From: Candidatus Heimdallarchaeota archaeon
GTDB lineage: Archaea > Asgardarchaeota > Heimdallarchaeia > Heimdallarchaeales > Heimdallarchaeaceae
DNA length: 64,000 nt
Direction: 5' to 3'
NCBI GenBank assembly: GCA_030603365.1
Contig: JAUVXV010000002.1
Span: forward strand, 402,757-466,756
Shown here: piece after piece, positions 1-64,000 of the stretch
How positions within the stretch are numbered: position 1 is the stretch's first letter
How the letters are laid out: every line of letters begins with the position of its first letter
The notes under the pieces: model-generated
Database searches by the model: none
The model's input: only the letters and a program-made list of their open reading frames with translations
Told to the model about the DNA's origin: nothing
Translations under genes and position numbers: made by a program

Positions 1-1616
1 GCAAGAGTTGCAATTATTCGAGTATTCTCTGTAACTTCCTTCAATGATGGTAGTGAGAAGAGAAGCATAACAACAGCAATCCCCATAAATGTTAAACCGA
101 TACCATTCCCCATAATTTTCTTAGAGAAAAGATATCCTAACAGTATACTAACTCCAATGAAGAATGCTCCAGTTGCACCCATAAACATCCATTGTTCTAA
201 TGATGTATCCCAACCATCAGGAACAAAAAACGAACCATAAACTAGATATTGAGATACATAGATTCCAATTCCTCCTACAATAAAAGTTAATCCTAAACCT
301 AGTGAAAAAGAACCAGTCCTCTTTGGTTTAACTTTCTTTATTCCTCTGATGACTTCTATAACATCTACTCTTGCAGCTCTTATAGCTGGAAACACACCTG
401 CTCCTACTGACAAAATCAAACCTAGAACTATTGAGTACGTTACCGCCCCAAACGTTACAGTAGGCTGAAGGATAATAAAACCCTCGAAAAATGTTTGACC
501 AATTTGGTACACTAAGAAGACAGACATTCCATAGCCTCCTGCAACTCCTAGAAATGATCCGAAAATACCCAAAACAGTAGATTCTATCAAAAATAATTGA
601 ACAATTTCTTTTCTTTTTGAGCCTATAGCTCTCAAAATACCCAATTGCTGAATTCTGTCTTCAACCTGTATAAGTTGTATATTAACTAAAAGGAGAATAC
701 CAGCAAAAATTATTAGGGCACCAAATAGATTAAAAGCAATCAGTACATCCCCTAAAATTTCTTCAGATGCTTCAAGTATTAAAGCACGAAAAGCAATAAC
801 AATGAGTCCCTTGGCTTCAGCATCTATTAATATCTTGAGTTCTTCTTCCACCTGTTTAGCATATTCATTTTCTATTGGATTTTCTTCATGATTTGCACTC
901 AGAGCAATGTTGATATCAGAACACTCATTTGATGAATAACCAACAATGGATCTTACATTATCAATACTGGTCCATATAGCTCTTCCCCCAAATTGCTTCC
1001 CCTTACCTAAATCACCTATAAAATCAATAATCTTCATATCATATGTTTTATATTCATATCTCAAAGTTCCTGTAGTATTCAACTCTGCAATTCTAATTTT
1101 AATTATAGACCCTATAGTAACATTTAGATCTTCTTGTAATTCTGACCCTAACAAAACATGAGATTCATTTGTGAAATAATTTGTTAATTGTGATTGAGAT
1201 ATCTCTGTTTCATTTTCATAATAGAACTTCCCAAACACTGGATCTTCATCCAGCTCAACCCCAACAACATTAATACCTTTTTCTAGATCTCCAGTTTCAA
1301 GATTATATACTGCTACTTCTTGCATAACTCTCGCATTTATAGCCGCAAACTCTATTTCTGATGAATTGATTTGGTCAATTATTGCGCTATAATTTTCAAT
1401 AGGAAAACCAAATCCACTGATGATAATGTCATTTTCTCCTATTGCTTCCACAAAGAAATCTAAAGCTTCTTCTGTGAAACTTGTAATCGTAATCTGAACT
1501 CCCACCATTAATGAAACCCCAAGTGAGATTGCAATTAAAGTACCTATGTTCTTTCCGAGTCTTCGTTTGAATGTTTTTCGGAAAAGATTTGTAATATAAT
1601 TCATAATAGTAACCAT
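1..1616 (-). CDS. FtsX/MacB-like ABC transporter permease (runs off the window start, C-terminus missing)
   Basis: Not in the ORF track; hand translation from ATG at 1616 (or 1604): MVTIMNYITNLFRKTFKRRLGKNIGTLIAISLGVSLMVG... with the FtsX motif VEDRIQQLGILRAIGSKRKEIVQLFLIES and AGVFPAIRAARVDVIEVIR. Confidence 0.85.
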   Translation of the reverse strand, partial: MVTIMNYITNLFRKTFKRRLGKNIGTLIAISLGVSLMVGVQITITSFTEEALDFFVEAIGENDIIISGFGFPIENYSAIIDQINSSEIEFAAINARVMQEVAVYNLETGDLEKGINVVGVELDEDPVFGKFYYENETEISQSQLTNYFTNESHVLLGSELQEDLNVTIGSIIKIRIAELNTTGTLRYEYKTYDMKIIDFIGDLGKGKQFGGRAIWTSIDNVRSIVGYSSNECSDINIALSANHEENPIENEYAKQVEEELKILIDAEAKGLIVIAFRALILEASEEILGDVLIAFNLFGALIIFAGILLLVNIQLIQVEDRIQQLGILRAIGSKRKEIVQLFLIESTVLGIFGSFLGVAGGYGMSVFLVYQIGQTFFEGFIILQPTVTFGAVTYSIVLGLILSVGAGVFPAIRAARVDVIEVIRGIKKVKPKRTGSFSLGLGLTFIVGGIGIYVSQYLVYGSFFVPDGWDTSLEQWMFMGATGAFFIGVSILLGYLFSKKIMGNGIGLTFMGIAVVMLLFSLPSLKEVTENTRIIATL

Positions 1617-1748
1617 TAAACTAAGTATTCAATGAATTTCAGTGGTTTTTCAAGTATATAAACTGTTATTTTTGTAGAAAATATTTATCAGTAATATGTT
1701 ATATATTTTAACTAAACATTCTTAAAACAGTAGTTTGGATATTTAACT

Positions 1749-2321
1749 GTGTCTGATATTTATAAAACTAAATCACCTTATATTGGCGAAAAAATAAAAC
1801 TCCGTCCTTTAGAAAAAGATGATTTAGATGATATCATGGAACATTGGAACACTTATGAATCTAGAATTGGTTTAGGTTTATTAATACCTATGTCCTCAAT
1901 GATGGAAGCTGAATTCATTGAAAGTGTTCATAATAAGGCAAAAAGCGGAAAAGAGTATGTTTTTGCAATTGAAGAAATTTCAACCGAAAATTTCCTTGGA
2001 ACTTGTGGAATAGGAACAATCAATTCTGTAAGTAGATCTGCAGAATTGGGAATTACCATTCATAATCCTGCAAACCATAGTAAAGGATATGGAACAGATA
2101 CAATGAGATGTCTTATCAGTTTTGGTTTTAATATTCTAAATCTTCATCGTATTGAGCTTTTGGTAATGGAATATAATGAACGAGCGATCCATGTTTATAA
2201 TAAAGTTGGATTCAAGGAAGTGGGAAGAAAGAGAGAGGCTCATTTTCTACAAGGTATCTATTATGATGTAGTTGTAATGGATATTCTGGAAGATGAATTT
2301 AGGAAGATCTATTCAGAATAG
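1749..2321 (+). CDS. GNAT family N-acetyltransferase (RimJ/RimL-like)
   Basis: IKLRPLEKDDL, SAELGITI, SKGYGT acetyl-CoA motif, LNLHRIELLV, NERAIHVYNKVGF. Confidence 0.9.
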   Translation: MSDIYKTKSPYIGEKIKLRPLEKDDLDDIMEHWNTYESRIGLGLLIPMSSMMEAEFIESVHNKAKSGKEYVFAIEEISTENFLGTCGIGTINSVSRSAELGITIHNPANHSKGYGTDTMRCLISFGFNILNLHRIELLVMEYNERAIHVYNKVGFKEVGRKREAHFLQGIYYDVVVMDILEDEFRKIYSE

Positions 2322-2377
2322 CATCGGACTCATACACAAATCTTATAATTAACTAGATTTTCCACATTCTGTCTCTA

Positions 2378-3940
2378 ATGAACAAAAATAGCAAAGAAGG
2401 GGCAGACGACAAGAGTACTATGAAGGTCTGGGTTCTTATTTCAGCAACAGGAATTGGAGCATTTTTAGCTTCTCTCGATGGAACTATAGTTAATATCAGC
2501 TTACCACAGATGATGGATAGTTTAGGTGTAGCACAGCATCAGATTCAGTGGGTAGTTTTATGTTATCTTCTAACTATGATTGCCTTTACAACAGTTTCAG
2601 GAGATTTGGGTGACAGATTCTCTAATAAAAAAGTCTTTCAGATCGGTATGATTGTTTTTTCATTAGCTTCGCTTCTTTGTTTTTTTGCTAGATCTTTGTT
2701 TGTCTTAGTTCTTTTCAGAATCATACAAGGTATAGGAGCTACAGGATTAGTAGCAAATGGTATGGCTATTATAACAAGGTTTACAACAAGGGAAAATAGA
2801 GGTTTAGCAATAGGATTGAACTCCTTACTTATTGCAGTTGGAATATCTTTAGGACCTATTCTTGGTGGAGCTTTAACTGAATTTCTTGACGGTGTTTTGA
2901 ATGGATATTCAGGATGGCCCTTTATATTTCTCATAAACGTACCCATTGGTTTAATTGGCTTCTTCTGGGTTCAACATATTATACCTCCTACTCCTCCTCT
3001 CCAAGAAAGTCGACGTAAAGCTGATATTCTAGGTTCAATTTCATTGTCAGGTTTTCTGTTCCTATTGGTGTTCTGTTTTAGTGTTTTTGCTAGTATATTT
3101 GATAAATTAATTTTTGGTTCAAACGCAGATATATGGACTGAAACTGGACTAACTACGAATATCAATCTATATAGTACGTTTGGTCAACATGCTTCAGTAT
3201 GGGCAGGATTGAGTTTTGCTATGAGCATAATTTTTCTTATCTTTTTTATCTTCTGGGAGAAAAAAACACCTCATCCTGTAGTCGATTTGTCAATGTTCAA
3301 GAATCGAAGGTTTACAGTTGGTATTTTTTCAGGGGTTTTAGCATATCTTGGTTTATGTGTGATTATCTATCAATTACCTTTCTTTGTTCAACAAATCCTG
3401 CATTATGATACTTTCCGAACAGGTGTAGCAATCATGGGGACACCAATTGGATTGGCACTTGCAGCTGTAGCCTCAGGAGCAGTAGCCAATAAAATTGATG
3501 TTAAATATCTTTCTACAACGGGAATCGGTATAATGATGTTAGCTCTTGTGTTAGGTGCCTTATTCATTACTGATGTTGTTCCAACAGTAGTAATAGTAAT
3601 AATATCTTCAATTATTGGAATAGCTTTGGGGATTTTCATAGCACCTAATAATACTTCTGTAATGTCAGCTGCGCCTGAAAAGAAACTTGGTATAGCCAAC
3701 AGTATGCTGAGTCTTTCAACTAATGTTGGATTCAGTTTGGGAACAGCACTAGCAACTGCTGTTTTTGTTTATACTCAAAACGTATTTCAAAGAGCTAATG
3801 GTGGTTCAATAGATGATGTCATTAACTATGTTCCAGCTATGAGAGTGCTATTTGGTGTATTTGCTGGGTTCATGCTATTCTCTACAATATTCTCATATTT
3901 CAGAGGACCAAAAATTGAGATAGAAAATAATAAGACTTGA
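2378..3940 (+). CDS. MFS drug:H+ antiporter, DHA2 (14-TM, EmrB/QacA-like)
   Basis: LDGTIVNISLP, GDLGDRFS, FRIIQGIG, GPILGG and FLINVPIG motifs; many hydrophobic segments. Confidence 0.9.
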   Translation: MNKNSKEGADDKSTMKVWVLISATGIGAFLASLDGTIVNISLPQMMDSLGVAQHQIQWVVLCYLLTMIAFTTVSGDLGDRFSNKKVFQIGMIVFSLASLLCFFARSLFVLVLFRIIQGIGATGLVANGMAIITRFTTRENRGLAIGLNSLLIAVGISLGPILGGALTEFLDGVLNGYSGWPFIFLINVPIGLIGFFWVQHIIPPTPPLQESRRKADILGSISLSGFLFLLVFCFSVFASIFDKLIFGSNADIWTETGLTTNINLYSTFGQHASVWAGLSFAMSIIFLIFFIFWEKKTPHPVVDLSMFKNRRFTVGIFSGVLAYLGLCVIIYQLPFFVQQILHYDTFRTGVAIMGTPIGLALAAVASGAVANKIDVKYLSTTGIGIMMLALVLGALFITDVVPTVVIVIISSIIGIALGIFIAPNNTSVMSAAPEKKLGIANSMLSLSTNVGFSLGTALATAVFVYTQNVFQRANGGSIDDVINYVPAMRVLFGVFAGFMLFSTIFSYFRGPKIEIENNKT

Positions 3941-3942
3941 AA

Positions 3943-4998
3943 TCAAATCTTACAGAAATTTGTTACAAGTTTTATTGTATTAATTATGTCGTCTACCAAT
4001 AGAAGACCAGCGTTAGCATGAATATATCTACAAGGAACAGATACAACTCCTGAGGGCACTCCAGCTCTTGTTCTAGATATCGCTCCAGCATCAGTTCCTC
4101 CATATGTTGGTTTCTTGTACTGCCATTTTATGTTGTCCACTTCCGCAGCTTGTTTAATCCTATCTAGTATTTTTTTTGGTACAATCAAAGATCTATCTGC
4201 AGCTGTAACAGCAGGTCCATCTCCCAATTTAGTTACTATTTTCTGATTAGGAACACCAGGAACATCACTTGCAATAGTATTTTCAAGTGCTAGAGCTATA
4301 CTTGGTTCTAATGTATAGCCAGCTACCATTGCACCTCTTCCACCAACTTCCTCTTGAACTGCGAAATTAATCAATAAGGTATGTGGAATTTCTGCATCCT
4401 TTAGTTCTTCCAGTACATGTATAATTACATTACAAGCAGTTCTATCGTCGAATGCTTTTCCTAGAAGAGTGTCATCATTAAGCTTTTTACATTCAGTATA
4501 AAATGTACCAACGGAACCAATATCCAAACCTAGGGCTAATACAGCTTTTTTATCTTTACACCCTATATCTACAAACATTTCATTAATTGCTGGAACTTGT
4601 TCTCTTTCATCGGGTTTTGTAATATGAGGTGGTGCTGCTCCTACAACACCCAGAATCTGTTCTTTTTTCACTGTTTGAAATTGTAGTAAAGCTCCTAGCA
4701 TGAGTCTTTTATCTATACCACCTAAAGTTTCAATCGTGAGAAAACCCTTATCATCTATGTGTGAGATCATAAATCCTACTTCATCAACATGACCATCTAG
4801 CATAATTCTTAATCCATTTGGATCAGTTCCTTCTTTTATTGCTAGAACATTTCCTAACGGGTCAATCCAAGCTTTATCTACACCTAATTTTTCCAACTTA
4901 ATCAGGATATAATCAGTTACTTCTTCCTCGTGTCCAGGAACTCCAATAAGATTGCTTAATTCAATTTGTGTGTTAATTACGCTCTCTCTGTTTACCAT
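3943..4998 (-). CDS. M42 family aminopeptidase (TET/FrvX-like)
   Basis: GHVDEVG, GKAFDDR, QEEVG, GGTDAG and RYIH metal-binding motifs. Confidence 0.92.
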   Translation of the reverse strand: MVNRESVINTQIELSNLIGVPGHEEEVTDYILIKLEKLGVDKAWIDPLGNVLAIKEGTDPNGLRIMLDGHVDEVGFMISHIDDKGFLTIETLGGIDKRLMLGALLQFQTVKKEQILGVVGAAPPHITKPDEREQVPAINEMFVDIGCKDKKAVLALGLDIGSVGTFYTECKKLNDDTLLGKAFDDRTACNVIIHVLEELKDAEIPHTLLINFAVQEEVGGRGAMVAGYTLEPSIALALENTIASDVPGVPNQKIVTKLGDGPAVTAADRSLIVPKKILDRIKQAAEVDNIKWQYKKPTYGGTDAGAISRTRAGVPSGVVSVPCRYIHANAGLLLVDDIINTIKLVTNFCKI

Positions 4999-5115
4999 TT
5001 TGATTTCAAAAAGAATTTTGAAAGAATTTTATTAAAACTTTCTATATGAATTGGATGATTCTGAACTAAATTTGATAAGTAGTAATCTTTATTTAATCCA
5101 ATTTTTCACTTAACG

Positions 5116-5925
5116 TTGAGTACTATGAAAATTATTGTGTTTATAGACCAGATTGTAAGCACACAAGTTAAACTTCAAGGTGTAGATTATTTTGATCCCT
5201 CAAAAGTAAATGAGGATGATTTAGTTATCAATCCAACAAGTAAAAACGCCATTGAAGGTGCTCTAAAATTGAAAGATAGTTTAGAAGCAACAGTAACTGC
5301 AGTGTGTGTAAGAGGTTTAAAACCAATCAAAGCTTTAAGAGAAGCTATTGCTATGGGATGTACTGACGCAATTGAAATTGCTGATGAAATATTATATACT
5401 GAAGATCCTTTACTTCTTGCTAAGATTTACGTAGATGTTTTGGAGAAATTCGGTGATTTTGATTTAGTTTTTCTAGGTGTTGAAGAACAATCTACAAGCT
5501 CGTATGCTGTTGGAGCAATGCTTGCAGAAAAATTAGGTTTACCTAGTGTTCTATATGCTGAGGAAATGGAAACTATTGATAGTGGTTTTCAAGTAGGACA
5601 TGTTCTAGAAGGAGGAAGAAATATTGTCACTATTCCTAAGAAAGCTCTAATAAGTGTTAGTGACAGTCAATATTTTACTCCTAGATATACTTCTATGAGA
5701 GGAATTCTAACTGCAAAAAGAGCAGAAATACCATCTTGGACAGCAGCAGACTTAGGATTAAGTACCGGTGTTGCAGGAAAAGAAGCAGCGTCTCTTCAAC
5801 AAGTCTCTTTAACCAATATTGTGATTGAAAGAGAAAGCTACATAATCAACGAAGGAGAACCTGAAGAAATGGTAGATAAGCTTCTTGCGAAATTAAAAGA
5901 AGATGAAGTTAAATTGGGAGCGTGA
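5116..5925 (+). CDS. fixA: Electron transfer flavoprotein beta subunit (EtfB/FixA), divergent; true start probably ATG at 5125
   Basis: INP..KNAIEGALKLK, LREAIAMG, PRYTSMRGILTAK; directly upstream of the alpha subunit. Confidence 0.85.
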   Translation: MSTMKIIVFIDQIVSTQVKLQGVDYFDPSKVNEDDLVINPTSKNAIEGALKLKDSLEATVTAVCVRGLKPIKALREAIAMGCTDAIEIADEILYTEDPLLLAKIYVDVLEKFGDFDLVFLGVEEQSTSSYAVGAMLAEKLGLPSVLYAEEMETIDSGFQVGHVLEGGRNIVTIPKKALISVSDSQYFTPRYTSMRGILTAKRAEIPSWTAADLGLSTGVAGKEAASLQQVSLTNIVIERESYIINEGEPEEMVDKLLAKLKEDEVKLGA

Positions 5926-5930
5926 AATAA

Positions 5931-6887
5931 ATGAAGATACTAGTATACGGACAAATCAGAGATAATTTACTTGAAGAAAATCTTCTTGGTATTCTCAATA
6001 AGCTTTCTGAGGTTTTTCAAGGTAGTGAGATTTATGCTGCAATTCTTGGAAGTCAGATTAACAACGAATGGACTGGAGAATTGGGAAAACATGGTGTTAA
6101 GAAGGTATATACTGTTGAAGCACCAGAATTAGAGAATTATCTAAGTCGTCCTTATGTTAAATCCATGCTTGAGATTATTGAAAAAGCAGAACCAACTTTA
6201 GTTATGGCTGCTGGTACTGTGTTTGGTGAAGACTTGATTCCAAGATTAGCAGTACATCATGGTGTATCATGCGCACAGAGAGTTGTAAATATCACCTTGG
6301 AAGGAGAAGATATTCTTTTCCATACACCAGTCAGAGATGATCAAGCTATGAAGATTACTAAAATTGAAGGTGTAATCAAGTTTGCAACATCACGTACTGG
6401 AGCTTTCTTTGAAAATGAAAATCCTTCAGGAAGTGCTCCTGAAATAGAAAAAGTTGAAATTTCATTTGATGCTGATGATATGGTTGTTAAGCATGTTGAA
6501 GTTAGGAAAGCAGAAAGAACAGTTAATTTGAAAGATGCCAAACTAATCGTAGCTGGAGGAAGAGGAGTAGGCGGAAAAGATAATTTCCAGATTCTTAAAG
6601 ATTTAGCTGAACTCCTTGGAGGAGAAATTGGTGCAACTCGAGCTTGTACCGATGTTCATTGGATAGAAGAAACTTATGAGATTGGACAAACTGGTCAATC
6701 AGTATCTCCTGACATATATATTGCAGCTGGAATTTCAGGTGCTCCTCAACATTTAAGCGGTGTAAAAGCAAAAACTTTTATTGCAATCAATACTGATGAG
6801 GGTGCTCCAATACTCAAGTATGCTGACTATGGAATCATTGGAGACTTACTTGTAATTTTACCCTTACTCAAGAAGAAGTTAGAGTAA
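5931..6887 (+). CDS. fixB: Electron transfer flavoprotein alpha subunit (EtfA/FixB)
   Basis: IVAGGRGVG, GATRA, IGQTG, YIAAGISGAPQH and AINTD FAD-binding motifs. Confidence 0.92.
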   Translation: MKILVYGQIRDNLLEENLLGILNKLSEVFQGSEIYAAILGSQINNEWTGELGKHGVKKVYTVEAPELENYLSRPYVKSMLEIIEKAEPTLVMAAGTVFGEDLIPRLAVHHGVSCAQRVVNITLEGEDILFHTPVRDDQAMKITKIEGVIKFATSRTGAFFENENPSGSAPEIEKVEISFDADDMVVKHVEVRKAERTVNLKDAKLIVAGGRGVGGKDNFQILKDLAELLGGEIGATRACTDVHWIEETYEIGQTGQSVSPDIYIAAGISGAPQHLSGVKAKTFIAINTDEGAPILKYADYGIIGDLLVILPLLKKKLE

Positions 6888-6906
6888 AACTTCTTTCTTT
6901 TTTTCC
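6886..6906 (+). terminator. Putative U-rich archaeal terminator after etfA
   Basis: cttctttcttttttt directly after the TAA stop. Confidence 0.4.
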
Positions 6907-6939
6907 ATTTAAATCCCCAAGATTTATATTATTTCAATT

Positions 6940-7638
6940 TTGCATATAATTGTGAAAGGAATATTCAGGAATGAAAGAGCTACTGAAATAGCAAATAATC
7001 GAACACCAATTAAATTCTTACCCAATGCTAAGATTATTCTTCATTTAATTGCAGGAAAATCATCTACAATTGATAAGAACTATAACATCGAGTTGATTTC
7101 GAGAAATCCTAAACTCCTCAAACCCATCAAATATATGGGGATGGAATTAAGTCACACTTTTGATGGTTTTCTAACTCACACTTCAGATCTTTCAGGAGTT
7201 GCTAGATCATATGTTCACCTTTATCGTAAAGGTATAATTGAAGCTGTTGAAGGAAGTCTTTTTAAACCTGTAGCATCGAATTTGGAAATCCCTAGTATTG
7301 CATTCGAAGAAGAGATTCTGAAAGCTGTCCCTGATTATATTGAAGTTTTCAAACAAATTTCTGTTAATCCTCCTTTCAGTATTTATTTAACTTTAGTCCA
7401 GATTCGAGATTATACGATGAAATTGAATAAAGAAATTCTTGGTGTTCATCCTGTTCCTGTTGATAGAGATGAACTAAGACTACCAGAGATTTTTATTGAA
7501 GATTATGAACAAACAGTAGATATTCCCAGACTTTTTCAACCTTGGTTTGATGAAATATGGACTGTTTGTGGAATGTTCAAATCTTTCAATTACGATGAAC
7601 ATGGGAATTGGGGTTATGGATTGAACTCTAACAAGTGA
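6940..7638 (+). CDS. Hypothetical protein resembling the C-terminal region of AlbA_2/Schlafen-domain proteins, with no AlbA_2 domain
   Basis: FRNER..I, AKIILHLI, SYVHLYRKGIIEAV, IPSIAFE, PPFSIYLTL and FDEIW..CG pattern recognised from memory. Confidence 0.5.
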   Translation: MHIIVKGIFRNERATEIANNRTPIKFLPNAKIILHLIAGKSSTIDKNYNIELISRNPKLLKPIKYMGMELSHTFDGFLTHTSDLSGVARSYVHLYRKGIIEAVEGSLFKPVASNLEIPSIAFEEEILKAVPDYIEVFKQISVNPPFSIYLTLVQIRDYTMKLNKEILGVHPVPVDRDELRLPEIFIEDYEQTVDIPRLFQPWFDEIWTVCGMFKSFNYDEHGNWGYGLNSNK

Positions 7639-7695
7639 AATCGTAATTTGACAAGTAGTATGATTTATAAATCGATATTTTGAACTCAAAGCATA

Positions 7696-8991
7696 ATGTC
7701 AGAAGAATATGATTTTGATGTTGCTATAGTTGGTGCAGGACCAGCAGGTATTGCAGCAGCTTTGACACTAGCACGAGCAGGAATAGAAACAGTTGTTCTA
7801 GAAAGAGGTCAATATCCTGGTTCTAAAAATGTTAGTGGCGCAGCACTTTATGGTCCAGTACTACACGAACTAGTCCCAAACTACTGGGAAGATGACAAAT
7901 CATTTGAAAGATACCTAACAACTAAGAAAATTTCTTTACTTTCTGAATCACGTTCTGTAACAATAGATGCAGATCTTAGAAATTTTTCTCAACCACCATA
8001 TAATGGAGTTACAGTAATCAGACCTAAATTTGACAGATGGTTAGCAGAAAAAGCTGAAGAAGCAGGAGCTATGATTCTTCCAGATACCATGGTAGAGGAT
8101 TTAGTATGGAAAGAAAAACAAGTTGTTGGTGTTAAATCAGGTGAAGAGGAACTCAAAGCTAAACTAATTATCATAGCTGAAGGAGCTAATAGTCTATTAG
8201 TTGAAAAAGCAAATTTGATGAAGAAACCCAAACCTAAGCATTATGCTTTAGGTATGAAAGAAACATATGAACTTTCTAGTAAGAAAATAGAAGAAAGATT
8301 TCATCTTAGTGAGAATGAAGGTATAAGTAATGAAATTCTAGGGCATACCAAAGGTATTCCAGGAGGAGGTTTTTACTATACAAATAAAGAGACAGTCTCT
8401 TTTGGTTTGATTTTGAACATGGATGTCTTGACTAAAAAGAAACTTGAAGCTCCAGATGTTTTTGAAGAATTCAAGAATCACTCTTACATAAGTAAACTTC
8501 TCAAAGATGCAAAGATGGTAGAATATTCCGCTCATATTATTCCAGAAGGTGGTTTTAAGCACATGCCAAAGCTGTATGGTAATGGTGTTTTAGTTGCTGG
8601 TGATGCAGCTGGAATGGTATTAAACGCTGGACTCTACATTGAAGGAATCAATTTTGCTTTAGAATCAGGCAGAATAGCTGGTGAATCAGCAATAGAAATT
8701 CTCAAATCTAATAAATTCAATAAAAGTGGTACAAAATTGTACAAAAAGAATCTTAAGAAAAGTTTTGCTTACAAAGATTTGAAAACATTCAGAAGAGCTT
8801 CGCATTTCTTAGAAAATAAGCATATGTTCACTACAGTGCCAGATTTATTAACAGTATTAATGGAGAAACTTCTAAGAAATGATGGAAAACCCAGAAAAAG
8901 AATCGTTATGACTGCCATTGGTCATATACTAAGAAAAACACCTCTTTGGGGGATGTTTAAACTGTTATTAGGAGCGGTGAGATCATTATGA
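7696..8991 (+). CDS. fixC: FixC-type ETF:quinone oxidoreductase flavoprotein
   Basis: DVAIVGAGPAG Rossmann fold, ERGQYPGSKN, R.KFDRWLAEKAE, EYSAHIIPEGG, LVAGDAAG; overlaps fixX (ATGA). Confidence 0.9.
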   Translation: MSEEYDFDVAIVGAGPAGIAAALTLARAGIETVVLERGQYPGSKNVSGAALYGPVLHELVPNYWEDDKSFERYLTTKKISLLSESRSVTIDADLRNFSQPPYNGVTVIRPKFDRWLAEKAEEAGAMILPDTMVEDLVWKEKQVVGVKSGEEELKAKLIIIAEGANSLLVEKANLMKKPKPKHYALGMKETYELSSKKIEERFHLSENEGISNEILGHTKGIPGGGFYYTNKETVSFGLILNMDVLTKKKLEAPDVFEEFKNHSYISKLLKDAKMVEYSAHIIPEGGFKHMPKLYGNGVLVAGDAAGMVLNAGLYIEGINFALESGRIAGESAIEILKSNKFNKSGTKLYKKNLKKSFAYKDLKTFRRASHFLENKHMFTTVPDLLTVLMEKLLRNDGKPRKRIVMTAIGHILRKTPLWGMFKLLLGAVRSL

Positions 8992-9290
8992 GCAAAGTAC
9001 AATCTATTGAGGAAAAATTGGATCTAACAAAGTTTATATCAGATCAGAATTATGCACATATTACTATTAATCCAGAGATTTGTAAATCGAAATGTACTAC
9101 ATTCCAATGTGTATATGGGTGTCCTTCAAGTTGTTACAAATTTACCGAAGGTGACGAAGCTGAAGGACCTGTATCTTTTGATTACATTTCTTGTCTGGAA
9201 TGTGGTACCTGTAAACTTGTATGTCCTCATGAAAGTGTTGAATGGCACTATCCTAAGGGCGGATTTGGTGTTGAATTCAAACATAGTTAA
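8988..9290 (+). CDS. fixX: FixX ferredoxin-like protein
   Basis: CKSKCTTFQCVYGCP and CLECGTCKLVCP; C-terminal WHYPKGGFGVEF is typical of FixX. Confidence 0.9.
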   Translation: MSKVQSIEEKLDLTKFISDQNYAHITINPEICKSKCTTFQCVYGCPSSCYKFTEGDEAEGPVSFDYISCLECGTCKLVCPHESVEWHYPKGGFGVEFKHS

Positions 9291-9369
9291 TTTTCTTAAA
9301 GCCAGATAGAAATATCTGAGCTTTAAGTTATCACATTTTTTCATCCTTAAATATTCAAAAAACCTTTTT

Positions 9370-10638
9370 TTGTCAAGATATGTCCTTTGTGTGGTGGATA
9401 TGAGAATTGAGAATATTCAAGCAAAAACACTCATTAGAACGAGTAATAGAAGCCCTCATCATATCCACATGAATCTATACCAAGGATGTTTTCACAACTG
9501 TGTATATTGTAATGGAACTGCTGAGACATACCATATGCATGATGATTTTGGTTTGACAATTAAAGCTAAAGTGAATGCACCAGAGTTATTAGAAAGGTAT
9601 CTTCTGAAAGAAGGGTATGTCCCTTTCAATCGCGATGGAAGAATAACCTTAGATGAGTTTCTTTCAACACAAACTAAAACGAATACGAACTATGAATTGC
9701 CGAACTTTGTTCTGAGTTTATTTGGGAATGTATGTGACGTTTACCAACCAGCAGAGGAAGAACTTGAACTAACAAGAACACTCTTGCAAATAGCATATGA
9801 TTTTGGAGTTCCAGTAAGATTGCTGACAAAAAGCACATTAGTTTTGAGAGATTTAGACCTCCTCAAGAAAATTCATGACACCTCTTTCGCTCGTGTTGCT
9901 TTCACCATTACTCTTGCAGATGAGGAGGATCAAAGCAATTTTGAACCAAATGCTAGCTCAACAGCTGAAAGGTTAGAAGCTTTGAGATTGTTAAGAAAAG
10001 AAGGAATTCCTTCTGGAGCATATATAACTCCTATTATACCTTTGATCGGAGATACTGAGGAAAATCTAGGGCATCTCTTCAAGAAACTACAACAAATCAA
10101 TGCAGAATTTGTTATTACAGGAGGGTTAACTCTGAAACCTGGTAGAAATAAGGACTCTTTCATGCAAGTTATAATAGATAAATATCCAGAATACTACTCA
10201 CAAATATCCAATCTTTATTCAAATAATAGTCCTTATGGTCAACCAAACTCAGATGTAGCAAAAAGGTTAGATTTGCTCAAACCAGTTCAACAAGGATATG
10301 AACGAGCCAGAGAGTATGGTATTAATTTCTATGAACCCAGATTTATTCCCAATGTTAAGTATAGGAAAAATCTTGAGGTGGCAACATATCTTGCGAGGAT
10401 AGGATTTCTCAAAGAGGAAATATTTAGGGAAAATTATGGAGAAGCAAGAGAGTATAGAAATGCAGCCTCAAAGCTCGAATTTCTAGATAAAGACATTCAA
10501 GAAAAATCTGATTCTAAAATCAAGGGATTAGACTTTCCGGAATACATAAAAAATCATATAATAGAAATAATTAGCACTGGAAAAAGTAATTATCTTGAAG
10601 AGAAAAACGATTTTGGAGAACTTTTTTACATTAAATAG
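9370..10638 (+). CDS. Spore-photoproduct-lyase-family radical SAM protein with a C-terminal PolX 8-kDa/HhH-like extension; start probably ATG at 9400
   Basis: NLYQGCFHNCVYC (CxxxCxxC), DVYQPAE, LTKSTLVLRDLDLL, FEPNASSTAERL. Confidence 0.8.
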   Translation: MSRYVLCVVDMRIENIQAKTLIRTSNRSPHHIHMNLYQGCFHNCVYCNGTAETYHMHDDFGLTIKAKVNAPELLERYLLKEGYVPFNRDGRITLDEFLSTQTKTNTNYELPNFVLSLFGNVCDVYQPAEEELELTRTLLQIAYDFGVPVRLLTKSTLVLRDLDLLKKIHDTSFARVAFTITLADEEDQSNFEPNASSTAERLEALRLLRKEGIPSGAYITPIIPLIGDTEENLGHLFKKLQQINAEFVITGGLTLKPGRNKDSFMQVIIDKYPEYYSQISNLYSNNSPYGQPNSDVAKRLDLLKPVQQGYERAREYGINFYEPRFIPNVKYRKNLEVATYLARIGFLKEEIFRENYGEAREYRNAASKLEFLDKDIQEKSDSKIKGLDFPEYIKNHIIEIISTGKSNYLEEKNDFGELFYIK

Positions 10639-10706
10639 TTGGTTTTCACATACAAATTTGCCCTTTCCTTGCGATAGATTTTTGAATAAAGATTGAGAAA
10701 ACATTC

Positions 10707-11576
10707 TTGAGTTTAATGAGTGATATTGATCAACTTAAAGAAATTATCCCAGATGTTATTGCTGGATTTGTAAGATATGCGGATTATTTATCTGTTCCTG
10801 ATATCTCTCCTATCAAAAACAAAGACACTCTTTTACCTGTTTTAAAGAGAATGAAAGAAGGGGGAGCTAATGGGTGCCTTTTCTACCTTTATGATGGAGA
10901 AATGGTTCAGTTTCTTAATACCCTTTATACAGAAATTAAAGATTTTCCAATTATGGTCATCGTTCGTTCAGCTGAAATAGGTAAAATTACAGAGCTACTC
11001 CAACAACTTGAATTTAAACCTTTTATGATCTTCCTTGATTACTCTATTGCAGATCAGAGAGACAATGAACTTGTAGTTAAATACACCAATGTTGTTTCAA
11101 AATACACTGAACATATTGGACTATTTAGTATAGAACCCATTGGAACCGTATCGTTCTTTATTACAGCCAATCAACAAATTAAAACATACTTAATTCCGTT
11201 CAATATGTTAGGGTTTGGTGTTCAGAACCGAAGTTTGCTTGAAATGATAGTTAATTCATCTGAGAATATATATATCACTATGAATCCGCTAGCTCAGGGA
11301 AGAATTAAGCCAAGGCAAGCCTTTGATTATATTACAACTCACAAAATCCATGGATCAATTGTTGAAATTGAGAATGTAGATATAAATTTAGAAGCGGTGA
11401 AATTTGCAAAATATTTCTTCGAAACACATGATTTTCTACAAATTGCTCTAGAATTTGAAGATCATGCTGAAGTTTGTGAAAACTGCGGTTTGGGAATGTA
11501 CAGATATTTCCCACCATCAGGGGGAAGTGGTTTTTACTGTCCTCAATGCCAAACAACTAAAGATCTAGCAAAATAA
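10707..11576 (+). CDS. Hypothetical protein, possible aldo/keto-reductase-like barrel with a C-terminal zinc ribbon
   Basis: LIPFNMLGF...MNPLAQGRIKP; terminal CENC-x16-CPQC. Confidence 0.5.
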   Translation: MSLMSDIDQLKEIIPDVIAGFVRYADYLSVPDISPIKNKDTLLPVLKRMKEGGANGCLFYLYDGEMVQFLNTLYTEIKDFPIMVIVRSAEIGKITELLQQLEFKPFMIFLDYSIADQRDNELVVKYTNVVSKYTEHIGLFSIEPIGTVSFFITANQQIKTYLIPFNMLGFGVQNRSLLEMIVNSSENIYITMNPLAQGRIKPRQAFDYITTHKIHGSIVEIENVDINLEAVKFAKYFFETHDFLQIALEFEDHAEVCENCGLGMYRYFPPSGGSGFYCPQCQTTKDLAK

Positions 11577-11587
11577 CAAACCAGTAG

Positions 11588-12157
11588 GTGAACCAAATTA
11601 AACCATGTCCTTTCTGTGAAAGGTCAATCCCCGATATCTCAGCTTTTTGTTGTTATTGTGGTAAGGATGTTAGAAGAGTAGAACAACCTAAGCTAAAAAA
11701 AACCAACCTAGATCTGCAAAAATCAATTGGTAAGCTGAAAAAACAAGCTATATCTTTTATTTCCAATTTAGAGACAAAAGTTGAAAATTCTACTTCGCTT
11801 TCATATGTAAATAAACAGAGAGTTCTTAATATTCTGAACCAGTTTCAATATAAAGAAAAGGGAGAACTAGAAGGTGATCCTGAAGAATTGTCTGAATGGG
11901 TAAAGAAGGTAGAAGAAGCAATTTCAGGAGAAAAATGCATTATTTGTTTACAAGAATTTGTGATAAAAGAAAAAGAACAACTAAATGTCATTTTATGTCC
12001 ACATTGCAATTATGCTGGACACCCTAATCATTTTATTACGTGGTTGGATACAAGGAAAAAGTGTCCTATGTGTAGAAGTGATCTCGATAAGGACAGTTTA
12101 CTTAGAGGTTACTTATCAGAAAAAGATGAAAAACTAGTGTTTACAAGTGAACCTTGA
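11588..12157 (+). CDS. Zinc ribbon plus RING finger protein (putative E3 ubiquitin ligase)
   Basis: N-terminal CPFC..FCCYCG; C-terminal CIIC-x16-CPHC-x4-HPNH-x3-W-x6-CPMC. Confidence 0.75.
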   Translation: MNQIKPCPFCERSIPDISAFCCYCGKDVRRVEQPKLKKTNLDLQKSIGKLKKQAISFISNLETKVENSTSLSYVNKQRVLNILNQFQYKEKGELEGDPEELSEWVKKVEEAISGEKCIICLQEFVIKEKEQLNVILCPHCNYAGHPNHFITWLDTRKKCPMCRSDLDKDSLLRGYLSEKDEKLVFTSEP

Positions 12158-12170
12158 TTAAGAAACATTT

Positions 12171-12971
12171 TCAACTTTTCTTCTTCTCTCTCATCTCTTG
12201 TTTATATTTGTTCAGAAGATGTTTATACTCTTCTGCTTCTGCACCAGGATCTTCTGAATAAACTATAGGGCCCCCAACACATATCATTGCGTTATTATCA
12301 AAATGATAAATTAGACTTTTGATAATCAAATGTTCATTCCCATAGATGGGTGCAAGGGCAAGTATATTAGGCCCTATTGTTTCTTTTAGTTTTCTTACAT
12401 CTTTAACATCAATGTGTTCTGCATTACCTATCCAAAAACCATCTACTTGAGTTTTTTTACATCTTTCTGCCACATACAAGAATAATGGTTGTTCATTAAC
12501 AGCAGCAATTTTGTAAAACATAGATTCTGGATTTGACAACAAGGTTAAAACAATAATCCCTAATTGTTTCTGTCTAGCAAGGAGTGAGGCTTTGTCTATA
12601 TTAGCACTAAAGGGGGAGAAAGTAAATGCATCAAAGTTTTCTTCTTTGAACCAAAAAATGGCTGAATCATTTGAAGTATCTATGTCTCCAAGTTTATGGT
12701 CTATTATTGACAACATATCATTCTGATGAATAAAAATATTAATCTGTCTAATTTCATCAGCAGTTAAACCGATTAAATACTGTCTGTTAAGCTTTACAGC
12801 ACTACAATAAGGAGCAACTTCACTAATGATTTTTTTCATAAAGTTAATTCGATTATCATCGGGCATAACATGTCTTGATCGCTGTGAAGGTAAAGCTGGA
12901 TCAAGACTAACACAAAGTAAGCTATCTTTCTTCTTTGAAATCTCCTTATACTTTTGAATAAACTGTGACAT
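12171..12971 (-). CDS. pyrF: Orotidine-5'-phosphate decarboxylase (divergent C-terminal half)
   Basis: LCVSLDP, AVKLN, catalytic DHKLGDI (DxKxxD), LSNP; lies next to pyrC/K/D. Confidence 0.8.
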   Translation of the reverse strand: MSQFIQKYKEISKKKDSLLCVSLDPALPSQRSRHVMPDDNRINFMKKIISEVAPYCSAVKLNRQYLIGLTADEIRQINIFIHQNDMLSIIDHKLGDIDTSNDSAIFWFKEENFDAFTFSPFSANIDKASLLARQKQLGIIVLTLLSNPESMFYKIAAVNEQPLFLYVAERCKKTQVDGFWIGNAEHIDVKDVRKLKETIGPNILALAPIYGNEHLIIKSLIYHFDNNAMICVGGPIVYSEDPGAEAEEYKHLLNKYKQEMREKKKS

Positions 12972-13081
12972 TTACTTATTCACAAGGAGAAAACGACCTA
13001 TATTACTTATAAAGTTATATTGTCATGCAAATCTTTTTCAATTAATTAAATGAGGATACAATAGATATTGGGGCGACAATA

Positions 13082-13861
13082 ATGTCCAATACAAACACTC
13101 CAGATAGTTATATTGATGCTCAAGAAAAATTAATGACTCTAAATCTTCTTCAGATAGCTTATAAAAAATTTGAGAAACTTGATAGCTTCAAGTCATATCT
13201 TCAAGAAAACGGTGTTGAAGTTTCTGTTGCTAATCTTTCCAGATATGTCAATGGAAAAGCTCTACCAAAATCTAAATTGAAGGATTCACTTCTTAGAATT
13301 TTCGTAAACAATAAGAAGTTAGGTTTAACAATCGAAGAGCTAATTACCAAGAATCTAGAGATCAAGAGAGATGAATCTGGTGTTGTATCAGTAAATAACT
13401 CATGTCTCCTCAACGATTCTAGAACCTTGAAAGCAATATTATTTTTAGCAATTAAACAAGGAATAATTCCTAGTATTGCTGATAAAGTCATCACTGCAGA
13501 AGTTGATGGCATACCTTTAGGGATGACTCTTGCTCATCTCTTAAACATCGACTGTGTCTATGCAAGAAAGAAGAAAACGATAGGAACGTCTTCTTTCCAC
13601 AGTGAAGATATTGTTGCTGCAAAATCAAGTAGAATTGAAACCCTCTTTCTACCTGAGAATTTTATTAATAAAGATGAGAATATCATAATAATTGATGATA
13701 TTATACGATCAGGAGCTACTCAAACTGCATTGGTAAACCTAGTATCAAAAAGTGAGGGGATTCCTTTGAAAATAGTGATTCTAACTGGAATAGGAGAGCA
13801 TTGGGGAAAAACAAACATACTACGATTTACAGATTTCTCAGCTCTCGTGACAATAAGTTGA
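13082..13861 (+). CDS. HTH-phosphoribosyltransferase (archaeal Apt/PurR-like)
   Basis: N-terminal VSVANLSRYVNGKALP helix-turn-helix; ITAEVDGIPLG, YARKK and the PRPP loop IIIIDDIIRSGAT. Confidence 0.8.
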   Translation: MSNTNTPDSYIDAQEKLMTLNLLQIAYKKFEKLDSFKSYLQENGVEVSVANLSRYVNGKALPKSKLKDSLLRIFVNNKKLGLTIEELITKNLEIKRDESGVVSVNNSCLLNDSRTLKAILFLAIKQGIIPSIADKVITAEVDGIPLGMTLAHLLNIDCVYARKKKTIGTSSFHSEDIVAAKSSRIETLFLPENFINKDENIIIIDDIIRSGATQTALVNLVSKSEGIPLKIVILTGIGEHWGKTNILRFTDFSALVTIS

Positions 13862-13908
13862 GTAGAATAAAGGGTATGTTTCACAGAGTAAGTGCATTTA
13901 ATCTATCT

Positions 13909-15126
13909 CTACAATTCATTTTGAACAAGAATTTGTTTATTCTTAATTATGTATTTCATAGATCCACGTAACATTTTATTTTGAAAAGGTGACCAACCAG
14001 CTTTAGACTTTATCCAATCTGAATCTACATGGAAAGGAGTATGAGGATCCAAGATTACAATTTCTTCTTTAATAGCTTTCTCTTTAATATTAAGTAATGA
14101 AGAAGGGAATTTATAGAAAGCTTCGATTGCTCGTTCCCATTCCAAATCCCCTAAATTGATTAAAGTGCAAACTGTTGGTAATAGCTCTTGAACACCAGGC
14201 ATACCACTTAAACATTCATTTTCTTTTTCTTCGATAGTATGAGGAGAGTGGCTAGAACTAATCATGTCAATTATTCCCATAGCTAGGGATTCAACAAGTA
14301 TTCTGCTATCTCTTGTGTTTCTCAGTGGTGGTTTCACTTTTTTCAGATGTTCTTCAAGATCTGTTGCTTGATTGAAAAATAGATATCTTGGACATGTGTC
14401 TGATGTAAGATTTGGAGTATTCACTAATTCTAATAATTTTGAAGAAAGGGAACTGCTTACATGTGTTATATGTAGTTTCAGTGATGAATAATCTTTTGCC
14501 CACTGTAAAATCTTCTGAACAGCTACCGCTTCTGCTTCAGGAGGATGTTTCTTATTGTGATCACTTTCAAAATCATGTTCTTTGAGTATATTGGGATCTT
14601 CAGCATGAAAGATTATTGGTTTATTAGTTTCTAGTTCCTCTAGATTGTCCAATGCAGAAATTATTCTTTCTTCATCGATGGTTAAATCTCCTGAAGAATC
14701 AGACATGAAGATCTTATATGCATCACAATACTCATCTAATTCAGATATATCTTCAGCATTGTTATTAGTAATTGCCGCTGCAATAAGAATATCAACAATA
14801 TCCTGTTTTTTGGTCAGCTCACGTTTGTACTTGAGATCGTTAATAGAATCAGTTACAGGATTTGTATTTGGCATATCTAAAACAGTTAGAACTCCTCCAA
14901 ACAGAGCTGCTTCTGCACCTGTAATCATATCTTCTTTATGAGTAAATCCCGGTTCTCTGAAATGAACGTGTAAGTCAATACCCGGAGGTATGCCTAAATA
15001 ATCCCTGCAGTCAATCTCATTTCCTAGAATTTTAATTAAGGATGGATTATAGTCTACTTCTAAATCTTGAATTTCAAAATCTCTTTTCTGATGGTTCCAG
15101 ATTTTAAGATTCGAGAGAATGACCAT
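13909..15126 (-). CDS. pyrC: Dihydroorotase family protein (catalytic Asp apparently replaced by Ser)
   Basis: DLHVHFREPG, DMPNT, FHAED, HITHVSS and KPPLR present; SSHSPH where TDHAPH is expected. Confidence 0.8.
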   Translation of the reverse strand: MVILSNLKIWNHQKRDFEIQDLEVDYNPSLIKILGNEIDCRDYLGIPPGIDLHVHFREPGFTHKEDMITGAEAALFGGVLTVLDMPNTNPVTDSINDLKYKRELTKKQDIVDILIAAAITNNNAEDISELDEYCDAYKIFMSDSSGDLTIDEERIISALDNLEELETNKPIIFHAEDPNILKEHDFESDHNKKHPPEAEAVAVQKILQWAKDYSSLKLHITHVSSSLSSKLLELVNTPNLTSDTCPRYLFFNQATDLEEHLKKVKPPLRNTRDSRILVESLAMGIIDMISSSHSPHTIEEKENECLSGMPGVQELLPTVCTLINLGDLEWERAIEAFYKFPSSLLNIKEKAIKEEIVILDPHTPFHVDSDWIKSKAGWSPFQNKMLRGSMKYIIKNKQILVQNEL

Positions 15127-15128
15127 GG

Positions 15129-15980
15129 TTATATCCTCACTTTTTCGCCTGATTCAAGTCTTTTGTATAGTCCAAAGTCACTGATTTGTTCCAACTGTTC
15201 AGTGTTAAAAACAGGACCATCTACACATATTCTCCAACCAGTTGGATCTACAGCACAATATGAACAAGCACCAAAACCACATCTCATATAACGGTCAGCT
15301 AAACTCATTTGCATATCCATAACATTCGAATATTTTTTCCCAATATTGAAAATTGCTTTCATCATTTTTTCTGGACCAGCAACATACATTACAGAAGGAG
15401 TTTGATTTTCCTGTAAGAAATTCTCCAAATCTACAGTAGGAAATCCTTGGTAGCCGTAAGATCCATCATCTGTACAAACATGAAATGTAATTAGATCCTT
15501 GTCATGAAGATCTTGAAACCAATCAAGATACATCAACCTATCTTTTGTTCTCGCACCCTCAAAAACATGAATGTTTTGTTTACTATCTTTTTCCAATAGA
15601 GTTGTAGTTAAGAGTTTGAGAGGAGTCATACCAAAACCTCCTCCAATTAGCAGATGATTCACATCTTGTGGAGGTTTGAACGGTTTCCCATAAAATCCTC
15701 TAACACCTACTAAATCCCCAATTTGCTTATTAATCATTGCTTCAGTACCAGGTCCCATTTTAGCAATACCAACTTCTAAAATGTTTTCTTTAAAACCTGC
15801 AATTCCTATAGGAAATTCATCTACTCCAGGAACCCAAAGCATTATGAATTGTCCAGGTAAAGCTCGCTGAGCTTTAATTGGAAGTTCTATAAGAAATTTG
15901 TAAGTATCTTCACATTCCAATTCTTTTGTAATTATTTTTCCCATAAGGGGTTTGTCATTTGGCAAGGTTTGTTTTGTCAT
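15129..15980 (-). CDS. pyrK: Dihydroorotate dehydrogenase electron transfer subunit
   Basis: PGQFIMLW, GGGFG, TDDGS, AGPEKMM and the 2Fe-2S motif MRCGFGACSYC...ICVDGPVF. Confidence 0.9.
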   Translation of the reverse strand: MTKQTLPNDKPLMGKIITKELECEDTYKFLIELPIKAQRALPGQFIMLWVPGVDEFPIGIAGFKENILEVGIAKMGPGTEAMINKQIGDLVGVRGFYGKPFKPPQDVNHLLIGGGFGMTPLKLLTTTLLEKDSKQNIHVFEGARTKDRLMYLDWFQDLHDKDLITFHVCTDDGSYGYQGFPTVDLENFLQENQTPSVMYVAGPEKMMKAIFNIGKKYSNVMDMQMSLADRYMRCGFGACSYCAVDPTGWRICVDGPVFNTEQLEQISDFGLYKRLESGEKVRI

Positions 15981-16897
15981 CTGTGAGCTCCTCCAGTAAT
16001 TTCCTTTATTGAATTAAATTGATGCTCTTTCATGTATTTCTTAATCTTCATTTGGAAGAATCTTATCATATTTTCAGGATAAGCTACACCCAGAGATGTG
16101 CCTATTTCGACTGCTGTGGCCCCCGCAAGGAGATATTCAATTATATCCTCTCCTCGATAAATTCCCCCAACACCGATGATAGGTATTTTATCGCCAAAAT
16201 TTTCATATAAATCATAAACATAACGAATTCCTATTGGTTTGATTGCTGCTCCAGAGAGACCTCCACGTTTAAATCCAAGCACAGGCATTTTTGTTTGAAT
16301 ATCAATTACCATCGCTTTGAGAGTGTTAATAGCAACCAACGCATCACTTCCACCTTTTATAGCTGCATCAGCTATTTCCAAGATGTTACTAACATTTGGT
16401 GTTAGTTTAACCCATAGAGGAATTTCTGTTTCTTTTCTTAACATTGATACGATTTCCTTAACTAATTCAGGATCAGTTCCTATCTGAGTTCCTCCTTTTT
16501 CAGTGTTAGGGCAACTTAGATTCAATTCAAAAGCAAGAACAGATAAATCCTTTAATCCATTTAGAACCTCTAAGAATTCTTCTTTATTTTCTCCAAAAAT
16601 TGAAACAATAGTTGGTATTTTGTTTTCATTGAGAATTTGAATGTCTTCTCTGAAAATTGAATATCCAGGATTTGCTAATCCTACAGAATTTATTACACTT
16701 CTTATTTCTTGTAATGCAAATACACTAGGATTTGGATTGCCAATTCTGGATCTTGGACCTATACTCTTTGTAATCACAGCACCCAAACCTGCTTCATAAG
16801 TTCTCTGAAGAGTAGAGTAAGTCGTTCCCAGAACACCAGAAGCTAAAATTAGCGGATTTCTGAGCTGTATATCACCGACTTCTGTATCAAAACTCAT
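15977..16897 (-). CDS. pyrD: Dihydroorotate dehydrogenase family 1B catalytic subunit
   Basis: NPLILASG, NSVGLANPG, ELNLSCPN, VKLTPN, AINT, GGLSG, IIGVGGI. Confidence 0.93.
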   Translation of the reverse strand: MSFDTEVGDIQLRNPLILASGVLGTTYSTLQRTYEAGLGAVITKSIGPRSRIGNPNPSVFALQEIRSVINSVGLANPGYSIFREDIQILNENKIPTIVSIFGENKEEFLEVLNGLKDLSVLAFELNLSCPNTEKGGTQIGTDPELVKEIVSMLRKETEIPLWVKLTPNVSNILEIADAAIKGGSDALVAINTLKAMVIDIQTKMPVLGFKRGGLSGAAIKPIGIRYVYDLYENFGDKIPIIGVGGIYRGEDIIEYLLAGATAVEIGTSLGVAYPENMIRFFQMKIKKYMKEHQFNSIKEITGGAHR

Positions 16898-17066
16898 GTA
16901 GAATAGTTTTTTTTAAACTTGAAAAGTTTTACTGATTTACGGAATTTAGATCCAAGATTCAAAAAACTAAATTTTCTGAAAAAAAACACATTTCATATGA
17001 AAAATTTATTATATATTCAGAAAAAACAAAGATATAGAGGTCTTATAATCTTCAAAGTGATATTCT

Positions 17067-17771
17067 TTGCCCCGAATCGCAGTCATTTCTGATATCCATT
17101 CAAACATCTTCGCTTTAGAGGCAGTTCTAAAGGATATTCAGAGAAAAAAAATTATTGATGAAATCATCTGTTTGGGTGATGTAGTGGGTTATTATCCTTT
17201 TCCTAACGAGTGTATAGAACTAATTCGTGAGCAATGCTCTATAACAATGTTAGGTAACCATGATGCTGGCGTCATTGGAGATGAACCTTCTTTCTATTTC
17301 AATCCAACAGCTTATGAAATGATTGCATGGACTCAGGAAAATATCAAACAAGAACACTTGAAATGGATAACCTCACTACCTAGAAGAAGAACGATTGAGA
17401 GAAATGGTAAAACCATCTACCTTGTGCATGGATCTCCGTTCAAAGTTTTTGATTATATGGATTCTAGCTCAGATAAACAATTGAAGGCAATGTTAAGTGA
17501 GGCTTTCGAAAAAACAGAAACTGATATACTTATGGTGGGACATACTCATGTACCTGTTAAAACCAAATTTAAGAATAAACATTTCCTAAATCCAGGTTCT
17601 GTTGGACAGCCAAGAAATGGCACTCCAGGAGCGTATTATTCGATAGTAAATACTAATCCATTCAATATTTCTATGATCCACCTAAAGTATGATTTTTCAC
17701 CTTTGCAAGAAAAAATGAAAGAATTAGAACTTCCTAAGTCTTTGAGTGATAGATTAAATAGAGGTCATTAA
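17067..17771 (+). CDS. Calcineurin-like metallophosphoesterase
   Basis: ISDIHSN, LGDVVGY, GNHD, VHGSP, GHTH, NPGSVGQPR. Confidence 0.9.
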   Translation: MPRIAVISDIHSNIFALEAVLKDIQRKKIIDEIICLGDVVGYYPFPNECIELIREQCSITMLGNHDAGVIGDEPSFYFNPTAYEMIAWTQENIKQEHLKWITSLPRRRTIERNGKTIYLVHGSPFKVFDYMDSSSDKQLKAMLSEAFEKTETDILMVGHTHVPVKTKFKNKHFLNPGSVGQPRNGTPGAYYSIVNTNPFNISMIHLKYDFSPLQEKMKELELPKSLSDRLNRGH

Positions 17772-17780
17772 TTAGAAAAA

Positions 17781-18167
17781 TTACTCGTAGTGAAAATCAA
17801 GATCTATTTCTTCATCATCTAAATCTTCCAATTCTGCTTCTAGTTTATCATTGTAAAGATCGTATAGAATTACTAATGCTACACCTTGATGAATTCCAGC
17901 TTTAACAGAAAGCCCCTTGTAGCTCATTTCTGGATTATCTGGAAGAATCTTTTCTCTGACATATCCCTTGAGATTATTGTAATTTGGAATAGTTCTTATT
18001 CCATCTATCAGTTCTTGTAATTTTCCCTCAAACCCTTTAAAATTAACGTTTAAGCGCTTTTGCTTTCTAAGACTTTCGAGGAATTCGTTATTAGCTTCTT
18101 CTTCTCTTACTAGGTCCTCTTCAACGCTTTTGTCTTTATCCCCAATGTAATTGAACAGTGTATTCAA
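17781..18167 (-). CDS. Hypothetical acidic protein
   Basis: 128-aa ORF with TTG start and a purine-rich upstream sequence; acidic tail; no family recognised. Confidence 0.65.
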   Translation of the reverse strand: MNTLFNYIGDKDKSVEEDLVREEEANNEFLESLRKQKRLNVNFKGFEGKLQELIDGIRTIPNYNNLKGYVREKILPDNPEMSYKGLSVKAGIHQGVALVILYDLYNDKLEAELEDLDDEEIDLDFHYE

Positions 18168-18748
18168 CCTATAACCCCTTTCACTAAGTGTTGTTGTTCA
18201 GTGAAGGATTTTTACTATAAAATTGTTTTGTAATACGGGTTAATCAAATAAACATTTATTTTATAGAAAAAGTATTATTTAGTTCGAAAAAAAATTTGTT
18301 AAAGGGAACATTATTTTTCTTTCCGTGAAAATAGACTTGGTCGCTAAGACAAATGTCTCTATATTTAATTAACACCTTACTAGAATAAGCATACACATCA
18401 AAGAATAGAAAATAAAACGAAAAGTTGATTAAATAACAATAGTTTCTAACTAGTGATTCTCTAAAAACCCGACAATAATAGACAAGCATACTGAAGAAGA
18501 TAGTTTTATAGAGATTCTATCAACTAGAGTGAGAACAGAGTCTAAAATAGAATAATTTAAGCAAATTAATATTTTATCATACATTTGTAAAATATAATAA
18601 AAATATGTGTATTAGTATAGCTAAAAATTAGAATAAATATAACAATATAAAATATCTTTGTCTAATTATCTAGTGAAACATTTTATTTAAAGGATAAACT
18701 AAGAAAATATAAATGCATTTTATTAAAAAAAACCATTATCAAAGCGAT

Positions 18749-20233
18749 TTATTTCCAATTCTTAGAACTTTCTACAGATTTTTTCCATCTAGAAAGCAAA
18801 GACTCTCTAGTTTCTATATCCATTTCAGGTTTATATTCTTCTTCTACAAGAAAATTTGATTGAATATCATCCAAATTTTCCCAATAATCTACTGCTAATC
18901 CCGCTAAATAAGCTGCACCTAAAGCAGTAGTTTCACTTATAGTAGGTTTCTGAACAACGACATCCGAAACATCTGCTTGAAATTGTAGTAATGGAGAACA
19001 TTTAGTTATACCACCATCAACGCGTAAAATGTTTATATCTATACCTGATTCTTCACGCATTATCTCAAATACGTCTTCAGATTGATAACATATGGATTCA
19101 AGAGTTGCCCGAATTATGTGATTTCGTGTAGATCCCCTAGTTAAGCCTAGAATTGTACCTCTTGCGTAAGGATCCCAATAAGGAGCACCTAATCCCACAA
19201 AAGCTGGAACAAAGAATACTCCTTCTGTACTTTTTGTATTGTTCATGATGCTTGTAAGTTCGTTAATATTATCAAGTATTCTGAGACCTTCTTCTAACCA
19301 TTGAATTGCTGCTCCTGTGATGAAAACACTTCCTTCCAAGGCATAAGTAATTTTATTATCGATTTTCCATGCGATAGTTGAGAGCAGTCCCTTCTTCGAA
19401 TCAACAACTGTTTCACCAGTGTTTAGAAGCATAAAATTACCTGTACCATAGGTATTCTTTACAGAACCTTTTTCAAAGCAGGTTTGTCCAAACAAAGCAG
19501 CTTGTTGATCACCAATGGCTCCAGTTACTGACAACTGGGAAGAAAAGAGCTTTTCTTTTGTTAGACCATATGCATCTTTGTCACTACTTGGACGAACTTC
19601 AGGAAGAATGTCTAAAGGTATTTGCAGTAAATCTAATAACTCAGTATCCCATTCACCGTTATGAATATTGAAAAGTAATGTTCTGGATGCATTAGAATAA
19701 TCCGTGATATGATTCCCAGTTAAATTCCAAATCAACCAACTATCTATAGTTCCGACCAGGAGATTGTTTCTGTTTTGGGTGTCTTTTGCTTTAGTATTGT
19801 TCTCTAATAGCCATTTAATTTTAGTACCAGAGAAATAAGGATCTAGAACAAGCCCAGTTTTTCTATTGAACAGTTCTGAATAGCCGTTATTTCTTAACTC
19901 ATCACAAATATCTGATGTTCTTCGACATTGCCACACAATTGCGTTATGAAGAGGTAAACCAGTTTCCTTATCCCAAGCAACAATTGTTTCTCTTTGATTG
20001 GTTACACCTATTGAACAAATATCTGTTGAAGATAACTTAGCCTTAAGAAGAGAATTTTTTACTGTTTTGATGGTGTTTTCCCAAATTTCCATTGGATTAT
20101 GTTCAACCCATCCAGCTTGAGGAAATATCTGTTTATGTTCAATATAATCTTTTGATACTTCATTTCCAGCTTTGCTGAAAATAATCGATCTAGTACCAGT
20201 AGTTCCTTGATCAATACTTAAAACATACTGCAT
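18749..20233 (-). CDS. glpK: Glycerol kinase
   Basis: IDQGTTGTR, GWVEHNP, TNQRET, AIVWQCRR, PYFSGTK, TDYSNASRT, GDQQAALFGQ, KNTYGTG. Confidence 0.96.
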   Translation of the reverse strand: MQYVLSIDQGTTGTRSIIFSKAGNEVSKDYIEHKQIFPQAGWVEHNPMEIWENTIKTVKNSLLKAKLSSTDICSIGVTNQRETIVAWDKETGLPLHNAIVWQCRRTSDICDELRNNGYSELFNRKTGLVLDPYFSGTKIKWLLENNTKAKDTQNRNNLLVGTIDSWLIWNLTGNHITDYSNASRTLLFNIHNGEWDTELLDLLQIPLDILPEVRPSSDKDAYGLTKEKLFSSQLSVTGAIGDQQAALFGQTCFEKGSVKNTYGTGNFMLLNTGETVVDSKKGLLSTIAWKIDNKITYALEGSVFITGAAIQWLEEGLRILDNINELTSIMNNTKSTEGVFFVPAFVGLGAPYWDPYARGTILGLTRGSTRNHIIRATLESICYQSEDVFEIMREESGIDINILRVDGGITKCSPLLQFQADVSDVVVQKPTISETTALGAAYLAGLAVDYWENLDDIQSNFLVEEEYKPEMDIETRESLLSRWKKSVESSKNWK

Positions 20234-20274
20234 AGTTTGTAATAAAATACGAGAGTTTTAAATTTGTTTAGGTT

Positions 20275-21588
20275 TTATTTGAAAGTTTCATGTTTCTTTC
20301 CTTGACGAATTTTGCGCCTACGCTTTGGTTTATCAAGTTCTTTTAGTGTTTCAGCCCCCTGGGTTGAATAATATCTTCCTCTCCATGAAACTTTCTTTCC
20401 TCTTAAGCCATAAACAATTGCCACAACAATTACTACAAAGTTGACTAATTGTGTTATTGGAAAGAATAAAGCTATCCACCATCTCAAATCACCCTTTTTC
20501 CTCCAATAAAAATAGTATGTTGCTGCATATGCTAGATATAAACCAGAATTAACAATAATTCCAAATGTGTAATCAGTCCAGAAGAAATACTGTCCATCAT
20601 TAAAGAATGATTGAATTAAGAAATAAGGTGCAAACAGGAAGTATAAGAGCCATAATATCATAAAACCTATTCTCCAAGGTGTTAATGTAACAATTCCACC
20701 CCATATTGCTCGTCTGAATGCTCTAAAGAATTGATTGAAACCTTCTGGGTACATTCGGGTTTGCACTAAACGGGTTCCATCTATGAAACTTAGCCCTAAC
20801 TCTTTTTCTTTACACAACTTTGCTAATGCAACATCCTCTACAAGAGAACTACTTATAGCCATATGCCCACCTAGTTCTTCATAGCCATTTCTTGTAAAAA
20901 GCATATACTGACCAGAAGCTAGAAAAGAATCTTTGATGTAAGGATTACTTATATCATCTCTTGGTCCGCCACATAGAAAACTCAAGAAATAAAGATAGGA
21001 TGGGAAGAATTCGTAGAATTTGTAAGCTTCAAGATAGGGTAACAGAGAGAATAATACAACTTCAGAACCTAAAAGGTGTGAAACTGTAATCCTTAGTGAT
21101 CCGGGAGTATGTTTTGTATCAGCATCAGTAAATAATAAAACATCTCCTTGAGCGGCTTGATAGCCTACGTGGCAGCCATAAGATTTACCAATCCATCCAG
21201 TTGGAAGATTCTCGTCAATTAGCACATTCACCCCGAAGGATTCAGCAATTTCGACAGTCTTATCTTTTGAACCTCCATCAACGACTAATATTTCATAGTT
21301 AGGATAATCAAGTCTAGTTAAACTGGTTAGACACTTCCGAATATTTACTTCTTCTTCCAACGTTGGAACTATAATTGAAACAAACGGAAAATCCTCATTC
21401 TTTAAATCTAAAATATGCCAGCCATTACGACTGTTCTGTACCAGTACAAAAAAGTACACAAAACAGACTACAACTAGTGAAATATATAGTGATTCAAAGA
21501 ACCAGCCCACTTTATACACCTGATGATTACGTTTGCGATTATATGTACGAACTTCTTTATATACTTTATCAGCTTTTGTTTTCTTCAT
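20275..21588 (-). CDS. GT2 family membrane glycosyltransferase (CrtQ/HpnB-like)
   Basis: VSIIVP, VVDGGSKD, LPTGWIGK, FTDADT, GQYMLF, LVEDVALA, RMYP; C-terminal TM helices and WRGR. Confidence 0.85.
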   Translation of the reverse strand: MKKTKADKVYKEVRTYNRKRNHQVYKVGWFFESLYISLVVVCFVYFFVLVQNSRNGWHILDLKNEDFPFVSIIVPTLEEEVNIRKCLTSLTRLDYPNYEILVVDGGSKDKTVEIAESFGVNVLIDENLPTGWIGKSYGCHVGYQAAQGDVLLFTDADTKHTPGSLRITVSHLLGSEVVLFSLLPYLEAYKFYEFFPSYLYFLSFLCGGPRDDISNPYIKDSFLASGQYMLFTRNGYEELGGHMAISSSLVEDVALAKLCKEKELGLSFIDGTRLVQTRMYPEGFNQFFRAFRRAIWGGIVTLTPWRIGFMILWLLYFLFAPYFLIQSFFNDGQYFFWTDYTFGIIVNSGLYLAYAATYYFYWRKKGDLRWWIALFFPITQLVNFVVIVVAIVYGLRGKKVSWRGRYYSTQGAETLKELDKPKRRRKIRQGKKHETFK

Positions 21589-21691
21589 ATATTTTCCTAA
21601 TTGATTAATAATTCGTTTAAATCAAATTTGTAACCCAAATAGAAGTAAAAATAATAGAAATAGAAAATTAAAAGGAAAAGTAAATAGTAAC

Positions 21692-22657
21692 TTATGTTGT
21701 TTGGATTGGACCTTCGGGTGTCATATAAACGGTATGTTCATGTTGACTAATCAAAGCCTCTGAAGTATCAGAAAGAACATGATATTGATACAAAGCACCT
21801 ACATTGCTTAATTCTCTTATACCCATTTTAGCTTTAGCAGGTCCTAATGCCTTGTAAATCCACCTGGTTGCGACAGGAAGACGATGATATTCTCTTTCCA
21901 ACAATCTTCGAACTTGTTTTGCTGAATCTGTACGCAATGGAAATCTTCCATCAGCTAAACGAACAATATACAACTTAGTTCTATCTTGATGTGATTCACC
22001 AGAACCAGTTGATGCAAAAGTTTCTATTGCATATACCTCATCTTGTAGAATCAGATTACCTTTCCTACCGGCTACATTAGGTATAGATTTAGGTCCGTGG
22101 ACTCTATAAGGAAGTAGTAAATGACCTGAAAGATCCTTTACGGTGGTAAAACCATATCCTTCAATTATATTCTCAATAAGATCTCCTAGTTTCCCAGTAT
22201 ACCCACCTGCGCGAATAACTTTTACAGCTGTTTCGGTAGCTTCTTTGCTAGCCTTAATCAAATCATTGTGAACGTCATCAAAAGCTACTGTAAGTGCAGT
22301 ATCAGCGATAAATCCGTCATATTGAACTCCACAATCAATCTTAACTACATCTCCTTTTTTTAGAACCAATTCATCTTCCCAAGGACTTGTATAATGAGCA
22401 GCATGATTATTAATTGCAACGTTAAGAGGAAACGCTGGTTTCATTCCTGCGTCTGCGATCATTTTATCAGCAGTTTCACACAAATCTAATGCTTTAATTC
22501 CTGGTTTAGCCATCCCTTTGAGATGTTGAAGAATACTCTTAGCAACTTCCCCTGCCTTCTTGTATTTCTCTAAGGGAGTTTCTTCTATTTCTTCTTCTTT
22601 AACCTCTTCTGTTTTTTCTTCTTTGACTTCCTCTTTAGTCTTTTTTTCTTCAGCCAT
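21692..22657 (-). CDS. map: Methionine aminopeptidase type II
   Basis: AFP.N, AAHY, KIDCGV, ADTA, SGH, AIETF and QHEHT all intact; E/K-rich N-terminal extension. Confidence 0.92.
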   Translation of the reverse strand: MAEEKKTKEEVKEEKTEEVKEEEIEETPLEKYKKAGEVAKSILQHLKGMAKPGIKALDLCETADKMIADAGMKPAFPLNVAINNHAAHYTSPWEDELVLKKGDVVKIDCGVQYDGFIADTALTVAFDDVHNDLIKASKEATETAVKVIRAGGYTGKLGDLIENIIEGYGFTTVKDLSGHLLLPYRVHGPKSIPNVAGRKGNLILQDEVYAIETFASTGSGESHQDRTKLYIVRLADGRFPLRTDSAKQVRRLLEREYHRLPVATRWIYKALGPAKAKMGIRELSNVGALYQYHVLSDTSEALISQHEHTVYMTPEGPIQTT

Positions 22658-22751
22658 TTATTTTCACCAGAATTGAATTCTACTCCATTTTAATATATTT
22701 AACTCTGATGTTTTGACACAAAAATTAGAAAAAGAAAAAGAGGGGAAAAGT

Positions 22752-24566
22752 TTAGGGTGGTATTATGTTAGGAAATCCAGCTATAATGCTCACAATCGCA
22801 CCGATGAATAGAATAGCAACAAGCACCCATCCTGCAATATCTTTATTAGAACTGAAAGTAGTTTGACCGTCTCGTGTATACATTTTCTTTATCATCACAA
22901 TTGGTCTTGGTGTTCTTCTATACCATCCAATAATTGTTACTTGAGAACCTATCACTTTTTCAACTCTAAATATTGCAGTTATCCATCTCATGAAACCAAA
23001 CAAAGGATTATAATCCAAAGTTATTATTCCAGTTGGATCTTGTAAGACCACATCTTCACTGAAGTAGTATCCTGGTGTACCTCTTCCAATTATTGTTCCT
23101 TGTAAATGGATTGGTTTACCTCTAAATGGCGAAGCTTCTGCATATCCGTCATCTGAAACATCAGTGACAGAGTGCATAATGGGAACTAATGGAAGATCTT
23201 CATGGAGTTTAGGATAACGCACTCTAACTCTCCAAATCCACAAAAATCCAACTAATGCAAGTCCTACCCCAACTCCTATCCAAACCATGTTCATATCTAC
23301 TGACCAGATACCATAGAGATCAAAGAAGTAGAAGAATGCTCCTGCTCCAGGAACAAGGAATAATAGTAATGGTGTGACATAAGACAAGAATAAGTCAATT
23401 AAGAACTCATCCCAAAGAGTTTCTTTTATCTGGTCTGTTCCTAAATCTGGAAATGTTCTTGGCATCTGCATTTCTTCAGATAGATCGTCTAATGCTAGAA
23501 GTCTTTTTGCCGCCAATGGATGTGTGGATTGTAATTCTAGAAATCCAGCCCATGGACTTTCCAAATCCCAAGCAGCGGCTTTAACTACCATCTCTGGTTT
23601 AACTTCACCAACTTTGGCTTGAGCATAAGCAGACATTATAAGACCTTTAGCTGCTTTAATATCAAAAATGTTCAAGGATCGAGTTGTATTAGTAAAATTA
23701 GAACGTGAATAAGCTCTAGTTCTTGTTCTTCTGTCAACTCCTTTATCGCTCATTGTAGTAGCATAAGCTGCCTGAGTTTGAACCATTCCGTAAGCTATTT
23801 TGACTAATGCCGTTGATAGTCCTTTAGGATTGTTAGTTTCTTGTCCTGAAAATCTATCAGCATAATATTCCCTAACCCTGCTTAGGAAAAGAACTATGAA
23901 TTGGCTTATAATATAGAATATATAAGAAACAATCATGGTTACAACAGCTGCAGTAGCAATTGCAGCAGCGGCTTTGTTATCATCACCACCAGAGATAAAT
24001 CCTACTCTGAGGAATCCTCTAGAGAAAATATAGAAAGTGTAAAGTATCATAGGAACTGCGGCTGCAATAGTCATGAAAAGAAAATCACGATGAGCAATGT
24101 GTCCCAACTCATGAGCAACCACACCTTTTTGTTCTTCTGGGGTAAGAAGATTAAGTAATCCATCAGAAATTACTATTCTGGCATTCTTTTTGAATCTTCC
24201 ATAAGTAAGAGCTGTTGGCATTTGATCATGAATCATACCTATTTTCTTAACTGATATATTTTGCAATTGGCTCTGGTCTGCAATTAATTGAGCAAGATGT
24301 GGTGGCAATTGCATAGGATCAATCCATGTCATTTTGTAAAGCCATCTGAAATTTAGGTCTAGAAGCCAAGGAGATATTAGAAATTGTAGAAGAATAATCC
24401 CTATGGCAATCAATATTGGAAAGAGTATTATTGTGAAAGAATACGAATCTGCTAATACAAATCCATAATAATTTGCTACAAGCACTGCTCCAATAACAAC
24501 TGCATAAACTAATCCCCATAGGAAAGCTAACGTCAACATTCCTCTGAAAAGTATTTTAGATTTCAT
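22752..24566 (-). CDS. HtpX-like M48 membrane zinc metalloprotease with a C-terminal extension
   Basis: HELGH, LSRVREYYADRF and STHP; multiple TM segments; extra C-terminal domain and TM. Confidence 0.88.
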   Translation of the reverse strand: MKSKILFRGMLTLAFLWGLVYAVVIGAVLVANYYGFVLADSYSFTIILFPILIAIGIILLQFLISPWLLDLNFRWLYKMTWIDPMQLPPHLAQLIADQSQLQNISVKKIGMIHDQMPTALTYGRFKKNARIVISDGLLNLLTPEEQKGVVAHELGHIAHRDFLFMTIAAAVPMILYTFYIFSRGFLRVGFISGGDDNKAAAAIATAAVVTMIVSYIFYIISQFIVLFLSRVREYYADRFSGQETNNPKGLSTALVKIAYGMVQTQAAYATTMSDKGVDRRTRTRAYSRSNFTNTTRSLNIFDIKAAKGLIMSAYAQAKVGEVKPEMVVKAAAWDLESPWAGFLELQSTHPLAAKRLLALDDLSEEMQMPRTFPDLGTDQIKETLWDEFLIDLFLSYVTPLLLFLVPGAGAFFYFFDLYGIWSVDMNMVWIGVGVGLALVGFLWIWRVRVRYPKLHEDLPLVPIMHSVTDVSDDGYAEASPFRGKPIHLQGTIIGRGTPGYYFSEDVVLQDPTGIITLDYNPLFGFMRWITAIFRVEKVIGSQVTIIGWYRRTPRPIVMIKKMYTRDGQTTFSSNKDIAGWVLVAILFIGAIVSIIAGFPNIIPP

Positions 24567-24640
24567 GTTATCAAGATAAACAGTTCACTTACTAGTATAA
24601 ATAACTTCATTTTTTGAAGAAAAATAAAATGAGAAGAAAA

Positions 24641-26125
24641 TTAATTCTTTCTTCTTCTATTTATTATGAATACCACTGCAACAAAGAGTGAAATTATTGA
24701 GAAAAATGCAAAACTTCCTTCATCTGTTGGTGTGGGGGTTTCTGTTGGTGTGGGGGTTTCTGTTACTGGAACATAGAAAGGATAAGTAAAGTTTGATGTT
24801 CTTGCTCCTTCAACACTCGATAATGCTGTTCCTCCACAGACAAAACCTGATTCTATTCCTAGAAGGGAGAGCGTAGTTGGTGCAACATCTCTAATACTTG
24901 TTCCGCCAATTGTAGAGTTTTGCTTAATACCTGGACCTGCAACCATGAAGATTCCTTGCATTTCAAGATTATCGTTCAGATACCCATGCATACCCACATA
25001 AGGTGACCCAAAATGTCTTGACATCCCTTGATCTAACCAAACAGAGATATTTACACCTCGATCGTGATGGTTAAGATTTATTGCATCATTTTCTTCATTT
25101 ACATAAACAGTTTGAATACCAGGTGCTCCTTTTAAGTAACTTGCAAATTCCTCTACTTTAGAAGTGTTTGTTTCTCCAATGAAGTAAAGTAGCTCAAATG
25201 CAGCATCATGTGCAATATAAGGAGTTAGAGAGGTATTTCCCACAGCATCTAAATAGAATTGTTTATCCTCTAAGAAATAGTAACTATCAGTTACTGTTGC
25301 CATTCCATGATCAGATGTTAGAATGACTACTGTATCCTTCAACAAATCATTTTTCTCTAGTTGGGAGAAGAAATTGTGCAGTGCATTATTTATAGAATGA
25401 ATTACAGCTTCAACGGTACTAGAATCAACTCCTGAATAATGTCCTGCAGCATCAACTCCTGGCAACCAAGCATAGACAAGTTCTATTTCAGGATCACTAA
25501 CAATTACCTGAGCTGTTTTTGCAGTTATTCCGTAATCAGTCCTCATATCGTGATCTCCAAACCAGTCATAATCAAAAAGATATGTTGGACTAATTCCACC
25601 ATAATATGTACCTTCATCTACATATGGCCATGCAAACACTGCAGTCTTAACAGCATTTTCTTCAGCATGTATTACTGAAGGTTTAGAAGTTAAAAGATGT
25701 AATCCTGTATTGGTATCTCGATATGGATCTAAGGGGTCAGAAAAGAGTGAGTATGACTTATTGTCTTCCCAGTCATAGAATGTGTTTCCTATAATGCCAT
25801 GTTCATCGACATGATTTCCAGTTATCATAGACACATGATTTACAGCAGTTACTGTAGGATTTGATGAAACTTGATAATCAGCTACGACACCTTCATCCAT
25901 GAACCATTGAAAAACAGGTTCATCATCTGTTTTGGATATATAATCATAGCGGAAAGCATCTATACTGAATACGACGACCCTATTTATGGTATTAACAACA
26001 TAGTTCAATTCTGTTATTTTTTCATTTTCTTTTGCAGTTATTACTGATGAGGAGATTAACAGAGTTCCTAACAGTAAAACAATCATTAGGGATTTTGAAA
26101 ATGTTTTTGCTTTCATATTACTCAA
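24641..26125 (-). CDS. Surface-anchored nucleotide pyrophosphatase/phosphodiesterase (alkaline phosphatase superfamily)
   Basis: Signal peptide; SIDAFRYDY, PTVTAVNH (Thr nucleophile), HGIIGN, DAAGH, TSDHG, MHGY; PT linker plus TM plus RRRKN tail. Confidence 0.88.
   Translation of the reverse strand: MSNMKAKTFSKSLMIVLLLGTLLISSSVITAKENEKITELNYVVNTINRVVVFSIDAFRYDYISKTDDEPVFQWFMDEGVVADYQVSSNPTVTAVNHVSMITGNHVDEHGIIGNTFYDWEDNKSYSLFSDPLDPYRDTNTGLHLLTSKPSVIHAEENAVKTAVFAWPYVDEGTYYGGISPTYLFDYDWFGDHDMRTDYGITAKTAQVIVSDPEIELVYAWLPGVDAAGHYSGVDSSTVEAVIHSINNALHNFFSQLEKNDLLKDTVVILTSDHGMATVTDSYYFLEDKQFYLDAVGNTSLTPYIAHDAAFELLYFIGETNTSKVEEFASYLKGAPGIQTVYVNEENDAINLNHHDRGVNISVWLDQGMSRHFGSPYVGMHGYLNDNLEMQGIFMVAGPGIKQNSTIGGTSIRDVAPTTLSLLGIESGFVCGGTALSSVEGARTSNFTYPFYVPVTETPTPTETPTPTDEGSFAFFSIISLFVAVVFIINRRRKN
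24723..24764. repeat. 18-bp tandem repeat (about 2.3 copies) encoding a TETPTP linker
   Basis: tctgttggtgtgggggtt twice, then tctgtt. Confidence 0.85.
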
Positions 26126-26182
26126 GAATTAGTTATTATCATTCATTATATTTCTTTCGTAGAGAAATGTGACATCTAAGTA

Positions 26183-26851
26183 TTATTTGCAATACATTTG
26201 AAGAAGGTCTGTCATAGAACCAATAATTGCCTTAGCTTCAATCTTCTTTCTTCGTGTTCCTGGAGCACCTTCTGAACCAAAGTAAATGAAATCAATATCT
26301 GCGTTTAATGCAGTCTCTGCATCTACCCATGAATCTCCAATAAAAACTGTAGTTTCTTCATTCTTCTGGAATTTCTCCATTAGTTTATAAATTCCTTCTG
26401 GATTTGGTTTACTATTAGTTACATCATCCCTAGTTAAAACATACTCAAAAAGATGATTGAAATTATATTTTTCTAATGCATAATCAGTTAGTTTTCTTGA
26501 GTTATTTGTATAAATAACCAAAATATGTCCTGCATTTTTTAGTTCTTCAAGTGAATTTACCACATCTTTTTCGACAAATGCTTTTTCATAGCCTTCAAGT
26601 TCATGGTTTTCAACCATTTTCCAAGCTTTTTCATGTAGTCTGTTGGATGGGTCTTTATCTTTAATGAGTTGAACTAATTCAAGAATTGTGTAAATTGTAC
26701 CCTCAATCTCAAAATATTCCTCTTTCGAAACAATATCTTTCAGTAACTCTCTTAATCCATCTCTCACACCCATATAATCAATATCAGACTGAATCAAAGT
26801 TCCATCCATATCAAATATCAGAAGAAGTTGAGCAGAATTCATTTCTTTCAC
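26183..26851 (-). CDS. HAD superfamily phosphatase (phosphoglycolate phosphatase-like)
   Basis: FDMDGTL, YTNN, SKPNPEG, IGDSWVD. Confidence 0.9.
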   Translation of the reverse strand: MKEMNSAQLLLIFDMDGTLIQSDIDYMGVRDGLRELLKDIVSKEEYFEIEGTIYTILELVQLIKDKDPSNRLHEKAWKMVENHELEGYEKAFVEKDVVNSLEELKNAGHILVIYTNNSRKLTDYALEKYNFNHLFEYVLTRDDVTNSKPNPEGIYKLMEKFQKNEETTVFIGDSWVDAETALNADIDFIYFGSEGAPGTRRKKIEAKAIIGSMTDLLQMYCK

Positions 26852-26954
26852 TTTTTGAAGATTTTACATGAATTATTAATAATTTGGGAATATACATTAC
26901 AGAACTATAGTTAATCTTTTATTTTTAGTTCTTCAATAGTATTTTGGTGTTCCT

Positions 26955-28178
26955 TTGGCTTCAAAGATTCTTGAATTTAAGTTCATAAAGTATGAACCTG
27001 TTTTATCAAACCTTAAAGATACATATAATCAATATTCAAATTGTTACAATGATTTCAAAAAAGCTGGAGAGGAAAATGTTGCTTTTAAGGTTCTCTCATA
27101 TCATTATGCAGGAATGCTATATGTGATAAAAGGAGACGAACTAGTTTCGAAGAAGAAATTTGAAGAAGCTCTCACTAACTACGAAGAAGGTTTAAAGCTG
27201 ATTAATCGTTCCAGAGCTTCAAGAGGAAGAGAAGGAGATAAGATCTTCAATGAAATGTTTATGTGGATTAACCATTGCGAAGGAATGCTAAGAATATGTA
27301 AAAGTTTCACTGAGACAGACACAACTAAAAGATTAAACCATATCGAAGAAAGTGTCACATATTTCAATAATTTTTATGATACGAGAAAACTTGAGGAAGA
27401 CATTATTAACACAAAAGCAGCTGAAGCGAGATTAAGCTATGCAGAATATAGGTTTAATTTCATCAAATCAGAATTGTATTCTGATGACACAAAAACTTCT
27501 AAGAAGCATCTTTTAAAGGCAAGATCTAGCATTATGAAGGCTAATTACGTGTATAATTCTTTGTTCGATGAACTGGAAGACTTACAAAATAGAGTTGATG
27601 AAATTACTAAACTTCACATAGTTGGTAGGGCTGAAGGCTTCTGGGATCAAGGAATACAACACATAACGGAGAGCAATTTTAATGAAGCTCAAAGGCATTT
27701 TACCATAGCATCAAAATACTACGCCCGAGCAAGCGTTATTTGTGCTAATTTCATGGAACAGAGATTGTATCTAGCCTTATCTAGAATAACTGAAGCAAGT
27801 CAGTACGAATCAGAAGCAAATGAGATGTATAAAAGGCAAGATAAACCAAAAGAAGCTAGTGAGTTGTTCAACGAAGCGGTTAATATTGTTGATATAGCTT
27901 TAGGGTTGTTAACAAGTATAAAGAGTGAATCTTTGATTAATAATATGACTGCTCAAAGGTCTTTTTATGAAGCTCTTTCATTCGAAACAGAAGGAATATA
28001 TCTATTTGATTGTGAACAATTTGAAGAAGCTTTAAAATTATTCGAAGATGCTATGAAGAAGCTTGAAGAAACCCAATTAAGCGCTTCAGAAGGTAACATT
28101 GACCAGTTATTAGAGTTTGTTAGAACTGCTAAGAGTGAAGTAGAAGGGTATATTTCCATGACACAAGCAATGATCTAG
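26955..28178 (+). CDS. Alpha-helical TPR-like hypothetical protein
   Basis: Repeated TPR-like helices: FEEALTNYEEGLK, FNEAQRHFTIASKYY, FEEALKLFEDAM. Confidence 0.6.
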   Translation: MASKILEFKFIKYEPVLSNLKDTYNQYSNCYNDFKKAGEENVAFKVLSYHYAGMLYVIKGDELVSKKKFEEALTNYEEGLKLINRSRASRGREGDKIFNEMFMWINHCEGMLRICKSFTETDTTKRLNHIEESVTYFNNFYDTRKLEEDIINTKAAEARLSYAEYRFNFIKSELYSDDTKTSKKHLLKARSSIMKANYVYNSLFDELEDLQNRVDEITKLHIVGRAEGFWDQGIQHITESNFNEAQRHFTIASKYYARASVICANFMEQRLYLALSRITEASQYESEANEMYKRQDKPKEASELFNEAVNIVDIALGLLTSIKSESLINNMTAQRSFYEALSFETEGIYLFDCEQFEEALKLFEDAMKKLEETQLSASEGNIDQLLEFVRTAKSEVEGYISMTQAMI

Positions 28179-30387
28179 AAAAAGATAAGGGTTGTTCTAG
28201 TTTATTTACTATCACGCTAATCTCGAATTTCACAGACGTATGTATGTTCAAACCGGTTTGTATCCATTGAGGTGGGCTGGGTGGATTTGTATCCAGCATG
28301 CTATACCAAGCTTCATCAGTTAAACGATCACCTGAAGGATGTTCAAATTCATAATATGAAAATGTTGCTCCACGAGTTAAATACAAATTTCCTTCATGAT
28401 CTTGAACTACAACATAGATTGTATAAGGATCTCCTACACCAACTTCTAATACCTTATCATCACAAGTATGGACGTCTGCAATTACAGCTGTTCTATCTTC
28501 TTCCTCATTAGAATCGGGATCTTCAGAATCGAAAGTTGTGATCTCAAGTAAACTCCCACCAACTCCATCAATATAATCAAGATCAGAATCTATTGATTTA
28601 TTCTCTAATTCTTTCACACTTATCTCAGCTAGTTTTTCAAAATGAAAAGCTGCCCAATATAGTTTACTTTCAAAATCATCGAGTAGTAATCCACGTGATT
28701 CTAAACCATCATACATCATTCTTGTTAAACTAGCTAGCCTTGAGTAAACGTGTGGATAGGGTTCAACATATCCATGATGAATATCAGGCCATATTACTCC
28801 AGGTATTGTATAGGATTGTTTAGCATATAAAATTGTATCATGCCTCAACTCTGCCCAAGAACCCAAAGTTGTCATTAATGCTTTATCAGCCCATCTGGAA
28901 CTCTGCATAAAGCCAGGATAACCATCAAAAGAATCACTTAACAGAGGAAAGAGAACATATAACCAAGTCCAATAAAGATTTTGAACCCATTCACTCTCAT
29001 TCAAGCTTCTAAATTCATATCTTAGTTCACTTATTTGGTTATCATAATCTGGATAGTCATCATTTTCGTTTTGCATGTAATAATCAGATCTTGGGCTACC
29101 GAAAACTGAAAAAACATCCAAACCGGTTGGAAATTTTCTACCTGAAACCTCTGTATCTACTAATTTTTGAAAGATATAAGAATCGGGGACAAATCTTTGC
29201 CCCATGAGTTTAAAACCAGGAAGGTTTCCTTGTGTCCCCATAGAATTAATAAGAGGATTGCGAAGGGTAGAAATAGATTCTATCATAGTGGATATGAGTG
29301 ACGATGAAGAAAGATCATCTCCAGATGGATAGTAGAAATTTTCCCAAACCTCGTAATATTCTTTTGGGGTTAGATCATCAGAAGCACCTACATAAAATTT
29401 TGTTGGCTCATATAATTTATCCCAATAATCCCATACAGTTTCAGAACCTATAGTTGAATTGAATGAAGAGATGAGTAACATAGCCATTCTAGTTTGTTCT
29501 ATGTCTAATTCAGGATAATCGTCTATAGGGACAGTTGAAAAAACCATTCTTCCAGCATACATCATTGCTTTGAAGTAATTTGCTAGAATTTCAGTACGAG
29601 TATAGTGTCCTCGAACAATATATTGAGTATAATCTTCAAAGTAATCGAAAATCGCTGAAGGGGTTCTTACAGTGGCATTAATTAGATCAAGTTCTGCTTG
29701 AGTAAGCGTTACGACTTCAGTAGGAATTGTATTAGTTTCACTGATAAGGTAAAGCATTACAGAAAGATAAGCAATATTTTTGTTTAAAGCATCATGAACA
29801 CTTGATTCAGTTACTGTGGTATTTAGAGCAATTTGAGCATCTCGAAGTGCATATAGCATAGTCTCAAAATATTCAACAAATCTTTGCATCTCCAATAGTC
29901 TTAAACTGGTGTCATAAAGAACATGATAAGTATGTAAACACAAATCAGTAGTTACAAATTTGGGTATCTCATACCCATCGTATTCGTTATCATAAACATC
30001 ATATATATTCTTATATCCTTCATCTGCAATAGCGAAACCATATTGGCTTAATTGCTCTTTTATATTTGAATATACATATAGATCTTGTGTGTCAACATTT
30101 GACAAGTCAGATTTTATTTTCTTTGGACTAATACTTGGGGTATAATTAAGATTTAAAGGAATAAAGGTTGAAAAATCATTTTCAATTTCATATTGTATGT
30201 TTAGAGTAGCTGCTGTATCCGCAATGAAACCTTCACCACTCCAGCCACCATCAGATGTTTCAGGTCTTAAAACAACAATGAGACTTGTTGTTATAATTAT
30301 TATCAATAAGCTTGAAATTCCAATTATCAGCGTCTTCCTTCCTACTTTAAACATACTATCACAAATCGCTAAAAATAGCTCATACAC
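28129..30387 (-). CDS. DUF3160 family membrane-anchored protein (paralogue 1); start probably ATG near 30354
   Basis: FVTTDLCLHTYH, EDYTQY.VRGHYTR, YFKAMMYAGR, GQRFVPDSY, LGSWAELRHDTILYAKQ, GYVEP, IADVH, FSYYEF, RLTDE.W. Confidence 0.85.
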   Translation of the reverse strand: MYELFLAICDSMFKVGRKTLIIGISSLLIIIITTSLIVVLRPETSDGGWSGEGFIADTAATLNIQYEIENDFSTFIPLNLNYTPSISPKKIKSDLSNVDTQDLYVYSNIKEQLSQYGFAIADEGYKNIYDVYDNEYDGYEIPKFVTTDLCLHTYHVLYDTSLRLLEMQRFVEYFETMLYALRDAQIALNTTVTESSVHDALNKNIAYLSVMLYLISETNTIPTEVVTLTQAELDLINATVRTPSAIFDYFEDYTQYIVRGHYTRTEILANYFKAMMYAGRMVFSTVPIDDYPELDIEQTRMAMLLISSFNSTIGSETVWDYWDKLYEPTKFYVGASDDLTPKEYYEVWENFYYPSGDDLSSSSLISTMIESISTLRNPLINSMGTQGNLPGFKLMGQRFVPDSYIFQKLVDTEVSGRKFPTGLDVFSVFGSPRSDYYMQNENDDYPDYDNQISELRYEFRSLNESEWVQNLYWTWLYVLFPLLSDSFDGYPGFMQSSRWADKALMTTLGSWAELRHDTILYAKQSYTIPGVIWPDIHHGYVEPYPHVYSRLASLTRMMYDGLESRGLLLDDFESKLYWAAFHFEKLAEISVKELENKSIDSDLDYIDGVGGSLLEITTFDSEDPDSNEEEDRTAVIADVHTCDDKVLEVGVGDPYTIYVVVQDHEGNLYLTRGATFSYYEFEHPSGDRLTDEAWYSMLDTNPPSPPQWIQTGLNIHTSVKFEISVIVNKLEQPLSFSRSLLVSWKYTLLLHS

Positions 30388-30483
30388 ACTAATAAACTTT
30401 CTTGCTAAACGCTCTTAGACTTAAGGAATCATAAAATAACTAAACAAAGACGAATTACTACTAATACGTTTTAGTTCTTTACA

Positions 30484-30496
30484 GAAAACTTTAAAC
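30484..30496 (+). promoter_or_regulatory. BRE/TATA promoter for the candidate sRNA
   Basis: gaaaactttaaac lies about 25 nt upstream of the 5' stem at 30519. Confidence 0.55.
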
Positions 30497-30518
30497 TAGA
30501 CCTAATCAAGTTCATTTT

Positions 30519-30597
30519 GGAGAATCATCTGTGAAGAAACAACGGTCTCGGATTCAGTAGAATATGACAGCTGATGGGCGGACTGAGGTGATTCTTC
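30519..30597 (+). ncRNA. Candidate box C/D guide sRNA
   Basis: 11-bp terminal stem (ggagaatcatc/ggtgattcttc); C box GTGAAGA at 30531; D' CGGA at 30549; short hairpin ttc-agta-gaa; C'-like ATGACAG; D box CTGA at 30583; upstream TATA and downstream U-tract. Confidence 0.7.
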
Positions 30598-30603
30598 TTT
30601 ATT

Positions 30604-32340
30604 TCATTCTAAGACAACTTCAATTATCGAATTATATCTATCAAATGAAAGCCTCTTGTGCCCAGTTGCTGAAACTAAACCTAAGGAGTTTCCTCCAGAC
30701 AAATCATCTTGTAAAGAGAAGTAAACAAAGCCTTTAATCTTTGGTTCATTAAGGCAGAGTTCCAACATTCTTGCTAAAGTAGCTGCTTGAATTCTTTCAC
30801 CATACATAACTGCTGAAATACCAAATTCACATATCCATAGTTCTTTTGTTGAAGCTGTAGCATCTTGTAGAAATAGAGTCAAGTCCAATTCTCGAGCATG
30901 CACAATAAAATAATCGATTCCCAGAAAATCAAGGGTTGTGTTTTTCCACAAGGATTGGAAAACACTTACTTCATAATACACTCCAAAGTCGTTATATGAT
31001 AGATTTACACCTATTTCTGTATCATTTGAGTAAGTTCGTAGAACTGTTACTGTATCTTCTATAGCTTCAGCCCATTCATCAGGTGTTGGAAGGTCTATAA
31101 CATAAGCTGATGAAAAACCATAAGGCTCTGGGTAAATCAAAAGAAATTCAGGGTCACATAATTGAATTATCTCTATTGCTTGATTTTCTATTTCTGCGAT
31201 ATAATCAGTAAAGTTTATTGTTTGGAAATTCCATATTGGGAAACCATATCCATATGTTGACAACATAATTTTGAAACCATTTGCTTTAAGTTCATCTGTT
31301 ATGCCTTGTAATTCCGTACTATGATTATAAAGTAATTCAGATTTTATATCCATTCGAACAGTGGTTACATTGAGATCCAACAGTATCTCCAATTCATATT
31401 GAAATTCTTCATAATAATTGTCTGATAAACTTTGCTGATAAGTAACTGTCTTTAATGATACACCAAATTCAAAATCATTTCTTACAGGATATTCAGGAGC
31501 ATAATTTTTGGAGGTAAACTCTCCATATGAAGCCATTGTTCCAATATTTAGAAGTGTGAATACAATTAGAAGTATAATCCCCATCGCATATATTCCCTTA
31601 GCACCATTATCTAGAAAAACTTTAATTTGAGGTAATATTGGTAGTTTTTCTCTTTCTGAAGGATCAAATCCGTCAGTAAAAACACTTGATTTAGAATTTT
31701 CATCAGTTTTTGTTTTCTTCTTTTCTGATTTTTTCTCAACAGATGCCTCTTTCTTTGGTTTATTCTTCTGTTTTTCATCCACACTTTTACCTTTCTTTTT
31801 GAATTTAAGTGGAATTGCGAGAGGTATTAAAATAAGTACAGGATAGAAATACCCAACTGCGCCATATAGAAAGGCTTCAAAGGAAGCATATCCTATCGAA
31901 GGGATAATCATGAACCACTCAAGAGCCTTAGGTAGAATGAAGGCAGTCTGAGCTTCTATGAAGTTCAGTAAAAGCATACAGGATTGGAGGGCAAGCACTG
32001 TGAATAAAACATTGATTATCTTTCCCCATCTTGTAGCTTCGATTGATTTCTTGAAAGCGAGAATAGTTACCACTAGATTATTTACAAAGAGTATAAAACA
32101 TCCTACAAGACCACCCCAAATAAACTCAATTGATAAAGATAAGCTAAACCATAGAAAAGCTAGAACCGTTCCTATTAACATCACTCCTGCTGAACTCAAG
32201 TTCCATGCTTTCTTTGTAAAATCAGGTTTTGCCAAAGATTCATAAATTAATTTTCCTGATACACTAGCATTATATAACAATGCTAAATAAGCAAAAACAA
32301 TTGAAGCTTCTGGTGGTAAGATAGACATAGTGCTCAACAT
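30604..32340 (-). CDS. Multi-pass membrane protein fused to a clan GH-A glycoside hydrolase-like barrel
   Basis: N-terminal TM bundle, Lys-rich linker, one more TM, then VRMD, IYPEP (acid/base Glu), FLGIDYF and LWICEFG (nucleophile Glu). Confidence 0.65.
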   Translation of the reverse strand: MLSTMSILPPEASIVFAYLALLYNASVSGKLIYESLAKPDFTKKAWNLSSAGVMLIGTVLAFLWFSLSLSIEFIWGGLVGCFILFVNNLVVTILAFKKSIEATRWGKIINVLFTVLALQSCMLLLNFIEAQTAFILPKALEWFMIIPSIGYASFEAFLYGAVGYFYPVLILIPLAIPLKFKKKGKSVDEKQKNKPKKEASVEKKSEKKKTKTDENSKSSVFTDGFDPSEREKLPILPQIKVFLDNGAKGIYAMGIILLIVFTLLNIGTMASYGEFTSKNYAPEYPVRNDFEFGVSLKTVTYQQSLSDNYYEEFQYELEILLDLNVTTVRMDIKSELLYNHSTELQGITDELKANGFKIMLSTYGYGFPIWNFQTINFTDYIAEIENQAIEIIQLCDPEFLLIYPEPYGFSSAYVIDLPTPDEWAEAIEDTVTVLRTYSNDTEIGVNLSYNDFGVYYEVSVFQSLWKNTTLDFLGIDYFIVHARELDLTLFLQDATASTKELWICEFGISAVMYGERIQAATLARMLELCLNEPKIKGFVYFSLQDDLSGGNSLGLVSATGHKRLSFDRYNSIIEVVLE

Positions 32341-32382
32341 AAAAAAGATAAGATGTTTAAATGTCTTACCATTTTTGGTTTA

Positions 32383-33102
32383 TTAAGGCATTAATAACCG
32401 ATGTAAATCTGATATAGTTCCTCTGTAATCTGGTTCAATTTCCTGAGTGATTTTATCTTCATTTTCTAAAGCTGTTTCTACCAGAAAAGTTTGATAGCCA
32501 TGTTTTTTTGCAACAAGGTCTCTATAACCATCATTTCCGATCATCAAAGAATTATTAGGATTTATGTTCATTTCTTTAGCTATATTCAACCAGTAATTCT
32601 TGTTATTTTTGCAATAGAAACTATTTTGAGCATGAGTGATTAGTTCAAAAAACTCTTCTGAAATATTCCCCCATTTCATTCTCTTCTGAACAGCAATAAA
32701 TGGAAAAACAGGATTTGTTGCTAAAATTACTTTTGTTTGTGGAAGATGTTGTTTAATTTTTGAAAGTAAATTCTTTGCACCATCCATTTGACTTATTAAA
32801 GGTTTAATCGCACTATAATCAGTTTGATAGAATTGAAGAAATCTCTCAGTTATTTTATCGCACTCAACCTCAAATTTAGGGCAAAAGTCTAGAAGAAATT
32901 CTTCTAGTGTTGTGGTTTCCTTGTTATCACTGTTTTCCATAACATCTGTTGATCTTAGAAGTTCTTGATAGAAGTTTTCTGGATTAGGGATCAAATCAAT
33001 GAAAAACTTAGCTGCTGTACCTAAGTAGGTTTTTACAAATAGATCAGGGTCAAAATAGATTAAGGTTCCATCTAAATCAAAAAGTAAAGCTTCAAACGTC
33101 AT
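32383..33102 (-). CDS. HAD superfamily hydrolase
   Basis: FDLDGTL, LATNPVFP, MIGND. Confidence 0.85.
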   Translation of the reverse strand: MTFEALLFDLDGTLIYFDPDLFVKTYLGTAAKFFIDLIPNPENFYQELLRSTDVMENSDNKETTTLEEFLLDFCPKFEVECDKITERFLQFYQTDYSAIKPLISQMDGAKNLLSKIKQHLPQTKVILATNPVFPFIAVQKRMKWGNISEEFFELITHAQNSFYCKNNKNYWLNIAKEMNINPNNSLMIGNDGYRDLVAKKHGYQTFLVETALENEDKITQEIEPDYRGTISDLHRLLMP

Positions 33103-33114
33103 ATCATCACTTCT

Positions 33115-33993
33115 TCATCTTAGAAATTTATAATGGGTATCTAAGCATATTCCTATACACCCTGGACCTGTATGTGTAACAATCGTCATTCCGAGTTCAT
33201 CTATGGACACATTAAAATCTTTAGGTTGGATTACATCTTCTATGTGTTTCTTTAACATGTTAGCAGATTCTTCATTTTTCGCATGCATTATGTATGCATT
33301 GAATTTTTCTGGTCTTCCAGTTTTTTCATAGACAGAATTAAAGGATTCTATTACAGCATTTTTGTGCCCTCTAACTGTTTTTACAACTTCCATTTTTCCT
33401 GAGATGAAGTTAATAATAGGTTTCATGTCAGCAAGTTTAGCAATCCAATATTTTGACTTACTCAATCTACCTCCTCTATGTAAATAGATTAAGTCAGCAA
33501 CTGTAAAACCTACTTCAAGTTTATTTCGATATTCATCAAGTTTAACCATTATTTCTTCAGGTGATAGGTCCTCTTGCGCTAATTCAGAAGCCATAATTGC
33601 AAGTATTCCTATACCAAATGTAGCTAATTGCGAATCATATATGTAAACTTTAGCAGCATCTTCTACTTTTTTCTCGTACATCCTTTTTGCATTAATAGCA
33701 GTATTATAAGATCCAGATATTCCCGAAGAAATTACAATGTTAAGTACTTCATCGGCTTCTTTTCCTAATTGTTCAAAAAGTTCATACTGGTGATGAAGTG
33801 TCGGATTAGCAGTTTGAGGATATTCTTTTGATGCATAAAATTTCTCATAGAACTGCTCTAAGGTTATATCAACACCTTCATAGTAGATGTCGTCACCAAA
33901 TCTAATTACAGTAGGTACAAGAGAAAGGTCGTATTTTTTTACCATTTCAGGTGTAAGATCAGCTGCACTATCAGTCATTATTTTTACTGTCAT
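33115..33993 (-). CDS. DegV/FakB fatty-acid-binding protein (paralogue 1)
   Basis: IMTDSAADL, PQTANP, ISSGISGSY, YDS, LHRGGRL, KPII, KTVRG, THTGPG. Confidence 0.92.
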   Translation of the reverse strand: MTVKIMTDSAADLTPEMVKKYDLSLVPTVIRFGDDIYYEGVDITLEQFYEKFYASKEYPQTANPTLHHQYELFEQLGKEADEVLNIVISSGISGSYNTAINAKRMYEKKVEDAAKVYIYDSQLATFGIGILAIMASELAQEDLSPEEIMVKLDEYRNKLEVGFTVADLIYLHRGGRLSKSKYWIAKLADMKPIINFISGKMEVVKTVRGHKNAVIESFNSVYEKTGRPEKFNAYIMHAKNEESANMLKKHIEDVIQPKDFNVSIDELGMTIVTHTGPGCIGICLDTHYKFLR

Positions 33994-34050
33994 CTTTGAA
34001 ACCTAAGGGAAAAGAAAAAAAGAGGAATTTAAACTTTGCTTGTAAAAAAG

Positions 34051-34938
34051 TTACAATTCCACATTTCGAGTCATAATAATAACTATAGTTCCAGGACCTG
34101 TGTGAGAAGTAATGACACCACCTATATCGTATATCTCACCGATGTTTATCTCTGGGTATTTCTCCTTTATCTTCTTTGCATAAGCTTCTGTTTCAGTTCT
34201 AAAAGCAGCTTGAGTGAAATGCACTGTAAGATTGCTCAAATCATCTTCAATATCATTTAGTTGCATTTCTAATATAGTATCAATTGCTTTATCTAAACCT
34301 GTTACACTTTTTACAACCTCAACTTTTCCGTCTACGAGGCTTAATATAGGTATTTTAGATAGAAGAGATCCTAGATAGTATTTAGCCCTACTTAAACGTC
34401 CACCATCAAAGAGCCATCTTAAATCAGAAACAGTGAAATAGAAAGAGTAATCCTTTTCTCTCCATTCATCTAGCTTTTTGACAATTTCCTCTGCTTTCAA
34501 ACCTTGTTTTACAAAATTAGTGGCTTTGATCACAATTAAACCGAAGGGAGTACTTGTTGATCTACTATCATATACGAAGATTTTAGCTCCATCAGGATTG
34601 GATTTTTCATACATTTTCTTTGCCATTCTAGCATTATTTACTGCCCCACTTATATCACTAGAAAGATGCATGGAAATTATCTGATCGTATTTATCTCCAT
34701 AAGTTTCATATGCCTTTAACAAATCAGCTTGTGTTGATTGAGAGGTAGTAGGATGTTCAGTAGTTTTAGATAATTTCTCATAAAATTCTGAAGTTTTGAG
34801 ATTTTCTAATTCTTTATACTCTTCTACACCAAACATAATTTGCATGGGAACCCATTGAACGTCGTATTTATCATATAGTGTTACGTCATTAGGAAAATTC
34901 AAATCTGCACTTGTATCACAAATAATCTTAATAGTCAT
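34051..34938 (-). CDS. DegV/FakB fatty-acid-binding protein (paralogue 2)
   Basis: ICDTSADL, PTTSQ, LSSDISG, YDSR, GGRL, SHTGPG. Confidence 0.9.
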   Translation of the reverse strand: MTIKIICDTSADLNFPNDVTLYDKYDVQWVPMQIMFGVEEYKELENLKTSEFYEKLSKTTEHPTTSQSTQADLLKAYETYGDKYDQIISMHLSSDISGAVNNARMAKKMYEKSNPDGAKIFVYDSRSTSTPFGLIVIKATNFVKQGLKAEEIVKKLDEWREKDYSFYFTVSDLRWLFDGGRLSRAKYYLGSLLSKIPILSLVDGKVEVVKSVTGLDKAIDTILEMQLNDIEDDLSNLTVHFTQAAFRTETEAYAKKIKEKYPEINIGEIYDIGGVITSHTGPGTIVIIMTRNVEL

Positions 34939-35085
34939 GACTTTGTTAAAAGAAATGGTTTTTTTTAAATATTTGCTACTTTTATTGCCAAATAATATTA
35001 ATGTATATATTTTTTAGAATTTAATGAATTAATAAGTAGCCAAAAGATACAGAAGAGCAAAATATTTAAGTTGGCTGTATAGAGC

Positions 35086-35862
35086 ATGATTAGAAATCGA
35101 AGGATTAAGGAATCAATGTTGCAAAGAATCAAGACAAAACTCCTAGTAAATCTTACAATCATTCTGTTTGTAGGATTGACTTTATCTCAATTAGCCAATA
35201 ATAATACTACATATGCAGACTTTGAAAATGAAGTAAACAGAAAAGAAGCTATCTGCTTCCCTAATTTGAGTCCAATTAATGATTCTTTTCTAGAAAGACC
35301 TATCCTGGATGTTTCCAAATCAGTTAATGCTACAGTTATCAATCCAGATTTGAGTGAATGGATATGTGTAAATGTGACAATAACAAACATAAGCAATTAT
35401 ACTGCTTACAACTTAACTACAACAGATCCTGGATTTGAAGATTGGGCTGTTTCCAGCCTTAATGTAACTGAGCAAAAGTGGGTTATCATTGAAAATAACG
35501 CATCAGTTTATTATTTTTATTACTTTAAACCATTATCAGAGGGGAATTTCACTTTAGAACCAACTGACATAGTATATGTTGATGTTAATGGAACAGAATA
35601 TCATGCTCAATCTCAGCGATTTATTATAATTGTAATAAAACCAGAGAGTATCGAAGTTATAGATGCAGAGTTATGGTTAAACATTCTTTATTACACTATT
35701 ATCATATCAGGTGTTTTAGGAGCTATCGTCTTGTTTGACCTCTTTGTTATTAAGAGACCAAAAGGAACTAAAAAACAGAAACAAAAAGTAGTGGATAAAA
35801 AGGGTACTTCAACTCAAAAGAATAAGAAACAAGTTAAACGAAAAACCAAAAAGCGAAGATAG
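35086..35862 (+). CDS. Translocon-associated protein beta (TRAP-beta/SSR2)-like type I membrane protein
   Basis: Signal/anchor; beta-sandwich PILDVSKS..VNVTITNIS..AYNLTTTD..F..KW.I..N.SV.Y...KPLSEGNF...IVY that parallels SSR2; C-terminal TM plus poly-basic tail; many NxS/T sequons. Confidence 0.6.
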   Translation: MIRNRRIKESMLQRIKTKLLVNLTIILFVGLTLSQLANNNTTYADFENEVNRKEAICFPNLSPINDSFLERPILDVSKSVNATVINPDLSEWICVNVTITNISNYTAYNLTTTDPGFEDWAVSSLNVTEQKWVIIENNASVYYFYYFKPLSEGNFTLEPTDIVYVDVNGTEYHAQSQRFIIIVIKPESIEVIDAELWLNILYYTIIISGVLGAIVLFDLFVIKRPKGTKKQKQKVVDKKGTSTQKNKKQVKRKTKKRR

Positions 35863-35919
35863 ATTTTCTTTCTTTTACAAATCTCATATTTTATATAGGC
35901 TTTAGTCAAAGTGTGATTA

Positions 35920-36903
35920 ATGTCCTTAAAAGAAATTCTCGATATGGATTTAAAGTATCTATTAGTAGGCGGGAAAGGTGGAGTCGGAAAGACCAGTGTT
36001 GCTTCTTCTTTAGCTATTGCATTAGCTGAACATGGAAAAAAAGTTCTCATAATTTCAACTGATCCCGCGCATAGTATTTCTGATTCTTTTGATATGGATT
36101 TTTCTAAAGGAGAAATTACAAGGGTTAAAGGAGTTGTAGGTGATTTATTTGCACTTGAAATTAATCCTTCTGCCGCAGGTGAAGAAATCTCACAAGCAAT
36201 AGGTCAACCAATGGGAGCAGACCAATTTTCACAATTTGCAGCTATTCCTGGTTTAGGTGAACTGCAACAAGGTCTGGGAGAAGATCTAAAATCAATCCCT
36301 CCCCCAGGAATGGATGAAGCTTTATCTTTTGCAAAAATACTTGAATATGCTGAAGATGATGTTTACGATACAATAGTCCTAGATACAGCTCCCACAGGTC
36401 ACACTCTAAGATTATTGAACATTCCCGAGTTTTTAGATTCGTTTCTTGGTCGTATATTAAAAATGAAAACTTTTCTCTCTAATGCTATGAGCATGATGAA
36501 ATCTCTTTTTGGAGGTGGCCAAGAGAAGGATAGAACTATAGAGACATTAGAAGCAATGAAAGAGAAAGTATTAGTTGCGAGAGACAAATTAATGGATGAA
36601 ACTAAAACTCAATTTGTTAAAGTCCTTATACCTACTATGATGAGTGTCTTTGAAACAGAAAGACTTGCTGAAGAACTAGATCAACATCTCATTCCTCACA
36701 AATATACTATTATCAATATGGTAAATCCAGAAAATAGTAATTGTCCATATTGTATGCATCGACATCAAGAACATCAAAAAAACATTGAATATATTCAATC
36801 TACGTTTCCATTGGATCAACTAACTACAATTGAAGCATTTGATAGAGAAATAAGAGGTCTAGATATGCTTAAAATTCTTAATTCAAAGCTATTAAAAGAG
36901 TGA
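35920..36903 (+). CDS. Get3/TRC40-type ArsA family ATPase
   Basis: GGKGGVGKT, STDPAHS, PGMDEA, LDTAPTGHTLRLL, Met-rich insert KMKTFLSNAMSMMKSLFGG and C-terminal CPYC; single ATPase domain. Confidence 0.88.
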   Translation: MSLKEILDMDLKYLLVGGKGGVGKTSVASSLAIALAEHGKKVLIISTDPAHSISDSFDMDFSKGEITRVKGVVGDLFALEINPSAAGEEISQAIGQPMGADQFSQFAAIPGLGELQQGLGEDLKSIPPPGMDEALSFAKILEYAEDDVYDTIVLDTAPTGHTLRLLNIPEFLDSFLGRILKMKTFLSNAMSMMKSLFGGGQEKDRTIETLEAMKEKVLVARDKLMDETKTQFVKVLIPTMMSVFETERLAEELDQHLIPHKYTIINMVNPENSNCPYCMHRHQEHQKNIEYIQSTFPLDQLTTIEAFDREIRGLDMLKILNSKLLKE

Positions 36904-36907
36904 TAGT

Positions 36908-37708
36908 ATGGGTATGCATTCTGATGCTGTGAAATTAATAGAAAAAGATTCTAAGAGTTCATATGCTGATGCTCATTGTCATCTTGTACCTGAATGGTAT
37001 ACTAAAGACGATATAAGTGAAATCACTGTTAAAGCTAAGGAGAATGGTGTAAAGATTATTATTAACAGTGCAATTGATCCCGCACATTACAAATTTGGTC
37101 TGGAGACTACAAAGCACGATAGTATCTTTTTATCAATAGGTGTGGAACCAACAAAAGTCTCTGATGAACGAATTCATGAATTCAAGGAATTTTTCAACTC
37201 AAACAAAGAAAAAATTGTCGCAATAGGAGAAATAGGATTAGATTTTCATTGGGTTAAGGAACCAGAAAAAAGAACCAAGCAAGAAACTCACTTCAACTCA
37301 TTGATCGATTTTGCTATAATTAATGAGAAACCTATTGTGGTTCATTCAAGAGGTGCAGAAACTAGAGCAATTGAAATATTAAAACAAAAGGGAGTAGAAG
37401 ATGTTCTAATGCACTGTTTTGAGGGAACAGAAGAACAAGCGAGAGAAATTTCAACACTTTCTTGGTATGTTACTGTTCCTACTAGCACAATCTATAGAAA
37501 GAACTTTCAGAAGATTCTAAAGTCAGTTTCAATTGATAGTCTAATGCTTGAAACTGATAGTCCGTTTCATTCTTTAGAAAAAGGTCAACAGAACACCCCA
37601 TCAAGTATTCCAACTTTATGCAGACATGCAGCTAGAATTTTAGAAATTGATGAACAAGATCTTGCAGAAATAACATTCAATAATACCAAGACTTTCTATA
37701 GAATCTAA
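36908..37708 (+). CDS. tatD: TatD family hydrolase/DNase
   Basis: DAHCH, AIGEIGLD, VHSR, MHCF, LETDSP. Confidence 0.9.
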   Translation: MGMHSDAVKLIEKDSKSSYADAHCHLVPEWYTKDDISEITVKAKENGVKIIINSAIDPAHYKFGLETTKHDSIFLSIGVEPTKVSDERIHEFKEFFNSNKEKIVAIGEIGLDFHWVKEPEKRTKQETHFNSLIDFAIINEKPIVVHSRGAETRAIEILKQKGVEDVLMHCFEGTEEQAREISTLSWYVTVPTSTIYRKNFQKILKSVSIDSLMLETDSPFHSLEKGQQNTPSSIPTLCRHAARILEIDEQDLAEITFNNTKTFYRI

Positions 37709-37715
37709 GATTTAT

Positions 37716-38552
37716 CTAAATAAATGCTACACTAGCATATTCCTTTCCAAGCACATAATAGGAAATGATAGATTGCTTAGTTTCAGTTTTTGGAACTTTT
37801 CTGAATCGTCTGATAATATCTTTAGTATTTTTAGTATACTTAGAACTTGATGAGTAAAAAATACTCTCTACTTCCTTTGTTTTACTAACGATGTTAATCC
37901 TATGGTTTGCTTCTTTGAATAGATTGTGAGCTTTTCTATCTTGAGAAATATTGGTCCATTGAGTATGAAAATAATGGTATAGATTATGGTTTGTAAAAGA
38001 AAATGGAAATGTTTTCTGAGTGTTTACTTTCCCTTTTCCTTCTTTTACTAAATTGTCATTCTCTGTTATTGTATAGGCACTAATGCGCTTATTCAATTCA
38101 ATTGCTTTCTTCCTAATTTCGTTAATGTTTTTTGCGTCAGGAATGAACTTTACTAACTCTGCTGTGAAGAGTCCAGATGCAGGACCAATGGTTGGTGAAT
38201 CAACTAAATCAATCGTAATACCAGAAACCATTTTCTTTGCTAAAAGTGCATGTTCATAAACCGAAGGAGTGAAGAGTGAAGAGTGTATACTGATCAAGGA
38301 GTCATATTCTTCAGCAAGGAAAGTGTAGAGTTCTACAAATTCTTTTATGTTTGGAGCGAAAATATTTGCTTTTTTATCTTGATTTACAATCGACATTAAT
38401 CTTCCTGTGTTCAAGCTGTGAGTATGCTCTCTTTCAGAATAAATCTGTCCTTTAGAATCTTCTATTGAATAACCTACTGGGAAAATTTGCTCTTCTTTGT
38501 ATAGTTCCAATGGTATCTCTCTGGAGCTATCTATTACAATTGCTTGTTTCAT
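37716..38552 (-). CDS. Degenerate DegV family protein (paralogue 3)
   Basis: IVIDSS, ISIHSS and LVDS retained; the GGR and HxGPG motifs are lost. Confidence 0.65.
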   Translation of the reverse strand: MKQAIVIDSSREIPLELYKEEQIFPVGYSIEDSKGQIYSEREHTHSLNTGRLMSIVNQDKKANIFAPNIKEFVELYTFLAEEYDSLISIHSSLFTPSVYEHALLAKKMVSGITIDLVDSPTIGPASGLFTAELVKFIPDAKNINEIRKKAIELNKRISAYTITENDNLVKEGKGKVNTQKTFPFSFTNHNLYHYFHTQWTNISQDRKAHNLFKEANHRINIVSKTKEVESIFYSSSSKYTKNTKDIIRRFRKVPKTETKQSIISYYVLGKEYASVAFI

Positions 38553-38593
38553 AGTAACAGTCTATACTCACTTGGTGTTTTGATAAATCTTTC

Positions 38594-38854
38594 TTAATCA
38601 CTGATTTCGTTTTCAGATTCCTCTTGTTGCCTCTGTTTTACAAATTCTCTATAATCATCCAATGACACTTCTATTGCTATAGTTCCAGACCAACCACATT
38701 CTTCATTTTTACAAGAATGTTTGGCCATACCAAAAACAGCTGCTAAATAATTCGTTGGATAAAAACAAACTGGACAAACAGATACAACTTCCTTTATAGA
38801 ACGTTTTTTAATTGAAGGAATAGGGAAGTTTTTATCCGACTTGTTTTTAGGAAT
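38594..38854 (-). CDS. Small zinc-ribbon protein with an apparent non-canonical ATT start
   Basis: Not in the ORF track. GGTGA SD at 38860-38864, ATT at 38852-38854, then 86 open codons: (M)PKNKSDKNFPIPSIKKRSIKEVVSVCPVCFYPTNYLAAVFGMAKHSCKNEECGWSGTIAIEVSLDDYREFVKQRQQEESENEISD. Confidence 0.6.
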   Translation of the reverse strand: MPKNKSDKNFPIPSIKKRSIKEVVSVCPVCFYPTNYLAAVFGMAKHSCKNEECGWSGTIAIEVSLDDYREFVKQRQQEESENEISD

Positions 38855-38869
38855 TTAGTTCACCTTGTT

Positions 38870-39187
38870 TTAGAATTGTACTTCAATATTATTTGATGGA
38901 AAACCAAAGTCTTCAAGAATTGATTTAATCTTAAATCTATGATCTCCTTGAAGTTCAATTCTACCCTCTTTTTGAGTTCCACCACAAGCAAGCTTAGATT
39001 TCAGTTTCTTTGCTAATCCACCGAGATCTACTTCATTAGGATCAATTCCAGTTACAAGAGTATACTTTTTACCGTACCTTCTTTTTTCCATGAAAACTCT
39101 AATAATCTGTTCTTCTTTCGCAATTTCCTCGCAGACGCATAGGTCTTGAGGAAGACCACATACCATACATAATTCGTCTTCTAGCAC
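38870..39187 (-). CDS. Translation initiation factor aIF1 (SUI1/eIF1), GTG start
   Basis: [44 protein letters not shown]. Confidence 0.95.
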
Positions 39188-39288
39188 ATCAATAAGAAAC
39201 GTGAAAGGTTATTTATATTTTTTCATCTAAACTTTTAATTAAACTAACAAGGAAATTATTAAAATAGAAGAACAAAATCTTAGGTTTA

Positions 39289-40908
39289 ATGACTATTCTA
39301 ATCGTAGACGCTCTTGCAGCTAATGAAGGACGTAGAAAGTTCTCTCGAGATGCAATAGGAGTAGGTCCACGATTATTAGCAGGGATTTGTGAAAAAAATA
39401 ATAAAGATGCAAAAATCGTTAGAGTAGAGGATATTTTAGAGAACAATGACTTCTTCAACCAAACAGATTTTGAGGTTTTTTTAATAAGTGGAATGAGTGT
39501 TGACAAAATAGCTGTTAAAAGAGTAATCAAGCATATTTACAGATATTCATCAAAATCTAGGGTAATTTTAGGAGGTCCAATAGTTTCAGACATAGCTATT
39601 GTGAAAGAAATGGATGTTTTAGCAGGGGTTGTAGGTGAAGGAGAATCCGTTTTAGAAGATTTAATCAGAAGCGATTTTTCTTTTCAATCTTTTGAAGATA
39701 ATCATGCCAAGCAATATGAACTAAATAGATTACAAGACATTTGGTTGATTAAACAAAACACACTAAGTACAGCTTCCATTTTTGATAAATATCCTGCTTC
39801 TACAGATCGAATTACTGATTATCCAGATTTTTGGTTTTCGAAAGTTTATGTTGAAATCACAAGAGGTTGTTCCAATCATTTTAGAGGAGAAATTGTCAAA
39901 ACAGAAGGAGGTTGCAGTGATTGTGGAAACTGTGAAGATCCTGATTCAGTAGTTACAGGAGATTGTCCTGAAGACATTCCTCCAGGTTGTGGATTCTGCT
40001 CAGTACCTGCTACATTTGGTGCTCCAAGAAGTAAATCAAAGAATCTAATATTAAATGAAGTTGAGGAACTTTTCAAAAAAGGAGTTCGAAGAATAATCCT
40101 TTCTTCACCTGGATTTTTTGATTATTATAGAGGAAATAATGAAGTTTCAATCTTTTCTCCTACAATACCAGCTGCCAATTTAACAATTATATCCGAGTTG
40201 CTTGAGGAACTCGTAAGATTGAGAGATCAACAGGAAGAAATCTGTAGTATTTCTATTGAAAATGTTAAACCTTCTCTTGTTACAGAGTCTTTAGCTAAGA
40301 TGTTGGGAAAATATCTTCCAGGTACGGCCATAAGTATAGGATGCGAAACTTTTGATACCAAACACAGCTCAGCAATAGGAAGACCAGCTTCATCAAATCA
40401 AGCATTAGAAGCAGCTAAGTTGTTTAAGAATGAAGGTCTAGATACGCAAATATATTTGATTCACTCTTTACCAGGTGAAACAGTAAAGTCATTAGAGATT
40501 ACTAGAAAAGTGATTAAGGAAGATTTGAAAGATTTTGTTGAAAAAATTACTGTTTACAAGTATCTTCCATTACCTAATTCTCCATTTACAATTACTAACT
40601 CTAAACAACCTATAGTGAGACATTTCTTAAAAGAAAAACGAGAAGAATTAAAGAAGAATATTATTGAATTTAATAAGAATAAGAAGAGAGATTTAATTGG
40701 TAAAAAACTTGACTTAATAGTTGCTGAAGAAGATTCTCAACGTCAAAACAATTACTTTGCTTATCCAATATTTAGTGGTCCAGCTGTGAGTGTTTATTCA
40801 GAAGAGAATATTTTAAAGCAAACAGTTTCTGCTGAGATTACAGAGGTGTTATCTGATAGACTAGTAAAGGGAAAAATAGTTCGAATTTTCAAACAAAGAG
40901 GTAATTAA
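39289..40908 (+). CDS. B12-binding-domain radical SAM protein with a C-terminal TRAM-like domain
   Basis: DAIGVGPR, ILGGP, EITRGCSN...GCGFCSVP (split Cys motif with a CSDCGNC insert), IGCET. Confidence 0.8.
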   Translation: MTILIVDALAANEGRRKFSRDAIGVGPRLLAGICEKNNKDAKIVRVEDILENNDFFNQTDFEVFLISGMSVDKIAVKRVIKHIYRYSSKSRVILGGPIVSDIAIVKEMDVLAGVVGEGESVLEDLIRSDFSFQSFEDNHAKQYELNRLQDIWLIKQNTLSTASIFDKYPASTDRITDYPDFWFSKVYVEITRGCSNHFRGEIVKTEGGCSDCGNCEDPDSVVTGDCPEDIPPGCGFCSVPATFGAPRSKSKNLILNEVEELFKKGVRRIILSSPGFFDYYRGNNEVSIFSPTIPAANLTIISELLEELVRLRDQQEEICSISIENVKPSLVTESLAKMLGKYLPGTAISIGCETFDTKHSSAIGRPASSNQALEAAKLFKNEGLDTQIYLIHSLPGETVKSLEITRKVIKEDLKDFVEKITVYKYLPLPNSPFTITNSKQPIVRHFLKEKREELKKNIIEFNKNKKRDLIGKKLDLIVAEEDSQRQNNYFAYPIFSGPAVSVYSEENILKQTVSAEITEVLSDRLVKGKIVRIFKQRGN

Positions 40909-40912
40909 GAAT

Positions 40913-41191
40913 CTACATACCACTCTTATAATCAATTCCTAACGCTAAGTACTTGACTAATTCAGGATCTTTGATTCTTAGAATTCTTCTTACCGTAAAC
41001 GGGAGAATTAATGCAAATACAATGCATGCTCCCCCAAACCAAGGATATATCCATATATTCCATTCAAGTAGGAAACCAATTAGGAAGATTATAAAACCCA
41101 AAATAATCAATAACAAGGAAACCCACCTGAATTGATTGTATATTCTTATTCTCCTTTGAAAGAATTCTTCAACATTAATTTCTTCTGGCAA
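40913..41191 (-). CDS. Small two-TM membrane protein
   Basis: Two hydrophobic helices; ggtgta SD-like sequence upstream. Confidence 0.65.
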   Translation of the reverse strand: MPEEINVEEFFQRRIRIYNQFRWVSLLLIILGFIIFLIGFLLEWNIWIYPWFGGACIVFALILPFTVRRILRIKDPELVKYLALGIDYKSGM

Positions 41192-41269
41192 TTTTACACC
41201 TAGTATTGAAAATTATACAGCTTTATTAAGTTTAACTTTATCAAATAACAATTTAGATATTTCTCTGAA

Positions 41270-41686
41270 CTAACTTGATGAATATATACCAGTAAAACGA
41301 TTATAGTTTCCTGTCAGTTTACCATTATTCTGAAGGAATAGAAGCCAATTGTGAATTTCACCAGGAAGAAAAGGAATTATTTCTTCAATTCTCAATTTTC
41401 TTTGACCAATTACTAAATTCCCTAAAAGATTGTATAAACCTCTTTCATAAGTAGCTTCAGCAATTGAAACAGTAGTAATCTCTTGTAAGTGAATCTTTCC
41501 TGATACGCTCAGAATGCACCAGAGAAAGGATTTCGCAAGGTCTTCAATTATCCTTTTGAATTCATCATTTACATTAGGACTTCGATATCTTTCCATCACA
41601 AAAGGGATTAGAAACTCCTTAAGGCTTTGATATTTATTTTCTACCATAGTTATTATTTTCATTAATATCCTATTAATTTTTCTCAA
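41270..41686 (-). CDS. Hypothetical protein, possible C-terminal winged helix
   Basis: ORF fills the gap; ends EIHNWLLFLQNNGKLTGNYNRFTGIY. Confidence 0.55.
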   Translation of the reverse strand: MRKINRILMKIITMVENKYQSLKEFLIPFVMERYRSPNVNDEFKRIIEDLAKSFLWCILSVSGKIHLQEITTVSIAEATYERGLYNLLGNLVIGQRKLRIEEIIPFLPGEIHNWLLFLQNNGKLTGNYNRFTGIYSSS

Positions 41687-41751
41687 AAAACCTCATTTCA
41701 TGCATTTGAAGACTAATCATTAAAAAATGGATAGATTAATATTACATTGTT

Positions 41752-42423
41752 TTGAAAATAGTAGTGATAGAAATGTTCTCCAAAAGAAAGAAAAAAGCTA
41801 AAAGTTTAAAGGAGCTATTTATTGACTGTAGTAAATCTACAAAAGAAGCATTCCATTCTATGGAAAGTGCTGTTTTAGCATATGTTGATGAAGATTTCAT
41901 TTTAGCTCAAGAAGAAGCAAATAAAACCATCGCTCTTGAAAAAAAACAAGATCGAGTTAAAGAAAAAATCTTTGAAAGAATGTTTTCTAGAGAAACAATG
42001 GTTTTTTCTCGTTCAGACCGCATTCAGATTATTGAGAACATAGATAAAATCACTGATAAAATAGAAATTGTTGTCAGAAAATTACTTCTTTATCAACATT
42101 CAATCAAGAACCCTTTAAAAGAGATTTTAAAAGAGATGGCAACTCTGAACAGTGTAATAGGTGATGATGTTCATAACTTATTAACAAATGTTTTAGATGA
42201 TTTTGAATCTGCTAAAGATTTCATTACAAAAATTACAGATTTGAGAAGAGAAGTAAGAGAAAAGCAATGGCATTTGCAGAAATTAAATTATGAATATCAG
42301 CAAGATGATCATTTATCTTTCAGATATGTTGAATCTCTTGCAAAATATCTCATGGAAACAGCTGATAGAGCTGAAATATTTGCAGATAGAGTATTCGTTC
42401 TGATTTACAAATATACACTTTGA
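41752..42423 (+). CDS. DUF47/PhoU-like phosphate transport regulator
   Basis: LEKKQD, FSRSD..IENIDKITD, ADRAE..AD; directly upstream of PiT. Confidence 0.8.
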   Translation: MKIVVIEMFSKRKKKAKSLKELFIDCSKSTKEAFHSMESAVLAYVDEDFILAQEEANKTIALEKKQDRVKEKIFERMFSRETMVFSRSDRIQIIENIDKITDKIEIVVRKLLLYQHSIKNPLKEILKEMATLNSVIGDDVHNLLTNVLDDFESAKDFITKITDLRREVREKQWHLQKLNYEYQQDDHLSFRYVESLAKYLMETADRAEIFADRVFVLIYKYTL

Positions 42424-42448
42424 TTGAAAAACGGAGTAGATTAACCAT

Positions 42449-43474
42449 ATGGATCCAATAGTCATAGTTTTATTAATTTTGATGTTAGCTCTTGCTTTTG
42501 GAATAGGAGCAAACGATGAAACTATGGCAACACTTGTTGGAAGTCGTTCCATAAAAACAAAATATGCAATCATCTTAGGATCGGTACTAGCATTTGTGGG
42601 AGTTATATTCTTATCAGAACAGGTCGGAAAAACGATTGGTGAAAACCTTTTAGGAGAAAATGTGGAATATAACAATTTCATGCTTTTTGCAATTATAGTC
42701 AGTACAACAATATGGTTAATTGTAGCTTCACAAACAGGAGCTCCTATCTCAACAACACATTCTGTTGTTGGTTCAGTTTTTGGGGTTGCAATAGTCTGGA
42801 GTTTCCAGCAAGGGGGTTCATTTCTGGAATCTCTAAATTGGGGAAAATTAGGAGAAGTAGCTATCGGATGGGTTTTATCTCCTCTTTTAGGTTTGATTGG
42901 AGCATTTCTATTAAAAATTCTGGTTAACAAAATTATATCCAAAGTTCAACGGGGATTAGAAAGACTAGAAAAAATAGAAAAGGTTTCTTCTTTTCTTTTA
43001 ATTGGAATAATTAGTTGGACACAAGTTAGTAGAGGTGGGAATGATTCTGCTAATGCTTTGGGAATTCTATATGGATTGATAGAGAAAGGAGGGGAAGATG
43101 CAGAGATACTAAAACAGAATAAGATCTATTTACTAATTGGTACAGGAGTGATGCTATCTCTTGGACTTCTGATAATTGGAAGAAAAGTCATCAAAAATGT
43201 TGGAAATAACCTGTTGGATTTGAAACCTTCTGATGGTTTAAGCATTGAGCTTTCAACGAGTATAGTTTTGTTCGTTGCAACAATTTTAGGATTTCCAGTT
43301 TCAGGTACCCATGTACTTGTGTTTGCAATTATAGGTGCGGGTTTTGTTAAAGGTGAACGACCAGAAAAGAAATCTTTCAGAAAAATGATTATAAGTTGGC
43401 TAATAACTTTTCCAGTTGCTGCAACATTATCAGCAGTACTTTATGGTTCACTATATGCAATATTTATCATATAA
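42449..43474 (+). CDS. PiT family inorganic phosphate transporter
   Basis: IGAND, GAPISTTHSVVG, GGNDSAN, GFPVSGTH. Confidence 0.92.
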   Translation: MDPIVIVLLILMLALAFGIGANDETMATLVGSRSIKTKYAIILGSVLAFVGVIFLSEQVGKTIGENLLGENVEYNNFMLFAIIVSTTIWLIVASQTGAPISTTHSVVGSVFGVAIVWSFQQGGSFLESLNWGKLGEVAIGWVLSPLLGLIGAFLLKILVNKIISKVQRGLERLEKIEKVSSFLLIGIISWTQVSRGGNDSANALGILYGLIEKGGEDAEILKQNKIYLLIGTGVMLSLGLLIIGRKVIKNVGNNLLDLKPSDGLSIELSTSIVLFVATILGFPVSGTHVLVFAIIGAGFVKGERPEKKSFRKMIISWLITFPVAATLSAVLYGSLYAIFII

Positions 43475-43500
43475 AATGAATTTTAGAGAAAGAGATTAAA

Positions 43501-43647
43501 TTATCGAGCTTTTACAGGTTTTGCTATCAATGATCTTTGTTTTATAAGAATTCTATTAGAGCATTTTGGACATTTAACTCCTGGTAATAATCGCAATTCA
43601 CTAGGTGTTATTTCATTCTTACATCTTTGGCAAACGTATTTTGTCAT
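43501..43647 (-). CDS. rpo12: RNA polymerase subunit Rpo12 (P)
   Basis: Not in the ORF track (48 aa): MTKYVCQRCKNEITPSELRLLPGVKCPKCSNRILIKQRSLIAKPVKAR. Confidence 0.9.
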   Translation of the reverse strand: MTKYVCQRCKNEITPSELRLLPGVKCPKCSNRILIKQRSLIAKPVKAR

Positions 43648-43732
43648 CGTTTTTCACTTTATCCGTTCATTCTTAATCTTTTCTGTTGATGATTGATAGT
43701 AATTGCAGATTTGAGAATAATTTAGCTTTAAA

Positions 43733-45259
43733 TCACTTCTCTCCTGTAGTGAATTCCTCGAAACCAGCTTCTTCATCCATTAGTTCTCCTAAAGCTATTT
43801 CCAAGTCCTCGATTGGTAGTTTAATCTGTTTCATAGTATCTCTATCTCTAATTGTAATTGAAAATTCTTTCAAAGAATCATAATCAACAGTAACACAGTA
43901 GGGGATACCTATTTCATCTGCTCTTGCGTATCTCTTACCAATTTTTCCGCTTTCATCATAATATGAAAGATAACCTGCATCTTTTAGTTCGTTGTGAATT
44001 TCTTGAGCTAATTCTGCTAATCCATCCTTTTTCATCAGAGGGAAAACAGCTACTTCTAAGGGTGCAATAGGTGGTGGAAATTGGAACCAACTCCATCCCC
44101 TTTCATCTTCTCTATAACACTTTTCCAAGACGGTATAGAAAATTCTCCCTACTCCGAGAGAAGGTTCACAAACATGAGGTACAATCTTTTTCCCATCAGG
44201 AGAAACAATTTCAAATGCAGAATTTGTTGCTTTAGCATGTTTTTGAAGGTCATAGTCTGTTCGTAAAGCATTACCAATTATTTCCATATGACCAATTGAT
44301 AAATTAGCTTCTAAGTCGAAATTCCCTGCAGAATAGTGTGGTGCTTCATGATCTTGCATGTGTCTAAACCAAAAATCATCTTCAGGAATACCGAATTCTT
44401 TTAACAACAGTGTCTCCATTGCAAGATAATAAGCTAGATACTGATTAGGGATTATTCCATCATCAACTGCTTTTTCAGCTGTAATCTTGAGTAACTTTTC
44501 CCATCCTTTTTCTTGCATCTCACGAGTAACAATATTGATTTCTATATCAGCTACTTCTTGAAAACGTGGATGTTCATTCTCTTTAGCAGGATCATAGAAC
44601 ATCTCTATTTCCATCTGTTCAAATTCTCTACCTCTTATCAAGAAGTTTCTAGGTGAAATCTCATTACGAAATGCTGAACCCATTTGAGCTATACCAAAGG
44701 GAAGTTTATTTCTCATGAAATTTGCTAAGCGTTTGAAATTGATGAAAATATTTTGAGCAGTTTCTGGTCGGAGATAACCTTTAATTCCTCCTGTGGAGCC
44801 TATCTCAGTTTTGAACATTAAATTGAAGTCTCTAGCTTTTGATAATGGACCTTTACAGCTAGGACATTCTATTTTATTTTCAGCTATTATCTTATCTAGT
44901 TCATCTAAAGAAAGACCTTCAGCGCTAGTACCTGTGATACGTTTGATTGTATCATCAGCTTTGAACATAGATTTACATTTTTCACATTGAATAAGAGGGT
45001 CATCAAAAGAATCTAGATGACCAGATGCTTTGAATACAGATTCAGGTAACATTGTTGAGCCTGCAATTTCAAAGATATTATCTTCATCTAAAACAAAACT
45101 TTGCCTCCATAAGTCGATAATCTTTTGTCTCATTAGTGTTCCAAGAGGTCCATAATCATAAAATCCTCCAGCACCACCATAAATTTCAGCTGTAGGACTA
45201 ACAAATCCTCTTCTTAAACAAACTTCAATGATTTTATCCATAAACCTTTCTTCAGACAT
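43733..45259 (-). CDS. glyS: Glycyl-tRNA synthetase (alpha2, archaeal/eukaryal type)
   Basis: FYDYGPLG, ASGH, FNLMF, LRPETAQ, FRNEISPR, REFEQMEIE, EPSLGVGR, IGKRYARADEIG. Confidence 0.96.
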   Translation of the reverse strand: MSEERFMDKIIEVCLRRGFVSPTAEIYGGAGGFYDYGPLGTLMRQKIIDLWRQSFVLDEDNIFEIAGSTMLPESVFKASGHLDSFDDPLIQCEKCKSMFKADDTIKRITGTSAEGLSLDELDKIIAENKIECPSCKGPLSKARDFNLMFKTEIGSTGGIKGYLRPETAQNIFINFKRLANFMRNKLPFGIAQMGSAFRNEISPRNFLIRGREFEQMEIEMFYDPAKENEHPRFQEVADIEINIVTREMQEKGWEKLLKITAEKAVDDGIIPNQYLAYYLAMETLLLKEFGIPEDDFWFRHMQDHEAPHYSAGNFDLEANLSIGHMEIIGNALRTDYDLQKHAKATNSAFEIVSPDGKKIVPHVCEPSLGVGRIFYTVLEKCYREDERGWSWFQFPPPIAPLEVAVFPLMKKDGLAELAQEIHNELKDAGYLSYYDESGKIGKRYARADEIGIPYCVTVDYDSLKEFSITIRDRDTMKQIKLPIEDLEIALGELMDEEAGFEEFTTGEK

Positions 45260-45336
45260 TTCTATACAAAGGCTTCAAAAGAAAAGTGATTAATAAAAGC
45301 TTTGAACAAAGTCAAAAAAAAGAAACTAAAGGAAGA

Positions 45337-45630
45337 TTATCTGGTTATTTCTAGTTCTTGTACAATTTCTGCATACCGATTTCTTATTGTAGATTCAGGA
45401 ACCGAGGAAGCTTTTGCTATCTGTTTCTGAGTTCTTCTGTCATCTTCCAAGATTCCAGAGATATAGATTAACGCTGCAGCAGAGCCTTCAGCTTTTTTTC
45501 CAGATATAAGATATCCTTCTTTCGCTCGTTTTAAGATGTCTAATGCTCTTAAAACAGTGTTTTCTTATAATTCCAGTGATGAAGCATATTCCTTTATCAA
45601 ATCTTGTATTTTTCTTTCAGTCATAAGCAT
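45337..45630 (-). pseudogene. Stand-alone TFB second cyclin repeat (mini-TFB) interrupted by one in-frame TAA at 45565-45567
   Basis: MLMTERKIQDLIKEYASSLEL*ENTVLRALDILKRAKEGYLISGKKAEGSAAALIYISGILEDDRRTQKQIAKASSVPESTIRNRYAEIVQELEITR aligns without gaps to the C-terminus of the adjacent TFB. Confidence 0.8.
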
Positions 45631-45716
45631 CAAAAGCTAAAAATCTCATACTGTTTAAAAAGGTACTCAAAAAATTGACGAAAAAATAAGAAGGAAAAAG
45701 AAAAATGAAGAGGAAG

Positions 45717-46661
45717 TTAGATGGTAACTTCTATTTTGAGTTTTCGTACTAATTCTTTGTATCTGTTTCTGACAGTTACTTCAGTAACAGTGGCAGTTTC
45801 AGCAATTTCTCGCTGAGTTCGCCTCTCTCCTTCAGTAATACCAGCAATATAGATTGATGCAGCTGCTAGACCAGTTGGATCTTTTCCAGCTGTCAGATTA
45901 TGTTCTTTTGCTCTGTTGAGTAATTCAACAGCTTTTCGTGCAGTTCTTCCGCTTAAACGGAGTTCTGCTGCGAAACGAACGATATAATCAGTTGGGTTAG
46001 CTAAAGGAATTTTAATATCAAGCTCCCTGATTATAAGTCTATAGCATCTTCCGAGTTCTTTCTTGGAAATTCTTGAATGACGAGCTATTTCATCTAGTGT
46101 TCGGGGAACACGTCGAATACGTGCTCCAGCATAGGCTGTTGCACCAATCATAGCTTCGATTGAACGTCCTCGGATCAATCTCTTTTCTATTGCTTTACGA
46201 TAAATATTTGCTGCTGTTTCGTTTACACTTCGAGGAATTCCTAGCTGTGATGATAAACGATCTAATTCGGACATGGCATATGCGAGATTACGATCAATTG
46301 AACTGTGTACTCTAGTTCTGATTTGCCATTTTCTGAGACGATAGATTTGCGCTCTTCTCTTAGGAGATAGTTTCTTACCATAGACATCTCGATCTTCCCA
46401 ACCTATTTGTGTTGAAAGTCCTTTGTCATGGATGGTGATAGTAGTAGGTGAACCAACACGACTCCTTTTAGAGCGTTCTTCAGCGGTGAAGGCTCTCCAT
46501 TCAGGACCATCGTCTATCAGCTTTTCCTCTACGACTGTACCACAGTTACGGCAAATATGTTCTCCTCTAGTCTCATCCAGAATAACATCTGTGCTTCCAC
46601 ACTCGGGACATTCCATATCCTCTTCCTCTTCTCTATAGGATGAATCTTGTTTTTTGCTCAT
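45717..46661 (-). CDS. tfb: Transcription initiation factor IIB (TFB)
   Basis: CPECG..CRNCG zinc ribbon, GPEWRAF B-reader, DKGLST, RLRKWQ, LIRGRSIE, TEVTVRNRYKEL. Confidence 0.97.
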   Translation of the reverse strand: MSKKQDSSYREEEEDMECPECGSTDVILDETRGEHICRNCGTVVEEKLIDDGPEWRAFTAEERSKRSRVGSPTTITIHDKGLSTQIGWEDRDVYGKKLSPKRRAQIYRLRKWQIRTRVHSSIDRNLAYAMSELDRLSSQLGIPRSVNETAANIYRKAIEKRLIRGRSIEAMIGATAYAGARIRRVPRTLDEIARHSRISKKELGRCYRLIIRELDIKIPLANPTDYIVRFAAELRLSGRTARKAVELLNRAKEHNLTAGKDPTGLAAASIYIAGITEGERRTQREIAETATVTEVTVRNRYKELVRKLKIEVTI

Positions 46662-47027
46662 TCTTTTATCTACCTACAATTTTTCTATTATTTTCTTAGC
46701 GAAAATGAAGCTTTGCATTACTTCTAGTTGTGGAATTATTTTTGGGGTATTTACGTTGGATTAGTTGCTAGTATTCGATGAGAATCTCTACTCTATTACA
46801 TGTTTAGAACTGTAAAATAGAGAGTCACCCACCAATTTACCAGACTTTTTTTTGAGTTCCGACTTTTAAATCTTTCTCTTTTTATACTTTTCGCTACTCT
46901 TAAAACCTTAGTATCCCATATATAAACCTTTGTGTTACCAAAGGAACATGATGTAAGATTTTAGGAAAGATTTACCGCTTCACATCAACCATATTTTTTT
47001 AGTTTGAAAATACATGATATATTAATT

Positions 47028-47585
47028 TTACTCTGAGATTTTTCTCTTAATTTCTCGTTCTCCACTAACTAAAGAAGTGATTCCTTTCCTTATATTGTAG
47101 TCGTATAAGCTCTTGTCTTTAATATCTTCTTTCTCAAGTATAGACCTCTTTTCTTTTTCATATAGTTCATAAAGAGAGATATCTTGTTCTTCGTAGGTAT
47201 CTCTTCTATTGAAGTCTTTGTAGATATAGAACGCGAATAGTTTTCCTTTGTGATTAATGTATTTCAGATCGTAATAGCTACTGAAATCACTTAGACTATC
47301 AAATACCTCCATTGGTATTTCATCCATTTCTTCCAAATACAGGAATATAGGTTTTGGGTAAGAAATTCTTGTTGGTATTAAGATATCTGCTTTTACTCCC
47401 CACTCTTTTACATAACTTTCCAAAACACCCTTGATTCTATTTAGTGTTGCTTGTTGAACATACTGTTGCATGTTTTCAACATATTCTTTCATTTTTTGGT
47501 TATTTTCTGACAACTTCCTTGTCCCCTCTAACTTAATGATAAGTTGTACCCCAACGTTGTTCTCAAAATTATAATTGTAAAACAA
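47028..47585 (-). CDS. Hypothetical protein (start uncertain)
   Basis: 185-aa ORF; no motif recognised. Confidence 0.5.
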   Translation of the reverse strand: MFYNYNFENNVGVQLIIKLEGTRKLSENNQKMKEYVENMQQYVQQATLNRIKGVLESYVKEWGVKADILIPTRISYPKPIFLYLEEMDEIPMEVFDSLSDFSSYYDLKYINHKGKLFAFYIYKDFNRRDTYEEQDISLYELYEKEKRSILEKEDIKDKSLYDYNIRKGITSLVSGEREIKRKISE

Positions 47586-47777
47586 AGGATATTAATGTTT
47601 TCTAATGAAAATGTTCTAGACACATTTTGTTCAAGAATTATTAAACCACATATTACAGACTGACTGATAGCTTATACTTTAGTTTCAGAGTTTGAAACTA
47701 GTTCTAGAAAATAATTTTTGTAGAAAATCTTCTTATTCTTTTTTGACACAAAGTTAAAGATATATAACAAAAATAGT

Positions 47778-49526
47778 TTGCTTGTTAAATTACCTTTTGT
47801 AGGTTATTGTATGAATGTCAAAGAATTTGATGTGGTCGTTGTTGGAGCTGGTTTAAGTGGATTACGAGCAGCTCTTGAGCTTTCTGAACATTGGAAAGTT
47901 GCTGTAGTCAGCAAAGTTCATCCTGTTCGCAGTCATTCTGGTGCTGCTCAAGGAGGTATCAATGCCTCTTTAAGTAACACTGAGGCTGGTCAAGAGGATT
48001 CCCCCGATAAACATGCGTATGATACAGTTTATGGTTCAGATTATCTTGCTGATCAGGATGCTGTTCTCTACATGTGTGAGGAAGCTCCTAAAATTGTTAT
48101 TGAATTCGAGAGCATGGGTGCACCCTTCTCTCGTTTAGATTCTGGTCTTATCGCACAAAGACCTTTTGGTGGTGCGGGTTTCCCAAGAACCTGTTACGCT
48201 GCAGATCGAACAGGACATGTGCTTTTACACACTTTATATGAGCAATGTATTCATAAAAGAGTTCAATTTTTCGATGAACACTTCTTGGTAGATTTGATTA
48301 AAGTAAATGAACAAATCACCGGTATTCTTTCTTTAGATTTGATCACTGGAGAATTAGTTACTTTTCGTTCTGGTTATGTTGTTCTTGCAACTGGTGGATT
48401 TGGTCGAACTTACAAACGTTCCACAAATGCTATTATTAACACTGGTGATGGAGTGGGAGCTGCTTTTCGTGTAGGGGTTCCTATGCAAGATTGTGAATTT
48501 GTACAATTTCACCCAACTACTCTTTATGGAACTAATATTTTGATTACTGAAGGAGCAAGGGGTGAAGGAGGTTTACTATACAATAACCTAGGTGAAAGGT
48601 TCATGTTAGAGGTTGCTCCTAAATCTAAGGAACTTGCTCCACGAGATATAGTTGCAAGAGCAATTGAGACAGAGGTTCGAGAAGGACGAGGATTTGAGGA
48701 TGCTTATGTCCATCTTGATTTAACCCATCTTGGACCTGAAAGGATAAATGAAAGACTGCCTGGAATTCGTGAGATTTCCATCCACTTTGCAGGCGTTGAC
48801 CCAATAAAGGAACCCATTCCAGTTCAACCAGGACAACATTATTCCATGGGAGGTATAGGGACTAAGTTTGAGGGAAATTTTGGAGAGACAATCCTTACTG
48901 GATTATATGCAATCGGCGAAGCATCTTGTATTTCTGTTCATGGAGCAAATCGTTTAGGCGGAAATTCTCTTCTTGAAACATCTGTCTTTGGTCGATATAT
49001 TGGTAGAACACTCTTGGAAAATGGGTTACCCATTATGCCTGAAGAGGAATTAATTGTCAAATCTGAAGAACAGACATTGAAAGAATTGGTAAAACTCTTC
49101 GCTAAGTGGGATAAAAACAAGGGTAAGAAACCTATTGAAATCAAAGACTCTATGGGTGCTATTCTAGATACAAAAGTAGGTGTTTTTCGAACAGAGGTAG
49201 AACTTGAAGAGGCATATAATGAGATATGCAAACTGCAAAAAGAGTTCAAGAATGTCCATATTCCTACAGTTGAAAAACAGTTCAACTTTGGGTTGATACG
49301 AACCTTAGAACTAAGAAATATGATTGACATTGCTGAAGTTACAGCATATGCAGCTCTATGGAGAAAAGAAAGTAGGGGAGCTCATTCGAGATTTGATTAT
49401 CCAAACCGTAATGATGAGGAGTTCTTATCACATTCAATGGTAACTAGAGATGAAGATGGAAAGTTGAAACTTGATACGAAACCTATAAAGCTAGGTCATT
49501 TTGAGATAAAGGAGCGTGTTTATTGA
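47778..49526 (+). CDS. sdhA: Succinate dehydrogenase/fumarate reductase flavoprotein subunit; start probably ATG at 47811
   Basis: [16 protein letters not shown] (covalent FAD His), [49 protein letters not shown]. Confidence 0.94.
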
Positions 49527-50293
49527 TGGTAGAGACACACAAATTACTGATATTCCGTAAAAAACCAGAAGAAAAAGAGGGAAGATACGATCGTTATGAG
49601 ATTCCTGTAAGAAAAGGGATGACAATATTAGAAGCTCTCTTTTACATTCAAGATCACATTGATTCATCAATAGCTTTTCGTTATTCTTGCAGAGGAGCAA
49701 TTTGTGGTTCATGTGGTATGACAGTTGATAAAGTACCAGAACTTGCTTGCAGAACACAGATTTCAGCCGTTAAAACTAAAAAGAAACCAATTAAACTACC
49801 AGAATTTTCTTTTGGGAAACAACCTGATTGGGATGAAGAAACTGAGATACTTATCGAACCTTTACCAAATATGGAAATCATCCAGGATCTAATCGTAGAT
49901 ATGGAACCATTCTGGGAATTTTACAAAAGAGTTGAACCTTTCTTCACAAGAGAATGGAATGATATTGCACCAGAATCTCACCAAAGCTCTGATGCTGCAA
50001 AATCAATTGAACATCTTGTGAATTGTATTGCTTGTGGTCTCTGCTGGTCTTGTCCTGTTAATTCAAGAAATAAAGACTATTATGGACCAATGGCCTTAGC
50101 TAAAGCTGATAGGTTCATAGCTGATAATCGGATATCTGAAGAACAAAGAGATGAAATCTTGAGAACAGTTTGGCAAGATAATGCAGTTCCAGCGTGTGAG
50201 AAACTCTTTGTTTGCAACAGAGTTTGCCCTAAAGGAGTTAAACCAGGTACTGCGATAAATGACATTAGGCAAAAGTGGACAAAAAATGAATAG
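49523..50293 (+). CDS. sdhB: Succinate dehydrogenase/fumarate reductase iron-sulfur subunit
   Basis: [10 protein letters not shown]...[38 protein letters not shown]. Confidence 0.92.
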
Positions 50294-51677
50294 AGATATG
50301 AGAAAAGAGAAGGATATTTTAGGGGAGCTAGAAGTTCCCGCTGATGTATACTGGGGAATCAATACTCAAAGAGCATTAAATAATTTTCAAATAAGTGGAA
50401 GGCAGTTTCCTTCTTCTTTTATAATTACTCTCGCACAAGTGAAAAAAGCTGCTCTACTAGCAAACTATGAACTGGGTTTGATAGATGATACTAAATATCA
50501 AGCAATTCTACAAGCAGTAGATGAAATAGTTCATGAAAAGAAGATGCTTGATCAGTTTCCAGTAGATGTTTTTCAGACTGGGTCTGGTACTCAGATTAAT
50601 ATGAATATGAATGAAGTACTAGCCAACCGAGCAAATGAAATTTTAAAACAACCTCTTGGTATGAAGAAACCGATTCATCCAAATGATCATGTGAATATGG
50701 GGCAGTCATCAAATGATGTCATTCCTACAACTATGCATTTAGTCACAATTCTATCAATAAATAGTGAACTTATACCAACATTAGAATCTGCAATAAAGAA
50801 TCTTGATAAGAAGATTGAAGATTTCAAGGATATCCTTAAGGTTGGTAGAACACACCTTCAGGATGCAGTTCCTATTCCACTCTCATTGGAGTTTTCAGTG
50901 TATAAACAGCAATTAAAAGCAAATTGTGAAAAACTATATGAGATATGCAAGGAATTAGAGTTTATACCTTTAGGAGGAACAGCTGTTGGAACAGGTGTAA
51001 ATACTCATAAGGATTTCAGTGATAGAGCGATAAACCTTCTCTCTGAAATAACCGAAAGGGAGCTCAAATCCAGTATTATTAAAGCTGAGGCAATTTCATC
51101 TCACAGAGTATTTGTTAGAGTAAGTAATGAGCTAAAAACATTAGCATTATCTTTACTGAAATTAGCTAATGACATTCGTTGGATGGGGAGTGGTCCAAGG
51201 GCAGGATTAGGTGAATTGATTTTACCTCAAAACGAACCAGGATCCTCTATTATGCCTGGGAAAATTAATCCTACACAATCAGAAATGCTAATACAAATTT
51301 GCATTCATGTTATCGGTAATGATACAGCTGTTTCCTATGCAGAAAGTATCGGAAGTACCCTAGATCTCAATATTACTAAGCCTTTGATAATTGACTCAAT
51401 TTTAGATTCCATTTACCTATTATCGAAAGGATTAACGTCATTCAATTTAAATTGCTTAAAAGATTTAAAAGCAAACAGAGATGGTATTAAGAGGCAATTA
51501 GAAAACGATCTAATGATTGTCACTAAAATTGCACCAGAAATAGGCTATGATAAAGCTACTGAACTAGCTAAGAAAGCATATGACGAGGATAAGACAATCA
51601 TCGCAGTTCTGGAAGAGAGTAATTTAGAAGAAAAAGAAAAGTTAATAGAAAAACTAAAAGCACATACTCAAAAATAA
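50286..51677 (+). CDS. fumC: Class II fumarate hydratase (ORF track start 50259; ATG at 50286 is more likely)
   Basis: WGINTQRA, QTGSGT..NMNMNEV, HPNDHVNMGQSSND, GRTHLQDA, GSSIMPGKINP. Confidence 0.92.
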   Translation: MNRDMRKEKDILGELEVPADVYWGINTQRALNNFQISGRQFPSSFIITLAQVKKAALLANYELGLIDDTKYQAILQAVDEIVHEKKMLDQFPVDVFQTGSGTQINMNMNEVLANRANEILKQPLGMKKPIHPNDHVNMGQSSNDVIPTTMHLVTILSINSELIPTLESAIKNLDKKIEDFKDILKVGRTHLQDAVPIPLSLEFSVYKQQLKANCEKLYEICKELEFIPLGGTAVGTGVNTHKDFSDRAINLLSEITERELKSSIIKAEAISSHRVFVRVSNELKTLALSLLKLANDIRWMGSGPRAGLGELILPQNEPGSSIMPGKINPTQSEMLIQICIHVIGNDTAVSYAESIGSTLDLNITKPLIIDSILDSIYLLSKGLTSFNLNCLKDLKANRDGIKRQLENDLMIVTKIAPEIGYDKATELAKKAYDEDKTIIAVLEESNLEEKEKLIEKLKAHTQK

Positions 51678-53839
51678 TGCTTTCTTCTATAAAAAATTAA
51701 TATCTCAATCTGAACTTGTTCCTTAAATGTGGGGATGTCTGTTACCCAATCAGGTAAAGGTGGAGGATTAGTATCTAGTATCTCATGCCATGCTTCATCA
51801 GTCAAACGACTACTTATAGGAACAGTAAACTCGTAATAGGAAAATGTACCTCCTTTTGTTAATCTGAGATTGCCTTCTTCATCTTGAACAATTACATATA
51901 TCAGAAAAGGATTACCTACCCCAACCTCTAATACAGAATCAGTATAAATACTTGTAACAACATCAGCTATTACAGCTGTTCTATCATCTGTAGGATTAAC
52001 ATATTCGGATCCATCGTATATTTCAAGTAATTCATACAGATTTGTTCCTAAATCACTTAAGAACAAATAATCAGATTCTGTAAGAGCTGTATTTTCTAAT
52101 TCCCTAATGGATATATCAGTAAGCCTCTCAAAATATCCTATCAGTGAGTCCATTTGAGTATATATGGTGGAATTAAGAAAATTCTTAGCTTGTAATCCAT
52201 CTTTTAACATTTCTACGAGATTCGCAAGCCTTGAGTAAACATCAGGATAAGGTTCTACATAACCTTTACTCATTTCTGGAATTCCAGGTACAAGTGAATA
52301 AGTTGGTTTCGCATAAAGTATAGTATCATGTCTTAGTTCTGCCCATGATCCTAATGTTGTTATTAACGATTTATCCTCCCATGGTATATTTCTCATAAAA
52401 CCAGGATATCCTTCAAAAGCTGGCTCTAGAAGTGGAAAAAGAGTATACAACCATAACCAATATGTTGATTGTGCCCAATCATATTCTGTTAAGTTTCCAA
52501 ATTCAGTTCTAAGAGCAAGTATTTGATCATCATATTCGGGATAGATTTCACTCTCATTTTGCATGAAAAAATCTGCTCGAGAACTCCCCAAAATTGATAG
52601 AATATCTAAAGCATTCGGAATAAATCTATTCGATACTTTATCATGAACCAATTCCTGAAAGATATAGGAATCAGGTACGAAACGCTGTCCCATAAACCTA
52701 AATCCTTTAGGAATTTTCATACCCTCCCAAACGAACATAGAATTTATTCGGGGATCTCTAAGCAACTCCACTTCACTTCTGAATTGGTTGACAAGAGCAT
52801 CATTCACAAGTGTATCCCCAACCGGTTTACCTAAATTGTCCCAAACGTCAAAACACTCTTCAACTGTAATATCATCACTTGAACTCACTAGAAAAGATGT
52901 AGTTTCATAGATGCCTTTCCAATAATCTAGAGCTGTTCTTGGAAAAATTGAGGTTTCGTTAAAGCTTGATATTAGTAAGAGCGTCATTCTAGAATGTTCT
53001 ATACTAGAAAAATTAAAACTCATTCTACCTGCGTACATCATAGCTCTAAAAAAAGCACTTAATTTCTCTGTTCTTGTATAATGCCCCCTAACTGTGTATT
53101 GACTATAATCTTCTATATATCCAAAAATAGATGAAGAAGCTAGTGAGCTACTGTTAATTTTTAGTAACTCTTCATTTACTATTTCTTCAACTTCTACTGG
53201 AGCTTTATTTGTTGAGTTTAATAGTTTTAACATTACTGAAAGATATGCTATATTGTTGTTTAAAGCAGAATGAATAATGCCTTCTGTAACTGTAAGATTT
53301 TGATTAATTTGATCTTCTCTTAAAATAAAAAGCAGATTTTCAAAATCATCATAGAAGTTATCCATTTCAAGAATTCTTAGACATAAATCGAAAAGCTTGT
53401 GAAAAGCATGCAAACATAAGTCAGAGGTAATGAATAATGGTTCTTCTTCATCACCATAGACGCCATATATATCCTTATAGGTTGATGGTGTAATTGCAAA
53501 ACCATATTCAGCAAGTGATTCTCTTATCTCCTCACTGACTGTTAAACCTTGCATATTTACGTTAGAAAGGTCAGCTTCAATTTTAGCAGGAATTATAGAT
53601 GGTGTATAATCCAATATTTCTGATGGATAAGTTCCAAAGTCTGTTTTCACGGGATTTTCTAGTAGAGTTAATGCTGCAGAACCTGTTATTATGGGAATCC
53701 CTTCATAGTCTATAATCCACTCCTCATATGTAATGTCTGTAGAATCAGGAGGTTTTAGTGTGAAATATAAACTGGTAGAAAGGACTATTATAATAATAGC
53801 TGTAGAAGAAAATATTGTGATCAAACTATTTCTTTTCAA
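51668..53839 (-). CDS. DUF3160 family membrane-anchored protein (paralogue 2)
   Basis: Same motif series as 28129-30387 (EDYSQYTVRGHYTR, WAELRHDTILYAK, FSYYEF, RLTDEAW); N-terminal TM. Confidence 0.85.
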   Translation of the reverse strand: MKRNSLITIFSSTAIIIIVLSTSLYFTLKPPDSTDITYEEWIIDYEGIPIITGSAALTLLENPVKTDFGTYPSEILDYTPSIIPAKIEADLSNVNMQGLTVSEEIRESLAEYGFAITPSTYKDIYGVYGDEEEPLFITSDLCLHAFHKLFDLCLRILEMDNFYDDFENLLFILREDQINQNLTVTEGIIHSALNNNIAYLSVMLKLLNSTNKAPVEVEEIVNEELLKINSSSLASSSIFGYIEDYSQYTVRGHYTRTEKLSAFFRAMMYAGRMSFNFSSIEHSRMTLLLISSFNETSIFPRTALDYWKGIYETTSFLVSSSDDITVEECFDVWDNLGKPVGDTLVNDALVNQFRSEVELLRDPRINSMFVWEGMKIPKGFRFMGQRFVPDSYIFQELVHDKVSNRFIPNALDILSILGSSRADFFMQNESEIYPEYDDQILALRTEFGNLTEYDWAQSTYWLWLYTLFPLLEPAFEGYPGFMRNIPWEDKSLITTLGSWAELRHDTILYAKPTYSLVPGIPEMSKGYVEPYPDVYSRLANLVEMLKDGLQAKNFLNSTIYTQMDSLIGYFERLTDISIRELENTALTESDYLFLSDLGTNLYELLEIYDGSEYVNPTDDRTAVIADVVTSIYTDSVLEVGVGNPFLIYVIVQDEEGNLRLTKGGTFSYYEFTVPISSRLTDEAWHEILDTNPPPLPDWVTDIPTFKEQVQIEILIFYRRKHYF

Positions 53840-53948
53840 TTTTAATACAACTCAAACCAACTTATCATTGTACACACGTAAGAGCTCTTATATATTTTAG
53901 TACGAGAAAATTATTCTTAACAAAATATACTAATTTGGATAAAAACAA

Positions 53949-55742
53949 CTACGATTTTAGCTTCCTGATCTTTTCTTGAACTCTAATTTGTCCATATACT
54001 AAAAATACTAATACTCCTAAAAAAAATGGAAATGAAATTTTCCAAGAGTAGGATTCATCCGGATAATAAATTGGATCTTGCAATGGGTATAAATCATAAT
54101 TATCAGCATCACCATCAATACTATATGTTTTTTTAGACCCTCTATCTGACCAAAAATTACCAATTTGAACTTCGGGATTATACCAATAGTTATTTTTTCC
54201 GTTGTCGAATGCTTGACTTGTTCCGATTGCAGGTTCATTATTTATGAAACTATTACGATATACTAGAAAATTCTCCGTACTTGAACTCAAGTATACTCCA
54301 TAACCTTCAGTACCAAAAATTAAGTTTGTTGAGATAATACCGCTTTCACTATAGGTGAAATACATACCAAAGTTTTTGTTAAAAGAAACAGAATTTTCGA
54401 AGAGAAGAGAATTACTTGTTCCTGAAGAGTATATTCCATAATTTTTATTGTGATTTACCCCATTACCTATTAAAGTAGAATTTCTTGAACTCCAAAGATA
54501 GATTCCTATGTAGTTGTATTCAATGAAATTATCCTTAAAAGTTGAATTTAGACCCGAATCTAAAATTCCAGTACTCCAGCTATTATATGAACAATTACTG
54601 TTCTGAACTATTGTGTTCCTTGTATTAACATCAATAGATATACCTTCATAAAAACTAGATTCTGTGGAAGTTAACCCATCTATTTTGCATGAATCAGAGT
54701 AAATCAGTTTAACACCTAGAACATTTTTGTTGCAAGAAAGGTTTTGATAATCAGTACTATAGGAGTAGTAATCTAGAAAACCAATTTGACATTCATATGA
54801 TAAACCATTATTGATATGACAGTTTTGACTAAAGAATGTTGAAAGTCCTACAAAAGAATTGTTAAAACGAAAATTTGAAACTGTTATGTTTGTGCTTTTG
54901 ATAATTAGAACTTGTCCAAAATCCGTCACATCTACAGAAACGTTAAACTCATTCTTCAGCACTAATATCTCTGTTTCGACATACTTACTTTCAATCAGAT
55001 CCCATCTTCGTATAGTATTATTTGCAAAATGAATAGAATCGATCTTATCTTCAGAAGTATCTAAATAAATACCTCCTTCTTCAAAATGATTGTTGTAGAT
55101 TGAGCAGTTTGTAGTTTCACTTACCCATAATCCACAATATCTTCTGTCGCTTGCAGGTTCATTTATACCATTTAAAATCGTATTATTTGCAATAGTTATA
55201 TTTTGAGAATTAGTAACTATAATTCCATTTACGTTACTATCACAAGTATTGTTTGCAAGTATGACGTTTGAACAATCAATAATGCTGAAACACTTTCTAA
55301 TCATAGCCGGATAAAACAGATTTATACGCATGACATTATTATTTCGAAGAGTAGCTGACCCCGAATTAAGCCCTTCAAGAATTATTCCATCAATATATTC
55401 TGTTTCACAGTTTTGAATAATGAAATGTTTAGTGACATTAGTAATGTAAAATTCACTTGATTCATTAAGACTAGGTCTCACTATATATGAATCAATTACA
55501 TATGGATCATCTATTGTTCCATTTCCTGGAAATTCCATTGTTATGAAATCTTCATCTGAATCAATTACTATTTGTTCAACATTTGTAGAGATTTTGGGTA
55601 AGTTTATTGGGATACTTATTTTGAAATTATCTAATTGATATTCTTCAACAGACAAACTATCAAAATCAGTAGAAATAAACAAAGAAAATACAAGTAAGCA
55701 GAGAATCAATAAGCATCGTTTATTCAGTTGCTGAATATGCAT
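53949..55742 (-). CDS. Surface-anchored right-handed beta-helix (NosD/PbH1 repeat) protein
   Basis: Signal peptide, GNGTIDDPYVI, repeated N..GI.L..S.N..I..N, GNFWSD..Y.IDG; C-terminal TM plus basic tail. Confidence 0.85.
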   Translation of the reverse strand: MHIQQLNKRCLLILCLLVFSLFISTDFDSLSVEEYQLDNFKISIPINLPKISTNVEQIVIDSDEDFITMEFPGNGTIDDPYVIDSYIVRPSLNESSEFYITNVTKHFIIQNCETEYIDGIILEGLNSGSATLRNNNVMRINLFYPAMIRKCFSIIDCSNVILANNTCDSNVNGIIVTNSQNITIANNTILNGINEPASDRRYCGLWVSETTNCSIYNNHFEEGGIYLDTSEDKIDSIHFANNTIRRWDLIESKYVETEILVLKNEFNVSVDVTDFGQVLIIKSTNITVSNFRFNNSFVGLSTFFSQNCHINNGLSYECQIGFLDYYSYSTDYQNLSCNKNVLGVKLIYSDSCKIDGLTSTESSFYEGISIDVNTRNTIVQNSNCSYNSWSTGILDSGLNSTFKDNFIEYNYIGIYLWSSRNSTLIGNGVNHNKNYGIYSSGTSNSLLFENSVSFNKNFGMYFTYSESGIISTNLIFGTEGYGVYLSSSTENFLVYRNSFINNEPAIGTSQAFDNGKNNYWYNPEVQIGNFWSDRGSKKTYSIDGDADNYDLYPLQDPIYYPDESYSWKISFPFFLGVLVFLVYGQIRVQEKIRKLKS

Positions 55743-55781
55743 CTTTTTTATTAAATGTATAAATCTTAATATCTTTTATCC

Positions 55782-57212
55782 CTAATCTCGCGAGAAATAT
55801 CTTTCTAGAAATTTAATACATTCTTCTTTAGTATTTGTTATCTCTTCATTCATGATTGCCAATGTAAGAAGATTCTTAGCTTTCCCAATCTCATGTCCTA
55901 TTATGTTAAAATGAGCGGCTATTTCTTTTCCATTTAGTGCAATCTTAAAGTCTATTAGTTCCCTCTTAAGACCAAGTTTGTGAACCCGTTTCTCTAAGTT
56001 CTCAAAATTTATCTTTGAAACTTTGACACTTTGTATTGCTTTCAATAAATGAAAAACCATGTTAATCTTTGAATCTACAGAACGAATAAACAGCCTAATT
56101 TCTGCATCAGAAACCTGCTTTTGAGTAAAATTAACTAATAAAATGTAATGTTCTAAATAACTTAATATTGTATTCGTTTCTTTATTTGAAAATTTATATT
56201 TTCTAAGAATTTCTTCAACCTCTTTTAACATATCATCAATATTCTCTTTATTCCCCGCTATTTTTGAAGAAACTTCTTTTAGAATTACAGCTATATAGAG
56301 ATATATATCTGAAATATCATTAGTATAGAGAGATTGAATTTCACTTTCTATTTTTCTATATGTTGTAGATACATTGAAAATTTTTTGATCTACTTTAATA
56401 TCCTTGATTTGTGGAAACATTGTTTCTAAAATACCTAATTCCACCATTAATTGGAAAGTAAGTAAAGGATTATGCTCTAAGGAAAGTTTCAGTTCATGTA
56501 TTATTCTTTCTGAAGGAACATCTAAGATATTCTTAACTTGTAATTTGATTCCATCTTTAGTATCATCAGAGATCGTGAAATTAAGTCTGCATGCAAAGCG
56601 TATTGCCCTAAACATTCTCAGATAGTCTTCGTGAAAAACAGTTTCTGGATCTCTAGTAGTTTGAATTAACCCGTTTTCTAAATCTTTAGTACCACTAAAA
56701 ATATCAATATAATGATTATCAAACATTATTAGTGCATTAATTGTAAAATCTCTGCGATAAAGGTCTTCTACAATCGTAGCTTCTTCAACAATCGGTACTC
56801 TAGAAGGGTATTCATATCTTTCTTTTCTAGTTGAATTAAATTCAAACACAAGATTATCAGAAAATCGAATTTGAGTGGTTAGAGTTCGATTACTCATTTT
56901 ACCGATTTTTCCCCCCAGTTGAGCTGCTATTTCTTCGGTTAACTCGTTTATATCTCCTTGAAATACTACAAAGTCTACATCTTCAGTTGGTTTCTCTAGA
57001 AGTAAATCTCTAACAAAACCACCTACTATCCCAATAGAACAACCAAGTTTTTTTGAAATCTGTTTTATCTGCTCAATTTTAGCGAAAACTTGGGGATTAA
57101 TTCTATCCAGTTTGTCTTTTTCGATTGAATGAATTTCAAGTTGGATTCCTGCATTATTTAGAATTTCCAAACAAATATGATAATCAGAATCAACCTTTAA
57201 ATTATCCATCAC
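55782..57212 (-). CDS. Class II (bacterial/eukaryal-type) tRNA nucleotidyltransferase (CCA-adding/poly(A) polymerase family)
   Basis: VGGFVRDLLL..EDVDF, RKERY...SRVP loop, EDLYRRDFTINAL, EDYLRMFRAIRF, SERIIHE. Confidence 0.88.
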   Translation of the reverse strand: MMDNLKVDSDYHICLEILNNAGIQLEIHSIEKDKLDRINPQVFAKIEQIKQISKKLGCSIGIVGGFVRDLLLEKPTEDVDFVVFQGDINELTEEIAAQLGGKIGKMSNRTLTTQIRFSDNLVFEFNSTRKERYEYPSRVPIVEEATIVEDLYRRDFTINALIMFDNHYIDIFSGTKDLENGLIQTTRDPETVFHEDYLRMFRAIRFACRLNFTISDDTKDGIKLQVKNILDVPSERIIHELKLSLEHNPLLTFQLMVELGILETMFPQIKDIKVDQKIFNVSTTYRKIESEIQSLYTNDISDIYLYIAVILKEVSSKIAGNKENIDDMLKEVEEILRKYKFSNKETNTILSYLEHYILLVNFTQKQVSDAEIRLFIRSVDSKINMVFHLLKAIQSVKVSKINFENLEKRVHKLGLKRELIDFKIALNGKEIAAHFNIIGHEIGKAKNLLTLAIMNEEITNTKEECIKFLERYFSRD

Positions 57213-57313
57213 TTGAATTATTACATTTAGAATTATAAGATTTTGTCTAGATTTGATTTCTATAGGTTTTTAAGAATGAATGTCCATTTTTTCACAGATA
57301 AGGGAATGAAGTA

Positions 57314-58123
57314 GTGGAAAGAATGGGACCGGAAACCTTTCTTACTGGATTTGAAAATGCACTGTGGTACATATCCTTAGGGTTATTAATTTCAGGCGGA
57401 ATATTAGTTATTTTATCCTTTATTTTCAATATTGAAAGCTTAGCTCATGCTTTTGGTGGAGGAGATCATGACATCTCAGCTGATCATGATTTTTCTATAG
57501 ATCACGATGTATCGATAGATCATGACATCTCTGTAGATCACGATATTTCAGTAGATCACGATATTTCAGTAGATCACGATATTTCAGTAGATCACGATAT
57601 TTCAGTAGATCACGATGTATCGATAGATCATGACTTCTCAAGTGATCATGATATTACTTCAAAAGGGGATATCACCCATGTGGAGCTAGATGGTCTAAAA
57701 GATGTAACTCACTCCTCAGCTCCAATCTTCTTGCTTTTGTCAACCTATTTCTTGATGTTTGGTATATTGGGTGTTTCAACACTTCGTATTCTTTCAGATA
57801 GTTCAGGTCTAAGAATCTTTCGTATTATAGTTGTTATAGTCTCTCCGTTCATCCTAGCTTTAGGTATAACCAAAATCTGGAAAAGAATTTCAACTACAAC
57901 AGTGAAACCGATTAGAAGAGGTAAACAACTCATAGGTATGGAAGGAGTTGTATACGTTCCAGTTGACTCAAAAGGTGGAATAATTCATGTTAATCTTGGT
58001 GAAGGATTAGGAACTCAAAAACTCCATGCAAAAAGCTTCAATTATCATGATAGATTTGAAAGAGATCATAAAGTTAGAATAGTTGCCATAAAAAATGGCA
58101 ATTATCTAATTGACGAGTTTTAA
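57314..58123 (+). CDS. NfeD-C/YqiJ-like membrane protein with a His/Asp-rich repeat
   Basis: TM, then DHD repeats, two more TMs and a C-terminal OB-fold LIGMEGVVYVPV..KGGI...VRIV. Confidence 0.75.
   Translation: MERMGPETFLTGFENALWYISLGLLISGGILVILSFIFNIESLAHAFGGGDHDISADHDFSIDHDVSIDHDISVDHDISVDHDISVDHDISVDHDISVDHDVSIDHDFSSDHDITSKGDITHVELDGLKDVTHSSAPIFLLLSTYFLMFGILGVSTLRILSDSSGLRIFRIIVVIVSPFILALGITKIWKRISTTTVKPIRRGKQLIGMEGVVYVPVDSKGGIIHVNLGEGLGTQKLHAKSFNYHDRFERDHKVRIVAIKNGNYLIDEF
57464..57661 (+). repeat. 11 x 18-bp tandem repeat encoding DHD(I/F/V)(S/T)x; four perfect copies of gatcacgatatttcagta at 57536-57607
   Basis: Directly visible in both DNA and protein. Confidence 0.95.
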
Positions 58124-58139
58124 AGGAAAAAAAAAGAAA

Positions 58140-59909
58140 CTAAATAGTTTCCTCTGTTTCTACAGGAATTGATTCTTCTTGATCAATAGTTTCAGTTTTT
58201 CTAGCATCAAAAACCTTCTTTACAAACATCGCTGAAGTAGCTACAATCAGTATTCCCGAAGACGCAAGAACACCAACTAGAAGACCAACGTTCAACTCAA
58301 TTACTATAGTTAAATCTACAGAGCCTATTAAACCATCAACATTTTCTACTTGTAGAATAAGATTATGCTCACCTGTACCTAATCCAGTTAATTCAAGAGA
58401 TATTTCATTTGGTTCCCAAAATGCTAAGAAATCAAATTCATGGTTAAAGAGTTGTTCTTCGCCATCTAGTATTCTTAAAACTGCAGATGTATCATAAGTA
58501 TATCTCATACAATCCCAAGTTTGCAGATTGAGTTCAATGCGGAAACCCGATTTCAGCAAAAATGTATCGGTTTCTAAATCAATAAATGGAGTTTCATAGA
58601 ATCTTTCAATGTTATAACTTTGATAAGCAAATTGAGTACTATTACTCATTTCAATTTCCCAGACTATTTCTCCAGCTGAATTAACCTCAGTATAGAAAAT
58701 AGGATGAGTATTGTTGAGCAATATTGCAGATTCACCTCTATTTCCAAAAATCCCTAGAGTATTGCCATTGGGCAACCTATCACTATCTCCACCGGCAGTA
58801 GGAGAATAGTAACTTGAATCTGGTGCGATGAATGCCCATTCTTCTTTTATTTTCTCTGCAGCTACATCTATGCTAAATTCAAGTAATCTAGAGTATCCAT
58901 CTAATAGTGCTAAAGAGTCTGGATTGGTTATATTTCGTGCATCATTATCAAAGACTATATATCTATTACCACCCAAAGGTTCTAAGTCATAAGGGTGCCA
59001 CCAGATTGTATCAACTGTAACATCTGAAGAATTAGTTACATTGAAACTTCCTAATCTACCTGCAGACCATAAAATCTCACTACCAGTCTTATTTATATTG
59101 TAAATTGTATCGTGATTGCTCACTAGCAAGAGTACTTCATCATCATCAAAATTCCATACCAGTGAATTAGCATGCATCCAATCTGCATATCCATTAAAAG
59201 TGGCATTGTATCCAAGAGAAGTATGAGTAGCTGAATTAAATGGAAGATAAGTTGAGGCATCCCATTCCCAAGCCAAACTACCATTTTGGTAGTATTCTAA
59301 GATATTCTGATAACTGACTTGTAATCCATCCCAAGTTTCAACTGAAGCAACTGTATCCAGAACCAAGAATGTTTGGGTGTTAGGATTATAGACAATATCC
59401 AAGACATTACCAGGTATAGGAAGAATTTCTTCTTTTCCAGTATAGAGATTAAATAAAGTTAGATTGTCAATTGTTGAACCTTTATCAATAATCATGGTAG
59501 TTGAATTATAAGGAATACCGAAAAGATTTCTTGAAGTATTAAAGTAATTAACAATATTACCTTCCATATCAAAAACTGTTGTTCCAATACCAACATTGTC
59601 AAAAGTTGCTGGGTCGCCAGGTGTTATCTCATTTCTCATCATTGTTACGTAATTCAAACCAGATACAACTTGATCAGTAACATATGTTTTTAATGTTATA
59701 TCTTGACTTATATTGTTCAGATTATCATCAGCAAGTAACATAGGAGAATAACTAACACTTGTCCTATTATTTACATAACTTTGAACTTTCATCATTTGGG
59801 GATTCAAAGCAAGCATTGATAGAATCAGTATTAAAGACCCAACTAAAGCGGTTCTTCTTATTTGCATGAAAAAATGAAGATGTTGAAAGTTAAAAAACTT
59901 TCTAAACAC
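58140..59909 (-). CDS. Aryl-sulfate sulfotransferase-like surface protein (probably catalytically impaired)
   Basis: DWMHANSL, VFDND, GDSDRLPNGN, EVN..GEIVWE; C-terminal Ig-like domain plus TM. Confidence 0.75.
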   Translation of the reverse strand: MFRKFFNFQHLHFFMQIRRTALVGSLILILSMLALNPQMMKVQSYVNNRTSVSYSPMLLADDNLNNISQDITLKTYVTDQVVSGLNYVTMMRNEITPGDPATFDNVGIGTTVFDMEGNIVNYFNTSRNLFGIPYNSTTMIIDKGSTIDNLTLFNLYTGKEEILPIPGNVLDIVYNPNTQTFLVLDTVASVETWDGLQVSYQNILEYYQNGSLAWEWDASTYLPFNSATHTSLGYNATFNGYADWMHANSLVWNFDDDEVLLLVSNHDTIYNINKTGSEILWSAGRLGSFNVTNSSDVTVDTIWWHPYDLEPLGGNRYIVFDNDARNITNPDSLALLDGYSRLLEFSIDVAAEKIKEEWAFIAPDSSYYSPTAGGDSDRLPNGNTLGIFGNRGESAILLNNTHPIFYTEVNSAGEIVWEIEMSNSTQFAYQSYNIERFYETPFIDLETDTFLLKSGFRIELNLQTWDCMRYTYDTSAVLRILDGEEQLFNHEFDFLAFWEPNEISLELTGLGTGEHNLILQVENVDGLIGSVDLTIVIELNVGLLVGVLASSGILIVATSAMFVKKVFDARKTETIDQEESIPVETEETI

Positions 59910-59917
59910 AATCTCAT

Positions 59918-62900
59918 TTAAGCTTTAGGTTTTTTTTTGAGTTTTTTCCATCTTATTATAAAGAAAGAAGCTCCTGCTATAACAGCTGTTCCAGGTATGG
60001 TAGTACTTAGAATAATAGTTAGTGTTGAAGATGGCAGAACAGTTATTACTACCCATGTATATGCACTATTTCCAAATTCATCAAAAAGTATCAGAGAGAC
60101 GTAAATTTCTCCAGTTTTAGTCAATGGTATTGTACAGTTTATCACACTTCCATTCCAGTCTCCAAATTTGAATAAAGATTCTTCTACATATATTGAATAG
60201 TTGAATGGATTGCTGTCATATGCAACCCAAGTTAATACCACATTCTTTTCACTTTTCTTGATTTCTATATTCATTAGATGATAAATAGAAGGAGGAGTGC
60301 TATCCCATTCAGGTTCATTATAGTAAATAGCTTCTATTGCATCAAGATGGATGAAATCATCTTGTGTATATTGAATCCTGATATATCTCACTTCACTAAA
60401 GGATGCGGAATCAATGTTAAAACTAGAATTCCCTGTTGCAGTACCTAGATAAATAAACGGAATGTCAAGTTCATTGCTTATCCAAACTTGGTATTCTCCA
60501 CCAAAAGCAAAGATCTTAAAATCATCTCCATTCAGATTTAGAATTTCTTCTTGTTCGCCCATATCCAGAGTAACATACCCTAAGGTATATCCTTCAAAAA
60601 TCCAACAAGTCTCATTGTCTGGACTCCCAAGTGCATTTTCTCCATCTTCATATAATTCCGAAAGTGTATAAATCAAGGCATCAGCATATGGATCAGCTTT
60701 GTTTAACCAGACAGTAATATAAACTGTTGAGATAGAAAATTCCACATAATCATCAACAACCTCAAGTGTAATATTATGTTGTCCAATTCCCCAAGTTTCC
60801 ACATCCCAATTATCAGTTTTGAAAGTAAAAAGATTATTAGTTTTTGTTCCTTGGAGGTAAACCACATCATCCACCCACAAATACCACAAACTTCCTCCAT
60901 GAATTGACCAAGATACAGTTATATTTCCTACACCATATTGGTATTCCTGTTCACTAAAAATATATTGAATTATTGGGGGAGAAGGTGGAGTTATTGTTAG
61001 GAAAACTGATGATGTAGATGTGAAATCTGCATAATCAAACAGTATGAGAGTAACATTGTAAACTCCTTCTTCTAAAGAAGGTATCTGCCAATTCAATTCA
61101 TATGTTTTAATAACCCAATTTTGTATTTCATATAAACTACCATTCACCCATATTTCCCATTTCTTCGGAGTATTGTCAAAAATATTCCATTGGATTACCT
61201 CATTATCACCCCAAATTATTGAGACCTCAGATGAACTTGTAGATACTTGAGGAGGTTCAGCGGGATAAACATGAGCAATAAAAGTTTCATTATAAACCAG
61301 TACAGTGCTATTGTACAATAAAAATTCAATTTTGTAATCACCTAGACCTAAAGTATTCAAATCTAAACTTACATTACTTGAAAACCAAGATGTTGAATTG
61401 TAAATTGAATCATTTACAGTCAGGTTCAATTGAAGAGGTGTTTCAGCTTTCCCTTCCCATTTCAAAGTTGACTCAGTTTGTCCCAATTCTATTTCAGTAA
61501 ATCCTGAACGAATCACATAAAATGGTTTTACTTCTATACTAGTTGTACTAATTGCTGCATGTCCAGCGTCATCTTCTAGAATTATAGTTAAGTTGTAATT
61601 TCCTTTTATCAATTTTCCTAGATTCACATCTAGAAACGATTTCCTCCAATAAGATCTGAAAGTATGAGGTCCTTCGTCAATTAAAGAGTCATTCAGATAA
61701 ATGCTATAATAACCAATTAGATCATCTCTAGTTCTGTAACCTGACCATGTTTCAAATTGAATTTCTGTATCTTCAATAGAGTTCCTGTAAACAATTTCTT
61801 GTTCTTCGATTCCAGGATAAGGGATGAATCTTTCTATTCTATATATCCCATAAATATAGACTTCATTTTCTACGAAATCCATTTTCCAAACAATTTCTCT
61901 CTGTTCATTTATTTCTAGAACTTTAGCATTTCGAGAACCCAGATAATGATTCATACTTCCGAAAGTTCCAAGTCTATTTCCATTAGGTAGTTTATCAGCA
62001 TCACCCCATATACCGCTATAGTATTCTATAGGAGCTTCATAGGTCCAGGTTTCGTTGGCAATTTTATTCTCTTCATCAATTGAAATTTCAACGATTCTTG
62101 TATGCTTACTAGTGTAATCAGTTTGGTTGTGAAAATCGTTATCAAAGAGAATAATCTTATTATCATCAAAGTATTCAAAAGCATGTGAGTGATACCATAG
62201 AGATTCTTTTTGGTTACCTTTTATGTCATAAAGGTCAAAATCACCATGTTCCCCTAATGACCAGATTAGTTCCTTAGATGTATGATTTATTTTGTAAATT
62301 GTATTTAGGTCTCTGCAACTAAGTAAGATTGTATCATCTGTAGGATTGTAGAACAAAGAGTTACTGTGAGTTATCGATCGTGCACTTCCTGACATGTCCT
62401 GATATGGACACCATTGTGTATGGGAAGCAAAGGACTGAGTAGAAACTGACCACACAGCCTCTCCGTAAGGTGTATATTCCACAATTCTATCATAAGCATA
62501 TAGAAAACCTTCAATCAACACTTCTTCACGCATCAAGGTTAGAAAAGTATTGGTTTCACTAATATATTCAATATCGTGGTGTTCTCCAAATCTTAGATCC
62601 CTAGTTGTATTCTCAAAAAAATTCCATAAAAATGGTCGCAATATTCCCCCTACAACTATAGTTGTTGAATTGATAAATTTAGCAATTGAAAATACTAATG
62701 CTTGTGTTGATCCCAAAAACATTGATGAGATTACCTTGCCTTCCATATCGATTACTATTAGATGTACTTCTTGCAAATGCGTAATCAGGTTATTTTTATC
62801 AAGAACGAATAAATTATATCCGTCATAATAATCACCATTAGTTGTGATGTTTAGTTCACTTTCTGAGAACTGACCAATTGGAGGGAGAGCTAGTTTTATA

Positions 62901-63076
62901 TTATTACCAATATAATCTAAAGATAATTCAGTTTCAGGTGTATTAGACACAAGAGAACTTGCTGTATTTATCATAGATGAGGTTAACAACGAACTAATAA
63001 CCATCAATAACAGTATACTTAAACTTCTAATCTTCAAGAAAGGTTTTTTTTCAAGATTTAAGAAATGCTTAAACAA
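59918..63076 (-). CDS. Aryl-sulfate sulfotransferase with multiple Ig-like domains and a C-terminal TM anchor
   Basis: HHDI, THSNSL, LSCRDL, YHSHA, LFDND, GDADKLPNGN; repeated G.YN.T(I/L)...D Ig-like modules; TM plus KKLKKK. Confidence 0.8.
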   Translation of the reverse strand: MFKHFLNLEKKPFLKIRSLSILLLMVISSLLTSSMINTASSLVSNTPETELSLDYIGNNIKLALPPIGQFSESELNITTNGDYYDGYNLFVLDKNNLITHLQEVHLIVIDMEGKVISSMFLGSTQALVFSIAKFINSTTIVVGGILRPFLWNFFENTTRDLRFGEHHDIEYISETNTFLTLMREEVLIEGFLYAYDRIVEYTPYGEAVWSVSTQSFASHTQWCPYQDMSGSARSITHSNSLFYNPTDDTILLSCRDLNTIYKINHTSKELIWSLGEHGDFDLYDIKGNQKESLWYHSHAFEYFDDNKIILFDNDFHNQTDYTSKHTRIVEISIDEENKIANETWTYEAPIEYYSGIWGDADKLPNGNRLGTFGSMNHYLGSRNAKVLEINEQREIVWKMDFVENEVYIYGIYRIERFIPYPGIEEQEIVYRNSIEDTEIQFETWSGYRTRDDLIGYYSIYLNDSLIDEGPHTFRSYWRKSFLDVNLGKLIKGNYNLTIILEDDAGHAAISTTSIEVKPFYVIRSGFTEIELGQTESTLKWEGKAETPLQLNLTVNDSIYNSTSWFSSNVSLDLNTLGLGDYKIEFLLYNSTVLVYNETFIAHVYPAEPPQVSTSSSEVSIIWGDNEVIQWNIFDNTPKKWEIWVNGSLYEIQNWVIKTYELNWQIPSLEEGVYNVTLILFDYADFTSTSSVFLTITPPSPPIIQYIFSEQEYQYGVGNITVSWSIHGGSLWYLWVDDVVYLQGTKTNNLFTFKTDNWDVETWGIGQHNITLEVVDDYVEFSISTVYITVWLNKADPYADALIYTLSELYEDGENALGSPDNETCWIFEGYTLGYVTLDMGEQEEILNLNGDDFKIFAFGGEYQVWISNELDIPFIYLGTATGNSSFNIDSASFSEVRYIRIQYTQDDFIHLDAIEAIYYNEPEWDSTPPSIYHLMNIEIKKSEKNVVLTWVAYDSNPFNYSIYVEESLFKFGDWNGSVINCTIPLTKTGEIYVSLILFDEFGNSAYTWVVITVLPSSTLTIILSTTIPGTAVIAGASFFIIRWKKLKKKPKA

Positions 63077-63133
63077 TCTAATCGAAAAAAAAGAAGAAAA
63101 AAAAGATATATAACGTTTATGTAAGGTTGTTGA

Positions 63134-64000
63134 TTAGATCTTTTTGCGTTTTTTATTAATGAGAAGACTTATGACAACAACACAAACGAAGATTCCAAAT
63201 AGAAAAGTCCCAACATAAGCTAATTCAGGAAATGTAGTTGTGGGCATATAAGATTCTTCCATCATCCAGAAGTTACTATGACCTAAGACATGAGTTATTG
63301 TTGTTCCATTATCAACAAATTTCTCTTCCCAATTGATGAAAGATTTAGCTTCTTCTAAGAGACCTGTATGTATATTTACTGAAGTTTTAATCGTTGCTTC
63401 TAATATTTCTAAATTATAATAGATTGAACTCAAAACAAGATAATAGTATTTAATATATAATTCAATTATGAATGAATCAGAATCCATACTGTAGGTATAA
63501 TTCAAATTATAAGTATATACATAAGTTGTGCCCGTTATCTCAGTAGTTGTATTGTAATCGTCTTCAAAGGAATTATCCACAAGCTCTTCAAAGAGTTGTT
63601 CATAAAGATTATAGGAGCCTGTAGAGTTGACATATCTAGTAGGGGATATTAAAAGATAGGAATCTAATGAGTATATATACCATAGCCAGACATAGCCTAA
63701 CATCATTGGGTCAGGATTAGGAATTAAGATCCCATTAACATAGACTTCATACCAAGTATCATTAGCTGTATCAGGATCTTCAGTTATGTCCAATCTAATT
63801 TTGTTACTTTCATTTATTCTAACATCACCGATATAGAAATCGTCTGGAGTTTCATACCTATCCCCGACTATATCAAGAGTTTTGACAATCCAAGTAAAGG
63901 AGTTTCCGGGATATATAACATCTGAGAAAACTAAAGTACCAGTAGGATAATCTGCAGTTGTCGATACAGTACTGGAAATAAGTACAAAGATAGTGAAAAC
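63134..64000 (-). CDS. C-terminally anchored surface protein; start lies beyond the window end
   Basis: Frame stays open from 63134 to 64000 (VFTIFVLISSTVSTTADYP..., signal-peptide-like), longer than the ORF-track call; C-terminal TM plus KKRKKI. Confidence 0.75.
   Translation of the reverse strand, partial: VFTIFVLISSTVSTTADYPTGTLVFSDVIYPGNSFTWIVKTLDIVGDRYETPDDFYIGDVRINESNKIRLDITEDPDTANDTWYEVYVNGILIPNPDPMMLGYVWLWYIYSLDSYLLISPTRYVNSTGSYNLYEQLFEELVDNSFEDDYNTTTEITGTTYVYTYNLNYTYSMDSDSFIIELYIKYYYLVLSSIYYNLEILEATIKTSVNIHTGLLEEAKSFINWEEKFVDNGTTITHVLGHSNFWMMEESYMPTTTFPELAYVGTFLFGIFVCVVVISLLINKKRKKI

Follow-up and report, generated by a model that had tools for sequence, protein, structure and literature searches.

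We identified a pair of neighboring genes in a Heimdall-group Asgard archaeon, one encoding a small membrane protein homologous to TRAP-beta and the other a Get3-type ATPase, whose adjacency recurs far beyond this genome. The pair lies within the window (the whole stretch of 64,000 nucleotides that was analyzed). The two genes were adjacent in 61 of the 74 loci in which this could be judged, and in 9 of the 13 genome families carrying the small gene. Judging from gene sequence and order, we lean slightly towards the view that they may form a persistent two-gene Asgard module for membrane-protein biogenesis, kept because its products are needed together. From this synteny we infer that co-translational and post-translational targeting may be functionally coupled in these organisms.

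TRAP subunits have already been published for Asgard archaea (Eme et al. 2023, PMC10307638; Carilo et al. 2024, PMC11417166). Asgard TRAP-beta and Get3 were both known before, so that only their linkage is new. The literature searched contained no mention of a TRAP-beta-Get3 gene linkage, in agreement with an earlier note on this DNA, in which the linkage was taken to be undescribed. The mechanistic role of TRAP is still debated, even in eukaryotes, and we know of no settled answer as to how archaeal Get3 reaches the membrane. The persistence of the pair in the Asgard lineages nearest to eukaryotes offers a concrete and cheap hypothesis, namely a direct or translocon-mediated interaction.

Identity of the two proteins

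The TRAP-beta-like gene was detected as an ORF of 258 aa at positions 35086-35862 (forward strand, as are all features below). Met11 was invariant in 28 homologues, whose alignments begin at this residue; the true start is therefore probably at 35116, giving a protein of 248 aa. The signal, single beta-sandwich, C-terminal transmembrane (TM) segment and basic tail described in the earlier note were all found in the sequence and in an AF2 model of the 248-aa protein. This model (mean pLDDT 77) consisted of an N-terminal hydrophobic helix, a beta-sandwich at residues 64-173 with pLDDT values of 90-96, a TM helix at residues 184-212 and then a disordered tail. The predicted signal peptide (35116-35199; MLQRIKTK, a hydrophobic core and SQLA) was read from the sequence and corresponded to AF2 helix 2-28. 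The extracytoplasmic beta-sandwich, a member of the DUF11/CARDB/TRAP-beta superfamily (35287-35643; pLDDT 87-96), contained a conserved I-x-N-x-G-N-x-T-A-Y-N-(V/L)-T motif, and 14 N-x-S/T sequons were present across the whole ORF. The single TM helix (35665-35751) was followed by a Lys/Arg-rich cytoplasmic tail of 36 residues (35752-35859), which ended in KKRR and contained 19 Lys/Arg versus one Asp/Glu.

A putatively cleaved signal peptide with an n/h/c pattern (read from sequence), one sandwich, one TM segment and a cytoplasmic end were common to all members of the family. The long tail was restricted to Heimdallarchaeaceae (family f1), in which it had 33-40 residues, a net charge of about +16 and a nearly invariant QKSKKQ.KRK.KKRR sequence. 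Median tail lengths in other Asgard families were 4-21 residues.

Public records call relatives of the two proteins "arsenical pump-driving ATPase", "BatD family protein" or "DUF11 domain-containing protein". In addition, the sandwich is of the DUF11/CARDB superfamily, which is huge: a 1.84-billion-protein representative search returned 14,869 representatives at E <= 0.001, most of them giant proteins with repeats. If this ordinary annotation were correct, the ATPase would be an ArsA for arsenite efflux, and the small protein would be a surface protein of the generic DUF11/BatD kind; we consider this very improbable in view of the scores of both proteins.

For the small protein, TRAP-beta was a better match than BatD, DUF11 or CARDB whether Pfam, a PDB profile search or Foldseek was used. 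The ORF matched Pfam TRAP_beta (PF05753) with 26.1 bits against a gathering cut-off of 22.4, and BatD with 17.6 bits, under its cut-off of 24.1. Of 72 family members, 70 matched TRAP_beta (best E 9e-18), 37 matched BatD, 27 DUF11 and 10 CARDB. The control genome of M. acetivorans also matched the TRAP_beta model, and thus a Pfam match by itself is not specific. When the family profile was compared with all PDB sequences, the top three matches were TRAP-beta (E 5.6e-8 to 1.1e-7) and the next had an E value of 0.008. Foldseek ranks 1-5 were also occupied by TRAP-beta chains (E 4e-9 to 5e-8; TM-score 0.62-0.67 on the target), and the match to CARDB 3idu had an E value of 8e-5. In VIA comparisons, TRAP-beta chains reached Z 15.0-15.8 (rmsd 5.1-9.6 Å over 145-155 aligned residues including the TM helix), with the next-best match at Z <= 12.2. 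Fold matches of the AF2 model were carried by residues 58-176, and its TM helix aligned with the solved TRAP-beta TM helix (VIA, aligned range 59-217). A geometry-only VIA search of cluster representatives yielded many unrelated sandwiches at Z 9-12, with TRAP-beta absent from the list; the sandwich fold by itself is therefore common.

The reach of the family profiles differed: A1, built from Heimdallarchaeaceae only, missed distant members, and the wider profiles A2 and A3 found these but also DUF11 domains in Thor and f13 proteins of 500-1300 aa. The TRAP-beta-like gene was single-copy with a fixed small architecture, which also argues against a generic surface protein. The earlier note had proposed comparing TRAP-beta with DUF11/BatD; the best profile and Foldseek matches were TRAP-beta, and the small membrane protein is a TRAP-beta homologue, ahead of CARDB/DUF11 by profile and structure match.

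The second gene (35920-36903) encodes a Get3/TRC40-type ATPase of 327 aa and is the sole true ArsA/Get3-family gene of the genome. It contained the P-loop GGKGGVGKT at residue 17, DPAHS at residue 48, DTAPTGHT at residue 155 and, after switch II, a Met-rich segment, LKMKTFLSNAMSMMKSLF, at about residues 180-196. Its only two cysteines, C275 and C278, were found in a CPYC motif (nucleotides 36742-36753) that aligned with CEFC of M. thermautotrophicus Get3 (3zq6), and a zinc clasp is predicted. The CxxC motif was present in 97 of the 98 Asgard Get3 sequences examined.

The distinction between Get3 and ArsA was based on scores against solved structures and NCBIfam models. The single-domain ORF scored 267 bits with Pfam ArsA_ATPase (PF02374) and 259 bits with TIGR00345 (GET3/TRC40/ArsA subfamily; cut-off 135). 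Full-length matches were obtained with archaeal 3zq6 (E 1.1e-59) and 3ug6 (E 2.7e-59). Eukaryotic Get3/TRC40 proteins matched at E 1e-41 to 1e-52 (human 6so5, 8e-51; yeast 2woj, 8e-42), and E. coli ArsA at 4e-33. The ArsA equivalog models were far from their cut-offs (TIGR04291, 130 versus 650 bits; NF041417, 138 versus 800), which, together with the single half-size domain, cysteines confined to CxxC and no arsB or ACR3 gene nearby, stands against an arsenite pump. In a genome search, ArsB-family matches were found on two other contigs, 6 and 2, and on the contig of Get3 itself at C15:290473, a distance of about 147 kb; an SBF/ACR3-family match was found on contig 14, and none of these lay near Get3. 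By its sequence, this ORF is a Get3-type ATPase and not an arsenite pump. The single-domain ATPase with Met-rich insert and CPYC, its assignment to Get3 rather than ArsA and the absence of arsB and acr3 nearby were thus all correctly read in the earlier note.

Conservation and transcription of the gene pair

A synteny survey across Asgard genomes, as the earlier note had proposed, revealed that the adjacency is kept well beyond close relatives. None of the three outcomes that the earlier note would have taken as refutation (a generic DUF11/CARDB domain as best structural match, grouping of the ATPase with ArsA, an adjacency absent from relatives) was observed. The adjacency was present in Heimdallarchaeaceae, two sister families, Hod-type genomes, Wukongarchaeia and Sifarchaeia; by class, it spans Heimdallarchaeia, Wukongarchaeia and Sifarchaeia, with two further families. 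The two genes were co-oriented in f1 (25 loci), f2 (9), f4 (3), f8 Wukong (2), f14 (1), f19 Sif (4) and f21 (1), divergent (head-to-head) in the Hod-type family f5 (11 loci) and convergent in f6 (5 loci); strict co-transcription is therefore not conserved. Njordarchaeales, f20 and f25 lacked the adjacency (0 of 13 loci), the Njord-type families having retained both genes, and no small TRAP-beta-like gene flanked Get3 in the Thor, f13, Odin, Baldr and Frey genomes examined. A gene of approximately 240 aa divergent to Get3 in Thorarchaeota was considered as a degenerate TRAP-beta and rejected, its product being soluble with no predicted TM segment on sequence reading. Every genome family was monophyletic on the Get3 tree, and adjacency-bearing clades were spread over this tree with at least five state changes, which points to an old ancestry of the adjacency with later losses.

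The 57-bp co-oriented spacing reported in the earlier note was found in this genome, with the TRAP-beta-like gene upstream of Get3 and the gap at 35863-35919. Comparison of Heimdallarchaeaceae loci revealed several elements in this spacer: a T-rich tract directly after the TRAP-beta-like stop (35863-35876), a conserved CAAATCTCATATTTTATATA box (35878-35897), whose TATA-like part TTTATATA (35890-35897) lies 22 nt ahead of the ATG of Get3, and an SD-like GTGAT (35913-35917). The box and GTGAT recurred in nearly all Heimdallarchaeaceae loci. From archaeal consensus, we infer that the spacer resembles a terminator plus promoter. Because of the T-rich tract and the conserved TATA-like box before Get3, the single operon suggested by the earlier note is doubtful for this genome, where transcription probably proceeds in two tandem units, the first with only TRAP-beta and the second with Get3 and TatD. 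What fits the suggestion is the shared strand, the spacing and the arrangement in sister families: in f2, f4 and f21, the two genes overlapped or were separated by less than 20 bp, with a GGTGAT Shine-Dalgarno sequence, and translational coupling is probable in those sister families in which they overlap.

Local neighbors of the pair in Pfam searches were DegV, TatD and a HAD hydrolase. The TatD-family hydrolase (36908-37708; Pfam TatD_DNase, 188 bits) begins 4 bp after the Get3 stop, as the earlier note had stated. In tblastn comparisons it followed Get3 in most f1 loci and in no other family (never in loci L027-L071), and is a local neighbor outside the conserved pair. Among all ORFs of at least 100 aa located between 20 and 50 kb of the window, only the TRAP-beta-like and Get3 genes recurred around the pair outside f1.

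Possible reasons for the linkage

The linkage could be neutral inherited synteny, in which two genes of separate pathways were neighbors in an early Asgard ancestor and remained linked without functional meaning. We regard this explanation as possible, if rather doubtful. A control is provided by aIF1-like and B12-radical-SAM genes, which stay near Get3 in both Heimdallarchaeaceae and Thorarchaeota and have no evident functional link with it; a slow loss of synteny is thus enough by itself for unrelated genes to stay close together. Loss of adjacency in Njord-type families that kept both genes, at least two changes in the orientation of the pair and an apparent promoter of Get3's own in Heimdallarchaeaceae are also consistent with neutrality. 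Other observations speak against it. The pair is the sole local junction that survives outside f1, in at least three named classes and two more families, and DegV, TatD and all else around it were replaced outside Heimdallarchaeaceae. The close or overlapping arrangement with a Shine-Dalgarno sequence in f2, f4 and f21 also argues against neutrality, as does the role of both products in membrane-protein biogenesis, which would be improbable for a random neighbor pair. If the link is inherited synteny only, it would still be a useful marker of ancestral Asgard gene order.

In the functional module that we favor, the first gene would provide a signal-peptide-bearing, probably N-glycosylated, single-pass TRAP-beta homologue, whose beta-sandwich would face outward beside the Sec/OST machinery. 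The second would provide Get3 as a zinc-clasp dimer, an ATPase picking up tail-anchored proteins in the cytoplasm and handing them over to the membrane. The likeliest reason for needing both products together would be translocon assembly and use. In eukaryotes, the classic clients of Get3/TRC40 include tail-anchored subunits of the translocon, for instance Sec61-beta.

In one lineage without the Get3 link, the TRAP-beta-like gene was linked to STT3/AglB instead: in f20, a Njord-like family, it directly followed STT3/AglB in 5 of 5 loci. This linkage is new here, and such gene context suggests that the Asgard TRAP-beta homologue may belong to the translocon/N-glycosylation machinery. Near the pair in Hod-type genomes, a multi-TM protein of 815-843 aa was considered as a candidate STT3 and proved to be an H+-pyrophosphatase. 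TRAP-beta characteristically works in a complex with TRAP-alpha, TRAP-gamma and TRAP-delta, located next to the Sec61/SecY channel and OST on ribosomes engaged in translation. Pfam models gave no match for TRAP_alpha and TRAP-gamma in this 89%-complete genome, which does not imply their absence; published detection of Asgard TRAP subunits used more sensitive methods than Pfam models (PMC10307638).

A more specific proposal is that the TRAP-beta-like protein is a docking partner (receptor or tether) of archaeal Get3 that brings tail-anchored clients to a Sec/Ylp1 site. By analogy, its role would be like that of the basic N-terminal motif of Get2/CAML, with the KKRR tail as the Get3-binding element in Heimdallarchaeaceae. 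We consider such docking unlikely. Get2 captures Get3 via a basic motif, and we know of no described archaeal Get3 receptor and of no Get1/Get2, Get4/5 or Sgt2 partners in archaea. The Get1-like DUF106/Ylp1 gene of this genome was located on contig 1, unlinked to Get3 (Ylp1 is a Get1 homologue; PMC5868721). Also in favor of docking, the only gene persistently linked to Get3 codes for a membrane protein that spans the membrane once and is basic at its cytoplasmic end; in f1 this end is long, strongly charged and nearly invariant. However, the tails of 4-21 residues in most members resemble an ordinary positive-inside stop-transfer signal and offer little surface for contact with cytosolic Get3, and rRNA or acidic lipids would be equally plausible ligands of a basic tail. 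Furthermore, eukaryotic TRAP-beta is, to our knowledge, not known to bind Get3/TRC40. It is with little confidence that the TRAP-beta homologue could be named the missing membrane partner of archaeal Get3, tethering it to the Sec/OST translocon. If so, the Asgard ancestors of eukaryotes would have had co- and post-translational insertion physically connected at a single membrane site, and the separate machines, TRAP at Sec61 and Get1/2 for Get3, would have arisen only later.

Comparison with known systems

Bacterial ArsA (E. coli R773, PDB 1F48) belongs to the same P-loop ATPase superfamily as the Asgard Get3 (PF02374). However, ArsA, with about 580 aa, is tandemly duplicated, contains metalloid-binding cysteines and is encoded together with arsB, arsD and arsR, whereas the Asgard ATPase is half this size, has only the CxxC cysteines and is unlinked to an ArsB or ACR3 family permease gene. 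The archaeal Get3 proteins of M. thermautotrophicus (3ZQ6) and M. jannaschii (3UG6) have the same single deviant-Walker-A domain and switch I/II motifs. In addition, the Met-rich helical segment and the CxxC at the zinc-clasp cysteines are common to known Get3/TRC40 proteins (6SO5, 2WOJ) and the Asgard ATPase.

Eukaryotes offer no parallel to the linkage of the TRAP-beta-like gene with Get3 (in one family with STT3), because the eukaryotic genes are dispersed. The host membrane of the Asgard protein is the plasma membrane, unlike that of eukaryotic TRAP-beta, and the protein is 14-17% identical to mammalian TRAP-beta. Three features further set the Heimdallarchaeaceae form apart from TRAP-beta: a spacer of 30 residues that follows the signal peptide, a TM helix free of proline and the polybasic tail of 33-40 residues. 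The TM segments of sister families contained an (A/T)LP..I.P pattern that, read by eye, resembles human TLPSIGIPLLLWY. Most Asgard families have proteins of 185-220 aa, compared with 183 aa for TRAP-beta, and the I-x-N-(V/I)-G-x-x-A motif is shared by both. The order of parts in the Asgard protein is the same as in TRAP-beta/SSR2 (8B5L chain v, 8B6L chain F and 8RJC chain 6).

Identities of the two proteins

The source genome is 3.65 Mb in size and 89% complete, its nearest public relatives being labelled Heimdallarchaeaceae or Heimdallarchaeota. In the window (contig 15, 402757-466756), a TRAP-beta-like ORF of 258 aa (35086-35862, plus strand) is followed after 57 bp by a Get3 ORF of 327 aa (35920-36903, plus) and, 4 bp later, by a TatD ORF of 266 aa (36908-37708, plus), coordinates that bear out the layout described in the earlier note. 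Two DegV paralogues of the fatty-acid-binding family lie upstream (33115-33993 and 34051-34938, both minus) and are kept there in Heimdallarchaeaceae only; a third, shorter DegV gene downstream (37716-38552, minus) matches only the first 170 of 280 Pfam model positions.

Met11 is invariant in 28 close homologues and is where their alignment begins, so the true start of the TRAP-beta-like gene is probably 35116, giving 248 aa. The N-terminus of the protein resembles a signal peptide. After a weakly conserved spacer of 30 residues comes a beta-sandwich, marked by V-N-V-T-I-x-N-I-G-N-x-T-A-Y-N-L-T, then a single TM helix and finally a tail of 36 residues, 19 of them K/R, with KKRR at its end; 14 N-x-S/T sequons are present. 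The TRAP-beta-like architecture first noticed (signal, one sandwich, TM helix, basic tail) was thus recovered in the sequence and in an AlphaFold2 model (pLDDT 77 on average, 87-96 within the sandwich). With Pfam TRAP_beta the ORF scored 26.1 bits (cut-off 22.4), and BatD stayed under its own cut-off. In an alignment of 72 sequences representing all lineages (A3), 70 members matched TRAP_beta (best E 9e-18), 37 BatD, 27 DUF11 and 10 CARDB. The A3 profile, searched against all PDB sequences, found three TRAP-beta at E 5.6e-8 to 1.1e-7 and no other below 0.008. Foldseek with the model ranked TRAP-beta chains 1-5, followed by TRAP-alpha chains (~1e-6) and, at 8e-5, CARDB domain 3idu, and VIA re-alignment gave TRAP-beta Z 15.0-15.8 across 145-155 residues (sandwich and TM helix), all others being at or below 12.2. 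TRAP-beta was therefore ahead of DUF11, BatD and CARDB in the Pfam, PDB profile and Foldseek comparisons. By geometry only, the sandwich is a common fold (many unrelated chains reach Z 9-12), and the DUF11/CARDB superfamily that includes the domain is very large; for this reason, we say of the small protein that TRAP-beta is its closest match by sequence, by architecture and by modelled whole-chain structure. Such closeness has already been reported for Asgard archaea (Eme et al. 2023, PMC10307638; Carilo et al. 2024, PMC11417166).

The ATPase at 35920-36903 is, by its sequence, Get3 and not an arsenite pump, as had been proposed: it scored 267 bits with Pfam ArsA_ATPase and 259 bits with NCBIfam GET3_arsA_TRC40 (cut-off 135), and only 130 of the 650 bits required by the arsenite-pump equivalog model. 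Among solved structures, it matched archaeal Get3 (3zq6, 3ug6; E 1e-59), eukaryotic Get3/TRC40 (E 1e-41 to 1e-52) and ArsA1 of Chlamydomonas, a tandem-domain protein treated in part of the Get3/tail-anchor literature (both halves, at about 198 bits each); E. coli ArsA matched at only 4e-33. A Met-rich segment follows switch II, and the C-terminal CPYC, which holds the protein's sole two cysteines, aligns with CEFC in the Get3 of M. thermautotrophicus. The genome has no other true member of the family, and ArsB-/ACR3-family matches lie on separate contigs or some 147 kb distant, consistent with the reported lack of arsB or acr3 nearby. That the automatic annotation is right, with an arsenite pump beside a generic DUF11 protein, is very improbable.

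Persistence of the pair in the Asgard phylum

A family-profile search covered 251 genomes of the phylum; loci were fetched, both genes were placed by HMMER/BLAST, and lineage names were taken from exact look-ups of encoded proteins. The proposed synteny survey showed the adjacency retained in nine genome families. The pair adjoins and is co-oriented in Heimdallarchaeaceae (f1, 25/25), two families of the same order (f2, 9/9 assessable loci; f4, 3/3), Wukongarchaeota (f8, 2/2), Sifarchaeia/Borrarchaeum (f19, 4/4) and single loci of f14 and f21. Within the same class, it is head-to-head in a family labelled Hodarchaeota (f5, 11/11) and convergent in f6 (5/5), where the domain ends a protein of roughly 500 aa (Pfam TRAP_beta 42 bits). 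The pair does not adjoin in Njordarchaeales (f23, 0/7), f20 (0/5) or f25 (0/1), and no small TRAP-beta-like gene was found beside Get3 in Thorarchaeota (f10, 10 loci), f13 (5 loci), or the Odin, Baldr, Frey and other families sampled. Each genome family is monophyletic on the Get3 tree, so inheritance looks vertical; clades with the adjacency are scattered over it and require at least 5 state changes, a pattern that agrees with an ancient linkage and several later losses.

Several further observations concern these loci. In f6 (L050:2057-3559, L051:4008-5540, L130:3008-4486, L131:3995-5473), the long protein has the TRAP-beta-like domain and TM helix at its C-terminal end, and in one locus or more the sandwich profile also hits its N-terminal region; a conserved 85-aa ORF lies between the convergent genes. 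Bin G123 carries both a Heimdallarchaeaceae-type pair (contig 32, L013) and an f6-type pair (contig 82, L131), and probably combines two organisms. In all five f13 loci (L104-L108), Get3 is flanked by genes for an eRF1-like protein, a TtuA-like PP-loop tRNA thiolase and an M50 site-2 protease. Get3 was found in nearly all other Asgard families sampled, unlike f26, where neither genome (G213, a single 4.4-Mb contig; G165) had a match at E <= 1e-20.

The control took every ORF of 100 aa or more from the 20-50 kb part of the window. Outside Heimdallarchaeaceae, only the TRAP-beta-like gene and Get3 (with its antisense shadow ORF) had homologues around the pair; DegV and TatD are family-specific neighbours. 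In Thorarchaeota (L094-L103), three window genes have homologues beside Get3: a 112-aa ORF (38873-39208), a B12-binding radical-SAM gene (39289-40908) and a 318-aa gene (45720-46673). Together with Get3, they look like an old synteny block with no obvious functional theme. BacA, of the undecaprenyl/dolichyl-pyrophosphate phosphatase family, is two genes from Get3 in these loci. Since unrelated genes can remain near Get3 across class-level distances, persistence alone is no proof of function. Neutral inherited synteny of the pair, which this last finding would fit, is a reading we consider possible but less likely.

Transcription units

For the source genome, the operon proposed in the earlier note is doubtful. 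The two genes either overlap or are separated by less than 20 bp in f2, f4 and f21, with a GGTGAT Shine-Dalgarno within the end of the first gene, which suggests one transcript and coupled translation. In contrast, the Heimdallarchaeaceae spacer, including that of the window, has a T-rich tract immediately past the stop codon, an SD-like GTGAT and a 20-nt box, CAAATCTCATATTTTATATA (35878-35897), that is nearly invariant across genera (same position in L003-L020) and better conserved than the spacer around it, with its TTTATATA ending 22 nt upstream of the ATG of Get3. The role of this box may be that of a BRE/TATA promoter or of a regulatory site. By archaeal consensus, the spacer reads as a terminator-like tract plus internal promoter, and the three window genes therefore likely form two units, TRAP-beta alone and then Get3-TatD.

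Functional context

In f20 (L054-L058; one contig is NCBI-labelled 'Korarchaeota', and the genome collection places the family in the Asgard phylum), the pair link is absent, and Get3 is on another contig in both genomes where it was located. An STT3/AglB oligosaccharyltransferase gene lies directly upstream of the TRAP-beta-like gene, co-oriented, in 5/5 loci (e.g., L054:2854-5624; gaps of about 0-26 bp). Because of this adjacency, gene order ties the TRAP-beta-like protein by an independent route to the N-glycosylation and translocon machinery. A polybasic tail of 33-40 residues occurs in Heimdallarchaeaceae only, median cytoplasmic tail lengths being 4-21 residues in most families, and the Get1-like DUF106/Ylp1 gene of the source genome is on a different contig from the pair. 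That the TRAP-beta-like protein is the membrane receptor of Get3 appears improbable.

Both protein families have been published for Asgard archaea; no mention of their linkage was found in the literature searched, in line with the earlier view of it as undescribed. With the identities of both genes and the persistence of the pair established, we lean towards a functional explanation: the TRAP-beta-like membrane protein would be an outward-facing translocon/OST accessory, Get3 a cytosolic chaperone of tail-anchored proteins, and the two would be kept together because both products serve one process. The shared process would most plausibly be the assembly and use of the site of protein insertion, because eukaryotic Get3/TRC40 has Sec61-beta and other tail-anchored subunits of the translocon among its classic clients.
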